DNA from: Moniliella sp. 'wahieum'
Taxonomy: Eukaryota
Assembly: GCA_003971905.1 (NCBI GenBank)
Contig: RSEE01000056.1
Coordinates: forward strand, 372,001 to 436,000
DNA: 64,000 bases
Reading direction: 5' to 3'
This document shows, piece after piece, positions 1-64,000 of this stretch; the first letter of the stretch is position 1; every line of letters begins with the position of its first letter. The translations under genes and the position numbers were made by a program. Under the pieces are notes generated by a model. It was not told the DNA's origin, did not search any database, and was given only the letters and a program-made list of their open reading frames with translations.

Positions 1-52
1 TACAAGACGCAACGGCTCGTACTTCTTGAGTGTCCTGGAGAGACTTGTATCT

Positions 53-1002
53 TTAGGCGGTAGGTTCGGCAGGCTTCTCGGCAACGGGCTCAGCCGCCTT
101 CTCGGCAACGGGCTCGCAGCTTTCTCTATGGGCTCCGCCGCCTTCTCAGCCGGCGCAGGAGCTTCCGCCGCGGCGTCGGAGGCGGGAGCCGGCTGAAGAG
201 CCTTCTGCAAAGCGGGCAGGGCCTTCTCCTTGACGTACTGGAGAATGTTGTTGAACTTGGTCGAGGCCGGCACATTAGGCTCGGCCACCTCCTTGGACAG
301 AGCGGCAAAGGCATCGGTAAACGTCTCCTTGACCGGGTGGAAGCGTGCCGCCGTCTCGGAAGGCAGGCTGAGAACGTAGGTGCGCACGCCATCAAGCTCG
401 CGAGCAAGTTCTTGGACACCGCGTCGGCTTCGCGAGACGACTGACCCACAACCTCAGAGGGGGCATCCTTGGCCTTGGCCAGGGCGCGGCGAGGGTGCCC
501 TGGAGCGAGGTAAGCGTGGTAAGCGCTTTCTGGACATACTCATTGTGGCTCAGTTCATCGAGCTTGGCCGTGGTGGGGTTGAGGACGCGCGCAGCATAGG
601 CTTGGGCCAGTGCCTGCTGCGCCGTGGCCGGCGCACTGCGCACCCCATTCGCCACATCGGCCGGGGTGGCGGTAAAGGCTGCGGGGAAGGTCTGCTGGGC
701 ATAGTCCAGGCCCTTGACCGCCAGCCCATCCAACGACTTGAGGTGAGGCTCGAGCCGCGAAGTGTACGGCTCGGCCGCACGCAGCCCCGAGGCGGCGAGG
801 TTGCCGCCGGTAGCAACGGCGTTGGCCACCTGGGGGTAACCCGACAAGGCCTGCTGGGCGTATTTGAGCGAGTCGCTGACGAGGGGCACGTTGAGGATCT
901 TGTTCACCGCCTCGCTCGAGGGCAGGGCGGGCGCAGCGGCGGGCTCGGCAGCGGGGGCGGGGGCCGCGGGGTGGGGGTGGGGGCAGCGTCGGGCGCAGAC
1001 AT
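53..1002 (-). CDS. Perilipin/Cap20-like lipid-droplet protein (frameshifted in this sequence)
   Basis: ATG at 1002 (MSAPDAAP..). Core KILNVPLVSDSL...YTSRLEPHLKSLDGLAVKGLDYAQQTFPAAF resembles the fungal perilipin/Cap20 N-terminus. C-terminal EPVAEK repeats end at TAA ~53. TATA-like TATATTAG lies upstream (~1053-1060). Confidence 0.65.
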
Positions 1003-3450
1003 GATGGGAGAGGGGGGGGTGGAGGTGGGGAGGTTGAGAGGGCAGGGTGGGCCTAATATAGGGGTAGGCGAGCGGGTGGGTTGGTGCGGTGGGTGCTGCG
1101 AGCTGCGACGAGCGCGACACAGGCCCAGTGGCTGGGTGGCCTGTGGGCTTTCACACCCCCGTGCGCACCAGACTCACTGGCCCGTGGGGGGGGCATGTCG
1201 CCGCATGGAGCAGTGCAGCAGCCGCATGTTTGCGTTGCTACTGTGTACTTAGGACTGGCTCTGACGCAACCCAACGCAACGCCTTCCGTTTGCCACTCGT
1301 CCGCACTGTGCGCAGACATGATTCCGCCTTTCACTTTTTGCTGGCCAGCGCTCTTCCGTCGGCTAGCCGGCCACGGTGGGTCTGCCTTCATACCAGCACG
1401 TCCCTCCGCTTCTCCTCTGTGCCCCCCCTGCCTTCCACGCCGGCCGTCCCACGTGAACGTTGAACCTCCTCTCCGCCAGCAGCGAAAAGAGCAGCAGAGC
1501 AAGCTGAAAGGTACAGAGAGACCGGCTCCACACAAGGTATATGTATATCCCCCTCTTCTCTGACCACACCTGTGTTCAGTCTCAACGTGACTGTACTACA
1601 CTCTACTGAACGTTGACGCGTTGACGTTGATGGTGAAAGACTCGATTCAATCACAAAAATCCATAGGGTTACCTTGAGATGCCACAGGTCCTGCAGTCGC
1701 GTCCTATTGAAACGGTGGGTGAATGAGGCCAAGCATATCGCTATACCACATCCACCCTTCTCCCCGGCACAGACATGGCAAAATGAACCCCACGTTGCCG
1801 AACCAAACTTATGGCCTCTCCGGCCTCGGAATGGTGGGCTCTGAATTGCCGGCGGGAGCCGCGACCGCATGTGTTCGCTCTTGGTGGGACAGTGCTGACG
1901 GTTCAGAAGAATGAATACGGTGGAAGTGAAAGAATCGGTTAGGACAATGCACCTGCAGCACGTCCCGAGTACTAGTAGTCGATCACCAGGGAGACCTGGA
2001 CCGCAATGGCGCGTTAACTGAGAGGGCTACGGCGTTCCGAGTATAATATTCGCACTGTGCGGAGGAGGCAGTCAGAGATAGCTTCTTTGCTCCTGCGACG
2101 CTAATCCAGCCTTGAGGTGGCAACAGCGAGATGGAAAAGAAGGGGAACGAGGACGACGGTATCCAATCCGGAGTGAGTTTTGCGAGCATACAGAAGCCAG
2201 CTATATAGCAACCCTTCGCGTTTATAAACACTGTGCTGAAGGAAGAGGAGAATGGAGCAGTGATTCTGAGGAGAGGTGCAGGAGGCTATGAGAACGGTAG
2301 CTGGGTCGCAGGATGGCAAGGCGCTGCTGGCCGGCGGCGGCAAGCTCGAGGTGAGAAAGACGTTCGCCGTGTGGAAAAGGGCCTGTGCCTGGTGGAGGGC
2401 TTTGCGGTCTCCGCCGGACCGAACCGGTGTAACTGCGGCTTCCTCCATCCGTCTTTTAAAGCTTGAAAAACTTGCTCACCTTGGATCGATCCTCGACATC
2501 TGGCACGTTACAAGGCACCAGCAGGAGCAGTGGCTAGGGGTGCCGGCCTGAGGCCTGACGCGTGACGACAGGGCCTGGCAGGGGCCTGGCCCCAGTGGGC
2601 TGGGGTGGGCTGGTGAGTACGACGGTGAGTGGTGGCGGGGTGCCCCAGGTGCGCACAGGTTGTCTCAGGAGCTCAGCCGCGGCAGGGGCTGCCAAGTGTG
2701 GGTTACGAAGGAGAAGAGGCAGCCACCTGGCGCCTACCCAGGCAGCAGACCGAACACGCCACGCTGGAAAACCCACTGGCGGGAGCGAGGGTCTTGGGCT
2801 GAAAGCAAGCCAGTGGGCGACGCAGACAGCGCACACGTGCTGGCCTTGAGCATGCCGCATCACCCGCACAGCGCCGGTGTGTTGCTGGCCTGCGTGGCAG
2901 GGGGGCGGAGGCCGTCGAGCGGGGCGCATCCGGCCAGTGCGGGCCAACCCCCACGGCCAACTGCGCCCCCGTGCGTGTCTGGCCTCTGGCAGGTGCCTCA
3001 TCACAGTCAGGGATCACGATCCGTGACGTGTGTCAGAACGCTGCCGCTGCACACTGCTCCGATGCCTGTGTGTGTCGGAGCAACACACACCGCACAGGCA
3101 CACTACTGGCACGCACACTGCTCTTGCGCTCATGCCGGGCGCGTGGACCCCCAGCTGCTATTAAAATCGCTGCTGCACACACTCACACTGGCCTGCTCTG
3201 CCTTTGCTCTGCACCAACCACCCTCCCCCCCATTCACCGCCCCCCCCCCTTCTCCGCTTGATCGCTTGTGCTGGCCACGAGCGTCCTTGCTGTCGCCACC
3301 ACCCCGCCGCCACCACCACCACCCCTCCCCAGACGCTCCCTTCTCTCGCCTCTGCTCGCTGCGCGACTCGTCGGCCTGTCCCCTTCTCATCGCTGGTCGA
3401 TCTCACTCTCTGCCCCCCTCTCTCCCTTAACCACTACGCACCACTACGCC

Positions 3451-4550
3451 ATGTCCGCTGCCACGATGGGATTCACTTCCTCCCAACTCCGCCGTCATCA
3501 TGCGAGTCTCCTCCCGAAAGTTGTCCACAACGTCTCTCTGCTGGACCTGATCAAGTGCTCTGTGTCTCGCGACATGATCGTCTACCTGGCTCACCAGGTC
3601 GCTCATGTCATTCAGTGCGACGACGACGAAGAGGAAGAGCAGCCCCCCACGCCTCTGCCGGGCGCCAGCCCGATCGACGTGGCGTACGCGACCCTGCAGT
3701 GCACGCCCAGGTCGGAGGCCTGCCCAGCCTCAAGTCGTTCATTACCCAGTTGGTGGAGCACTCCAATGTCCAAGTCTCGACTCTGGTCTGCACCCTGGTC
3801 TACCTCGCCCGCCTCAAAACGCGCCTTCCCGGCGTAGCCAAGGGCATGTCTTGCACCCGGCACCGTGTTTTCTTGGCCGCCCTCATCCTGGCTGCCAAGT
3901 ATGTCAACGACTCGTCACCCAAAAACAAGCATTGGTGTCGCTATGCTCAACTCTTCTCCCTGGCAGAAGTGAACCTAATGGAGAAGCAGTTGCTCTTCCT
4001 GCTGGACTACGATCTGCGTATCGAGGAGCCGGAGCTGATCTCGTTTGTGGCTCCTTTCTTCCGTCACTTTGAACTGCCTGTTGACAAGGGTCGTCGGGAG
4101 ATGTACCTCCGCGCAGTCGAGGCTGGGCGTGAGATGCAGCGCTACTCGTGCCTCTGAACGTCGCGTCTACCTTCGCTCTCTCCCCCAGGACGAAGTACCT
4201 TCTGGAAGGAAGCTGTTGCCCCTGCTCTGCCTACGGTTGCTGAGCCCGCGACGGTGCCTTCGGCCCCGCATGCCTGTCACATGACAAGTGATGGGTCGTT
4301 GGGCAGCATCGTGACCGCTGTCTCCTCCCCCGACTTGGTGGACGACTCGGGGGCGTCATCAACGTCCACGTCTCCTTCGGACGATGCACACTCTCCCCCA
4401 CCCGAATGGACATTGCTAAAATCTTGTACCCCTACCGCGCCGACCTGGGCAAGGTCTCCTCCCGCTCCGCCGTGTACTGTCCCCGCATCCCTGCCCCAGC
4501 CGCAGCAGTGACCAAGTCCACGTCGTACCGCGCGTACCGCCGCTGAAGTA
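3451..4550 (+). CDS. PCL1: Pho85 cyclin (PCL1/PCL2 family, cyclin N-terminal domain)
   Basis: MSAATMG.. joins through a frameshift (~3710) to [91 protein letters not shown], a classic Pcl1/2 cyclin box. The 3' end is approximate. Confidence 0.85.
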
Positions 4551-5996
4551 TGCTGCGCGCCTACCCGGACTTCCCTGTCGCGGCCTTTCTTCTGGCCGAG
4601 GTCGCATACGCACACTTCCAACGCTTGATTGCGACCTACTTTACTTCTGCCACCCCGGCCCATGGTCTTTTACCTTTCCAGGAATCTTTGGACCGATCTC
4701 GCCTTTCCTTCTTGACACTGGATCTTGTTTCGTCTCGTATCCCTGTGCCGTCTCCCGCGATGCCCCCCCCTGCTCCCTCCCTCCTTGAGGGTGGGTCGTT
4801 TTGGACGTATGGAACATGGTACGACGGGAAGCCTTGGCGCACACCCCCCTCTCTCTACTGGTTGGCCTGAGGTGGGTGTGCTGTGTTACCCTCTCTATTC
4901 CGCTTGGATGCATCCCTCTTTCGGGATGCACCCTGCTCCCCTCTTTACGCGCTGCATGGCTCCCTGTCCACTTTCGTTCCCAGTTCCTCCTCATACCTTG
5001 ATCTCGCTCTCCCCTCTTTGGCCAGATCTCTCCCCGGACTTTTTCCTCTGATCGTTCTTGCATCCTGCTTGTGCCTCGGTCGGAGGTGGCGTTGACCGCT
5101 GCGCTACCGACGGGGCCCACCTCATCGAGTCATCTCTCACCTGTTCTTTCTGTGTCATTTATCTCTTCGCCCCATCCAGGAGATGGGGGCTGACGTGATG
5201 GAATTGGGCGTGCTTGTGTCGCAGCCCGATCTGTAGGAGGCCATACTTAGCAGAGGAGCGGCGGGGCGGGCAGCGAGAAGCGCACGTGCGTAGCAAGCGT
5301 AGGCAAGGGAAACAGGAGGCCGTGTCTGGCCTACCAACATGGACAGCTCCCAAGCGGGCGAGCCGAAGAGGAGAGCAGGATGTGCCATCCCTCATGGGTT
5401 GTTTCGGATCGGCCGGGGGCAGTGGGGGCAGCAGGAGGAAGGGGACGCCGGCGGACGAGTGCGTGCCGATGTAGGCTGCGGATCGCAGACGCCAAGCGTG
5501 CGCTGCGTACGTCTGTGCACAATCGAGAGACTTGGCGGCGCACAGCCGCACAGCAGCCAGCGGCCCCGCGACGCCGGAGCCCCGCTGACAGCCAATCCCG
5601 ACCACCGCCCCCCCTCTGCGCAGCGGGGCAGGCACGGCGGCAGTGTCCCCGCACCTACCTGGCCACAGTCCATATTAAAGGGTGTGGCGCCCCTCCCATT
5701 CTTTCCCTCCCCCATCCACCACCACCACCACCACCACCCCGCGTCTCTCCTATGGACACGCGCGCCCACCCGTACCTTAGCCTCGGCGGACACACCCGCA
5801 ACTCCTCCTCCCTCGACCAGCTCCACCAGCTCGGCCGCACCCTCGACCGCCAGCTCGCACGCCCCTCCTCCTCCCACCGCCGCGAGCCAAGCTAGCGAGC
5901 TCCGACTCGCTCCCTTTCCCCCCACCCGCTTCCGCCACTGCGCCTCGCCCCGTCCCCCCTTCCTAGCCTGCCCTTCTTGCCGCCGCCCTCCTCAGC

Positions 5997-7623
5997 ATGC
6001 CCGCACCACTGTGCCTCGCTCCCTCCGGCTTGCTCAACTGCCACAATGGCCTTTGGAGTCGTCGCGGCCGGCTTGGCATCGCTTTAGGCGCAGGCATCGT
6101 CGCCATCACCCGTACTATCCTAGTATACCTTGCCAACCCCATTCCTCCTTCCCCTTTCTGCTTGCTCACCACTCACTCATTTTCCCCTTCCCCCCCTCCA
6201 CCACAGTCAACAGCCATACCTCCTGGGCCGGCACAGACCGCGAAAAGAAGTATGTGGTGCTTTGCTGGCTTTAGCGCGTTGGTATCGGGGTTCCTGCTAG
6301 GGTCGCTTGACCTGGCTGGTTGGCTTGGTGCGACGTACCTTCACGTGGGGACCGACCCGGGCCCTTGGGTCTTGGCCAGCAGCGTGGGATACATTGCCTT
6401 GGCCCCCATTGCCATGTCTGGCCCGATCCCCTTGTCCCAGCACCAATGGCTCAGCGGTGTCGGCATCTCTCTCGCTGCAGCGGGAGTGCTGCGGCTGGTG
6501 GCGGCTAGTGCCCAAGTTGTTTTTCCTTCCGCCATCCTGCCCGTTCCTCCATTCCCTACCCTGCCCAGACGAAGAGGGAGCGTGGACGGACAAGGATCCC
6601 GAGGTGGATCTGTACAACACCGACCGTCTCGTGCCCCACGCTGGCAGTGACCTGGACTCGACCGCGCCGTACTCACCTCCTATGTCGCCCCCCGCGTTGC
6701 ACTTTCCGCGTTCTGATGACCATCCGGGGGTGGCCGGAATCGGTGCGCACGCAGCCCAAGCGAGCACCGAGGAAGCAGAAGGCATGCCTACACTTGCCAC
6801 CGCTAACCAGCCGACGGCACAAGAAGGCGAGGCACGCAAGCACCGCTCTACCCAGTCTTCTTCAGTCCAAGGATGAAGTCTGGGCCGCCCATCCGTTCCT
6901 CAACCAAGACCCCTATACCAGCGCCATCCCCGAGCGCCAGTCGCTTTTACCCGTCGCGGTCGCGCCAGTTGCATGTGTCCCCCCCGTAATGACCACCTCC
7001 CCGCCTTCGCCATCCCCATCCTCCATCCTCCCATCCTCGCCATCCCAGCCCTCGCTGTTCCACAGTACCACCACAGCCGCCGGGGCGACGAGCGTAGCGA
7101 CGACCTCCCAGCCTTCTTCCTCGGGTGAGGCACGGTGGGCCGCCGCCCGTGACACAAGGACGTGCCCACCTCGTCCACCCTTCTGCTCCCGGGACGACGC
7201 GCGCCCCCGTCCGACGTGGCCTCGGTCCATCGGTACATTTTTGTCGAGGGCTTGGGCGAGTTGGCACTGAGCTCGGACAGCGACAGTGAGACTTGGTCCG
7301 AGGAGCGGGACCAAGTGTGGCTCCCTGGTGCGCGGCCGGGCACCGGCGTGCCCGCGCCCACGCCCACGCGACGTGCTTCCTCCTTGCTCTCCCCCCTGAA
7401 CGATGGCAGCTCAAGGAGGCAGAGCGATCAAACGCGTTCTGTCTTCCCGTGGACGCTCCCCCGCCGCCTCGCACCCGCCCCAACTCACCCCCTCCGCACC
7501 ACTTTCGTCCCGCGACCGACTGCATGCGGCGGCGGCGCGGCTCAGTGCCGAGCAGCGCGCGGAGGCGCCTCCGTCCTAAGAGGCCATATATATATCGAGA
7601 GGAGGAGAGGGGGAGGTACGTGA
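5997..7623 (+). CDS. Hypothetical membrane protein: ~4 hydrophobic segments then a long Ser/Pro-rich tail
   Basis: Hydrophobic stretches (GIALGAGIVAIT; FAGFSALVSGFLLGSLDL; WVLASSVGYIALAPI; WLSGVGISLAAAGVL) spread over frameshifted ORFs. Probable intron ~6111-6206 (gtact..ccacag). Family not recognised. Confidence 0.4.
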
Positions 7624-10202
7624 GTTTTGAGCGCTTGACCTGCCTCCTCTCCAACCGTTTGCCCCTCTCCTCCTCTCAAGGACACTTGCCCCCCCCCGCT
7701 TTTCAAGTGTTTCGGTCACTTTGATTCCCCCCTACGCCCATTCGTTTTTGGACACTCAAGTAGTCTTCTCATGCATGCCTGTGTTATGTCTGTTGGTGGA
7801 CTGGGACGGGCCCGGTAGATAAGGGAGGCAGGCGCAGATGGAATTGGTTCGAGGAAGCGGTCAGGATGGGGGTGCGAACGATGACAAGAAAAAGGCTGGA
7901 TGTGAGCTGTGGCTACTTAACATGAGATCGCGGGGAAAATCGGGTGTATGGATGTCCTCCCCCGACCACCCGCCACCATGTGTCCACGCATCCTCCGCCC
8001 CAGCTGGGCGCCTCCACGCGCACCATGGCCGTCGGATGCCCCCCGCTGGCACATTTCAATCGGAGATACAAAGTGCATACCAGATGAATGTCTTCTTCGC
8101 GTCCCCGACAGCCTTCTCGTCAATGTCAAGTGACAGAGCGGTAGAGTTGTAAACAATAACTTAGCTTAAAGTGTGGGTCAAAACTTCACTTGTGTGGTGC
8201 TGCATCGCTTCTCCCACTTCTCATCAAGTTAACCTCTGAGTCATGGGAGCTCACGTCTCGCCCCCCCCTCCTTTATAGCAGCCAGCCCAGTTCTGATTCT
8301 TAGCACCGACGCTCACACAAACGACCTCAAAAAAGGGAACCACACAGCTCATTAATTGGGATCAGCGCCACGCCTTGATTTGCGTCAAAGAAAGGATAGC
8401 AGGTAACTCTTCCATCTCCTCCCAGTTGGCCGGGAGACCAAGGAATTGACACTGCCAGCACTCTGGGTTAGCAAGGCCTGCGCTCCAAACATTACGCAGG
8501 GCAGGTCACCAACGGACGACGCACAGCACGAGCTGGTTCCACTTGAACCAAGTATGGGCAAACTTGATGAGAATCGCCAGGTTCTCCATATGCGCCAGCG
8601 TGGAAGCGCGGAGCTAGCTCGAGCAAACGGAGTTTGCTCTGGATGGTAGCAGAGCAGGGTCCAGGGCAGCAATCCGCTGCAGCTCCCTTGTCAACTTTTC
8701 TTCCTCCCTTAGCTCAGCGAGCGTGGCAAGTTGCTGGGACCGGTGATGCGACGCAGTCCTCCGATCCCGCTCGGCTGCTGAAGTGCGGCATGCGCAAGGT
8801 GCAGCTTGGCTGGGCCTCGGCTAGCGCGGGTGGCAACTCTGGTCGTGCGCAGTTTGAAACCTGTGGGCACGGGCATCAGAAACCCAATCCTGCAGTGGGT
8901 TAGAATAGGCGGATGCTGGTTACTGGCGTCAGAGGGAGAGTACGTACCACATGGGATGCGTGAGATGCAAAAGCAGTAATCTGTAGCGAGCGCCAGGTCA
9001 GCAACATACCAACAGCACGCGCCGGGGATTGGGAGCAACATACAGTGGCACTTCCGATCTGGTGGTTGGGCGGTGGGCAGGGGTGCGCAGTTGGGTACAT
9101 GTATGCATGGGCGTGCGTGGGAAGGCGTTAGTAGTCTAGACCGGATAAACATGGAGCGATGGGGAAAGACACCTTCTCGCGCTCCACGCGGCATCATCGA
9201 CGAGCGAGTCGACGATCTCCTTCACTGCGAAAAAAAGGAAAAGGAAATGCATCAATGATGTGGCACGCAGCGGTGGAAGAAGAAGCGAGGCAAGTGTACC
9301 ATCTGTTGCTCTGATCCAATTGTCAGCCTAGTGCAAGCCAAAATGGCAGGTGTTTGACGAGCAGACAACGCCTATATACATGTGAATGGCCGGGAGGAAA
9401 AAGAGAAACAGACGTCGGATGCGCGTTTGGGTCCAAGTTTATCTAGTTCCTACAGCACGTCAAGCATCAGCTCTCAACCCGATGCATCCATACCAGCTTT
9501 ACACACCTTGATATTGAAGAAATCGTGCTTGAATGCGGGTTGTCAGTCTCCGTCGTATGATTCTGGGGTGTGACGCGGGGGGAGGGGGGAGAGGCGTACC
9601 GAGTCGTGGATGAGCTGAAACTGTGGGAACACCGTAACTGATCAGCCTCAACCACCGGCCATCAGAGGCCACGTACCATGATCTCCTCCTTCTCCTCTGT
9701 GCTGAAGCGTTTGGGCGGCATGAAGCAAAAGGGGGCGGAGAGAGGGTGATGGCAAGGGCGAAGGAGAAACAGACTGTCGTCCAGGCCACACCTGGGCGCC
9801 CATTAAAGTACCTGCGGAATCCAGCCCTGCCGCGTCGCCCATTCCGCCGGGTGGGATGTGCCGAGAGACGCAGCGTCCGTTGGTTGCCAATCGGCCATCG
9901 AGGGAGCGCGGCACAGAAGAACGCTTATGTCAGCCTTATCGATTATCCAAGGCCAGGTGGCGGTGGCTCGGCATGTGCAGGCAACGCCCTTTGCAGAGTG
10001 GGTCCTATGCTGGCTACTGCCGGCTACTGCCAATGCGGGGACACGCAAGATAAGTGGTGTGTGCTACAACGGAACGGCTGCCTATCTCTAAACCCACTCC
10101 CGACTTCAAATCTCCGGCTGCCAGCTGGCTTCAGAGCTTCACGCTCAAGCTCCCGCACGCCCCCCGCAGCCGCGTTGCCTTGCCTTCCACCACCTTTGGG
10201 CC

Positions 10203-11403
10203 ATGACCGGGACCATCGAATTGCCTGTCGTCTCGCTTGCTGCTCCCCCGCCCGAGCTGGCCGCACAGGTACGCGCGGCCTGCGAAGGGGTGGGCTTTTT
10301 CTACCTCGCCGATCATGGCATCTCCTTGGACCAGATGGAGGTGCGTTTGCCCGCAGCGAAGCACTTTTCAGCGACCGCTCGGATGCGGCCCAGGAAGACC
10401 GGCTCAAGTCTGCGGACCCTGGGGGCAACACGGGCTTCATCCGCTTCGCTTCTGAGAGGCTCGACCCAGCCAAACAAAGTGCCGGCGACCTCAAGGAGTC
10501 CTTCCATCTGCGTCGTTTCAAGCACGCTGGAAGCACGACGGACCATGAACCCAACCAACGCCTGCCAGCCGTGTGGAGCACCCTCAAGCCCGCGCCGAGC
10601 TGGATCAATTCTTCGAGGCGTGCAAGGCTGTCTCGCTCCGAATCCTGCAAGGCTTTGCGGAGGCTTTGGACGTACGCACCCACCCGTGATGCATCTTGCT
10701 CGTCAGTGACTAGTGACCTATGGACTTACTAGCCCTGATTATGATTCTTGCAGCTTCCGTCCGACTACTTTTCCAAGTGCCATCATGCCGAGCTGGACCG
10801 CCTGCGCTTCTTGCACTACCCTCCCGCGCCTATCTCCTCCTCGGCCGAGACGTCAGAGGTGATCCGAGCGGGAGCGCATACCGATTATGGATCGGTGACA
10901 CTGCTGTTTGTCCAAAAGGACGGAGTGGGCGGTCTGCAGGTAGACCTGGGGCATGAGAGCGAGACATCCACCGAGCCGGTATGGACCGATGTGCCGCCCA
11001 AGGAGGGCATGATCATCTGCAACGTGGCGGACGCCATTGAGTTTTGGACTGGGGGGCGGTACCGTTCGACTGTGCATCGTGTCGCACTCCCGCTGACGGA
11101 GGCGCAAGCCAAAACTCGCTATTCTATGTGCGTAGCGTCTCGTGTCACATGCCATCGATCATCGGCGGCTGGTCCTTCCTGTGCCTGCTTTGCTAACGTG
11201 GGAGAGACAGTGCCTACTTTTGCCAGCCAGACGACGAGGCCGAATTCCGTCCGTTGGGAAAGGGGGGCGTTGCGCTGCCGATGGACGGACAGCAATGGCA
11301 GAGCACGTCCCCGGCGTTCAATAGTAAGTTTGCTGCCATCCCTAAAGACCGCCTCGACGCTACCTACGACCACCGCCGCGAAGCCAAGGCCAAGGCAGGT
11401 TGA
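10203..11403 (+). CDS. 2-oxoglutarate/Fe(II)-dependent dioxygenase (IPNS-like, DIOX_N + 2OG-FeII_Oxy)
   Basis: MTGTIELPVVSL..ACEGVGFFYLADHGI; GDLKESF; LRFLHYPP..IRAGAHTDYGSVTLLF (HxD); CNVADAIEFWTGGRYRSTVHRV..RYS. Introns ~10672-10753 and ~11128-11210. Confidence 0.9.
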
Positions 11404-11790
11404 TTGGCAATGCATTCTCTTGCCCTTGGAGCCAAAAAGGTGTGGGGGAGAAAGATATAGATAGGGTCCCCCCCCCAGGAGATCGATTCAAAGGCCCATC
11501 TCGTCCAGAAGAGGGTTAGGATGGCCTGTTGGCCACTCCGGCTTGTGGGCAGCTCCCACGAGGCTCTCTATTCAGGAGATCCTTGCAACGTCCTACGCGT
11601 GAGAAGAGAGGAGACGATGTCGATGATGGCTGTGTTCTGAGTGAGCTAGTGAGGCCGGAGGCTCCGGAGCCCGTAAGAGGCAGAACATAGGGTTGCTGAG
11701 CCTCAGCAGACTGAGCAGGCACATGCGTCATGGATGATGAGATCGGTGATGGTGCTGACAACATAGGCGTAGCATCGGCGCGTTGGGAAT

Positions 11791-11826
11791 CAAGCTTCAA
11801 GCTTCAAGCTTCAAGCTTCAAGCTCC
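11791..11826. repeat. (CAAGCTT)n heptamer tandem array
   Basis: Four perfect AAGCTT units separated by C, plus one degenerate unit. Confidence 0.9.
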
Positions 11827-12740
11827 AAGGGTGTCCCGCCAGTGTGCTGTACCTGCTGAGGATGGACATGGAATCCGATGCCGTCATCGACGAGGGCCAG
11901 GGCCAGGGCGCTGCTGAGCTGCTCAGGCTGAGCGCTGACGCGCTGACGGCGCTGAGGCTGGGAGGCGAGTGTGGAGAGATGAGGCGTGTGGCTTGTTTGA
12001 TTGTGTTGTTGGCGTGTCACGCCTCACGTGATGGGTGGTGCGCGAGTAACTGAGTAAGAAGCCTAAGGCTTAGGCCTAAGGCCCAAAGCTCAAGCTAGCA
12101 CGAGGACCAATGTGGAGTCGGCAGTGGCGCCGAGCCGGGGCCTTAGGCTTGCTCTGGGAAGGGTGCGCCCACCTTGGCATGCCACTGGACCACCCTCGCA
12201 CGCCTGGGAATCGGTCTCCTATTCTCTGTTTCTGGCATGCCGTCCGAATCACAGGAGCTGCGGACAACGTGGTGGCCGTGGCCAACGTGGTCAGCGTGGC
12301 AGTGTCGACGGGGCGCTTTGCGTTGTGGTGGCTAGTTACTCGGCGGGTGCTGCTGTGCTGTGTTTGGGGCGACGGAGCAGCCCAAGCGAAGGCGCCAAGT
12401 GCATAAGCGCAGAAGCGAGCGAGGGGGCTGGGAGCAGACCGCAGTGCCTGGGCGGCTGTGCACTAGGGTTGCGTGCTGCCCCAGGGCCGCAGAGCGGCGC
12501 CGTGCTGGGCTGGTCGCGCTGGGCCAGGTGGGCAAATGGAGCGGCTGGGGCAGCCACAGCAGAGAGCCCGCCAGGCACTGCACCGCGCACCCACACCCTG
12601 ACGTCACACGCCTCGGAGTCTCCGCACTCGAGCCAGAACAAACACACATCACCTCCCTCGCCCTCCCCCGCATTCCACCGCCACCACCACCAGCGCACTT
12701 CACCCGCATCCTCACCAGCATCCGCGTCCGCATCCTCATA

Positions 12741-12880
12741 CACTCATCCTCATCCTCATCCTCATCCTCATCCTCATCCTCATCCTCACCTCATCCTCAT
12801 CCTCATCATCCTCATCCTCATCCTCATCGTCATCCTCAGCCTCAGCCTCATCGTCATCCTCATCCTCAGCCTCAGCCTCA
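12741..12880 (+). repeat. (CATCCT)n/(CAGCCT)n hexanucleotide microsatellite just upstream of RAM2
   Basis: Directly visible, ~140 bp, ending ~40 bp before the RAM2 ATG. Confidence 0.9.
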
Positions 12881-12918
12881 CCCCCCCCCCCCCCCTTTCA
12901 TCCCCACCCTCCTCGGCC

Positions 12919-14217
12919 ATGGCAACCCCCCTTTGACCCTTCCAGCCCTTTATGGGCCGACATATGCCCCACCCCACAGATGGAGGCCAACGAGCCCTCT
13001 GTCCCATCCTTTATGAACCCCATTTCGCCCACGCCATGGACCTCTTCCGCACCCTGTCGCGCCAAGGCGAGCTGAGTCTGTCTGCGCACTGGGCCTCACC
13101 AGCTACCTGGCCCAGATTGCCAGCAGCAACTACACTGTCTGGGCCTACCGCTTCCAGCTCTTGTGCGCCGACCTCTCTCCCGCGCCCAAGGAGACGTGCA
13201 GCGACCCCTTCCTTCCGCCCCTACTCAGCGTCGATGCCCGCTTGGCCGCCGAGATTGCCATGCTGGACGAAAGGTGTCGCGTGCACATGAAGCAGTACCA
13301 GGTCTGGCAGCATCGAAAGAACGTGGTCATGGAGCTTTCCGCCCGCTCGCCGCCAGTCTCCCGAAAGACAGCCCCACCACCTCCCTCCCGCTCTGGTCCC
13401 AGCTTGCCGAGACCGAACTGGAGCTTACCGCCTCGGTCCTGGCGATGGATGGGAAAAACTACCATACCTGGATCCATCGCGAATGGCCCTGGTGTACTTT
13501 GCCGGCAAGCCAGCTGGCAAAGAGGACCCGAGCTCCACCGAAGTGGGCTGGCTCCAAGCCTGCTTTCGCCCTCGATCTGGAACAACGAGGTGAGTTTTAC
13601 GGATGGGATGATTGTCGGCGACCTGTTCAACAACAGTGCCTGGAATCACCGGTATTTTGTTCAGTTTGGCGCCGGCCTTGTCCATACCACCCCCGATCCC
13701 CTGGCCAGCATATGTGGAGAAATCACCTATACCAAGAACAAGATTGCTGTAACGAACAACAACCCTTCCGCCTGGGCGTACCTTCGGGGCGTATGCGCAG
13801 CTGGAGAACGAAACGAGCAGGATACTTGCGCTGGGCGATCCGGAACGGGTGGCACATGCGACGGCCAAGGGCCGCCTTTCGCCTCAGGTGCGGGACCAAC
13901 TGGACTTGTTTGCAACGAGCCTCAGTCCTTCGGAGGAGGACCTGGCAGCGTCGCCGGATGCAGATACCGGGGTGAACAGTACGCCGCACGCGCTGGAATG
14001 GAGACTGGACAGTCTCGAAGCTCGCTTGCAGGACACGACTCTCTCCCCCGAAGAAGCGGACGAGCACCGTGCGCGTGCCTTGCGCCTGCTCGCCCGTTGG
14101 TCAATGCCGATCCGATGCGCACACGCTACTGGCTGGACAAGCGCAAGCTGTTTGGCAGCGTGGGGAAAACTGAGGGACCGTGCCGGTCACCGGTCCTCTT
14201 TCTCCCCTAAGGCCTAA
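12919..14217 (+). CDS. RAM2: Protein farnesyltransferase/geranylgeranyltransferase-I alpha subunit
   Basis: DGGQRALCPILY..AMDLFR; NYTVWAYR; KQYQVWQHR; MDGKNYHTWIHR; DLFNNSAWNHRYF; NNPSAWAYLRG; DPMRTRYW. These are PPTA repeats. Multiple frameshifts. Confidence 0.9.
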
Positions 14218-14894
14218 TCCTCGCCGCGCTTGGAGCCCAGCATCCCATGTGTGTCCCCATATAGATATTACTGTCCGATACCTAACTTGATCGCATTCCT
14301 CATTCTACGGGTGGAATGCTGTATAGTGCAAAGGAGAACGAGGTCGAGGTGGGACCAGGACCTCTTACCGTCCCATCCACTCCGGAGGGGTGGCCTACGT
14401 GACCTGACAGCAGTAAACGTTAAGCAATCCGGCTCGCTAACTCCACGAACAAGTGGCTTGTTGATACCGTTGTGTGAAACGTCGAGCAGCCCGTCGTGAC
14501 GCGTCAGCACAGCCAGTTGCGTTCATCGTTAGTACTAGTACTTCTAGTACTAGTACTAATAGCTCAAAGAGTCCCCGGCACCGATAAGCACAAGGGGTAT
14601 CAACTGCATTACTGGTATCAAGTCATCGTGCGTGTATCAGGCCTTCAGCCCTATCAGGTATCAGGTAACATGTCGCAGGCCTCAGGCCTCGGACCTCATC
14701 CAAGCAAGCAAACGTCAGTATCAATGGCACCGATTATTGGAAACACCCGAATCCGACAGCCACTCTGTGGTTTACATGTACACCTCAACCTCACATAGAT
14801 GATGGAACAGATATGATATGAATCTAGCATACAAGGACGGCGAGGTGGGGGTAAAAGGGGCTCCTGGGGGGGGGGGGGGGAGGGAACCTTTTGC

Positions 14895-16594
14895 TCAAGG
14901 CAAGTTGGATGGGTAGATAAAGGTGGAAGGCTGGATCGAGGTCTCCTTGATCGTGCGCGCGTTAAGGAAGCGCCCAAAGATGGAGGGGGAACCAGCCTTG
15001 TCGTTGGTGCCCGACGCACGAGCGCCACCAAACGGCTGCTGTCCCACCCAGCACCAGTGCACTTGTCGTTGATGTACATCATGCCCGACGAGTTGCGGAG
15101 GTAGTTGTTGGCCTCAATGATGCCCTCCGGCCAGTACCAAAGATGGAGCCAGTAAGCGCATACTCGGTCGTCGTGTCAATCAGCTCGCACACCTCCTGGA
15201 TCGGCATGGTGTCAGGGTAGGGGTAGATCGTCAGCCGGCCCGAAAATCTCGCTGCGCATCGTGACGCTCTTCGGATCGCTCGTCTCAATCACAGTGGGGG
15301 AACGTAGAAGCCCTTCGAGTCGTCCGCCTGCGCCGCCCACAACCACCTTGCCGCCCTCCTTGATTGCCGCCGCGATCATCGAAGTGATCTTGTCAAACGA
15401 TGCTGGGCAATGACAGGGCCCATAAAAATGCTCAAACTCTTCCACGGACCAAGGGTGATCGAGTTGACGGCCGACGAAAGCTTGGCCTTGAACTCGCCCT
15501 CCCACATGCTCTTCGGCACATACAGGCGCGACAGGGCGCTGCACTTCTGACCCTGGTACTCAAACGCACCGCGAATCGCCTGGGTCACAGCCGAGTCCAC
15601 ATCGGCATCGGGCAAGATCAGGTGGAAGTTCTTGCCGCCCGTCTCACCCACAATGCGGGGGTAGGCGCGGTAGAGGTCAATGTTGCCAATCTGCTTCCAG
15701 AGCGAACGGAAAACATGCGTCGAGCCGGTAAAGTGCAAGCCGGCAAAGTCCTTGTTGTTGATCGCCGCCCCCACGATCGGCTCGGCGGGGCCAGGGACAA
15801 ACTGAATCACACGTCGGGCATACCGGCCTCCTTGAAGATCTGGTACAGGAGGTAGTTACTGTACATGGCCATCGGGCTCGGCTTCCACAGCGTCACGTTG
15901 CCCACAATCGCGGGCACAGCAACAAGGTTGCCGCCAATGGCAGTAGTAAAGTTGAAAGGCGAGACAGCCAGGACAAAGCCCTCGAGCGGGCGGTACTCCG
16001 AGCGGTTCCACGAGGTGAGCGAGTGCTTGGGAGGCTGGGTCCGGTAGATTTGGTCAACGTACTGCACACCAAACCGGAGGAAGTCGCAAATCTCGGCCGC
16101 CGCGTCAATCTCGGCTTGCCACACATTCTTGCCCTGGCCCAGCATGGTGGCGGCCATGAGCTTGAAGCGGTACTTGTTCGAGATGAGGTCCGCCGCCTTG
16201 AGGAAGATCATCGCGCGGTCGTTCCAGGGCATGTCGGCCCACGCCTGGCGGGCCTTCAAGGCACCAGCGATGGCCTCCTGCACATGCTCAGGGGTGGCTT
16301 CCTGGAAGATGGCAACGGGAGCGCCCTTGGTGTTGCCGGGGTTGAGCTGTGTCGCAGTCTTGCCCGACTTGACCTCCTTGCCATTGATCACCAACGGGAT
16401 CTCCACAGGACCGGCAGCAATCATGGCCTTGAGCTCAGCTTGCAGCTGGAGGCGGTCGGCCGAGCCAGGCTCGTAGTTGCGCTAAGGGGCGGGCGAGTCA
16501 GATAACAGCACCAGGAGCGGGAGAAGGCAGGACATACCATAGGCTCATTGAAGGCCGGGGGAATGTCGTAGATACCGAAAGTAGGAGCAACCAT
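14895..16594 (-). CDS. PUT2: Delta-1-pyrroline-5-carboxylate dehydrogenase (ALDH4)
   Basis: MVAPTFGIYDIPPAFNEPM|intron ~16482-16537|..TMLGQGKNVWQAEIDAAAEICDFLRF..RPLEGFVLAVSPFNFT..LHFTGST..RIVGETGGKNFH..AFEYQGQKCSA..EIFGP..YALTGSIF..YINDKCTGA..SGTNDKAG. Confidence 0.95.
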
Positions 16595-17325
16595 GGCAGC
16601 GAACAAGTCGTGTGGCTGGAGGGTGAAGGGGGGGGGAGGGTACGGTTGGATGGACAGATCAGGGCTGGGCAAGGGAATCGAGGGGTTTTATACCAGCCTG
16701 GCCTGGCAGCTGAACCAGGCTGAACCTGCCAGAACGCCGACGAGGATGGGATTGGTGATTGGCCAGGTGGATAACCCAGATAAATTCGAAGTAATCTGCC
16801 GCCCCCCGCACCCGGCCACTCTGGCCGCCCGCTGGTATGCCCGTGCGCACCCGCCTGCAACGGGTGTACGTAATTATCCGACACTGCCCCTCTGCCCGGC
16901 TCGCCCCCGCCCCGAATGATAATTGCCGCCACGCCCAGCCGGCTCTTTACCTGCGGCTGGCTCTGGACGTTTCCCACGTTTACCCCACCCACATGTGCCG
17001 CTTTCTTCCGGCCGCTCTGGATTTGAGTTGGATTGGCTGTGTCACATGTCGCTAGCACAAGACACTCTCGGACGGGTGTCTGCTTGTCGGGACCTGCAAA
17101 AAGCGCTCTCCAGAATCGCATTTTTCCGCGTGAGACCCATGCGTCAACACATACACCCCAGTCTCCCATATCCGGACTTGTAGGATGCTGTGGTATCGTG
17201 CATATCATGTGTATCCAAATACACCCTACAGGCTTCTAACTCAAAAGCACCTCAGCTCCACAGAATGGAGAATGGCGGAGACACTGATCGTTCCAAAGGA
17301 AAGGGGGAGGAGTGGAACGTGCTGT

Positions 17326-18519
17326 TCAAGCCAGGTAGTTGTAGGTAGACATATTACCAAAGCCAAAGTCAGGGGAGCCTCCCAAGGTCCCAAAGACGTC
17401 GCCCACATAGTTTTTGGCCGAGAAAGTGTTGTTCTCATAAAGAGTGTCCCACTGCTGGACCACGTCGTTGATAAAAGGCCAGCCACCATGGTACAGATTC
17501 TGTACCGAGAGCGGGAATGCGTCGCCCATGGACGAGTTGGTAAAGTACGTGACGGCATCCATCGAGGGAGGCGCTCGGTCAAAGTCGGAAACGCTCCGCA
17601 TGACCACGAGTCGCTCATAGTCCAACAGACCATACTTGGAGGCACGCATCAAGGCAGAAGCCACGGCAGTGTCCTCCTGAGCGGTAGTGCAGTACTCTGC
17701 TGTAGCGTTTGTCCAGGTTTTCATGACGTTAGAAAACGCATCGTCAAGGTAAGCCCCCGTATAGTATTGTCGCTTGTGGCCACGTCGCACTTCACTACCG
17801 CAGGAGGTTGGTTGGCTGGCGCATAAGGGTACAGTTTGCGGAAGTCCTGGGGTGTTTTGGCATCGGCTAGGGTAGCCTTGGAACCCAACTGATACGCGCC
17901 CCTCCTGGAGGGCGCGATTGAACTCAAACACTTCCGTTCCGTAAAACGTGCCCGGATACTCGCCAGGCTCTTTGGCATTGTAGGCCAAGTAGCCGGTGGT
18001 CCAGTTGCGACTCGCAACGTCCCGGTAATCAAACTCTTGTTGCATGCCCACACTCACTGCGTAACGGGAAAAGGCAACCGAGCCGAGTGTGGTATGGTGG
18101 GGGTTTGCCCCCGCAATCCCCGCAACGAGGAAATACGTTTCTTGAGATCAAAATGAGGGCTAACGGATAAGGCGGTAGCCGTTGAAGCTGCATTGATCTC
18201 GCCCTCGCCCGTGACAACATTGCAGATCGAATAGTCCTCGACGCAAAACACGTGCGGAGAGGGGGGAAAGACCTGGAACGGTAACGTTGTGGGTAAAGTT
18301 GAGGTGCTCGTGCCACACTTCCATTTCTGGTTGAAAGAGGGAAATAATGATGGCCTTGGGGGTATGCGCATTGCTAAACTTGTCAACCTTGACCTCCTCA
18401 TATTGCAGTTGGACGGGGTGGGGACGGAAAGCGCCGCGGCGGCTGCGTTTGGGGTTTGCACTCTGGACAGTGGCTGCAGCAGCCAAGAGGGTCACGAGAG
18501 TAGAGGTGATGAGCCTCAT
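17326..18519 (-). CDS. Purine nucleoside permease (NUP family) with N-terminal signal peptide
   Basis: MRLITSTLVTLLAAAATVQS signal; PKAIIISLFQPE; VPGLSP; VTGEGEINAA; SPHFDL; AQEDTA; VMRSVSDFDRAPP. Two or more frameshifts; no intron seen. Confidence 0.85.
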
Positions 18520-19704
18520 GGTTCGTGAGGATAGGAGAGAAACGACGGTAGTGGAGATGAAAACGGCGGTGGGGTGTGGATGAGAAGAGAGTATTCGTTT
18601 TGCTGCCCGGAACCGTTTGTATATATGAGAAGTGGAACTGAAGAGGGATAGTCGATAGATCGAGAGTTCTGCGGGAAGGTGAGAAAGTGTGGGAGGCCAG
18701 AGCGGGGGGCTCTAAAACAGAGCCACATGGTCCGGAGCAGTAGCCGGGTTGCCCTTGCATAGTAAGTAACTTTGGCGCTCGGTAGTAAAACACAGATCTA
18801 CAGAAGGAACGACGCCACCAGCAGTGTGGGGAACAGGGGGGGGGGGGGGTTGGGCGTTGGGTGGTCAGCGGGTCAGCGGCCACTACGCAATGTGCTCAAT
18901 GGATGAGATGGGTGATGCAAATCATGTGGCGGTGGGTGGGAGCTGTCTGCGAGCGACTGTCGCGGCAAGCGGCTTCTCTATTTGGCCGACTGGACGGAGA
19001 TGTGGTGGCTTGTGGTGCCGCCTGGTACTGCAGTCCAGTCCCGGTGGGCTGTGTGGGTGCGGTGATTGAATATGTGTGCGGCGGGAGACGCACCAGACCA
19101 GTGTAGGGGCCAAAACAAACGCCCGCCGCCGCGTGTGGTGTCCGTTTGCTCTCTGGTGGGCCTGGAGTGCTCCTATGTGCCCCCTTTTGTGTCCCATGCA
19201 GCCCAAACCCACAGTACCAACGCCACAGGCGAGCTACCGCAACGTCCCACCGGAGAAACTATTCCTTCAACAGCTTCAACCTCGAATAGCTTGAGTAACC
19301 CATCAGTACGTAGAGTATACCTTCCACTCAATATTCAATGCTCAGTTTTTAACGTTTAACGTTTAACTCAACAAGCTTCAAGATACGTTCAAGTCCCAAG
19401 GTCTCAGTGAAGTAGCCCTGCTCAGGCTCTGAGATGATCGATGAACTATCATGGTCGGTAGCTACATTTGTGGTAAGCAGTTGATCTGGTGAAGAATACC
19501 CCCCCACTAACAGTGGCAAGGGACGAGCTACCAACAAAACGAAAAGAGATGATTCAAGTACCCAGATCTCAACAGATGGTGTGGTGGCCCCGTTGTGGTG
19601 AATTAGTAGATAGGGTGAAGTATAGGCGAAAAGTGAGAGGGGGTTGTGATTGTATGCGTGGGGTGAAATGACCTTTGGGGGTCGGACCAAGGCCAACCGT
19701 GAGC

Positions 19705-20316
19705 TCAGTACGCCGCTGTGAACATGTCTTTAATAGCAAGGTTCTTGTCAATCGCATCGGCCATAGCGGTGGCTGCGTCCGACATGGAGATGGCGGATTT
19801 GCCCTCGGCATCCTTGATAAGAGTGTCGTGGCCCAAGCGGAAGGAACCGGTGCGAGGACCAGGCGCGAAGGACCCAGGCGGGGCAAAGTAAGTCCAATCC
19901 ACATCCTTCACCTCCTTCAACGCCAAGAGAATGTCAATGCCCTTTTGGGCATAGGGCTTGAAAGCAGGGTCGAAAGTGGGTTGGTCAATCAACCGCTGTC
20001 CAGGCGCCACATACAGGGAAGCGGCGCCTCCGATGACCAGAACGCGCTTGACATGCGCCCCGCGGGCCGCATCTAACACGGAAGCAATGGGGATATCAAA
20101 CCGCAACGCACTCACCAACGCTGTCGAGCCCTGAATCAAGCCCTGCACCGTCCTGGGATCCGAGGCATTGCCCGCCACGGGCTTGACGTTGGCCACGGTA
20201 GGAATGCGCTCGGTGGTTTGAGCAATTGCGATGACCTTGTGTCCTCGGGAAGCAAATTCCTTGACCAACTCACTCCCAGCCCGACCAGAGGCACCCAGAA
20301 TGGCAACCGTTGACAT
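19705..20316 (-). CDS. NAD(P)H-binding oxidoreductase, YwnB/flavin-reductase-like atypical SDR (203 aa, intronless)
   Basis: Uninterrupted ORF: MSTVAILGASGRAG (Rossmann) ..RVLVIGGAASL..DWTYFAPP..PGPRTGSFRLG..SAISMSDAATAM..FTAAY. Confidence 0.9.
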   Translation of the reverse strand: MSTVAILGASGRAGSELVKEFASRGHKVIAIAQTTERIPTVANVKPVAGNASDPRTVQGLIQGSTALVSALRFDIPIASVLDAARGAHVKRVLVIGGAASLYVAPGQRLIDQPTFDPAFKPYAQKGIDILLALKEVKDVDWTYFAPPGSFAPGPRTGSFRLGHDTLIKDAEGKSAISMSDAATAMADAIDKNLAIKDMFTAAY

Positions 20317-21037
20317 GCTACACAGACGCAAAATCGTGTGGGGGCGGCGGAAGCGGGGGAGGGTTAGTCCAAAAAGTTGGCAGTGTATCCATACAATCGC
20401 AGCAATGCACGCGACTAAACGAGGGGAAACATACTTCGTAGAGGCGTACAATAAGAGCGAAGACGGATGTACGCTGAGTGCGGAGGAGGAGGTCGTGAGC
20501 GTGGGTGTGGGTGGCAAAAGGAGATAAAAGGCGGACGGCTCTATAATCCTGGCACAATTATATTGCAACCGGCGAGCCAAGGCACGGCTCGCACAGGCCC
20601 ACCACATGCATCACTCAATAGAAAGGGTGTGGCACCCGGGACACTTTGTGGGGGGCGGGACGGGACGGAACCGGGGGCATCAGATCGATCACAGCCCTAA
20701 CCACTTTGGACCAGCACATCCTGCTGCGTCTTACTAAAAACACATCACATTGCCCATCACCTGTTGACCACATCTGTCCGTCCCCCCCGCACGCCACAAC
20801 AACCGATCATCCTGATCCGTAGTGGCCCGGCAATTGGAGATTGATGATGGGCAAGGCTGTGTGGACATACGCTTTGCGAACAAGAGGCCAGTGTTGTGAC
20901 ATCTCAGACAGCAATACGATGGACGCACGTCACGTGACCAGTCTCATATTTCAACTTGGCCCCATGCAGGATGAGACCGATGATCGATGATCGATGATCG
21001 ATTACAAATAACAGGCTTAGGTCAGCCGGGGGAGGCC

Positions 21038-21635
21038 ATGGCAGATGGGAGGCCCAGGCGCAAAAGGCCAAGCCGGCGTCCAGGGAGCTGGACCACCATC
21101 TCTTCCCCAGCATGTCCACCGTCAAGGAGGTCGGCACGACCAGTGCGCCGCTCAAGAGCGCGTCCTTCTTTATCGGGTCTTTTTCAAGAAGTATAATGAT
21201 GACTTCATGCTGTGCAAGCAGAGAGGCCGTGACCCCGCACTATGCCTCAAAGAGGGCCGCCGGGTCACGCGCTGCACACAAGACTTGTCCGTTGCCTCGC
21301 TCCACTTTGGGTTGGCTGTGTACTGACCCTCCCTCTGCCCCCGCAGCATCCGCCAGCTGAACAAGGCGTGCAAGGCCCAATGGGAGACCCATTACGAGTG
21401 CCTCGAGAATGGCGACCACTACTTCTGGAAGTGCCGGGCCGAGGAGAGGCCGTTCAACAAGTGTGTGTACGACAACTTTGTACGTCCCAACCCCCATGTG
21501 CTCAACGAGAGGGAAGGATGCTGACCTCATCACACCTCCGAGTAGAAGCTGAAGAAGGTGCTACCCGATACTCCGGAAGGGGTCACGCCCGTGCATGAGC
21601 TGGAGAACCCGATCTACCGCCCGTTCTCGTCGTAA
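21038..21635 (+). CDS. NDUFA8: Complex I subunit NDUFA8 (20.8 kDa, CX9C motifs)
   Basis: VKEVGTTSAPLKSASFFIG..YNDDFMLCK..DPALCLKEGRRVTRC..HYECLE..WKCRAEERPFNKCV..KLKKVLPDTPEG. Introns ~21287-21346 and ~21480-21545. The start is uncertain. Confidence 0.9.
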
Positions 21636-22660
21636 GCATATATCCTATGCCCCTCCTATGGCCCAAGATACCGGTCTTATAGGATGTGCAATGCGCCTTG
21701 GATACTGTGGGATGGGGATGGTCGATGAAACTTGGAGCAGGGACTGGTTCGGTCGGCTAGGGAAGGGCAGAGCGCAGGTCGTCGGTTCATCCTTCCTCAT
21801 CGAGTAGTGTGTGCCCCACCACCACTGCGTGATAGGCGCACACGTTCATGCTAATTTGGGACCAAGTGACCTTCACCGACATGCGTTTGTGGCCAGAGGG
21901 CGCGTGGCTGGGAATGACCGACAAGTGGGAGACGTGTGCTTTGGCTTCTGTAACTAGCGAGTCAGGCGCCAACACGAGACAGAGACCTGCTGGTTCGGTT
22001 GAGGACTTGGGGGAGAATTGAAGGCGCGGCGATATGCCAGTTGCCAACCAATAAGAATCGGCGTTTAAGCCGCGCGGGCTCATTGCATGACGCCTCAACT
22101 ATTCGCCACAGGTGTGTGTGGTCAGATCTTAGATGAGAGATGGGTGCACCTCCCCGCGCGAATTTACTTCCCTCCTACGAAAGGGGGGCGTATCGATCAC
22201 TTGCCCAATGGTGCCCGCCTGGGCACATCAGGGAAGAGACCGAGGCCCTGGAAGTGGACATGACTGTGTTGGCGAAGCAGTGCCTCATTTTCGACAAAAC
22301 CTAGGGGCAGCCAGGTTCAGCATAAAGTACAAGGCTCTAGACTTTTTAGGGGGGCAAGACACCTTTTCTTGAATTTGTTGGTCTATTGCGTACTGCGCCA
22401 ATCACTCCTTCTGATGTCGAAGTCCCACCCTCAAAAGTCATTTGCCGGTCCGAGTGAATAGATATGCCCTGTCGCGCCTTCCAGCACATGGTGCATTGCG
22501 TAGTCATCGCTCTCTCGCATCCTATCGCTTTCAGACTTTGTCACTACATTCAATGAAGGCAACGTCTCACTGCACGACCGCCAAGCACGTTGCCTGCACT
22601 GTAGCTTATAGGGCGAAGCGGGTCAGATGTATAAGGATGCATGGCGTGAACCAAAACCAC

Positions 22661-23261
22661 TTAGTTCTTGCCTTCGCGCATGGCAAGGAGGGCCTGGGTG
22701 ACCGGCTGTTCAACAGCAAGCTTGGGGTCGGGCATCTTGAGTGCCTTGAGCAGCGCGGTCGGAGATTGAACCTGGGGACGGGATCGGTGTTGCCGGAGGA
22801 GGTTGGCCTCATACGGGTGTGCATCTCCGCGTAGAGCTTAAGACGAGAAAGACGTTCGTACCGGAACGAATTTTTGGGCAGCATACCCGACACAGCTTGA
22901 CGAATGATCTGTCCATGCCAATGGTTAGGTGGGGTTCTTACACAGAGGAGGGAAACGCACCCGTTCTGGGTGATCCAAGCGCAACTGGTGGAATGTGTGC
23001 ACACGCAGCGAACCGGGTCTGGTAGTGCTCTTGTAGTAGAGCTTCTTGAACTTCTTCTTGCCTGTTACAAGCGTCCTCAATGTTGGTGACAACAACGATG
23101 TCGCCAGCGCGGTCAGAGCCGGCGTCGTAGAAAGGCTTGTGCTTGCCCATCAGCACACGAGCCACGGACTCGGCCAAGCGACCGAGGGTGCGGTCGCGCG
23201 CGGAGACATGGTGCCAAATCCGCGTGTAGAGCAGATCGCGTGCGCCGTTGACCTGCGACAT
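22661..23261 (-). CDS. MRPL23: Mitochondrial ribosomal protein uL13m
   Basis: MSQVNG..RIWHHVSA..LGRLA..VLMGKHKPFYD..GDIVVVTN..IIRQAVSGMLPKN..RLSRLKLY. Intron ~22909-22961. Confidence 0.9.
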
Positions 23262-23468
23262 GGCGAGATGGTGGTCGTGGCGCCTTCTGGCTGCGTGCCC
23301 AGCGGGAAGAAGCGGCGGCAGAGCAGCTTCTTACCCTGTTCCGCCCGGCCTGCAATTTCATATCCTGCGCGCATTCCGCCCGGCGGCCGATTAGTAAAGC
23401 AGCGGCGGCGGCGGTCGCCCGCAGGCCGCCCGCCCTCCCGCCTCCATCTGCCCACGGCCTGGTCGACG

Positions 23469-23944
23469 ATGAGCAGCGGCTTCACCTACAAGCAGGACCT
23501 GCCGCCGGCAGCGGGCTACGCCCCCATCCGGTACAAGCGCAACCTCCCCCGCCGCGGCCCAGCAGGGTGGATCGGCCTGTCGGCCGTGCTGCTCATGACT
23601 GTCGTCGCGGGCAAGTACAAGCTCGACACGCGCAAGGAGGAGCTGTACGTCTCTCCCCTGCTTTTCTTTCATGCGGGTTGGCATGCTGACTCTTCCCCCC
23701 CCCCCCCCTGTGGCATCGAAGCGAGCTTAACCGGGAAGACCAGTGGTCGCGCATTTTGTTGGTGCCTATGCTGCAGGCCGAGGCGGACCGTGATCTGCAG
23801 CGACAGATTGAGGAGAACCGGCGTCGTGAGAGCAAGATTATGGCAGACATACCCGGTTGGGAAGTGGACAAGAATGTGTACAACGACAAGAGCTACTTCT
23901 TGTCGTCTGCGCGCCGCCGCACGCCCATCCCGCCCGTTGACTGA
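23469..23944 (+). CDS. NDUFA13: Complex I subunit NDUFA13 (GRIM-19/B16.6)
   Basis: QDLPPAAGYAPIRYKRNLPRRGP..|intron ~23645-23720|..WSRILLVPMLQAEADRD..IMADIPGWEV..VYN. Confidence 0.93.
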
Positions 23945-24419
23945 GCTGCTAATTGTTACCGTCAGTGGGAATGCACCGAGCATGAACTTGCACTTGCCAG
24001 GACCAGGGTCAAGGTGGGCTGATCAGCTGGGATGTGGGGTGGCAGCCGCATGGCTGCCGTGCTTCCTTAGGTACTGTGGCTGGATGTTGGAGACCCAATG
24101 GTAGGTTGGGCCATGTAGGAGGTAGGGTTTGATGGGTGTGCACTGAAGGAAAATGCAAAGCTGGTCGCAGGGGGGTGGTGGGGTGCGACTTGGAAGAGTG
24201 TACGGGTGGTCTTCCTGAGTATACAACAGCGGCAAGGCCAGCATCGCACATGAAGCTGATGTGAATCAGACGACGGGATGAGCTCGAAGAGTTTCGTTCA
24301 GCTGCAACGTTCAAGCTTTGAAAACGTGAACCTGGAGCTTGCTTGGGTGGTCGCCATTACTTCCCGATTGAATTTATTTCCCTTCTACCACCGCAACCAA
24401 ACTCGCGCTGGGCACAAAA

Positions 24420-25150
24420 ATGGCCGCACAACGCACCCTGGCCGTGACATTCGTGACAGGCAATGCCAACAAGCTGCGCGAGGTGCAGCAGATCCTCGCA
24501 GCTGGCGCCGCCGCCGCCTCCGAGCCCACACCGATGGCGCCAGTACCGTGACCCCGGGGGTGAGCTTGCGCTCGCAAGCGCTCGATGTGCCCGAAGTGCA
24601 AGGCAAGATTGAGGAGGTGGCCAGCGCCAAGGTCCTGTCTGCTGCCTCCCAGGTCTTCTCTACCCCCCGTGCACCTGGTGCGCCTCGGCGCGCAGTCCTG
24701 ACGGAGGATACGGCGCTGTGCTTCAACGCGCTGCAGGGACTGCCGGGTCCGTACATTAAGGATTTCCTGGGGGCATTGGGCGTCGAGAAGTTGCCTCGCC
24801 TCCTGGATGGGTTCCCGACAAGTCGGCTGAAGCGGTGTGTACGTTTGCACTGGCTATCGAGCCGCCTCAGGGGAAGGAGCAGGACGTGCTCATCTTCCAG
24901 GGCCGCACACCAGGCAAGATTGTGGACCCGCGGGGTGGTAAGAAGTTTGGTTGGGACCCGGTGATGGAGGTGGAAGGAACGGGGCAGACGTATGCCGAGA
25001 TGCCCCAAGAGGAGAAGAACAAGGTACGTTCTTCTTGGATACTGAAAAGTCAAAGCGAAACTAATTCGTTCTTCAGCTCTCCCACCGCTACAAGGCCTTG
25101 GATAAACTGCGCACCTTCCTACAGGAGTATGCTGCCAAGGCGAGTAAGAC
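24420..25150 (+). CDS. HAM1: Inosine triphosphate pyrophosphatase
   Basis: [56 protein letters not shown]|intron ~25024-25076|LSHR. The 3' end is approximate. Confidence 0.93.
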
Positions 25151-26229
25151 CCGTGTATCCACAATCTATCAGTATTCATCGTTCCAGGAAGTACGACAGA
25201 ACCGCACCCCTCCCAAGTGCTTTTGGCACTACCTACCTTGCTCTGATAAGACAAGTAACCATTCACCATGGGAAGTCACTCGCCTTTCCTTTCTCTTCCT
25301 TCCTTTGCCTTGCGTCTTCGTCCTAACTAAGTGTACCCCACGTGCTGCATCTTGATACAGAACTTAGAAATTCTGTCCTGAACATACTCACATACTGGTT
25401 GATGTTAGTAGGAATCTCGTATCAGGGGGATGACCAAGATGGGGTGGGCTGCTTGTGTACATGACGTTGGTGTGACATCGAGATTGGCCCTGCGTCAGAC
25501 ATAGTAAGAAGGTTCCCTCTAGCGGCGCATCACTGTTTTCCCCTGCCCTCGTTCGCAAGCTTCATGGGGAAAACCACGGGGGGGGGGGGAAGTTGTGGAC
25601 TGCATGCGTGGTTGCGGCGACTCCAGTTGCGCCCCCTTGTTGCAATGAACGTACTGAGGCGAAACGCTCTTCTGGGTGGAATAACTTTTTACGACCCGCA
25701 AGTAAGTGCAGCAACGGTGGCGACTACAGTAGTATCACTGCCAAGATACGTGTAACGATCGTCGAAGGACATGGCACACTGGTTCTCGTATCATATTCTC
25801 TCCGCGCCAGAGACGCTCATGTGGACTCTCGGCAGATGGGGGGCACCAGGCCTTCCGTGCTGCGGCGCTCAAGCGGTGTAGGGGGGGGGGTACACTAGTG
25901 CAGCTAATCAAAAGAGACACGCAGGTAGAACAGGCAGGGAAGCGACACGATACGTTGGTACAACTGGGCACACAGTGAACACAGAGGCGACAGACGACAG
26001 GGACAGGGACAGAGACAGGGACAGGGACGGGAAACAGTGACATGGACATGGACATGACAGGGAACAGGGAGCACCGGTACATGGCAGGCCAGCCAATTTC
26101 ACGGCCGGGTTAAAGCGAAAATACATAGAGGCAATCAGCAGACAGACAACTGACTGACAACTGACGACAGACGACAGACGACAATCGAGGGTAAGGGGGG
26201 GGGGGGAAGTACCGGCGAACAGGAAGGAG

Positions 26230-29200
26230 AAGAGAGCGAACGCCCAGCGAGAGCTCAATACCAAGGATTGCCAGCATTGTGGTCCTGAGCATGCCGAGGC
26301 CGCAGTTCCAGTGCGACCCTGGCTACGATCTCCTCCTGCCATCGCGGGGGAGTTCGCCCTGGTGAACGTGCGGGGTGGTGGTGTTGGAACCCGATCCGGT
26401 AGAGCCGCTGGCGGAATGGGTTCGGGTGGGCGAAGTTGGGTCCTCGAGCGCCACAAGCGCAATGGGAACCCGCGCTGCCACCGTCAGGTCTGGCGGCACC
26501 ACCCCCGACAGCTCCTTCAACCGATCGTCCCACGTCAGCCAGCTCAGCCAGGGTGGGCGAGTGAGGTGTTCCCTGCTGCCGGGATCGTCGACCACAGGCC
26601 CATAGATCACCCTCTTGCCGCTCGTCTTTCCAGCAAGTGGCGATGGCTCGCGCACCTTAACCCCAAGCCGCAGGACCGAACCTGCGTACCCAATGCCCGG
26701 TTGGACCGGCAGCTGAATCGAGCTGTCGGATGGATACGGCATAGTGGCGACCATGGCGTCTCCCCGCGGGGTGCGAGGCCTCATGCCCAACTGGCGAATC
26801 TTCCCTGGCATCGGCAAAGTCAGAGGGCGAGGTCTGGAGCCCTCCTGGCTGAGTGACGAGGACTTGCCGCTCCGGAGACGGGCCGAGGGTGGGACGCAGA
26901 GTGTCGTGGGGCGACGAGATGGCGTAGCCGTACCCTTCGATTTCAGACGCACGCGGAGTCAGTTCCGCTCCACCCAGATCTTGCGAGTAAACCGAACGAG
27001 AGAGATGGTCGCGGTCCGGCCCATCAAACACGATCCTCGAATCAACAGGACCACGACCTTCGGTGTTCGTCTGGTAGCTCATGCATGCTTGAGGCACGGT
27101 CATAGTACGGTCCCAGGGCGGCAAGGTCGTCCACAGATTCGGTTGTGTCCTCGGCATCAGCAAAGAGCGAGGAACCGGGCTCCGACACTTGCCCCTCCGA
27201 TTCACTTCGGACCTGGAACGGTGCAGTAGCAAAGGCAGTGTTCCTGCCCCCCGAGACGACACGACGGTTGCGAAGTCCCGACGCGTCGGAACCCATGGCG
27301 ACACCCGAGGCCAGCAGCGAAGAAGTAGCGCCATGGCGCCTGTGCCCTCTCTCGCCAGCGGCAGCGGCGGCAGCAGCAGCGGCGCCAGCAGCACCCGCAC
27401 CAGCAGCAACACCCATCGCACCAGCGCCAGTGCCCTGAGCCATCCCAGCCACCCGGATTCCCGAGGTGGAAGGGACGATGCCTGAGCCCGATTGGGCCAG
27501 TCCGTCTTCATCAGAGGGGTGGAGCTGAACAGTCCTGTTTCCCAACTCGCTTTCGGAGTCATATCCTCTTGCTCGCCATCGGACGCGCCCATCCCCTGAC
27601 CGGGCTGAGAGACGGGCTGAGAGAAAGGGTCAGCTCCGCGGTATGGAGAGCGTGGTGTGGCGCGTACTGGGGAGCCACCCTGAAGCACCTCGCTCAACTC
27701 AGCATGCTTGGGCTTGGGAGTGGTTCCCTGCAAATGAGCAAAGAAGGCCAGGGGTTGCGGCGTTGTCTCGGTCCGGCCGCTTTGGCTGGATTCCGTTCCA
27801 AACACGTCCTCCTCCTCCGTCGGCGTGATGCGAACCGGATCGTGATGGTCCTGGTGGGTGGCTGCTGCGCCACCTACGACGGCGGCCCCCGTCGCCGCGG
27901 TGGGGAAGTGGGAGTACGAGGCGTAGCCAGTGGGGTCTTAAAACCCGTGGCTGGGGATTTCGGTGTGCCGGACTTGTTTGGGGTAGTGGCAACGGCAGTG
28001 TGGTGCGTCGAGTAGCTATGGGAGTTAGATGCATCCGAAGCACGTTTGCCCGGGGACTTTTTGCTCCAGGCTGAGGCAACCGTGCCGGCCGCTGCACCTG
28101 CCGCAACCGCTCCCACCGCGCCCGTGGGCACGTCTCCAGTCATAAATGGGTTACCGTCCCGATCGATCGGGGGGGACGCGTGAGCGGCGAGCGAGTGGCT
28201 GCTCGGATTGGCGAACCCGGTTGCCCCTGCCGTCCCTGCCGCCCCTGCGACTAGCGGTGACGAAATATGCATGGGGGAACCATCCAGCATTTCTTGCTCT
28301 TTTGCCTTCTCCCCTTTTCTTGTTTCCTCCTCCGGCAGCAGCACAACAGCAAGGCCAACAGCGCAAGGAGGAGCGGGATGCCCAATCCGAGACCCAGCCC
28401 GAGACCGAGACCAAGGTGATTGCTGTGGTGCCCAGTGCTCGCACCTGGCTTGGAGGAAGGCGAAGGAGTAGCCGTGGTAGCGGTGGGCGCAACAAGAAGT
28501 TTCATGGTAGCTGTGCTAGAGGAGTTGTACCCATTCACCATCCGTGACGCAACGGTGAGGGTACTGTTCCCCTCCCCGTCGGACGGAACAGCTCCCAACA
28601 ACTTGGACGCATTGGGTGAAGCCACGTTGGCCCGCCCGAGACGGCGAGCACGAGCCCCGCCCCAGCAGCGGTAGCGGCAGGAGTAAGGTACGGGGCCAAG
28701 TCGCAAGTGAAGTTTTGCCCTGGCGTGGCATGAGCGTCTGGAAGTGAGTTGGTAGCAAGCAGGGAGGGGAAGAGGTGCACGGGCTGGGGGACTTGTGTCG
28801 TAGCGTTCAAAGAGGGCAGAGAGAAGTTGACCGGCACATTCCAAGTGTTGGTCGATGTGAGGTTTGTATCCAAAGGGGGGGTTCCAGAGAAGGAACGAGT
28901 AGCCGGATCGAACTGAAGCCAAGGAGTGGCAGACGTGTTGGCACTGACTGCGACGGAGTGGAGAAGCGTTTGATTGGCGTTGATCGGTTGGCCGTCGAGG
29001 GTCAAGCCGGTGATGGGGAGTGTATAGTTGAAGGCGGATCCAGCGGTGGCGTTGGCGACGGACAGGGGTGCGGCCAGCGCAAGCACATGGTCCGCGACAA
29101 CGATGCTGAAGTTGCTCGATGGGCCGCCAAAACCAGGTTGGTTGGAGGCGGTGACCGTGACATTTACCGTGGGGGGTGGTGGGCGCTACGCCAGAGAACG

Positions 29201-29836
29201 TGTAGTCGGAAGCGTTGAAGTGGAGCCAGGCGGGCAAGGGTTGGTGTTCGCCCACTTGTGGGGTCCAGTAGACGGCCGTGTCATTGTTGGCTTCGACAAA
29301 AGAGTCGCCTTCAAACCCAAGGGAGAAGCTCCATCCCAGCGGCAGCCAGAGAGAGCCGTTTGGCAGGACGTGAGACGGACCCAGCTCCGAAGCGATGCGG
29401 GGCAGTTGCTGCGCGAGGGGAAGATTAACGGTGGGCGCAGGAGCCTGGACCACGTTGAGCTGGAACGTATCTGTGCCCGTGTGGAGCCCATCTGCTGGGT
29501 TTTCAGGACGGGCAGCGAGGGTAACGGTAGCAGAGCGCAGGTCCGAGGCTGTGGGGGTGCCAGAGAACGTGAGGGTGTGGTTGTCAAAGGTGCACCACGG
29601 GGGCAGTCCCGTCACAGAGAAGTCAACAGGGCCCCCGCGTTGGCGACAAATGTGTCGGGGTCCAGGACCCACTCATAGGGCTGGCCGACATGAGCCAGCG
29701 GCGGCAGCTGGGCCTTGAGTGTGGTGACCTGGTGAACCGACGCATGGACGCTGGCGACCAGGGCGGCGAGGGAAGCGAGTGTGAGGGTGGCCCGGGTCTG
29801 GCCGCGGAGGCGAGCAAGGCGCTGTGTGCGGCGCAT
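26230..29836 (-). CDS. AXL2: Axl2-like type I membrane polarity protein with cadherin-like/Ig (CADG) repeats
   Basis: Signal-like N-terminus; QLPPLAHVGQPYEW..DTF; repeated LP.W..FD....FSG.P; LPLGWSFSLGF; TM segment LGLGLGIPLLLALLALLLCCCRRR; long Ser/Pro-rich cytoplasmic tail. Several frameshifts; end approximate. Confidence 0.8.
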
Positions 29837-30402
29837 GGGGGTCTGGCAGACGCAGGTCAGCGGCTGCGGCGACGGCCGTGACGACGCGATACGTACCCAG
29901 AGGAGGCGGCGCAGATGGGCAGCAGGCAGCACAGAGAAGACGGGGTAAGGAGCGTGGAGCGTGTCGGGCACGGAGACACGGGCGAGGGAGAGGGCCGAAG
30001 CACCGACGCAGCGGCGGGCCAAGGGGAGAGCAGATGGTAGCAAGAAGACGAACGCGGCGAGGACGCCCCTTCTGCCTGACGCTGGGCGTCTTCCCGCCGG
30101 GTGGTTGGGTGGCAGTCAGCGGTCGTGCCTCCACCACGCGTGGCGCGGGCGGGGGGCGCACTCATAGCGTGGAGGGGTTAGCGGCCGCACGGGGGCAGTG
30201 TGCGATCGGCGCAGAGTGAGGTGATTAAGGTGCGCAGCCCTGCGTTCCACGCGGCAGCGCGGCAGCCGTGTGTGCGGCCTGCCCAAAGCGGAAGGCGGTG
30301 GATGGCGCCAGGCACGCCTCCGCAAACCACCTTCCTGCTTGGGAAGCAGCAGTGCTGCCCGGTCATATCAAGCGAGCGCCCCGCCACCAAACATCTACAC
30401 TT

Positions 30403-30619
30403 TGTAACACCGGAGGAACCCAAGGGATTGGGTGAAGAACCTCTGGAAATGTAGAGCAATGCAATCGCGATGGTGGTGGTTAAGGTCTAAGCCTTGTGCC
30501 ACACCTAGAGACAGGGGTTCAGACAAGCCTGAGTATACACGTGGAGGCTTCGGAGGACAAATCAGGGGTGAAGGGTGATGAGGCGCCTTGGCCTAAGTAC
30601 GGGACCACGGGTCCCAACA
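30403..30619 (-). repeat. 3' LTR of Copia element
   Basis: 217 bp. Differs from the 5' LTR only by one substitution near one end (tgtaacacc vs tgtaagacc) and short homopolymer indels at the other. Confidence 0.95.
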
Positions 30620-30684
30620 CCCCCCCGGGCCAAGGGAACGAAAGAAGCCCGTTGGCCATCAACAAAAGAAAAGTAGAAAGGGGA

Positions 30685-33600
30685 TCAGCGCGAAGAAAGA
30701 GAAGCCAAATCGAAATTGTTACGCGCAGAAATGATCTTGGGAAGAGAAAGAGGTTTGGTGAACCAGTCAGGGAGATGGTGTGCACCTGGAGTGTAGTGGA
30801 CTTTAATTTCGCCTCGGTGGATGCGTTCCCGCACCTCGTGGTACGAGACGTCAATCTCCCGTATTTTGCCTAGGCTGCCGAGCTTTTCGGCCAACGCTTT
30901 GGCAGCGGTGTTGTCAACAAAGAGCTCAATCGGGTGATTAGCCTTGCAGACACCAAGTTCAAACAGTATGTTGCGAATGAATAGAGCATCTCGAAGGCCA
31001 TCTCCCATGGCTAGGTATTCAGATGCTGCTGTGTTGCTCACACCTTGATTTTGGGACTTGGAGCCCCAGGATACAGGCACACCGAAAACAAAAACAACAT
31101 GGCCCGAAACGGAGTGAGAGTTGCTCTTGTCTGATGCAAAGGAGGCATCGGTGTGCAGCTCGAGTAGAGGGCGAGATCGGTTGGGTGTGAGGCACAAAGA
31201 GTAGTCAGACGTACCGGCGAAGAAACGTAATAGGTCCTCCGCTGCGCGTCGGTGGGCGGCGGACGGGTCGTCCATAAACCGCGCTAAAAAGGTAGCCGCA
31301 AAGAGGGCATCAGGCCGGGACATACGAGCCGCCCACAAGCTGGATCCGACAATAGAACGGTAGGCACGGTGCTCGTCTCGAGTGGCACGCTTTTCGTGTT
31401 CGGGTCGCTTGGGAGGCGGAAGTTGGTGGCCGATTGGAAGGTAGCGGGGCCGGTGAGGTGATATGTCATGCGCGGCAAGCGTCTCAGCGATGAATTTGGG
31501 TTGGCTGATGTACAGTCGTCCATCGATACGGTCGTATTGGCAGCCGAGATGGAAACGTAGGGGGCCGTTGGACTTAATTTGGATGCTGCGCCTTAATTCC
31601 ACTAAGAATTCATCATACGCTTCTTGGGACCGACACGCGACCAAAAAGTCGTCAGTGTGGACGGCGATTAGGATCAGGCCAAGAGGTTCGGTGCGACGTA
31701 TGAACAGGCAAGGCTCTGATTTTAGGCTAGTGAAGTGGAGTCGGTCGCAAAGGAAAGTGCGGAGCCAATCTCCAAAGTTGGCCCCGCTCTGGTGCAGGCC
31801 ATAGAGACTTTTCTTGAGTCTCCAGCAATGACCGGGCGCTTCTGGGAAGAAGGGGGGTGGTCGAACATAGACGAGCTCGTTGATATCGGCATAGAGGTAG
31901 GCAGCTTCCACATCGGCAGAAAATAAGTGGAGGCCATCAGCTTCGGCCAACGCAATTAGCGTGTTGACGGCAGCAGTACGAACGGCAGGAGCAAAAGATT
32001 TCGCCCATGTGCCAGGAACTTGCCGGTGCCCTCCCACAACGTAGCGGGCACGGTACTTGAGGAAGTTAGCATCCGCATCCGTCTTAGTACCTATGACCCA
32101 CATGCCGGGAAGGGGTTTGATCCCTGGGGGGATGGGTACAACTTCCTTCACGTCACGCTCGTCAAAACGCCGAAGCTCGAGGCGCATTGCCTCGAGTACG
32201 CCATCAAAGGCAGGGTGACCCACCAACTTCTTGATGTTCTTGGGGGCCACCGGGACCCCATCGGTGGTCAGTATGACCTCGGTGTCACTTGCCGCGGATT
32301 CGATTGCGAGTGCAATGGGGGGCGAGCTTGGCTCCGAAGCAGGTAGCATGGATGTGTCCGGCGCTGGTCCGAAAATACTCACCAAAGCCTGCATTCCTAG
32401 GGCGGAGAGGGCGGCCGGGTTGCCAAAGATGCTAGGGGCCTTGTTGACGAGCAGGGAAAAGGTGCCATCGCGCAAATTGTCGTTGGCTGGAATGGACAGG
32501 TCGAGGGGTGGAGCGTTGATACGCGCTTGGCGAACGGGATTGCGACGCACGAGTGCGGGGACGGCTGTATCGGTCAGGGGCACGGTCACGGGGGCGAGCG
32601 TGTCGGTGGGGGAGAGAGGGGAGGGGGATAGGGCGGGAGAGGAAGGGGAAGTGGAAGAGGGAGGGGAAAGCAGGACTTGGTGGCCAGTGTCAACGGCATC
32701 TTCTGTGATAGTTTCATTTTCTTCGGCTTGCTTTGCCTGGCGTTGTGCCATGCCTGCGGGGTCAGATGCAACAGGTTGGGGGGATACATGTGGGGGGTTG
32801 GAGTTGGTGGGAGTGGGGCCAGGCTCTGAATTCTCATTTTCGTTGGCTTGAGCCGGGCGATGTGCCTCTGTTTTTCGTTCTTTTAATTTTCTTTTTCCAT
32901 GGGGGGCATTGTCTTTCTTACCATTAGTATCGCGGGTCAGTTCATCTATCGCAAAACGCACACGCCGGGGTGGGGAGCTGTCTGACTTCCCACCAGCACC
33001 CATTTCTCCGCCCCCCCGCACCTCTCCGCCACCAGCAGGGACAAGGGGGTCCAGATGAAAGTGCGTGGGATATTCGGTGGTGTACGGGACATGCGTCCAG
33101 GTGGACGGCTTTTTCCAACGGAATCCAACTTGGCCGTCGTCCTGGTGGATGGCAAAGAGCCACCCCTTCGAACCGCGGCCGTGCCCGTAACCCACCAACA
33201 TTGCTGGGACGGCCCGCGGACCAAGTTTGCCGCCCTCGCGTTGGTTGGGCAATAGGTGCAGGTAGGCAAGAGTGCCAAAACCGCGCATGCGAAGGGAGGG
33301 TTTGAAGCCATGGTACCGGACAAATCGGCTGTCCCCACCCAGTGCTTTCGGCGGCGACTGGTTGTGTGCATATGTGGCCGCCAACAAGCTGTGTTCCCAC
33401 CACTCGTCGGGAGTCAATCTGTTGGCGATTACCATGAGTCGAGCGCGATCCGTAATCGATCTTATGGCGCGTTCGGCGACCCCATTGGACGCACTTTCGC
33501 CAGGATTGGTGCGCTCGCTCACTACTCCCAGCTCGCAGTAAAACTCGTCCATTGCGGTGGTGAGTTCAGGCGCATTGTCAGAGCGGACCGTCTGAAGGGG

Positions 33601-35639
33601 GCGGTCGGGATGTTGGCGATGCTCGCGCCGGATGAAGGCTTGAAGTTCGGCTGTGGCATCACCCTTGGACACCAGGGGTAGCGTCCAGGTATACCGCGTA
33701 AAGTCGTCGACAATGATAAGGGCGTAAGTATGACCCCGCCGCCTTGGCGGGATATGTCAAGGACGTCGAGGTGGAGGAGAGAGAAAGGGCGAATGGTTCG
33801 GATTGGGCGTCCAGTCGTGGCGTGGGGTGGGGCAGTGGCTCTGCTTAATGCGCATGGTGCACAGTGCCACGAGGACCGGACTAAAGCGATGTCGCCACTG
33901 TTGACCCGTTCGAATGCTGGGTCATCCGACGTGAGGGATGAAAGTTGATCTAGAGGTGCATGATTCCATCGGATGTGGGCGTTTTTCACCTTGACCAGGG
34001 TTGCATCAAGGTTGAGTAGCGAAGTGGCGCTGTTGGCTGTGGCTGTCGTATTGGGCGCCAGAGTAAGGGAATAGCTTGAGTCGGCGGCGAGACGAAAAGG
34101 TTCGCCGTGTCGTCCGAGATAGAGACCATGGCCACCTGGAGGGATCCAGCTGCCAATGCCTGCGATAGATAGATGGTAAGCGCTGAGCAGGTTGGTCGGG
34201 AAGGTGGGGCAGTACAAGCTGCCGGGTAGGTGGATGCGGATAGGGGCTCCGTTCTGGGTTTGAATGTACATAGAGATGGTGCCAATGCCTTCAGTGTATG
34301 CGATCTGTCCGTTTGCCACTGCTATGGGCTCGCGGTGTGGACGAAGATTGATAAACGCACTTCGTTCATTGAATACGGATGGTCTCGCACCTGAATCGTG
34401 TTGCGCAGGGAGGTTGGCTGGCTTGGGTGGTGTAGTGGCTGCCATAGGGGTTACTGCATGGGCAGATGAGGTGGTCTGGGCTGTCGTAGCCGGCCGGCTA
34501 AAGTGGCCGCCACGTTGGCCACCACGGTGACTTCCTCTGTACCCGCTGCCACCTCGGCCTCGTCCGCGGCCTGTCACCGTACTGCTTGTTTGGCTGTGCG
34601 ACGTGGCTTCCGAAGGGGCCGTACTGGAGGGAGCTGGGCTTGAACTGGAGGTACTGCCGTAGTTGGAGCCTTTGAGTTCGCTCACTGCTCGGCGCAATTC
34701 GGCGTAGCTGCTGTTACGATGGAGGTGCAACCACCCCTGATCAGTAACGCCTTTCCGTAGCATCTGTGCTAGACCAATCTCGTCCAGCTTGGACTTGGAC
34801 GTCATCTCGTACTGGGTTACCGCCACAGTGAACTCATTCAGGTATTGGCGGCCCGACTTGGTGCCCATTTTGAGAGTGAGAACCTTTATGAGGATATCAC
34901 AGATCTCAGTGTCTGAAACGGTGCCGTACAAATCACGCAGAGCATGATAGTATGCAGACCCTAGAGCCGGCGTGCCATCGCCGGTGATCTGCTGGACGAC
35001 GTCGGAGTCTATCCACGGGAGTAGAATGTTGGCCAAGTGAGCGTCCAGTTCTGCGTTATACCCGTCCAGGGCCTTGCCCTGTTCCAGATGCTCACGCGCT
35101 CCAGGGATAATCTGGATACGAGGGAGGAAGATCCGGGTCCATAACCAAAACGAGCTGTTGTTGTGGAAACGCTCGTGGTACGGCACGTTGCTGCGAGTGG
35201 CACTACGGAGGAGCTTGTCGGGAGTCAAAGCCCACGGGTTGTCGTCGACGGCCGGAGTTGACGATAAGGCACCTTCGTTCTTGCTAGCATTGGGTGGATT
35301 CTCACATGATAACATGACAATGGCTTCTGTGGTCGTCTTTTCGCTGTACCCAAGCTTGATACCAGTGTCCTGTAGCTGTTTGAGGGTGATGTGTTCGGGA
35401 AACAATTTGAACATGTTGCGAATGCGGTCGGCGAGGGTGGCGACGTCGTTCGCGGTGTTGTCGGGGCCCACGGGGGTGGGTTGAGGTGTAGGGGTAGATT
35501 CACGCGATGGTGTCAGCGGCGGGGAGGCGTGGTCAACTCCGACGGGAGTGGTGCTCTCTTCTGCTCCGGCAGTTGGTGAAGTAGGGGTTGAGGAGTTGAA
35601 CCAAGACTCCTGAGTCTGAGAGCTCATGATGCTTGCCAT
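30685..35639 (-). CDS. Copia Gag-Pol polyprotein (one frameshift ~33735)
   Basis: PR: HDSGA..IAVANG..GIGTI. IN zinc finger: HIRWNH..CAPC. IN core: LHLD..VDD..VRSDNAPE..NGVAER. RT: YRARYV..DVEAAYL..LKKSLYGL.QSG..HTDD. RNase H: TDASFA..SEY..VDNTAA..DWFTKPL. The frameshift sits in a G4 run. Confidence 0.95.
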
Positions 35640-35734
35640 TAGCTTACGCAGTTCGAGCAAGCGCTTGTGGATAGGGCCGGCAGCGGAGGACCGAAGAGTG
35701 TAAGAGTGGAAGGCTCAGGGCTGAGCGTCAAGAG

Positions 35735-35745
35735 GATTGTAACTC
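35735..35745 (-). other. Putative non-canonical primer-binding site GAGTTACAATC of the Copia
   Basis: Immediately follows the 5' LTR on the sense strand. A 10/11 match occupies the same position in the element at 51016-53546. Confidence 0.7.
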
Positions 35746-35959
35746 TGTAAGACCGGAGGAACCCAAGGGATTGGGTGAAGAACCTCTGGAAATGTAGAGC
35801 AATGCAATCGCGATGGTGGTGGTTAAGGTCTAAGCCTTGTGCCACACCTAGAGACAGGGGTTCAGACAAGCCTGAGTATACACGTGGAGGCTTCGGAGGA
35901 CAAATCAGGGGTGAAGGGTGATGAGGCGCCTTGGCCTAAGTACGGGACCACGTCCAACA
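35746..35959 (-). repeat. 5' LTR of Copia element
   Basis: 214-bp direct repeat of 30403-30619. Confidence 0.95.
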
Positions 35960-37240
35960 CACTTCTACGCCAAATCCCAGCCCAAGCCCGAAGAGCGTCA
36001 CGTCGCTTACGAGCCTTGTTGGTCCCAGCCCACCCTGTTTGTCCTTGCACCGACACATCCGCCTGACGCTGCCAAAACATCTCGGATGTCTGTGCCTCTG
36101 TTTCATGTGTGATTCCAAGTCATCGGTACACAGAAGACCATATCACGACAGCCAGTGATTATGTATCGTAGCGTGCCAGCCTCTGCCATATCGACGTCTG
36201 TTGATGCCGCCTCCAAGCACATTCTGTTGACCTAGTAGATAGCCTGTGATACTGCGTAGAGAAGAGCGTTCAGCCTGAACTGCCAACCCAAACACAAGGC
36301 CAGCAGAGTCGCCAGCCAAAATGCCCCCCCCCCCTCGTGTTGGCTCCGACTATTTCTTCTTTCCAAGCCGGAGTGTGGCGCGAGGCGAATGAGTGGGAGT
36401 AGCAGTGCGAGCAATTATGGACCATCCCCAATGAAACTCAGTAAACATCTCTTGTTAGACGTTTTACAGTGGCAGTACCGCGGTCGTCATGACCACACTA
36501 GAGGAAAGAACCCGGGGCTTGAAAACGTCGCTGTGCCAGGTATGCTTGGCGTTCCTGTCGCATTCCGCTTGCTTCAGGATGCGATGTCATTGCTGCACCA
36601 GCTTTATTCGCACAGGTGGGGGAAAATGCCGGTGTGTTGGGTCTTACAGGTGCGGCAGAGTCCTGCTCTCTTTCCAGTCTCCCAGAATAAGCGAACAATG
36701 GCCGGTAGGCCAACAGAGTCTCCAAATCCCCTTCTCGACGACCGAAGGAAAGAAGGTGCATTCGAAGAAAGAGCATACCTCTCTCGATGGCCTTAGCAGG
36801 GGGGAATGCAGAGAGAAATGATGTGCGTACGGGTAAGCGTGCACTCATTTACCTCTCGCGGTTGCTATATGGTGGAGGGACGAAATGATTTCTTTCGACG
36901 TGAGGATACGCCTTGTGAAGATGGACGTGTCATGAGAGAAGACGGGGGCAGTGGCGACAGAGCCTGTGGGCTGTGAGCCTACGCGCTCTCTCTTCTGATC
37001 CTTATTGTTTCCACCCCGAAGATATGACAAGTTCTGCTCCCTGGGGCGCAAAATGGCTTTGGCCCGTGCACCGGGAGTAGGTCCCCTGACGTTATGTGGG
37101 TCAGTGTACCCGTGGTGGAGTGGTGGAGTGTAGCAAGACGAAACGGAGTTCGCTCCAGGAAAACTGGCTGTCTTTCCTATTAGATGTGCCTCGTTGAGGA
37201 AAAGAAATGGAAGAAAAATGTGAAATAGGCGGAACAAAAA

Positions 37241-37325
37241 CTCTCCGACGGGAATCGAACCCGGGTCTCGTCCGCACGCCTGTTCCAATGACAGGGACGT
37301 GTCATAGCCACTAAACTATCGGAGA
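37241..37325 (-). tRNA. tRNA-Asp(GTC) with ~14-nt intron
   Basis: Reverse strand reads TCTCCGA TA GTTTAGTGGCTATGAC A CGTCC CT GTC A [TTGGAACAGGCGTG] C GGACG AGAC CCGGGTTCGATTCCCG TCGGAGA G, followed by a T5 Pol III terminator. The T-stem appears one G short, probably a sequencing indel. Confidence 0.9.
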
Positions 37326-37625
37326 CGGTTGATTTGAGCGAGTGCAGCAGCAGCACTGTGGACTCAAGTAGGATGATTGGGAGGAAGCGGCTCGTGCGCA
37401 CCCGGCAGCGTCCGGGCTTTTCGGCCGGCGCGCCGGAGTGGGGCCCGCAGGCCAGGCGGGCCAGTAGGCGAGTGCCGCAGTGACGCTGAAAATCCCACGC
37501 GGGCCATCGGCAACAACAGCGAGCGCCGGCAGCCACACTCTGCTCGCGGTGGGTTGGGGCGCGCTCAGTCTGGGCAGCAAAGCAACCTTCTCGGACTTCT
37601 TCGGACCCCACCCACCATCCCTCTA

Positions 37626-38610
37626 ATGCTCTCCGCCCTCCGCTCTTCTGTTGCCCGCACCGCCCCCTCGGTCCTCAGCGCCGCCGCGCCGCTGCCGCGT
37701 GTGCCCCTGGCCACCCGTGCGCTGAGTGTGTCGGCTCGCGTCGCCGCGCCCGAGTACAAAAACATCATCGTCACTCCTGCCGCCGAGGGCAAGGTGACGC
37801 TCATCAAGCTCAACCGCCCAAGGCCCTCAACGCGCTCAACAGCGAGCTGTTCCACGAGATCAACGCTGCCACTGCCGAGGCGGATTCGGATGCGGCGGTG
37901 CACGCCATGTGATTACTGGCTCGGACAAGGCGTTTGCCGCTGGCGCCGACATTAAGGAGAATGAAGGATGTCAAGTTTACCGATCGTACAAGAACAACTT
38001 CCTTGGCCACTGGAGCCAGCTCACCACGGTCCGCAAGCCTATTATTGCGGCCGTGTCGGGCTTTGCGCTGGGCGGTGGGTTGAACTGATGATGATGTGCG
38101 ACATTGCTATCGCTGCGCCGTCGGCCGTGTTTGGCCAGCCCGAAATCAACTTGGGCATCATCCGGGTGGCGGAGGATCTCAGCGTCTGTGCAAGGCGGTG
38201 GGCAAGTCGCTGGCGATGGAGATGATCCTGACGGGCCACATGTCAAGGCGCCTGAAGCGGCGGCGCGCGGATTGGTGTCCCGCGTGGTTGGGAGGACCAA
38301 GACTGGTCGAGGAGGCCATCAGATTGGCGCCAAGATTGCGACCAAGTCGCAGATTGCTACTCAGGCGGGCAAGGAAGCCGTCAACCATGGTACGTATCCT
38401 CATCCTACTCCTTTTGTCGGAGCAAAATGCGCGGAATTGATCTATGATACTGATGTTGTGATACTCCCCAAATCAGCTTACGACTTGCCCCTCACCCAGG
38501 GCCTCACCTATGAGAAGCGGCTCTTCCACGCCCTCTTTGCCACCAAGGACCAAAAGGAGGGCATGGGCGCCTTTGCCGAGAAGCGCAAGCCCACGTTCAC
38601 CAACGAGTAA
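37626..38610 (+). CDS. ECHS1: Mitochondrial short-chain enoyl-CoA hydratase
   Basis: Presequence MLSALRSSVART..; LIKLNRP.ALNAL; TGSDKAFAAGADIKE; RKPIIAAVSGFALGGG; FGQPEINLG; FATKDQKEGMGAFAEKRKP. Intron ~38390-38476. Confidence 0.93.
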
Positions 38611-40555
38611 ATAAACCCGTTTCGCTTCGCATCACAGAGGGTGTGTGTTGTTCCATGGAATCGACGCAAGCGAATCCCGTTTGAGAGGGTCCTGTGTTGC
38701 AATAGCATATATGACTTCCCCTCCCATTTGTTAAGCACGCACAGTTGTTCGGATTGTTGGGTTACGCATCTCTTCCTTTTGGACTTGAAAGGGGGCAGGA
38801 ACTATCGCGCCCGCTTCTGCGCTGACGGAGATGCTGTGGCGCAGGGGGTCAGCTTCAGGCCGGTCTGCCAAGCGCCATGTCGGAAACGTATGCGATGGAT
38901 AAACTTGTGCACAGTTTGAACAGTAGTGGCATGGCGAAGTGGGAACGACATTGCCCCTTCAGGCGCGTCACCATAATACGAGGATAGGTGGCCGCAACAA
39001 TAATATGCTATTCGGACAAAGACGTGTTCTGATGCCTTACTGCGACAACAGCCACAGCCTCTAAGCCAACAGTTAGCAACGGTTTGTCATGGACGGAGTC
39101 CCGGGGTGGGGCCCACCCCTGTGAGTATAGTCTATAGGGTACAAACTCTTGGACTGCCAGTTGGAGCCACAGTACGGTATGTCCGTCCACAGATGCAGGT
39201 CAAACCGAGGGGGGAGAGGCGTGAGGGAGAAGGGGAATGCTTTGAATGCCGATGAGATTCATTCGGGCTCCATGGAACGGTGCTTCTACACCAAAAGGAA
39301 AGGTGAAGCAGTCACACAGGTAAACACGCGCGTGATGAGAGACACACACACACGCAAAGGGGTCAAGAAAGATCTAGAACAGGTTCATACGCACAGCCGG
39401 CGGGGAGTTTGTGGCCCCTCAAAAAGCCGATCAGGCGGGGGGAGGACCCTCTACTTTGGGTAGCTGCCTGCGTGCAAAAGCCGCAGATCAGGCCCTCCGA
39501 GGTAGGAGCAGCGTACGTAGGTCGTCTGACCTGTTGAAATGGCCTACAGGTATTCTCCGGGGTACTTACTCGGTATTGGTTACCAAGCTCTGTATACAGT
39601 AGGAGGATTCAGATGCCAGAGAGCAATAGCTAGTGAGAGAGTAACCGCGGCTTGCGGTGTAACCGACGTCAGTCGTAAATTCGCAAGGATGGTACAAGGT
39701 GAAAGGGCGAGAGGAGAAGGAAACAGGTTGAAATTGGTGTTGAACAGGCAGGGTGGTCGATTAGAAGATCACAGCTAGGAACCTTATACAGGGGCTGTTT
39801 ATAGACCGTGCTAGAAAAGGAACCGTCGTTCATATACGACCGGATGATGGATGACCCTGTAATGACGTACTACGGCAGGCAAACGGCGCGGCCTGAGCTA
39901 CCATGAGTAGATGAGAGAGAACGGGTAGCGAGTTGAGCGAAGAGGTGGCGGTGGTAAGGAAGAACAGAGGAATCCGCCAGCAGTGTCTATACACGTGCGG
40001 CCTATACACAATGGGAACCAAGCGGAGGCGCCACGGATTGAGCGCGGGCCCACTGGGCTAAGCATAAAACACAACAACACCTAACTAGGGCAGTGCCAAT
40101 GGCGACAGCCACGGTGCAACAACCCTCGAACGTTCAGCGCTCAAAGCTCAAAGAAGGTAGTGCACTTACCTGCGCTGTGTGCGCAAAACCCAGTTTACGC
40201 TGGTGATAGGCATCGTACTACAGATATGTCTGGTAGAGTGTTATGATGGCTGTGGATGCAGCAAATGTTTTTTTTGTGCCAGCACGCAAAAGCATGGCGT
40301 ATGATACAAGTAAAGAGAGATCGCAGCACCGTGGAACAACGTATGCACCGTCAAGGCAGGACATAGGCACCATTTTTCAGTGGAGATCAAAAAAACGTGA
40401 CGCAAGGACAAACGGACAATGAGGAAAAGAGAGCAGTTTGGATCGGGCCAAAGCCCCAGGCTTCCATCAAGGGTGGAAGAGGAGCCCATGAAGCCAGAAA
40501 TGGGAGAAGTTGATGAGAACGGTTTGTGACACGAAGGGAGACAGAGCCACAGCAT

Positions 40556-41014
40556 TTAGATGAAGTGCCAGCCGATGGGGAGACACCCTGGCCCATGTCG
40601 CCCTCGTCAAGGGCGGAGAAGAGGGCGGGGGACATGTCGAGGCTGCCCTCGGCGCAACCAGGGCAGAGGTCAACATCGTGGCAAACTGCCAGATGCCCTT
40701 CTGCTGGTTGAGGAGGATAGCACACCTCCTTGCCGCAAGCCTCCTGGGTGTACTGGGGGCGTTCAGAGCGACAACAAAGTCGCTGTGGTGTTGGTCCAGC
40801 CGCAAGCGCCGAGACCGACCTCAAAGAAAGTAGCTTGGCCACTGTTGCGAGTCATGAATGGTCAGTATAAATGTCCACAATGGCAACTGTGACAAGAGTG
40901 GACGTACGCAAAGTGGCGCTTCTCCAGCTCCGCAGCGGGCTTGATGGGGGCAGCCGAGGCGGTCAGGGCGAACACCGCGGTGGCGGCAGCAGCGATCTTG
41001 GTGAAAGAGAACAT
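40556..41014 (-). CDS. Secreted RlpA-like double-psi beta-barrel (loosenin/expansin-like) protein
   Basis: Signal MFSFTKIAAAATAVFALTASA, Kex2-like EKR, intron ~40836-40907, then GQATFFEVGLGACG..VALN..CGK..DLCPGCAEGSLDMSPALFSAL..IGWHFI. Confidence 0.88.
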
Positions 41015-43802
41015 GGCTGAATGAGAGAGAGATGAAGCGAGAGAAGACGCGGGTGAGAAGAGAGTGGAGCTGAGAAAGGCGGTGTGGTGGTGAGGAAACA
41101 ATGCCCCAAGGTCCAGACCGTCGCAGGTTTATAGAGAAAGAGGGTAGATGTTCCGTCTCAAGGGCACAACCAGCGAACAGGAGAGTTGCATTGAAAAAAG
41201 TGACGAATGTGAAAGGGCAGCAGCAGCGTCAGAGTCCCTCTGGCAGCCTGGCACGGCGCATCGAGGGGGAGGGGATCCGGGGGAGGAAGAAAGGGGGGGG
41301 GGGTCAATCAACCTCAGCGCTGATGAGCTCAAGCCGCCATGCCAGCCAGACAACAGAAGCACACCACGACTGTGAGGTTGGGCAGGGTAGCTAGTGACAT
41401 GTGCAAGTGGGATACGATACAGGGATTCCACCGGCGGATGATTTGCGTTGAGTTAGTCCGTCCGCGTTGCTGGCTGTGCGAAGAGGGCAACTGGCAACCC
41501 AGATTGTTTTGCCGGGAGCGAGCCGGAAACTGCTCATCCTCAGGGGACGACTTGTGACTCGGGGGGCTGGGCGACCCCTTCTGATGGATGAGGCGGAGGG
41601 GTGGATGATGGGCGAGGGCCAGTGCCCAGCACACAGGGGGGCCTGCTGAAAAACAAACAAGGGTGTGTGGCGGCGGTGCAGTGAAGGGAGGGCATGGCGT
41701 CCATGTGGATGTTCGGATGAGGGGGATCCGCAGTTTGGGGTGGCAGGTGGCGAGGCGCCTAACGCGCCTTCCGCCTGACCCTGAGGCCGCCCGCCTGGGC
41801 CCCCTCGGAAGCTCGAACCGAGTTGGGCTGAGCAGCGCTGTGCCTCCGGCCTCAGCAGCCTCGGCCTCAGCCATCACTTGCATCTAGTCACTCGTGCCTG
41901 AGACTGTGCCGCCATGTGGCTGCCTCGGCCGGCAGATCCTCCGAATCTTGGAGTCCCCCCCTAGCCCACCGGGATCCCCCACAGAGACATTCTGACAGCC
42001 GTCCCTCTCAGGTCCCACGCCGATTCAATATTCACTCTCAATCTTACCCACGGTTTCAAGTTTTGTTTTGCTTTCCTCCCGTTCTTCGGCCCTGGGGGGG
42101 GGTGTTGCGGGTGCGGGTGCCGCCTAAGTAAGCGACTCAGCCTGAGGTACATAGAGGGTGTCCCATGCGTCATTGATATTCGATCGACGCACAACGCTGC
42201 AATTTCAGTTGCCCACCGACCAGAGTCTACCGGCTGTACCTACCCCCCAGAGCCCCTAGGAAAACGGGGGGGGGACAACAGCCGAAAACGGGGGGCAGCA
42301 ATCGGCTGGGTTCAATGTTCTTGCTTGACTTCAAATTGCAAGGTATGTTCCAAGTTGGTTTCCCATCCTGCATCCGGCGATCGCCCCTTTGTATGAAACA
42401 AGCCTTCAAGCTTCAAGCTTCATACCGGCCTCGGCGCCTCAGCCCCTTCGGCCTCAGGGCCTCAAAACTTGCATGGCGTCTACGCGTTACGCGTTATGCG
42501 TGTTAATTATGCCGCGAGCCACTAGCACATTTCTTGACGGGAAACGGCACCACATGCCCGAATAGGATAGTCGAATTAGGTATTTTTGAGTTTTGAACCT
42601 GTGAAGCGTGGGATACGCACAGAACACGATCGAAGATACGGAGATGATTATGCATTACTCAGAGGACCGTGAGTTCGGGGAGACCTGCACCACATACATT
42701 TTTGGGGGGAGGGGGAAAAGACCGTGGGGAGGGGGGGAAAAGACCGGGGAGGGGGGGAAAAGACTGTGAGGAGGGAGGATTGGACCGGTTAGAAGCCGGT
42801 TACCGGCGGGTTAAGTAATTAAATTACCGGCCACGCGCTATTAGCCGGCGCTAGCTTGCTAGTCCTTTAACTATGCGAGCGCGAAGCGGCTATAGTACTA
42901 GCAGGCAAGAAGGGGTGGACCGGATCGACCTCTAAATCACATGCATAACACGAGAGCAGAGTGAGGCTCAACGCTGATAACGGTGTGTGGCGGGGGTACG
43001 CAGATCGCCGAGTAGAGCAGTTCAGTTTGAACGGGGTTAATATATGGAGCTACTGCAGCTACTATATTCAAAGGAATCCATAGGAAGTTGGCCTCAACTC
43101 CTGTCGCCTCATTGGGGTATTCGGTCTAGGCTCCAACTCAGCGCGGACTCGGACATGGATGGGGGATGGGGATGGGGTCTGTGGGTCGATTAAAAGTTAG
43201 TGCATCGAAGATTGCTGATTTTGATGAGCTTAGCACCGGCTCCATTACCGTTCCGCGTTACCAAATCCAAGCGACTCAGCCGCCAAACCAAGCAACTGCC
43301 CGCCTTGGTGCGGGAACTTGTTCAGGTTTCCTGCTGTCCCATACGTCCCCAACACCATTACTGGAGTGATTAACGTAATTAACGAAGTAGTTGAAAATTG
43401 AACCAAATCGATCTCATCCACCCCTGCCCCTCATGTGCCAGCCCGGGTCCAGAAGCCTGCACGCACGGGTGCAAGCATGCCTGGGCGGAGCCTTCCCAGC
43501 CTCAAAGCTGCCTGTTCGTCGGACCGGAGGGCTTCGCGGGGCGGCTTTTGCACATGCTTGAGAACGAGCTGGTCATGGAGGCGTCTGAGATCTGAGATTT
43601 GAGAAGATGGACAAGCCAAGCCCCATTTTATTGCGCCAGGAAATATGCAATGGATACTGGGATAGTGCTTTGACAAAGCATGTTTTTTTGACCAGGGTTA
43701 TGCATAATAGGGTTTTCCCGACCGCCGCCGGTGCCCCCCCCTCGTCTAACCTGGTGGTTGACGCGACGCAGCGCGAAACCACCGCCTCGGCAAGTACCCA
43801 CC

Positions 43803-44286
43803 ATGGCCACCTCGGAGCTTGCTGCCACCTACGCCTCGCTCATCCTTGCCGACGAGTCGGTGGAGATCACCGTACGTGTCCGCGATTCTCTTCGGGCGTG
43901 GTGTGACCTGCTTGGCTACGCGCGTGCTCGCTCTGGTCCCATTTTCTAGGCCAAGCGACCTGCCCTGCCAAACGAAGACTAGCTCCGGATACTGACGTTG
44001 CCATGTGTGGTTTGTGTGCTGCAGGGGGAGAAGATCCACACGCTCACCTCGGCTGCCCACGTGGAGCTGGAGCCGATTTGGGCTAGCTTGCTCGCCAAGG
44101 CCCTCGCTGGCAAGGACATCACCGAGCTCCTGACCTCGGTTGGTGGGGCGCTGCTGCGCTGTGGCCGTCGCCGCGCCCGGCGCTGCCGCTGGCGACGCAC
44201 CGGCCGAGGAGAAGAAGGAGGAGAAGAAGGAAGAGAAGGTCGAGGAGGAGTCGGACGACGACATGGGCTTTGGTCTGTTTGACTAA
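43803..44286 (+). CDS. RPP1: 60S acidic ribosomal protein P1
   Basis: [23 protein letters not shown]|intron ~43872-44023|[32 protein letters not shown]. Confidence 0.96.
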
Positions 44287-44589
44287 GTATGGTCCATTTC
44301 GCCCGTGCACTTGGATTTGCGCGGCATTGGCCCGTGCTCCACTCCCCCCTACCCTTACAACCTAGGCTCTTCGAAACTGCATACACTGCCTTGCCCACTG
44401 CCCTCTTCATGCCGCTGGAATGCTCGTAGTGGGAACCATGAGGCCTGACAGCCTCTTTCCCTAGGCCCCACAAGCTAATAACTTGCGGACTAAAGTGGTA
44501 GACCGAAAGGGTGTCGTAGGTTCCTTCCGTCAGTTCCCTGTTCCCGTCAACATCCCGCCCATTACTCTATATATATCAACGTCCTCGCT

Positions 44590-47500
44590 ATCTCGCGCGC
44601 TCTACTGGGTCAGGCAAAGAGAAGGGATGCTGGATAATGCATGTAACGCACAGACTGGGCCGAGCAAGCGTATCCTGCATAGGGGCTTCCCGTCCAACCC
44701 GTCCAACCCGTCCGTCCAACCATGGACCCTGTCCTCGGCAGGAATCCAGCCCATGTCGTCCATGGGCACGCTCAGGCCAACTTGCCAGCTCAGCCCCGTC
44801 AGCCCTCAGATCCTCGACCTGGCCCATCTTAGCTCCCACGCCGCATCGCCCAAAGGACCGGGCCACAGTACCGTCGCACGCTACCATTGGTGGGGCGCGG
44901 TACTTGCCATTGAGGATCGGGCTCGGCGCAAGACATCGGGTGGGAGTGCATTGGTGCCTAGCTACGGCTCCGTCCTGCAGCTCGTGCTTTGGTCCCACAG
45001 GTACGGCTCATCGACCGGGCGACATGGGCACAGGACCCAAGACCGGATCGAAACGGTACGTCTGCCGCGGGGCAGGCTGGGACACGGGTTGCGACGTGGG
45101 TAGGACGGCTGCCTGGGCCGGGGATGGACCTGAGGCTGGACCGGGGGCTGGATCTGGGAATAGGCCTGAGGCTGGACCTGGGGATGGGGTTGGGGATAGG
45201 TCTGAGGATAGGTCTGAGGATAGGTCTGAGGATAGGCCTGGGGATAGGCTTGGGGATGAGGTTGCTGGCCCTGGGGGTGGAGAGCCAAGGGTGAGATTGA
45301 GGTGGGGCGGAAGGCCAGGAGGGCGAGCTGACGGCGGTTGGGCCCCAGGTCGGACTGCCCCAGAGTTGGGACAGATTGGGAGCGCCCAAGCCGTTCGGGG
45401 CAGCGTACGGTTCGCTCCATCCCTTATCTGATGCCGAGGCCAGGCCAGAGGAGGCGGGGGTGGGGCGCGAGTCCTGGGAGCCAGCGCGAGGCACACTCGA
45501 AGGGGATGCAACCCCCGAGGCTGGCGTCGACGACTGGTCCGACGAGGTGGGCCACCAAGCGCGAGGCGAAGGCACAGCGGACCGGCGTTGGGTGGCGAAC
45601 TCAACATGGGGCTTGGGTCCCAGAGGGCTGGGTCGCCGCGGCCAACGATGGCATCCCCGCCATCCCCGCCATCCCCGCCAAGGGAGAGGCAAGCCCTGAA
45701 CTGGACAGGTCCGGTTTGGGAGGCCAAGAAGGCCATGTCTGCGACGGAGGGGGGTAAGCGGATTGTTCGCCTCGGTGGGGGGAGGGCCTGGTGCAGCCAC
45801 GGGTTGGGCGAGGCAGACTCAATTGGCGATCCGAGCGAGGCCCCCACGGGCGTAGGCGGCCTGAGTACCCTTCGCAGCAAGTCCTCAGCCGTCGACGCAT
45901 GCGCTCGTTCCTTTTGAGGCGGCAAGGGAGATGCGGCCCAATGAACTCCAGATGCACTATCGTTGCCCGTGGGAGGATCCGACCAAGCGTCCCACGCTTC
46001 CACTTTACCTGGAAGAGAAGCAGGCCATCCGGACGCGGCAACGGGCCCAGGGGATTGGGCGGTGGGTTCGGTACCCGAACCCGGACCCGACCCACGTACG
46101 GAGGGAGGACGCGAGGGCCGATTGGACCCGGGCGCGGAAGATACAGGTGGCACAGGAGAGACCGAGTCCAACACCGACCCACGACCCGACGAAACGCGCG
46201 ACGAGCCAGGTGCAGAGGCAAGTTGGGTCAAGCTGTCGACGCTACCGTCTCATAGGGGAGACCAGGGACTCGGCTCCAAAAGAAGCCTGGGACCATGGCC
46301 CTGCCGATTTCCATGCTTCCCCCTTCCCGCCCGGAGGGAGCGACGGCGCTCGCCTCCACTGCACAGACTGCTCATCCACAGCGGTGCGCATCGCCAGTTC
46401 AACAATGTCCTCGCCATCATCGTGAACAGAGTGAGACAGCGGCGGCTGAGGTTGTTGAGGTTGCTGGGGCTTCTGATGTCCCTGGGGTTCCTCAGGTTGA
46501 TGGAGTTGGTGGGGTTGGTGAGATGGTTGAGGCTTTTGGGGTTGCTTGGATTGCTTGGGTTGCTTGGGTGGTGGTTGCGGTTGGGGCGATGGTGCTTGCC
46601 GGTGTGGTTGGGTTATCTGGGGTGGTCGGGGTTGCCGTGCGGGTTGGGATGGCGGAGTTTCCTGCGAGGGGGGAGGAGTTTGGGCTGGCGGTGCTGACTG
46701 CCCTTGTGGCTGGGTTGGCTGGAACTGGGGGGGACGGGGGATGTGGAGGTGGAGACTGTCGTGACTGGGGCTGCTTCCCCTTGGTCGTACGGCTTGTTCC
46801 CGACGGTTCGACAGGGGGAGCGGTCCCGTCCGCAGCCGCGGCGGCGTGTAAGCGCAAGCGCATCGCCGCCTGAGCATCGCGGCAAACCGAGTACAAACGG
46901 GCTGCATCCTCGCTGGACGGAAGCGACGCACACGGGCGCGGCGGCGCCGCACGCACTTGCAACGGCAAGAATCCGAGCATCGTCCAATCTTCCGGCGTTG
47001 CCCCAGGGGTTGCGACGGCAGGTTTCCTACGCTCGCAAGGGCTGACCAAAACTTGTTCATGGCGGGAACGAGGCCAGTGGCCGTGTCACCGGCCCTATGA
47101 CGAAGGGAATGCGCCTCGGCACGGGCAAGGTACGCCTGCTGCGCGTGAGCCCAGCGCGCTCCAATACACGCAGCCGCAAGCAACCTCGGGCTACTCGAAA
47201 CGGTCTCAAGAACGGGCGTGAGCAAGGCGAGAAGATGCATGAGCAAGGCTTCTTCTGCAAGACGGGCCAGGGAAACGGCAACACTTGATTTTGGCACGGC
47301 GGACAAGCTCTCCTGCTCCGTCTGGGACGAGGGAGTGAGCCGTTGACGCAGACGTCGAACAAGCCATAGAGCTGCCATGGCAGCTACCAAACTGTCCTCC
47401 ACATCGGCTGACGAGAGCGTCTGAATCCCACTGACGCCACCCAGGTCCAGTCGCTCCAGCTGGTCCGAGAGCCCCTTGGCCTTTGACATTGTCCCCTGCG

Positions 47501-48810
47501 ACGGGGCACCAGAACATCGGTAATGCGAGCAGTATGGCCCGTGATGCTATCCAGTGCCCGTTGCGCATCGTCGTGGGCAACTTGAGGCGACTTTGGATCG
47601 GAACGAGGGTCGAGGGATTGGAGAAGGGCAGCTACCGAGGCATGGAGACTCAAAATGTCCATCTGCCACGCTGCCTCGTCCTTGCCAGGCGCAGGAGGCC
47701 GGCTGGTCGGGTGGGAACCATAGCGACGCAGTAGCAACCACCGGTTCTGTTCCGCGTTTTGCCGTGCTACCGGATCGGGGCGGAGCGAAAGTTGCGCACG
47801 GTAGTAGGCAACCGTAGCGGCCAACGGGCCCGTTCCCCGTTCCGACAGAGACGCCGCGCTTTCACCGACTCCGGCGCTGGAACGGAGAGACCGATCGGGG
47901 ACTTGGGCCGCGAGAGCACCGAGTTGACTCCACGCTCGGCCCGAGGCAGGATGGAGAAGATGAGCGGCGCGGTACAGTGCGCTGGCCAGGTGGAGGGGAG
48001 CAAGGGTCAGGTGCGCCCTCGCGATTTGTCAGGGGCCGAGAGGAAGGTTCGACGAGCACAACATGCTGGGTGGCGGCGTAGCGTGCTAGGTCTCCCATGC
48101 TGATGAGCAGGGGGCCAAGATGCGTTGGCTCCCTTCGTTTTCGGGCGGGGGACGGGTGCTGGGCGGGAGGAGGCCCATGGAACGCAACAGGGCAAGCCCA
48201 TGCGCCGCATGGCTCGCGTGGAGCCCAGATTCTTCCGTTGGAGAGGGGGCAAGATATGCGCACTCGCAGCGTGGCGCAGGACCTTGCGTCAGCTCGGCCG
48301 GGTCCGAGTCGGGCCGAGCGTCGGCGGTGCAGAAGAGCGTCTCGGCCTGGGCCAGCAGCTCGGACCAAAAAGACCACTCCTCCAAAAGGAAGATGCGCAT
48401 GGGCTGGCCCGGCGTGTCGCGGGATCCAGAGCGCATGGCGTGGCGCAGACGCGTGTAGAAGGCATAGGCATAGTGGTATCCGTCCATAACAGGTCGGGCG
48501 GCGGTCTGGCGTTCGTGGCGGGCGCGCTGAGCCTGGGGAGCGGCGGCGTCGTGAGCCAGGAGGATGCGCGTGAGGGTGGTGCGGAAGGCAGAGCGCGCAG
48601 CCTCTACGTCCGGGCTGGCACGCCAGGACGGGCAAGAAGGGCGCGGAGATGCTCCTGCTGGGCATGGGCGGGAGGGCTGGCGGCGGGGGTGGGATTGGGG
48701 GGCGGCGGGGCGGCGGCTGGGGGCGGGAGGCGCGGGTGCGCGGCTGGGGCGTGGGGGCGGGGGTGGGTGCGTGGATGGGGAGCCCTGGGCGCCGCAGACG
48801 ACTTGGGGCG
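44590..48810 (-). CDS. Large Est1/Ebs1/SMG5-7-like protein (heavily frameshifted)
   Basis: LLISMGDLARY, followed by ..AYYRAQLSLRPD.., resembles the Est1/SMG TPR-like domain. Helical middle region and Q/P-rich tail with QTYP/QPQ repeats. Both boundaries are uncertain. Confidence 0.5.
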
Positions 48811-49069
48811 CATAGCATCCACCGATGGCGCAGGCGGGGTGGTGGTGGCGTGGTGGTGGGGTGGTGGTGGCGGTCGTGGGGGGCGAGGGCGCGTGGATGC
48901 CACTTTGCTGCCGCAAGTGGTTTGTGTTTGCGGCTCGTCTTCCCAGTGCGCTGCTCCCGCCGCGGCGGAATCATTAATCAGGTCCCATTCCGCTCCGCCC
49001 GCGGCTCCCCATCTGGAGTTGTGGTGGCCAGCTACGGCCGTCTAATGCCCGCGCACGCTGTCCAACAAA

Positions 49070-49121
49070 AGGCCATACCAGACTATACCAGGCTACACCA
49101 GACTACCCCAGACTATGCCAT
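49070..49121 (+). repeat. 10-bp tandem repeat (CCAGACTAYN) x4-5
   Basis: ataccagactataccaggctacaccagactaccccagactatgcca is visible directly. Confidence 0.8.
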
Positions 49122-49179
49122 TGTACACGCCCCCTCTGGTGCGTGGTGGCCTCCATGCAATGGCATCCCCCCTCATCGA

Positions 49180-50151
49180 TTATCCGCGCCCAAAGCGCTG
49201 CTGAGCCAGGTCGCGCAGCATGTCCATCGTCTGCGTCTCCTTGGCCTGCGCCGCGCGCACCCGCGTGTCCCACTGCGCCTGTCGCTCAGCCTGCGCTCGG
49301 CCTGGCGGCTGCCATAGCTCCCGGCGCCTCCACCTCCGTCTCTTGCTCCGCCACGTCTGCGACCCTGGTTCAGCTCCCGCTCGCGCTCCCTAGCCGCTTC
49401 CCGATCCCGCTCCGCCCGCGCTGCCGCAAACTCATCCTCCGCCGCGAGGCCGAGCGCCGTGTCGTCCAAGTCCACCTCGTAGTCCCGCTCCGCAAACACC
49501 CGGTTGGCCACATTCCTCGCCCGCCGCTCTTCCCGCTGCGCATCCCGGCCCGTCGCACCGGAACTAGCTCCTCCAACTCCGCCACGTCCATCGAGCCAGC
49601 TCTAGCTCCCTGCCCAGCGCTCCGACTAGCCTGCGCCACCGCGCCCAACGAAGCTCCGGTCCCTGCCGCCCCCGCTGCCGGTGCCGGCGCCGGCCCCACT
49701 TCTGGTCCTGAATCGTCTGACAGCCCAGGCGATGCGCGTGTCGAGGGCGAAGCACTTCGCCTTGCGCGGTGATGCCGGTGGTGCCCAGCGCGGTGCGAGC
49801 GCGAATGGGAGTGGGAATGGGAGTGGGAATGCGAGGGAGGCTGGGAGCGGGAGTGAGAATGCGAGCGCGAGGAGGTGTGGGAGTGGGAGTGCGATGGCCC
49901 AGGCGACCGAGAACGTGATGGAGATTGGGAATGGCGTTGGCGATGGTCATGGCGACGGTGATGGCGATGATGATGGCGATGGTGAGGGTGAGGGTCAGCA
50001 CGGCTACGTTCCGACCGCGTGGAGCGGGAGGAAGAAGGAGTGTGCCGGCTCTTGGAGCGATCGGCAGATCGGTCCGTGTGGTGCCGGTGCGGCTGCCTCC
50101 GGTCGGAATGGCTGCGGCTGGCGGAGACAGGGGGAGACGTTCGGCTGGCAT
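49180..50151 (-). CDS. Hypothetical protein: His/Ser/Arg-rich N-terminus, charged coiled-coil C-terminus
   Basis: HS/RS-rich repeats, then ELEELVP..ERRARNVANRVFAERD..EDEFAAARAERDR..KETQTMDMLRDLAQQRFG. Frameshifted; family not named. Confidence 0.55.
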
Positions 50152-51015
50152 GGTGCAACGCAACCAGGCGCGGAGAGCTAGGGGTGGTGGGCACAAGAGG
50201 AAAAGAAAATTAGGTTTGGTCAATCATTTGCTGGGAGGGGGGGGGTCCTTGAATATTCACGAGAAGGTATCTGGTCGGGGATCGCTGTGGGCAACGTTGG
50301 GGCATTGGCGCTGCTGACGGCTGAATAGGATAGCAGAGACAGCAGAGCGAACCGAGAGCTACCAATACCAATGCCTGCGCTGCACTATCACCACCGGGCA
50401 GTGGGGGCTAACCTGTGCGAATCAAAGACTGCAGAATCGTAGCGCTAACAGACGAGTTGGGGAGATAGGATGGATAGATTCAACAACATACGCAGGATTA
50501 CAGGGGGGCTAAGCAGACGAAGCAGAAAGAAAGTTAGTTAGTGGGTGCGTCGCAGGCCAGGCCAAGCTCAAGGCAGGAGGAAGGATCAGGACGGGCGCAG
50601 TCTACTACGATGGCCCAGTAAGAGTTCTCCGCATGAGAAATCGGATGTCCCTATCTTACTGTTGGATCATCAGGGGAAAGGAGCGAGCAGGAAGAAGGGT
50701 ACATACAGATACAGTTACCGTGGGCGGGAGGCGTCTGGAGGTTCGTCGCAATGCAGCAGAAGTGGGACCCACGTGGGTGGTGGAGGGCGACAGCGAAAAG
50801 GAATGCCGCCCCCGCCGCCCAGCCAAGAAGGTTATAAAGCAAAGAAATCGAACGGGCAACCCTACCATCCATCCGGCATTTGCACCCACATCGGTGCAAC
50901 CTCCGTCCCGCTCCACCTCCACCTCCACCTCCGCCTCTGCCCAAGCTGAGGATCATCGATCCGCATGCGTCACATGTCACATTGTCACACCCGCTGACTG
51001 CTCGCTTGGACAGAG

Positions 51016-53546
51016 TGTTGGCCTAGGGAGCCGCGGGCAGAAGGATGAGGAGAAGTGATGGATTGGAGCCAGAGTTGGTCTGGGTACAGAGCTCTATATA
51101 GGAGGCTGGACTAGGCACAGGGACAGTGAGTCACACAGGAGAGAGTGCAGGGCACAGGGACAGTGACACGCAGGGACGTCAGCGTGGAAGCCGATGGAAC
51201 CGAGGCGAACCTGGTCTACCGACTGGAGCCAGAGGATCACAGTCAACACCCCCGCTGGCCAGGGAACCCGGAGACATCGGTTGTGGGATGAGCTCCTGCC
51301 AGTGGATGTAGAGAGGGGAGGACTTGAGTGGCAACCGGGACGAATGGCCTGGAGTTGTGCATGGCCACACGACTGGCCTACACCCCCGCTGTCCAGGATG
51401 ACACCTGAACGAGCCGAGCGCTTGTGGTTGGTGTATTGTGCGACCGCCAGATGCTTGTAGAAGTCTTAGAAGTAAAAGTAGTAGGGGTTGCGCCCGAAGC
51501 GATTTGGTGGGCAAAAGTAAAAAGCACCAGTTATAGGTGTAGTGAAAGAAAATTGGAAACTTGGAGTAAATGCGGTCCAAGGTCGTTTGGCATCAAATTG
51601 GATGCGTTTGGTAGTTGTTTGGTTCCGCATGCCTGGTGCCAGTGGGGTCCATTGGGCATGGGAAATGAACGGGCGCTATGCGTCAACCGTCTTGATCTGT
51701 TTGGGTTCTCTTTGTTGTTGAAAAAGAGGAGTGGAAGAAGTTGGGTGACCACCCCCCCCCTCCTTTCCCCAGGTGCCCCGGATGAATTGGCAATCCGGGG
51801 CGTGTAGCCGTGGGTGGGCACTTGATGAGCAGCCACCCCGCTTTCTGCGATTCGCCTGCGCCGTTTTGTCGTTGGAGGAATTTCGTCTCGTTGACGATAC
51901 CCGACACGTTTGTTCCGTCGTGTGTTGTCCCTAAAATCATTGCCCCATCTGTGGGGGACGAGTGTGCCGATTGTGGCGGTAGTATGCCGATTGTGGCGGT
52001 AGTATGCCGATTGTGGCGGTAAGGTGCCGATTGTGGCGGTGGTGTTGTTGGGCGGGAGGACGGGTGTGTCTTGTGGGCTTGGCGGCTTAGCTTGGGCTTG
52101 TAGGCTTGGGGGTGGGCTTGCTTGAAGAGCGCTCCCCTTCCGGGGGGATCAGATTGTAGCTCTGTTGGCCTAGGGAGCCGGACGGGCAGAAGGATGAGGA
52201 GAAGGTGATGGATTGGAGCCAGAGTTGGGTCTGGGTACAGAGGCATCTATATAGGAGGCTGGACTAGGCACAGGGACAGTGAGTCACACAGGAGAGAGTG
52301 CAGGGCACAGGGACAGTGACACGCAGGGACGTCAGCGTGGAAGCCGATGGAACCGAGGCGAACCTGGTCTACCGACTGGGAGCCAGAGGATCACAGTCAA
52401 CACCCCCCTGGCCAGGGAACCCGGAGACATCGGTTGTGGGATGAGCTCCTGCCAGTGGATGTAGAGAGGGGAGGACTTGAGTGGCAACCGGGACGAATGG
52501 CCTGGAGTTGTGCATGGCCACACGACTGGCCTACACCCCCGCTGTCCAGGATGACACCTGAACGAGCCGAGCGCTTGTGGTGGTTATTGTGCGACCGCCA
52601 GATGCTTGTAGAAGTCTTAGAAGTAAAAGTAGTAGGGGTTGCGCCCCGAAGCGATTTGGTGGGCAAAAGTAAAAAGCACCAGTTATAGGTGTAGTGAAAG
52701 AAAATTGGAAACTTGGAGTAAATGCGGTCCAAGGTCGTTTGGCATCAAAATTGGATGCGTTTGGTAGTTGTTTGGTTCCGCATGCTGTGCCAGTGGGGTC
52801 CATTGGGCATGGGAAATGAACGGGCGCTATGCGTCAACCGTCTTGATCTGTTTGGGTTCTCTTTGTTGTTGAAAAGAGGGTGGAAGAAGTTGGGTGACCA
52901 CCCCCCCCATCCTTTCCCCAGGTGCCCCGGATGAATTGGCAATCCGGGGCGTGTAGCCGTGGGTGGGGACTTGATGAGCAGCCACCCCGCTTTCTGCGAT
53001 TCGCCTGCGCCGTTTTGTCGTTGGAGGAATTTCGTCTCGTTGACGATACCCGACACGTTTTGTTCCGTCGTGTGTTGTCCCTAAAAATCATTGCCCCATC
53101 TGTGGGGGACGAGTGTGCCGATTGTGGCGGTAGTATGCCGATTGTGGCAGTATGCCGATTGTGGCGGTAAGGTGCCGATGTGGCGGTGGTGTTGTTGGGC
53201 GGGAGGACGGGTGTCTTGTGGGCTTGGCGGCTTAGCTTGGGCTTGTAGGCTTGGGGGTGGGCTTGCTTGAAGAGCGCTCCCCTTCCGGGGGGATCAGATT
53301 GTAGCTCTGTTGGCCTAGGGAGCCGGACGGGCAGAAGGATGAGGAGAAGGTGATGGATTGGAGCAGAGTTGGGTCTGGGTACAGAGGCATCTATATAGGA
53401 GGCTGGACTAGGCACAGGGACAGTGAGTCACAACAGGAGAGAGTGCAGGGACAGGGACAGTGACACGCAGGGACGTCAGCGTGGAAGCCGATGGAACCGA
53501 GGCGAACCTGGTCTACCGACTGGGAGCCAGAGGATCACAGTCAACA
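51016..53546 (-). mobile_element. Non-autonomous LTR retroelement (TRIM-like) in tandem: LTR-int-LTR-int-LTR
   Basis: Three ~235-240 bp LTRs TGTTG..CAACA at 51016-51248, 52163-52402 and 53308-53546, with two ~0.9-kb internal units. 5-bp TSD CAGAG at 51011-51015 and 53547-53551. PBS-like GAGCTACAATC and G-run PPT on the minus strand. No pol ORF. Confidence 0.92.
51961..52040. repeat. Four 20-bp tandem repeats (AGTRTGCCGATTGTGGCGGT) in the element leader; repeated at ~53112-53187
   Basis: Directly visible in both internal units. Confidence 0.9.
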
Positions 53547-54244
53547 CAGAGGATCAGCATTCTCTCCATTTGGTGCCGAGCCAGACTGGATCGGATGAAG
53601 CTTGAAGCTCTCTATACTCGCTCTGGGCAGATATGGGATGGAGGGCTCGCTCTCCCTCATCCGACCGCCCTTGCTGCTGGTAGCCAGGCGACAATCCTTG
53701 GTCGAACTGCACGTACTGCGGCGTACTACATACAGCTAGCCCATGCCCCCCAATGCAGCGTTGCAGTTGGCATTGACCGTGGGATCATCGATGCACCATG
53801 CTCAGGCCTCACATGTCAATAGCACCGCCCTATCTGCCCGCCATGCCGTTTCCCCGCGTAAAAGGGTAAGCGGGGTGAACGAAAAAAAAGAACAAACCGG
53901 CCGGATGCGCATTGGAGCATGGTTGACGGGGACGAGGGAACGCCTGTGGTCCGCAACGCCGGAACGGCTATCAAAACGCGCACAAGAGCCAGCCCGAGGG
54001 CAGGAGGAAGGGCCAGATAGAAAAGGGCGTGGGCCCAAGCCCTGGCCAAGAGAGGGTGCATCGTCGCAGGCGCATGCGCCTTAGTTCTAGTTCCAACCAA
54101 GAATAACATGAAACGTGCATATCGTCCAACCGACCGGTAAAGGGCAGGGAGAGGCATGGGACAAGGGCAAGAGGAGCGGGAAGAGAGAAGTATGATGGAC
54201 GGGGGAGAGGGAAAAGGAAGTGGGGGCGGGAAGAGAGGGAGGGA

Positions 54245-55539
54245 TTAGGGCGATAGTACGGATGACCTGGTCAATGGCCTGGGCCACATAGTTGACATTG
54301 TTCGAGTTGAGCCCGGCCATGGAGCGATGGCCGTTGGCGGTGAGGTAAATGTGGTGCTGGTCAATCAACGCTTGACACTGCCCGGGGTGAGGCCCGTAAA
54401 GCAGAACATGCCAATTTGCTTGGTAATGTGGACCAGTCCGCCACTGCGGCCGGTGGGGCGTGTGGAGCGCTTCGAGTGCCGAACGCAAGGCAGTGCGCAT
54501 ATCTTGGATGCGGTTACGACATGCCCTCGACGTCCTTTTGCCATTGGGCAAAGAGCACTGGGTTGGTCAACAAGCGCGTGCACCACTTGCGCCCCGTACG
54601 CGGGGGGTTGGAGATCTCGCTACGGGCCAGGATGGACAATTGCGACTTGACCTGCGCCGCGTGGGTGGGGAGAAACGACATGCAGCGCGCCAATTCGCTC
54701 GCCGTACAGCCCGGCATTTTTGGAAAGCTCTGGCACACCAACAAGCCAATGTCGCCCCCGCTCCACAAAGTGCCGCACCGCCCACGCGTCGGCATCCAGG
54801 TCGCCCGAGGCAAAGCCCTGGTACGCACTGGTCAAAGAACGCAAAGTGACGCTTGCGCGCAACAACCTTGCGCAATCTTCCCACTGTGCCTGGTCGGGTC
54901 AACGCCGTGGGGTGGTGCGCACACGCATGCAACAAAAAGATGCCGTCGGCGCCTTTTCCAACGCCGACAGCAAGCCGGCCTCGTCCAGACCGATCGTCTT
55001 GGGGTCGTAGTAGACATAGTCAATTGGCGTGATGCCAGCCTGGGCGAGAATGGCTTGTGGTGGCCCAGGTGGGGTTGGAGAGGTAGAGCTGCTAATGCCA
55101 TTGGGAACGCGTAGAACTTGGACAAAAACATTGCGCCAAATGGTTTTGCGCCCGTGCCCGAGATGTCTGCACAGTGGCCACCCGGCCCTGGGCCAGCGCG
55201 GGACTGGACGCACCAAAGAACCAGCTGGGCCGCCGCGGCAGTAAACGCAGGCAAGCCCGTAATCGGCAGGTACTCGTGGTTCCAGCGCGGGATCCTCGAG
55301 CCACGCGCGCGTGGCCGCTTGCACACTCGGCACACGTACGGCCGGCCCTCGTTGTCCGGTACGCACCCACACGAGATTGACCTTGGTCGGCGCCTTGTCG
55401 CGGCATAGCCGCGCTCAGCTTGAAGATGGGCGGGCGGCGCCGGGGCATCGGTCCACGCATCGACGCTGGCGAGGGGCGGGGTTGGGTGGGTGGGGGGCGG
55501 AATGTGGTTGGTGATGGCGTTGAGACGGTCGCTGGCCAT
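54245..55539 (-). CDS. AAT2: Aspartate aminotransferase (cytosolic/peroxisomal type)
   Basis: IFKL..VGAYR.NEGRP; NHEYLPITGLPAF; QTISGTGA; HACAH..GVDPT; FFD.AYQGFASGDLDADAWAVRHFV; CQSF.KNAGLYGERIG; RSEISNPP; HIT.QIGMF.FTGL; HIYLT.NG.SMAGLN. Many frameshifts. Confidence 0.93.
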
Positions 55540-57331
55540 GGGAGGGGAGAGAGGGTGTTGTGGTGGGGGGGAGGGAGACGGGGGGGAGAACGAAAAGAGA
55601 GAAGCGGGGGGGGGGGTGGGTTTAAGGAGGGGGCGCGTCCGGCCAAAACGACAAGCGAATGCTGGCTGTCGGACCCACGGGACGCAAGACTCAAGGTCTA
55701 ATATGCTCTGACTCTGGCTGAAAACAGGTGGAAATAACGCCCGACCAAATGCGCAGATAAGCCAGCCGCGCAGGGGGGCAGTGCGTGGCAGCGCTGGTTG
55801 GGTGGCAGCTCGGCGCTGCTGTGCGACCCGTGCGGCCCTCGGCCTGCTGTGGCGCACTAGCACGCAGTGGCCCAGCAGGGCGGCGAAACGCACCCAGGTC
55901 CGCCGCCAGGGGGGAGTGTGTGTGCGTGTGCTGTGCGCGCAGGGGGTGAACTTGCATTGCAGTACCCGCATGCAGGGGCCGCAGCGGCAGCGCTGGGGCG
56001 GCGTGCCGGCTTCCGCCGCAGGAGCAGCGCGGGCCGTGGCTTGGCGATGCTGAGCCTCAGCGCCGCAGCCAGCACACGCGCCGGACAAGCGGGGGGCATG
56101 CGTCCGTCGGGGCGTCGGCTGCAACCGGGCGGGTCGGACGCACCCGGGTGCCAGGCGCGCACGGCAGCTGTGTGCATGCCCGACTGATACGCGCGCCGCT
56201 CGGCGGAACGTTCCGGCCGTGTTCCGCCCGGCATCCGCCGCGGTTGCCGGAGCCGGGGCGGGCGCGTTGGCCAGGCGCGTTGGCACAGGAAGGCACAGGA
56301 ACCCAGCTAACTGCGTCGGGCTGTTCGGTCTTTGCGCGGCTCTGCGCTTCGTTCGTATCTTGGTCTGGGCGTGCAGATGGTAAGCACGCCGGCGGAGGGC
56401 GTGGCGGCGTTGTGCAAAGCCAGCCTGCGCATCGCCGTGTGCGGGGATAAGCTGGCCGGACGCGTACAAAGGGGGGCGCACCCGCTGCCCACGCCCCCGC
56501 CTTGTAGACCAACACGATCATCATGCTATTCGCGGGGTCAGGTTCGTCGATTGTCACTAGCTAGTCATTCTAGTACCCCCTGGATGGCAGCGAACCCTCC
56601 CTGTCTCTCCCTAGCCACTGCGGCACCTACTGTTGGTTGGGCTGCTTGATTGTGGGGTCGTCTGTCTTCGTGCAGCCTTCTGTGTAGGTGCTATAGGGTC
56701 AGCGCATCTCACCCTCCTCCGCAACTCTCCGATCTTATGCCTGCGTCTCCAGTTGGAATCGGCACATGACAAAACTTGAAGCTTGACCCCGACCGACCCC
56801 CACAAAGCCCCCGCCCGCCCCACCCCCGCACAAGCGGTGCATCTCTGAGCCAGCCGCCCGTGTTAATAGCGCATCGGGTGCGCCAGAACCAGCGGCTGCA
56901 CTGGCCTTGGCCCAGCGGCCGCCTGCTAAAGCCCATGACCCGCAGCGTGTATTGCGGGGGCGGGGGGGGGGCGCTTATCGCGCAGACTGAGAGCACAGCG
57001 GCTATAACGCGGGGGACCAAGCTGGCGCTGCGTATTGAACGTTGCACAGACCGACACCAGTGCTTGCACGTCACGTGGGGGGTCGCGGTACGTAAGCCAG
57101 CGGAGACAGTTGAAAGTTGCAAGGGAAGGCGGCGTGTTGTTCGGTGTGCTTCGTTGGCCGGTTATAAGGATAGGGTTGCGCAACCCTAGGCCAATGGGGC
57201 GGGCGTGGTTGGGTGCGGGCGTGCTTTGTGGGCACACCACTGCCACACCGCCTCCGCCCGGCGTCTCTCGCTGCGCGCGCCTTCTCCTCCGCCTCGGCAA
57301 TCCTCCGCTGCGCCTGGCCACGCATCCCACC

Positions 57332-60300
57332 ATGGCCACTGCGTATGGCTGGCCCCGCCACGCCGCCGCGCCGCCCCCCGCGCCGGCCGCCCGCGCGCCC
57401 CGCCGACGCCGACGACACGTGCCGCATCTGCCGCTGCGGCCCCGAGCCTGCCAGCCGCTGCACCACCCCTGCAAGTGCACCGCTCCATCCGCGCCTGCCA
57501 CCAGGACTGGTGCGTCCCTCTCCGAAGCCCTGCGCCCTGCGCCCCGTGCCTAACCCCCCCCCCCCCCCCAACCCAGCCTCGTCGAGTGGCTCCAGCACAG
57601 CCGCAAAATACTGCGAGCTGTGCGGCCACTACTATGTCTTCCACCGCAGATACCGCGCCTCGATGCCGTCGGCCGCCTGCCCGCGTACCACTATGTCCGC
57701 AAGCTCCTCTCCCGCCCACCTTCTGGGCCCACTGCTCCTCCGCCTCGCGCTCTGTGCCCTGTCTGGCTCGTCGCCTTCCCGCTCTCAACATCTTCTATCT
57801 CCGCCGCCTGTTTGCCGGCGTCGATCTGCTGGTCGATGCGCTCGAGACATGGTCCCTCTCCGACCTGCTCCGCTCCTCCGACCGCTCCTCCGGCCCCGAC
57901 CCCGCCGCCGCCCCGCGCCGACGCCGCCAGCCGCACCAGCCCACACGCCTCGTCCGACCCCGCGCTTCCGTGGGACCCAGCCCCTGCTCGCCCGCCTCTG
58001 GGCCATGTTCTTCTCCCCCGCCCCGCCTGCCCAGCCCCACCACCAGCCAGGACCGCTGTCGTGGGAGTCCTGGGCTCGTATTGACCTGTCTTCTCTCCTC
58101 GCCTCGACCAGCGACAATGTGTTCCAGGCCTGGTCTTGACCGCCGTCATCATCGTCGTCTTTGTCTCCATCTTTCTCTTGCGCGAGTGATCGTGCAGAAT
58201 ATGCCCCACGCGCCCATCCTTGGCGACAACCCCGCAGAGGAGGAGGCAGAAGAAGGAGAAGAACAGTGCAACCACCTGAGATGCCACCCCCGCGCTTTGA
58301 CGTTTTCTTCCCGCGCCCTGTACCGGCCATCGACCCCCCCCTTTGCTGACGCTCCTGTCGACGCGGATGACGTAGCGCAAGAGACGATGCGCCGGCATCC
58401 GATGCGGCCCAGCGCTCCATGTCTCAGCACGACTCGGAAGACGATGATTGGGGCTTGGAAGAAGACATTGACGATCCCTTTCCCGATTGGAACCGCACCT
58501 TTGAGGGGCCCATGGCGCCCCCCAAGTGCCCAATGTCGATGAACTCGCCGCCCCGGTCGGCCCAGCTCCACCCAACCCCGCTGTCCCCCTGCCCCCGCAC
58601 CTGGATTGGCTCCGTGCCCCCTCGCCTCCCCATCTGGACGACGCTGCCATGGCCCTCACCCCCGACGAGGTCCTTCGCGCGCGTCGTCGGCAGTTGCGGG
58701 AACAGATGGGCATGCCGCCGGAATCCGAACCGACATTCGCCACTTCCCACGCGTTCGAGGCCCCTGCCCAAGGAGCAGCGAGGGAGGGCAATTCGGACCC
58801 GGCGGCTCACGCGATGGACATGGACCGGCGGCGGCGCCGCATGCAGGCACTTTGTTGGACCCGCACCTGGATGTCCGAGGTGCCGCGGCTGCACCCGAAG
58901 GTCTTCCGACGGGCATCGACCTGGACCAAGCGGCTCCTCCAGTGGTGCCGCCAGGCCTCCTGGGCCATGTGCATCCACCCCACCCACAGGGTGCCCCCGC
59001 TGGCGCGCCCGATGGGATGCGCACCTACCTCGTCCCGATTCGCCCGCCTCTTGATGCAACGGCAGGGATTCAGGGGACCCAGTCGGATTATGCGAATTAC
59101 ATTGATGCGGTCGGTAATATCCTCACCTACGACGGGATGCAGGGCATGTCCATTGCCGAGCCCGTGACCGACGAGCAGCCGCACCGCCGCCATGCCCATG
59201 CGGAAGCGGAGGGAGGGGGCGGAGCTGCGTTGGATGCTCTTCCCGCCCCGGGGCACGAGGAGCAGGGCCCAGCAGCGCAGGGGCTGGATGCTGGCGACGA
59301 CGAAGGATGGGAAGACGTGGATGAAAATGAGGATGAGGACCCTCCGGCCGAAGCATGGGATGAGGAGGACGAGGAAGGGGATGAACGTATGATGGAGGAT
59401 GACATGGATGGGATTTTCGAGGCGATCGGCTTGCATGGTCCCATCATGGGCCTGGTGCAGAACTTGGCCATCCTTTCGGCACTCTGCAGTTTTGGCATCC
59501 TCTTCCTCGGTGCCCTGCCGCTCTTCATGGGCCGGTGTCTCCGCACGGGCGAGGCTGTGATTGCGTTGGGCAAGGCTCCCATTTATCTCTTGCGCCTTGT
59601 CACTGATCCTTTCTTTGATGCGCTCATCACGGGCTTGGAACGTGTGCTGTCCCAGCTGTTTGGCACCGACCTGGCCTCCCTCGTGCCTGCTTCGGCGCCC
59701 GCCGCAGCGAGCGAGGCCGTCCAGGCCGTCGCTACCCCGCTGTCCGCCGGCCCTGCCTCCTCCTCCTCCTCGTTATGGGGTGCCGCCGAAACGCAGGTGC
59801 AGCACGTGCTCTCCGTGACCCACGCCTACCTCCTTGACGCCCACGATCGATTCCGCGTGTATGTGATGGGCACCTCCATCGCCCAGCGCGTGACGGCCAT
59901 CCTGCTCGGGTATGCCTACTACATTGGCTTTCTGCTTGTGCATCTCAACCTGTCCATGCGCCTCAATTGGAAGATGGACGAGTGGATGCTGCAGTGGACC
60001 AAGTCCCAACTGGTGGTGATCAAGGTGGGTGGATTCATCGGGATTGAGCTGATCGTTTCCCCCTTGGGTGTGGTGTGCTGCTGCTGGACCTGGCCACGTT
60101 GCCGCTCCAACTGGGTCCCGGGCCGGGCGGCCTGGATGCGCAGCAGGCGCTGGCCTTGCGAAGCCAGTCGTTCGCCTCGGCGCCGATTACCTGGACGTTC
60201 CTCCACTGGGTGGCCGGCACGCTGTACATGTTCTTCTTTGCTCAGTTTGTTAGTCTCACCCGGGACATTGCGCGTCCAGGCGTGCTGTGCTGGATCCGGG

Positions 60301-62191
60301 ACCCGAACGACCCAACTTCCAGCCTGTCAAGGAGATCCTCGAGCGCCGTTCCGTCACCCAGCTGGCCAAGACCGGGCTCAGCATCTTGATCTACGCCGTG
60401 GCGCTGTTCAGCACGGTGGCCCTACCGAGTTTCCTCGCGCGCTACGCTGCGCCACTACTGGGCGTGCACGTGGTACCGATCCAACTGCACTACTCGAGCT
60501 ACGCCTCGTACGGCCTCGAGCTAGCCGGCATCCTGACCTTGTTCCCCTGGCTGATCAAGAAGGCGTCGCCACCACGCATGACCAAGCGCCTCTACTCGCG
60601 CTGGTGGAAATTCGTCGCGCGTCAGCTCCGTCTCTCCTCCTTCCTCCTCGCGGCGGACGCCACCTCGCCGAGGAAGGCTGGCCCCTCCACGACATGGACC
60701 AAGTCGACCCTCTCCCGGTCCCCTTGGACCCCATGTCTCTCCGTCTCGCCAGCTTGGTCCCCGGTACAGACTCTCGCCCCGCCGTCCCCGGCGCTGGGCC
60801 GGACGACCCAGCCCAGCTTACCGCCGCCCCGCCGAAACGCCCCTCCCGCTCCAATCTGGCGCAGCGGCGCCGACGGCAACGCCAACGCCAACGCGGCGGC
60901 AAGAGCGCATGGAAGCCGATACGCCGCCGCAGGGCACGTTTGCGCGCGTGCCCGCGGACAACAATGCGATCATGTCGACGGCGCTGGTGATTCCTACCAA
61001 TGCGCGCGGCATCCCGCTCGACGAGAAGGGCATGGCGGAACTGCGCGCACAGCATGCCGCCATGGCGCGCCAACGCCGGCGCGGCGGCGAACGGACGCAG
61101 TATACGATTGTCTATGTCCCCCGCAGCTGCGCGTGCGCTTGTGGTCCTTTGTCCTGGCGCTCGCACTCAGTTTGGCCATTGGCTTGACGCTGGCTGTTGT
61201 CGTCCCGCTCGCGACTGGTCGCAAGGCCGTGCGCACCCTCTACCGCGTCACCGGGCCCGTGCACGACGGCCATGCGCTCTTGCTCGGCGCCTGCATCTGG
61301 CTCGCCCTCGTCGGCGGGCAAGACGCTGCACCGCTACCACCGCTACTTCGCATACCGCCGCCCGGGGCGGTGCGTCGTCGTACGCTGCGCCGCAGGCGCG
61401 GAGCGGCTGGATCGAGGCGCACGTGCCTGGCTGGGTGCGGGCTGTGGCGCACGCGCGGCGCGCCGAGGCGTGCTGGGCATGGGATACGGCCAAGTGGCTC
61501 GCGCAAATCGCATTCAAGCGCGGGCTGGTGGCGTTGCTGTGTGGGCTGACGGTGCAGCAGTACATTGAGCTTCCGTTGCGCTACGGCCTGCGGCCCACGC
61601 AGCCCATCCGCATCTCGCTCGGCCAGGCGTGGGTGACGGGTCATGGCCTGGCGGCTCGCCGTGTTCTGGGTCCCCGACCGCACGTACGACCTCTGGCTCG
61701 GCCAACGCCCGCAGTACAAAACCTCGCGTGGCAGTTGACTGCCCTGCTCGCTCTCTCCCGCCCGCTGCGGCTGGCTTGCGATCCAGCTCGGCCTACGCCG
61801 GGACGGGTGGGACGGGCAGTGCGTCCTGCGCCACGCTTACCTCGTCGCTGCGGCCCATGTCGCTCTGTACTTTGCCCACTTGCTCCTCCAGTCCGCCATG
61901 GCCACCTGGACCGAAGCTATCCGCGACGAAGTTTACCTCGAGTCGACCGAGTTGAAAGATTATGACCCCAATCCTAATCCCAATCCCAATCCCTCCCCCA
62001 TCCCCTACTCTCCATCCCGATCCTACTCCCACCCCGATCCTACCCTCCATTCCAATACCGAGGTCGATCCCGACCTGCATGCCGATGGCGATGCCGATCC
62101 CGCCGAGGCGGAGGCACCTTCTTCGCGCCCCGCACCGGCCGCCGGGCGCCAGGCACCGCCACCGCCACCGCCACCGCGCACGCCAACTTGA
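57332..62191 (+). CDS. SSM4: ERAD E3 ubiquitin ligase Doa10/SSM4 (MARCH6), RING-CH plus multiple TM helices
   Basis: DTCRICRC..PLHHPCKCT..SIR..HQD|intron ~57510-57576|LVEWL..CELCGH; EDDMDGIFEAIGL.GP; KVGGFIGIELIV.P.G; HWVAGTLYMF.FA..RPGVL.WIRDPNDP.F.PVKEILER; IRDEVYL. Confidence 0.9.
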
Positions 62192-63062
62192 ACCGCAACG
62201 CGTTCGACCACGACCCGCCGCCCACAGCGACGCGGCTCAACGCGTACGAGTCTGAAGGGCCCATCCCCGACGCGTGGTTGGACCCCACGCAAGCGTGAAG
62301 GCGGTAGGGTGTCGTGTTTCCTGCGCTGCGCGCCGCTTGCGCGCCCGCTGCGCGTCATAGCTTTCCTGTTCCCCTCGTTGTTGCGTTCCAGTGGATGTGC
62401 GTATGTGTGTATTGTGTGTGTGGGGGCGGGGTACGGTTCACGCAAGAGGGAAGGATAGGAGAAGATGAGCAAACTGAAAACGCTCCCCTTGAGTTGTCTG
62501 TCTCTGAGATGGGAGAGATGGTTTAGATGAACGATGGGGTGTGGGAGGCAGACAAAGAATCAGGCACGACATGCGGCAGGAGAAAGATGATCGATGAGAT
62601 CTGAGAACCCCAACCACGCAAGCCAGGAACAGACGCATTCTCCGAGCCGGGAGAGGGGCTACAGTAGATATAGGATGGGAGACCGACGAGCCCGAGGGGG
62701 CGGCTGGTTCCCGCTTCGGCAGGGCGCAACGTGCAGCCTGGGCCGATGAGATCGATGATCGATGTTCGATGATCCGAGGCGCGGGCCCAGGCTGCCCCCG
62801 TGCCGGCGCTGGCGCCGTGTGCGGTGCAGTGCGCCTGCGTCCGGGGCAAGCGGGCGCGCAGCCGCAGGCACCAGCGCCAGCGCGCAGCATGGCGCACGGG
62901 CGCCGGGCGGCAGGAACGCGCTCGGCGCACGCACGCGCCTGTGCGATCGGCTGCTCGGCGGCCAGACTGCCTCTGTGCGGCACAGCCCGCGGCGGGCAGA
63001 GGCACGGCGCGTGTGTGTGTGCGCGTGCATGCAGCCTGCCCCATCGGGCATGCATGCTGCAT

Positions 63063-64000
63063 CATGCTTTGCGGCTGCCCCTCACGCATCGCCCAGCGCC
63101 TCGGCTGTTGCTGGGGCTGGGCGGGGATTGGGTTGGGTTGGGTGTTGCGCCGGCTGCTCCTCTCCATCCCCCCTCCGCCTCGGCCATGGCCAGCCCACAC
63201 GCCTCCCCCTGGGCCTCCTCCGGGCCTCCTCCTGGGCCTCTGCCTGCCTCTGCCTCTGCCTCTGTCTCTGCCTCTGCCGCCGCCACCGCCACGGCCACCG
63301 CCTCCCCCTCCTCCTCCCGCTCGGCCCACTCCCCACCCATCTCTCCCCGGCCCTCACCCGCCTCGTCGTCGTTTGCACCCGCTCCGCCAGCCGCTTCGCC
63401 ATCTGCGTTGCCATCTGCTTCGCCCTCTGCCTCCACTGCCTCCACCGCCTCCATCGCCTCCACAGGCCACGCGCCCCATCGGCGCCAGGCACATCCTCCC
63501 ACTGGGGCCCACTCGTCGGTCTTTGCCTCGGCTTCTCCTTCGGCCTCGGCCTCTGCCTCTACCTCTGCCTCTGCCTCTACCTCTGCCTCGGCCTCGGTCT
63601 CTACTTCTGCATCTGCCTCCCACTCTGCATCCTCCGGCTCAGAATCCGACTCGGACTCCGACTCGAGCAACGTGCCGCTGCCCGGTGGCAACACCAACGG
63701 CACCATTGCCCACCCAGGCGACTACCACAACGCCACCCTCTTCACCCTAACCAATCGCGGTGGCGCCGGTGAGTTTGTCTACACCCTCCCCCTCACCATT
63801 GCCAACCAGTCCGTCCTGGTCCAAGCCGACACGGGCTCCAGCGACCTGTTCCTCGCCTCGACCGATTGCCACTCGGCTGCGTGCACACAAGGAGCAGACC
63901 AAGGCCTCCACCTCTTCGATGGCTCCCAACTGTCCAACCGCGAGATCACTGTCCCGCTCGCCTACCCCGCGGGCAAGGTGGTCGGCTCCATTGTCACCTC
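63063..64000 (+). CDS. Pepsin-family (A1) aspartic protease, 5' part, runs off the window end
   Basis: EFVYTLPLTIANQSVLVQADTGSSDLFLAS..C..AAC..LFD..V.LAY..G.V.G (first DTG catalytic motif, ~63827). Preceded by a low-complexity (TCTGCC)n Ser/Ala propeptide-like region. The start is uncertain. Confidence 0.8.

Follow-up and report, generated by a model that had tools for sequence, protein, structure and literature searches.

The locus raises the question of what primes reverse transcription in two LTR elements, here called E1 and E2, whose internal regions open with the same 11-nt site, GAGYTACAATC. The window, that is, the whole stretch of 64 kb that was analysed, is eukaryotic nuclear DNA. 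Host open reading frames (ORFs) with eukaryotic domains lie at 13161-14210 (+), 23046-24104 (+), 28251-29672 (-) and 62769-63998 (+), the domains being prenyltransferase alpha repeat, GRIM-19, He_PIG Ig-like and a weak aspartyl protease match. A long imperfect array of CTCATC/CTCAGC hexamer type, followed by a C run, occupies 12687-12926 (repeat family D1). The reading preferred here, with a probability of roughly 0.8, is that GAGYTACAATC is the primer-binding site (PBS) of both elements, that it would pair with the 5' half of spliced tRNA-Tyr(GUA), and that E2 would borrow machinery of the E1 type.

When the whole 64-kb window was searched for GAGYTACAATC with up to one mismatch allowed, exactly three matches were obtained, all on the minus strand and all with 0 mismatches. 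The match at 35735-35745 (-) reads GAGTTACAATC and is carried by E1; those at 52152-52162 (-) and 53297-53307 (-) both read GAGCTACAATC and are carried by E2. The raw count of three is weak evidence and overstates independence: 0.98 matches are expected in shuffled windows, and three were reached in 4 of 100 shuffles. Moreover, the two sites in E2 come from a 1.15-kb unit that is repeated in tandem (repeat families D2-D8), and hence two independent elements are to be counted, not three. The weight of the observation lies in position. In E1 and E2 alike, the motif follows the 5' LTR without any intervening base. The LTR ends were set independently of the motif, by the target-site duplications (TSDs) of both elements, each 5 bp long. 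For two unrelated 11-mers at a fixed position, the probability of agreement at 10 or more of the 11 bases is 34/4^11, about 8e-6 (by arithmetic, with uniform bases). The first-pass annotation had placed three such sites directly after the 5' LTR, and this was borne out: its coordinates were exact and the LTR ends are fixed by the TSDs.

E1 runs from 35959 down to 30403 on the minus strand (5557 bp), with the following features:

30398..30402, minus strand: TSD on the 3' side, AAGTG; the junction reads ...GTGTTACA, then AAGTG, then TAGAT
30403..30619, minus strand: 3' LTR, 217 nt, TGTTGGG...GTTACA (repeat family D3)
30620..30639, minus strand: polypurine region GTTCCCTTGGCCCGGGGGGG, G-rich, directly upstream of the 3' LTR and resembling the region in E2
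30685..33672, minus strand: pol ORF, 995 aa, with an integrase SH3-like domain at aa 122-173 and RVT_2 at aa 508-747
33522..35660, minus strand: gag-protease-N-terminal pol ORF, 712 aa, with Pol_BBD (domain search)
35732..35745, minus strand: putative PBS GAGTTACAATCCTC, the complement of tRNA-Tyr nt 40-27, where T faces nt 37; the 11-nt core is 35735-35745
35746..35959, minus strand: 5' LTR, 214 nt, TGTTGGAC...CTTACA (repeat and TSD analysis)
35960..35964, minus strand: TSD on the 5' side, AAGTG (flank comparison)

E1 is a Ty1/copia element (Pseudoviridae), with an RVT_2 reverse transcriptase (PF07727, E 1.4e-37), integrase upstream of the reverse transcriptase (RT), TG...CA LTRs and a 5-bp TSD. 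The integrase SH3-like domain precedes RT within the same ORF, which is the Ty1/copia order. The 3' and 5' LTRs are 99% identical over 211 nt; both start with TGTTGG and end with TTACA. The protein search returned only four relatives of E1. One of them, P0001, has 93% protein identity to E1 and carries rve (PF00665) together with RVT_2. In E1 itself, no match to rve passed E 0.001, probably because of a frame switch near element nt 2225. Relative to P0001, E1 switches frame once at that point (about window 33735), inside the integrase region; a defective copy is one possible cause, an indel in the assembly another. No relatives of E1 were found in viral_contigs, either by a scan with the pol ORF or by an alignment scan with five proteins.

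E2 lies on the minus strand at 51016-53546 and is arranged as LTR, internal region, LTR, internal region and LTR, so that three LTRs share two internal regions:

51011..51015, plus strand: TSD CAGAG (flank comparison)
51016..51248, minus strand: LTR-c, 233 nt, last of the three LTRs in minus-strand order (alignment)
51249..52162, minus strand: internal region 2, 914 nt, without a Pfam family; polypurine (PPT) region at 51249-51267, putative PBS GAGCTACAATC at 52152-52162
52163..52402, minus strand: LTR-b, the middle LTR, 240 nt, TGTTGAC...GGCCAACA (alignment)
52403..53307, minus strand: internal region 1, 905 nt; PPT region GTTCCCTGGCCAGGGGGG at 52403-52420, putative PBS GAGCTACAATC at 53297-53307
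53308..53546, minus strand: LTR-a, 239 nt, the LTR that comes first in minus-strand order (alignment)
53547..53551, plus strand: TSD CAGAG on the other side (flank comparison)

All three LTRs (233-240 nt) read TGTTGAC...GGCCAACA, both internal regions have the motif at the start and the polypurine region at the end, and a single CAGAG duplication encloses the entire array. The two 1.4-kb spans of LTR, internal region and LTR are 97.8% identical, many of the differences between them being 1-nt indels, and the outer LTRs are 95.4% identical. The ORFs within E2 matched no Pfam family. LTRs, PBS, PPT, lack of coding capacity and a 5-bp TSD together make up the feature set of a TRIM. TRIMs often occur as tandem arrays that share LTRs, and E2 resembles the tandem forms of TRIM/LARD type in its short LTRs, its PBS and PPT, the lack of an ORF with a Pfam match and the one TSD around the array. 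Each internal region also contains a unit of about 21 nt (..GCCGATTGTGGCGGTA..) in four head-to-tail copies, at 51961-52045 and at 53108-53190, about 110 nt downstream of the PBS.

Comparison of E1 with the E2 unit by blastn and tblastx gave no similarity beyond the LTR/internal junction, where the sole blastn match is 13/14 over ACA and the adjoining GAGYTACAATC. By direct alignment, a polypurine stretch, GTTCCC(T)TGGCC(C/A)GGGGGG followed at the LTR by TGTTG, was found to be common to E1 and E2, with a score that was reached by 2 of 1000 shuffles. The likeness is therefore limited to the LTR tips (TGTTG...ACA), the PBS and the polypurine region, which means that conservation is confined to cis-acting replication signals. 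Judged from these alignments, the shared sites are signals of reverse transcription and integration. E2 lacks coding capacity and yet retains the tips of the LTRs, the PBS and a polypurine region resembling that of E1; most likely, therefore, it is a non-autonomous element that is mobilised, that is, copied and integrated in trans, by a Copia element of the E1 type. The earlier description of the carriers as two different LTR elements thus holds at the sequence level, with the qualification that they are probably an autonomous/non-autonomous pair on one replication machinery and, for this reason, not fully independent witnesses.

As to the primer itself, the absence of a TGG start noted in the first-pass annotation was upheld: the first 30 nt after either LTR contain no TGG, and a primer that pairs through its 3'-CCA end is hence excluded. 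The site can be read instead as the complement of an anticodon arm. In the 5' to 3' direction it pairs with tRNA nt 40 to nt 30, GA with C40 and U39, G(T/C)TACAA with C38 to U32, and TC with A31 and G30. The implied arm consists of G30 and A31, a loop of U32 U33 G34 U35 A36 R37 C38, and U39 and C40; in it, position 33 is U, positions 34-36 are the anticodon GUA, position 37 is a purine, and nt 30-31 are complementary to nt 39-40. In E1, complementarity can be extended by CTC (with G27 A28 G29) to cover nt 27-40, whereas E2 pairs over only 11 nt. The sole variable base, T in E1 and C in E2, stands opposite nt 37, the purine on the 3' side of the anticodon. In eukaryotic tRNA-Tyr, purine 37 is normally modified. 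Such a modification would consequently relax pairing at the very position at which E1 and E2 differ (C/T).

The parsing into two stem nucleotides, a 7-nt loop with GUA and two further stem nucleotides, with the variable base opposite nt 37, had already been proposed, and its register is that of the half-tRNA primers of Hemivirus. On these primers, cDNA synthesis is described as starting from the 3'-OH of nt 40 (PMC1181622). The Hemivirus elements copia, Ty5, 1731 and Osser resemble E1 and E2 in that they belong to Ty1/copia, have a PBS directly adjoining the LTR and complementary to the anticodon stem-loop, use the 3'-OH of nt 40, and have no complement to the 3'-CCA end (PMC1181622; PMC8515867). 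Hemivirus differs in using initiator tRNA-Met (site GGTTATGAG...), while the anticodon complement in E1 and E2 is that of Tyr; the comparison made here is one of priming.

The anticodon of the implied arm bears on a related proposal, according to which a 5' half of tRNA-His(GUG) serves as primer, paired by G:T wobble opposite nt 36 and, in E1, opposite nt 37 as well. Loop flanks of U32 and C38, as implied by the site, are typical of tRNA-His. In both elements, though, the T opposite nt 36 is a Watson-Crick match to A36 of GUA, so that every copy would need the wobble. U32/C38 together with the exact stem is found in tRNA-Tyr genes (the 63 loci described below), and tRNA-His is not on the list of anticodon-loop primers of fungal elements (Tyr, Ile, Asp, iMet and Asn) in Kojima 2024 (PMC10886601). 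A tRNA-His primer, which the first-pass annotation had offered beside tRNA-Tyr, is accordingly the less supported of the two and is considered very unlikely.

Priming without any tRNA was also considered. In self-priming of the Tf1 type, the 5' end of the transcript would fold onto the site and be cut to give the primer. The Tf1 self-primer is 11 nt long, the same length as the conserved block in E1 and E2. For some plant Copia lineages, self-priming has been predicted (PMC6317226). When the LTRs were scanned for complements to the site with G:U pairs allowed, the best matches were 8/11 in E1 and 9/11 in E2; of 1000 shuffled LTRs, 895 did as well for E1 and 158 for E2. No other match in the window to the complement (up to two mismatches) falls in an LTR. 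The scan agrees with the earlier statement that neither LTR holds a self-priming complement. Self-priming is not supported by the complement scan and was rejected; its probability is taken to be close to nil.

Priming by tRNA-Tyr makes a prediction about tRNA genes, namely, that there are tRNA-Tyr genes with a 5' exon ending in GAGGATTGTAR, an intron, a 3' exon starting with CTCCTC, made up of nt 38 and the pairing partner of GAGGA, and a B box 7-8 nt beyond. The search was made with GAGGATTGTAR, a spacer of 8-38, CTCCTC, another spacer of 7-8 and GGTTCRANTCC, 26 positions being specified in all. Of the three blocks, the first was derived from the complement of the E1 PBS (14 nt), the second follows as a prediction from base pairing in the stem and the last is a B box of generic form. 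By arithmetic, and with the size of the collection assumed, even 1e12 bases should give far fewer than one match by chance. The pattern matched 63 metagenome loci (L001-L063) with 39 distinct spliced sequences. These are environmental contigs, mostly from lake metagenomes by name, and they serve as a proxy and not as the host's own tRNA-Tyr. ARAGORN, with introns allowed, called tRNA-Tyr(gta) with an intron of 19-27 nt in 59/63 loci. The 5' part is A-box-like in 61/63, and a TTTT run follows the gene in 17/63. Position 37 is G throughout (63/63). After splicing, nt 30-40 of the environmental tRNA-Tyr are the exact complement of the E2 site, and nt 27-40 are complementary to the E1 site except for T opposite G37. 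On many of the contigs, the tRNA-Tyr gene was seen within a tight cluster of tRNA genes, such as Pro-Val-Tyr-Asn, in which about 10-20 nt separate the genes. The same 11-mer complement is also present in fish mitochondrial tRNA-Tyr, again in the anticodon arm (PMC9724258). In a text search, at least one of the four 11-mers was found in 45 papers; two of these have tRNA in the title, and the titles of the others suggest unrelated primers.

In the 64-kb window itself, no tRNA-Tyr gene was found, and the sole tRNA gene present is not Tyr. This gene, at 37241-37325 (-), bears an intron, scores 41.6 bits against the Rfam tRNA family, is followed by a T run and lies 1.3 kb from the 5' LTR of E1. It was called SeC(tca) by ARAGORN without introns and Thr(cgt) with a 14-nt intron; manual reading, with the intron at the canonical position 37/38, gives the anticodon GTC (Asp), which was not called by any tool.

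The same set of loci bears on the second alternative in the first-pass annotation, in which the primer is a very short 5' fragment of a tRNA (nt 1-13, cut in the D arm), whose nt 3-13, GAUUG-UA-GCUC, pair with the site. The variable base would then stand opposite nt 10, and the tRNA would begin with NNGAUUGUAGCUC or NNGATTGTAGCTC. It is true that UAGCUC is a common sequence of tRNA nt 8-13 (the A box), that the 5' parts of those environmental tRNA-Tyr genes that were inspected read ...ATAGCTCAG..., and that a probe for the tRNA-His of Shewanella glacialimarina is complementary to ...GATTGTAGCTCAG... (PMC12907706). The 11-mer complement is thus also found as nt 3-13 of a bacterial tRNA-His (PMC12907706), and sequence alone identifies no unique RNA. 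Among the 102 non-Tyr tRNA genes called within the 63 loci, on the other hand, the 11-mer complement is absent with up to one mismatch allowed; of 10 matches of the 11-mer in these loci, eight are the 5' exon of tRNA-Tyr and two fall outside any called tRNA. The three additional complementary bases of E1 (GAG) fit the stem of tRNA-Tyr, whereas nt 1-2 of a 5' fragment would have to be AG for E1 and CA for E2, which disagree. No retroelement precedent for such a primer was found in the papers on half-tRNA and Copia elements that were consulted, and the sole example of a matching tRNA is bacterial. Priming by a 5' fragment is therefore less supported than priming by a tRNA-Tyr half, and little probability is assigned to it.

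Priming by a half tRNA-Tyr(GUA), as first proposed from the sequence, is in turn supported by the nt-40 register, by the tRNA-Tyr calls at 59/63 of the pattern loci and by a published PBS of the Tyr type. In Kojima 2024, most fungal Helenus TRIMs and the element Copia-50_PHord are reported to use the anticodon loop of mature tRNA-Tyr, and the other anticodon-loop primers of fungal elements are Ile, Asp, iMet and Asn (PMC10886601). A mature, spliced tRNA is implied as the primer, and fungal Helenus elements are described as being mobilised by Copia, with 5-bp TSDs (PMC10886601). In DataS1 of that study, the Tyr-type site GATTTACAGTC occurs 10 times, in 10/10 cases as the first letters of the internal region, and the iMet-type GGTTATGAG occurs 50 times (PMC10886601). 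The site in E1 and E2, GAG(T/C)TACAATC, has the same register as the published GATTTACAGTC, with GA at positions 1-2, TAC at 5-7 and TC at 10-11; E1 is identical to it at 9/11 positions and E2 at 8/11, and the differences are only opposite loop nt 38, 37 and 32. These differences imply a tRNA-Tyr with U32/C38. If the host tRNA-Tyr had a loop of the Puccinia type, the match would be lowered to 8-9/11. The exact motif GAGYTACAATC was not found in the supplement of Kojima 2024, where line wrapping of the FASTA text could hide a split match, nor was it found in the supplements of Donnart 2017.

Compared with Copia-50_PHord and the Tyr-type Helenus elements of rust fungi, E1 and E2 are alike in combining small non-autonomous elements with Copia elements, 5-bp TSDs and a shared PBS (PMC10886601). 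The E2 unit, at 1385 bp (240+905+240), exceeds the longest Helenus reported, at 1263 bp (PMC10886601). Rfam and ARAGORN gave no tRNA match in its LTR, although words resembling box A and box B occur there, as set out below. Short internal PBSs for elongator tRNAs have been described for the plant element Bianca, with a 1/2 tRNA-Ile primer (PMC6317226), for fungal FunCo1, with an internal tRNA-Lys site ATTAAGAGTCT and a PBS of about 11 nt (PMC5445492), and for Copia families of C. albicans, with an internal tRNA-Arg UCU primer (PMC4139406); E1 and E2 are similar to these in the kind of PBS and differ in the tRNA species. Anticodon-arm priming with tRNA-Tyr is thus already published for fungal Copia and Helenus, and E1 and E2 open no new mechanism; what they add is a loop-variant Tyr site and a probable autonomous/non-autonomous pair. 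The term non-canonical, which the first-pass annotation had applied to the PBS, is consequently apt relative to 3'-CCA priming only, half-tRNA-Tyr priming of fungal Copia being already in print.

The published Tyr-type PBS also bears on whether the 11 nt are a PBS at all. They might be another cis signal beside U5, serving integrase end recognition, packaging or dimerisation, with priming taking place elsewhere. The role of the site as a PBS is predicted from its sequence, and fungal GalEa Copia elements carry a conserved hairpin of unknown mechanism and have no recognisable PBS (PMC5445492). The site in E1 and E2, in contrast to CHSeq1 of GalEa, is not palindromic (PMC5445492), and its fit to both the nt-40 register and the published Tyr-type PBS would have to be a coincidence. 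A purely non-priming role is hence regarded as highly improbable.

If the site is a tRNA-Tyr PBS, replication may be pictured as follows. Cleavage of mature, intron-spliced tRNA-Tyr(GUA) after nt 40, on the 3' strand of the anticodon stem, would release a 40-nt 5' half, and this half would anneal to the PBS abutting U5. RT would then extend from the 3'-OH of C40 into U5 and R, giving minus-strand strong-stop DNA. This course of events would parallel the one in Copia elements that are primed by a half-tRNA, copia and Ty5 among them. E2 would be replicated and integrated in trans by a Copia of the E1 type, leaving the 5-bp duplication. The scheme implies that the host's own tRNA-Tyr would carry the arm described above, that this tRNA would be cleaved and that E2 would depend on E1-like proteins. 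When the leaders were compared with nt 1-29 of the 5' half of environmental tRNA-Tyr, no support was obtained for a second, 'bipartite' box of pairing: the longest helices are 8 nt in E1 and 6 nt in E2, and these lengths were reached by 241/500 and 450/500 shuffles, respectively.

A more specific account of E2 can also be given. On the sense strand of all three E2 LTRs, nt 18-53 read TGGCT...TCGG...GGTTC, which is box A/box B-like (window 52350-52385 in LTR-b). This word pattern was obtained in 17/2000 shuffles, and the boxes are spaced more closely than in a tRNA. In the E2 LTR, no tRNA match was found by Rfam (E up to 10) or by ARAGORN (relaxed thresholds). The box A/box B-like words could be a Helenus-like remnant. 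In the joint form of this account, E2 would be a Helenus-type TRIM whose LTRs each keep a remnant of Pol III box A/box B, in a fungal lineage for which no Helenus has been reported; both its PBS and its polypurine region would have been captured from a Copia helper; and RT, by reading through modified purine 37 during plus-strand strong-stop synthesis, would have left the C/T difference opposite that position as a footprint. Taken as a whole, this combination is doubtful. Were the C/T difference such a footprint, the extent to which half-tRNA elements copy their primer could be read from it.

For the preferred reading, a half tRNA-Tyr primer shared by E1 and E2, the implications are of three kinds. 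Priming by a tRNA-Tyr half, hitherto reported for Copia and Helenus of rust fungi, is predicted here with a different loop variant. E1 and E2 would form a clean autonomous/non-autonomous pair, which marks the minimal cis signals that the machinery needs. Finally, LTR annotation tools that check only for complements of tRNA 3' ends would report E1 and E2 as elements without a PBS, and the addition of anticodon-arm complements of spliced tRNAs to such tools would fix PBS annotations that are missed in this way.
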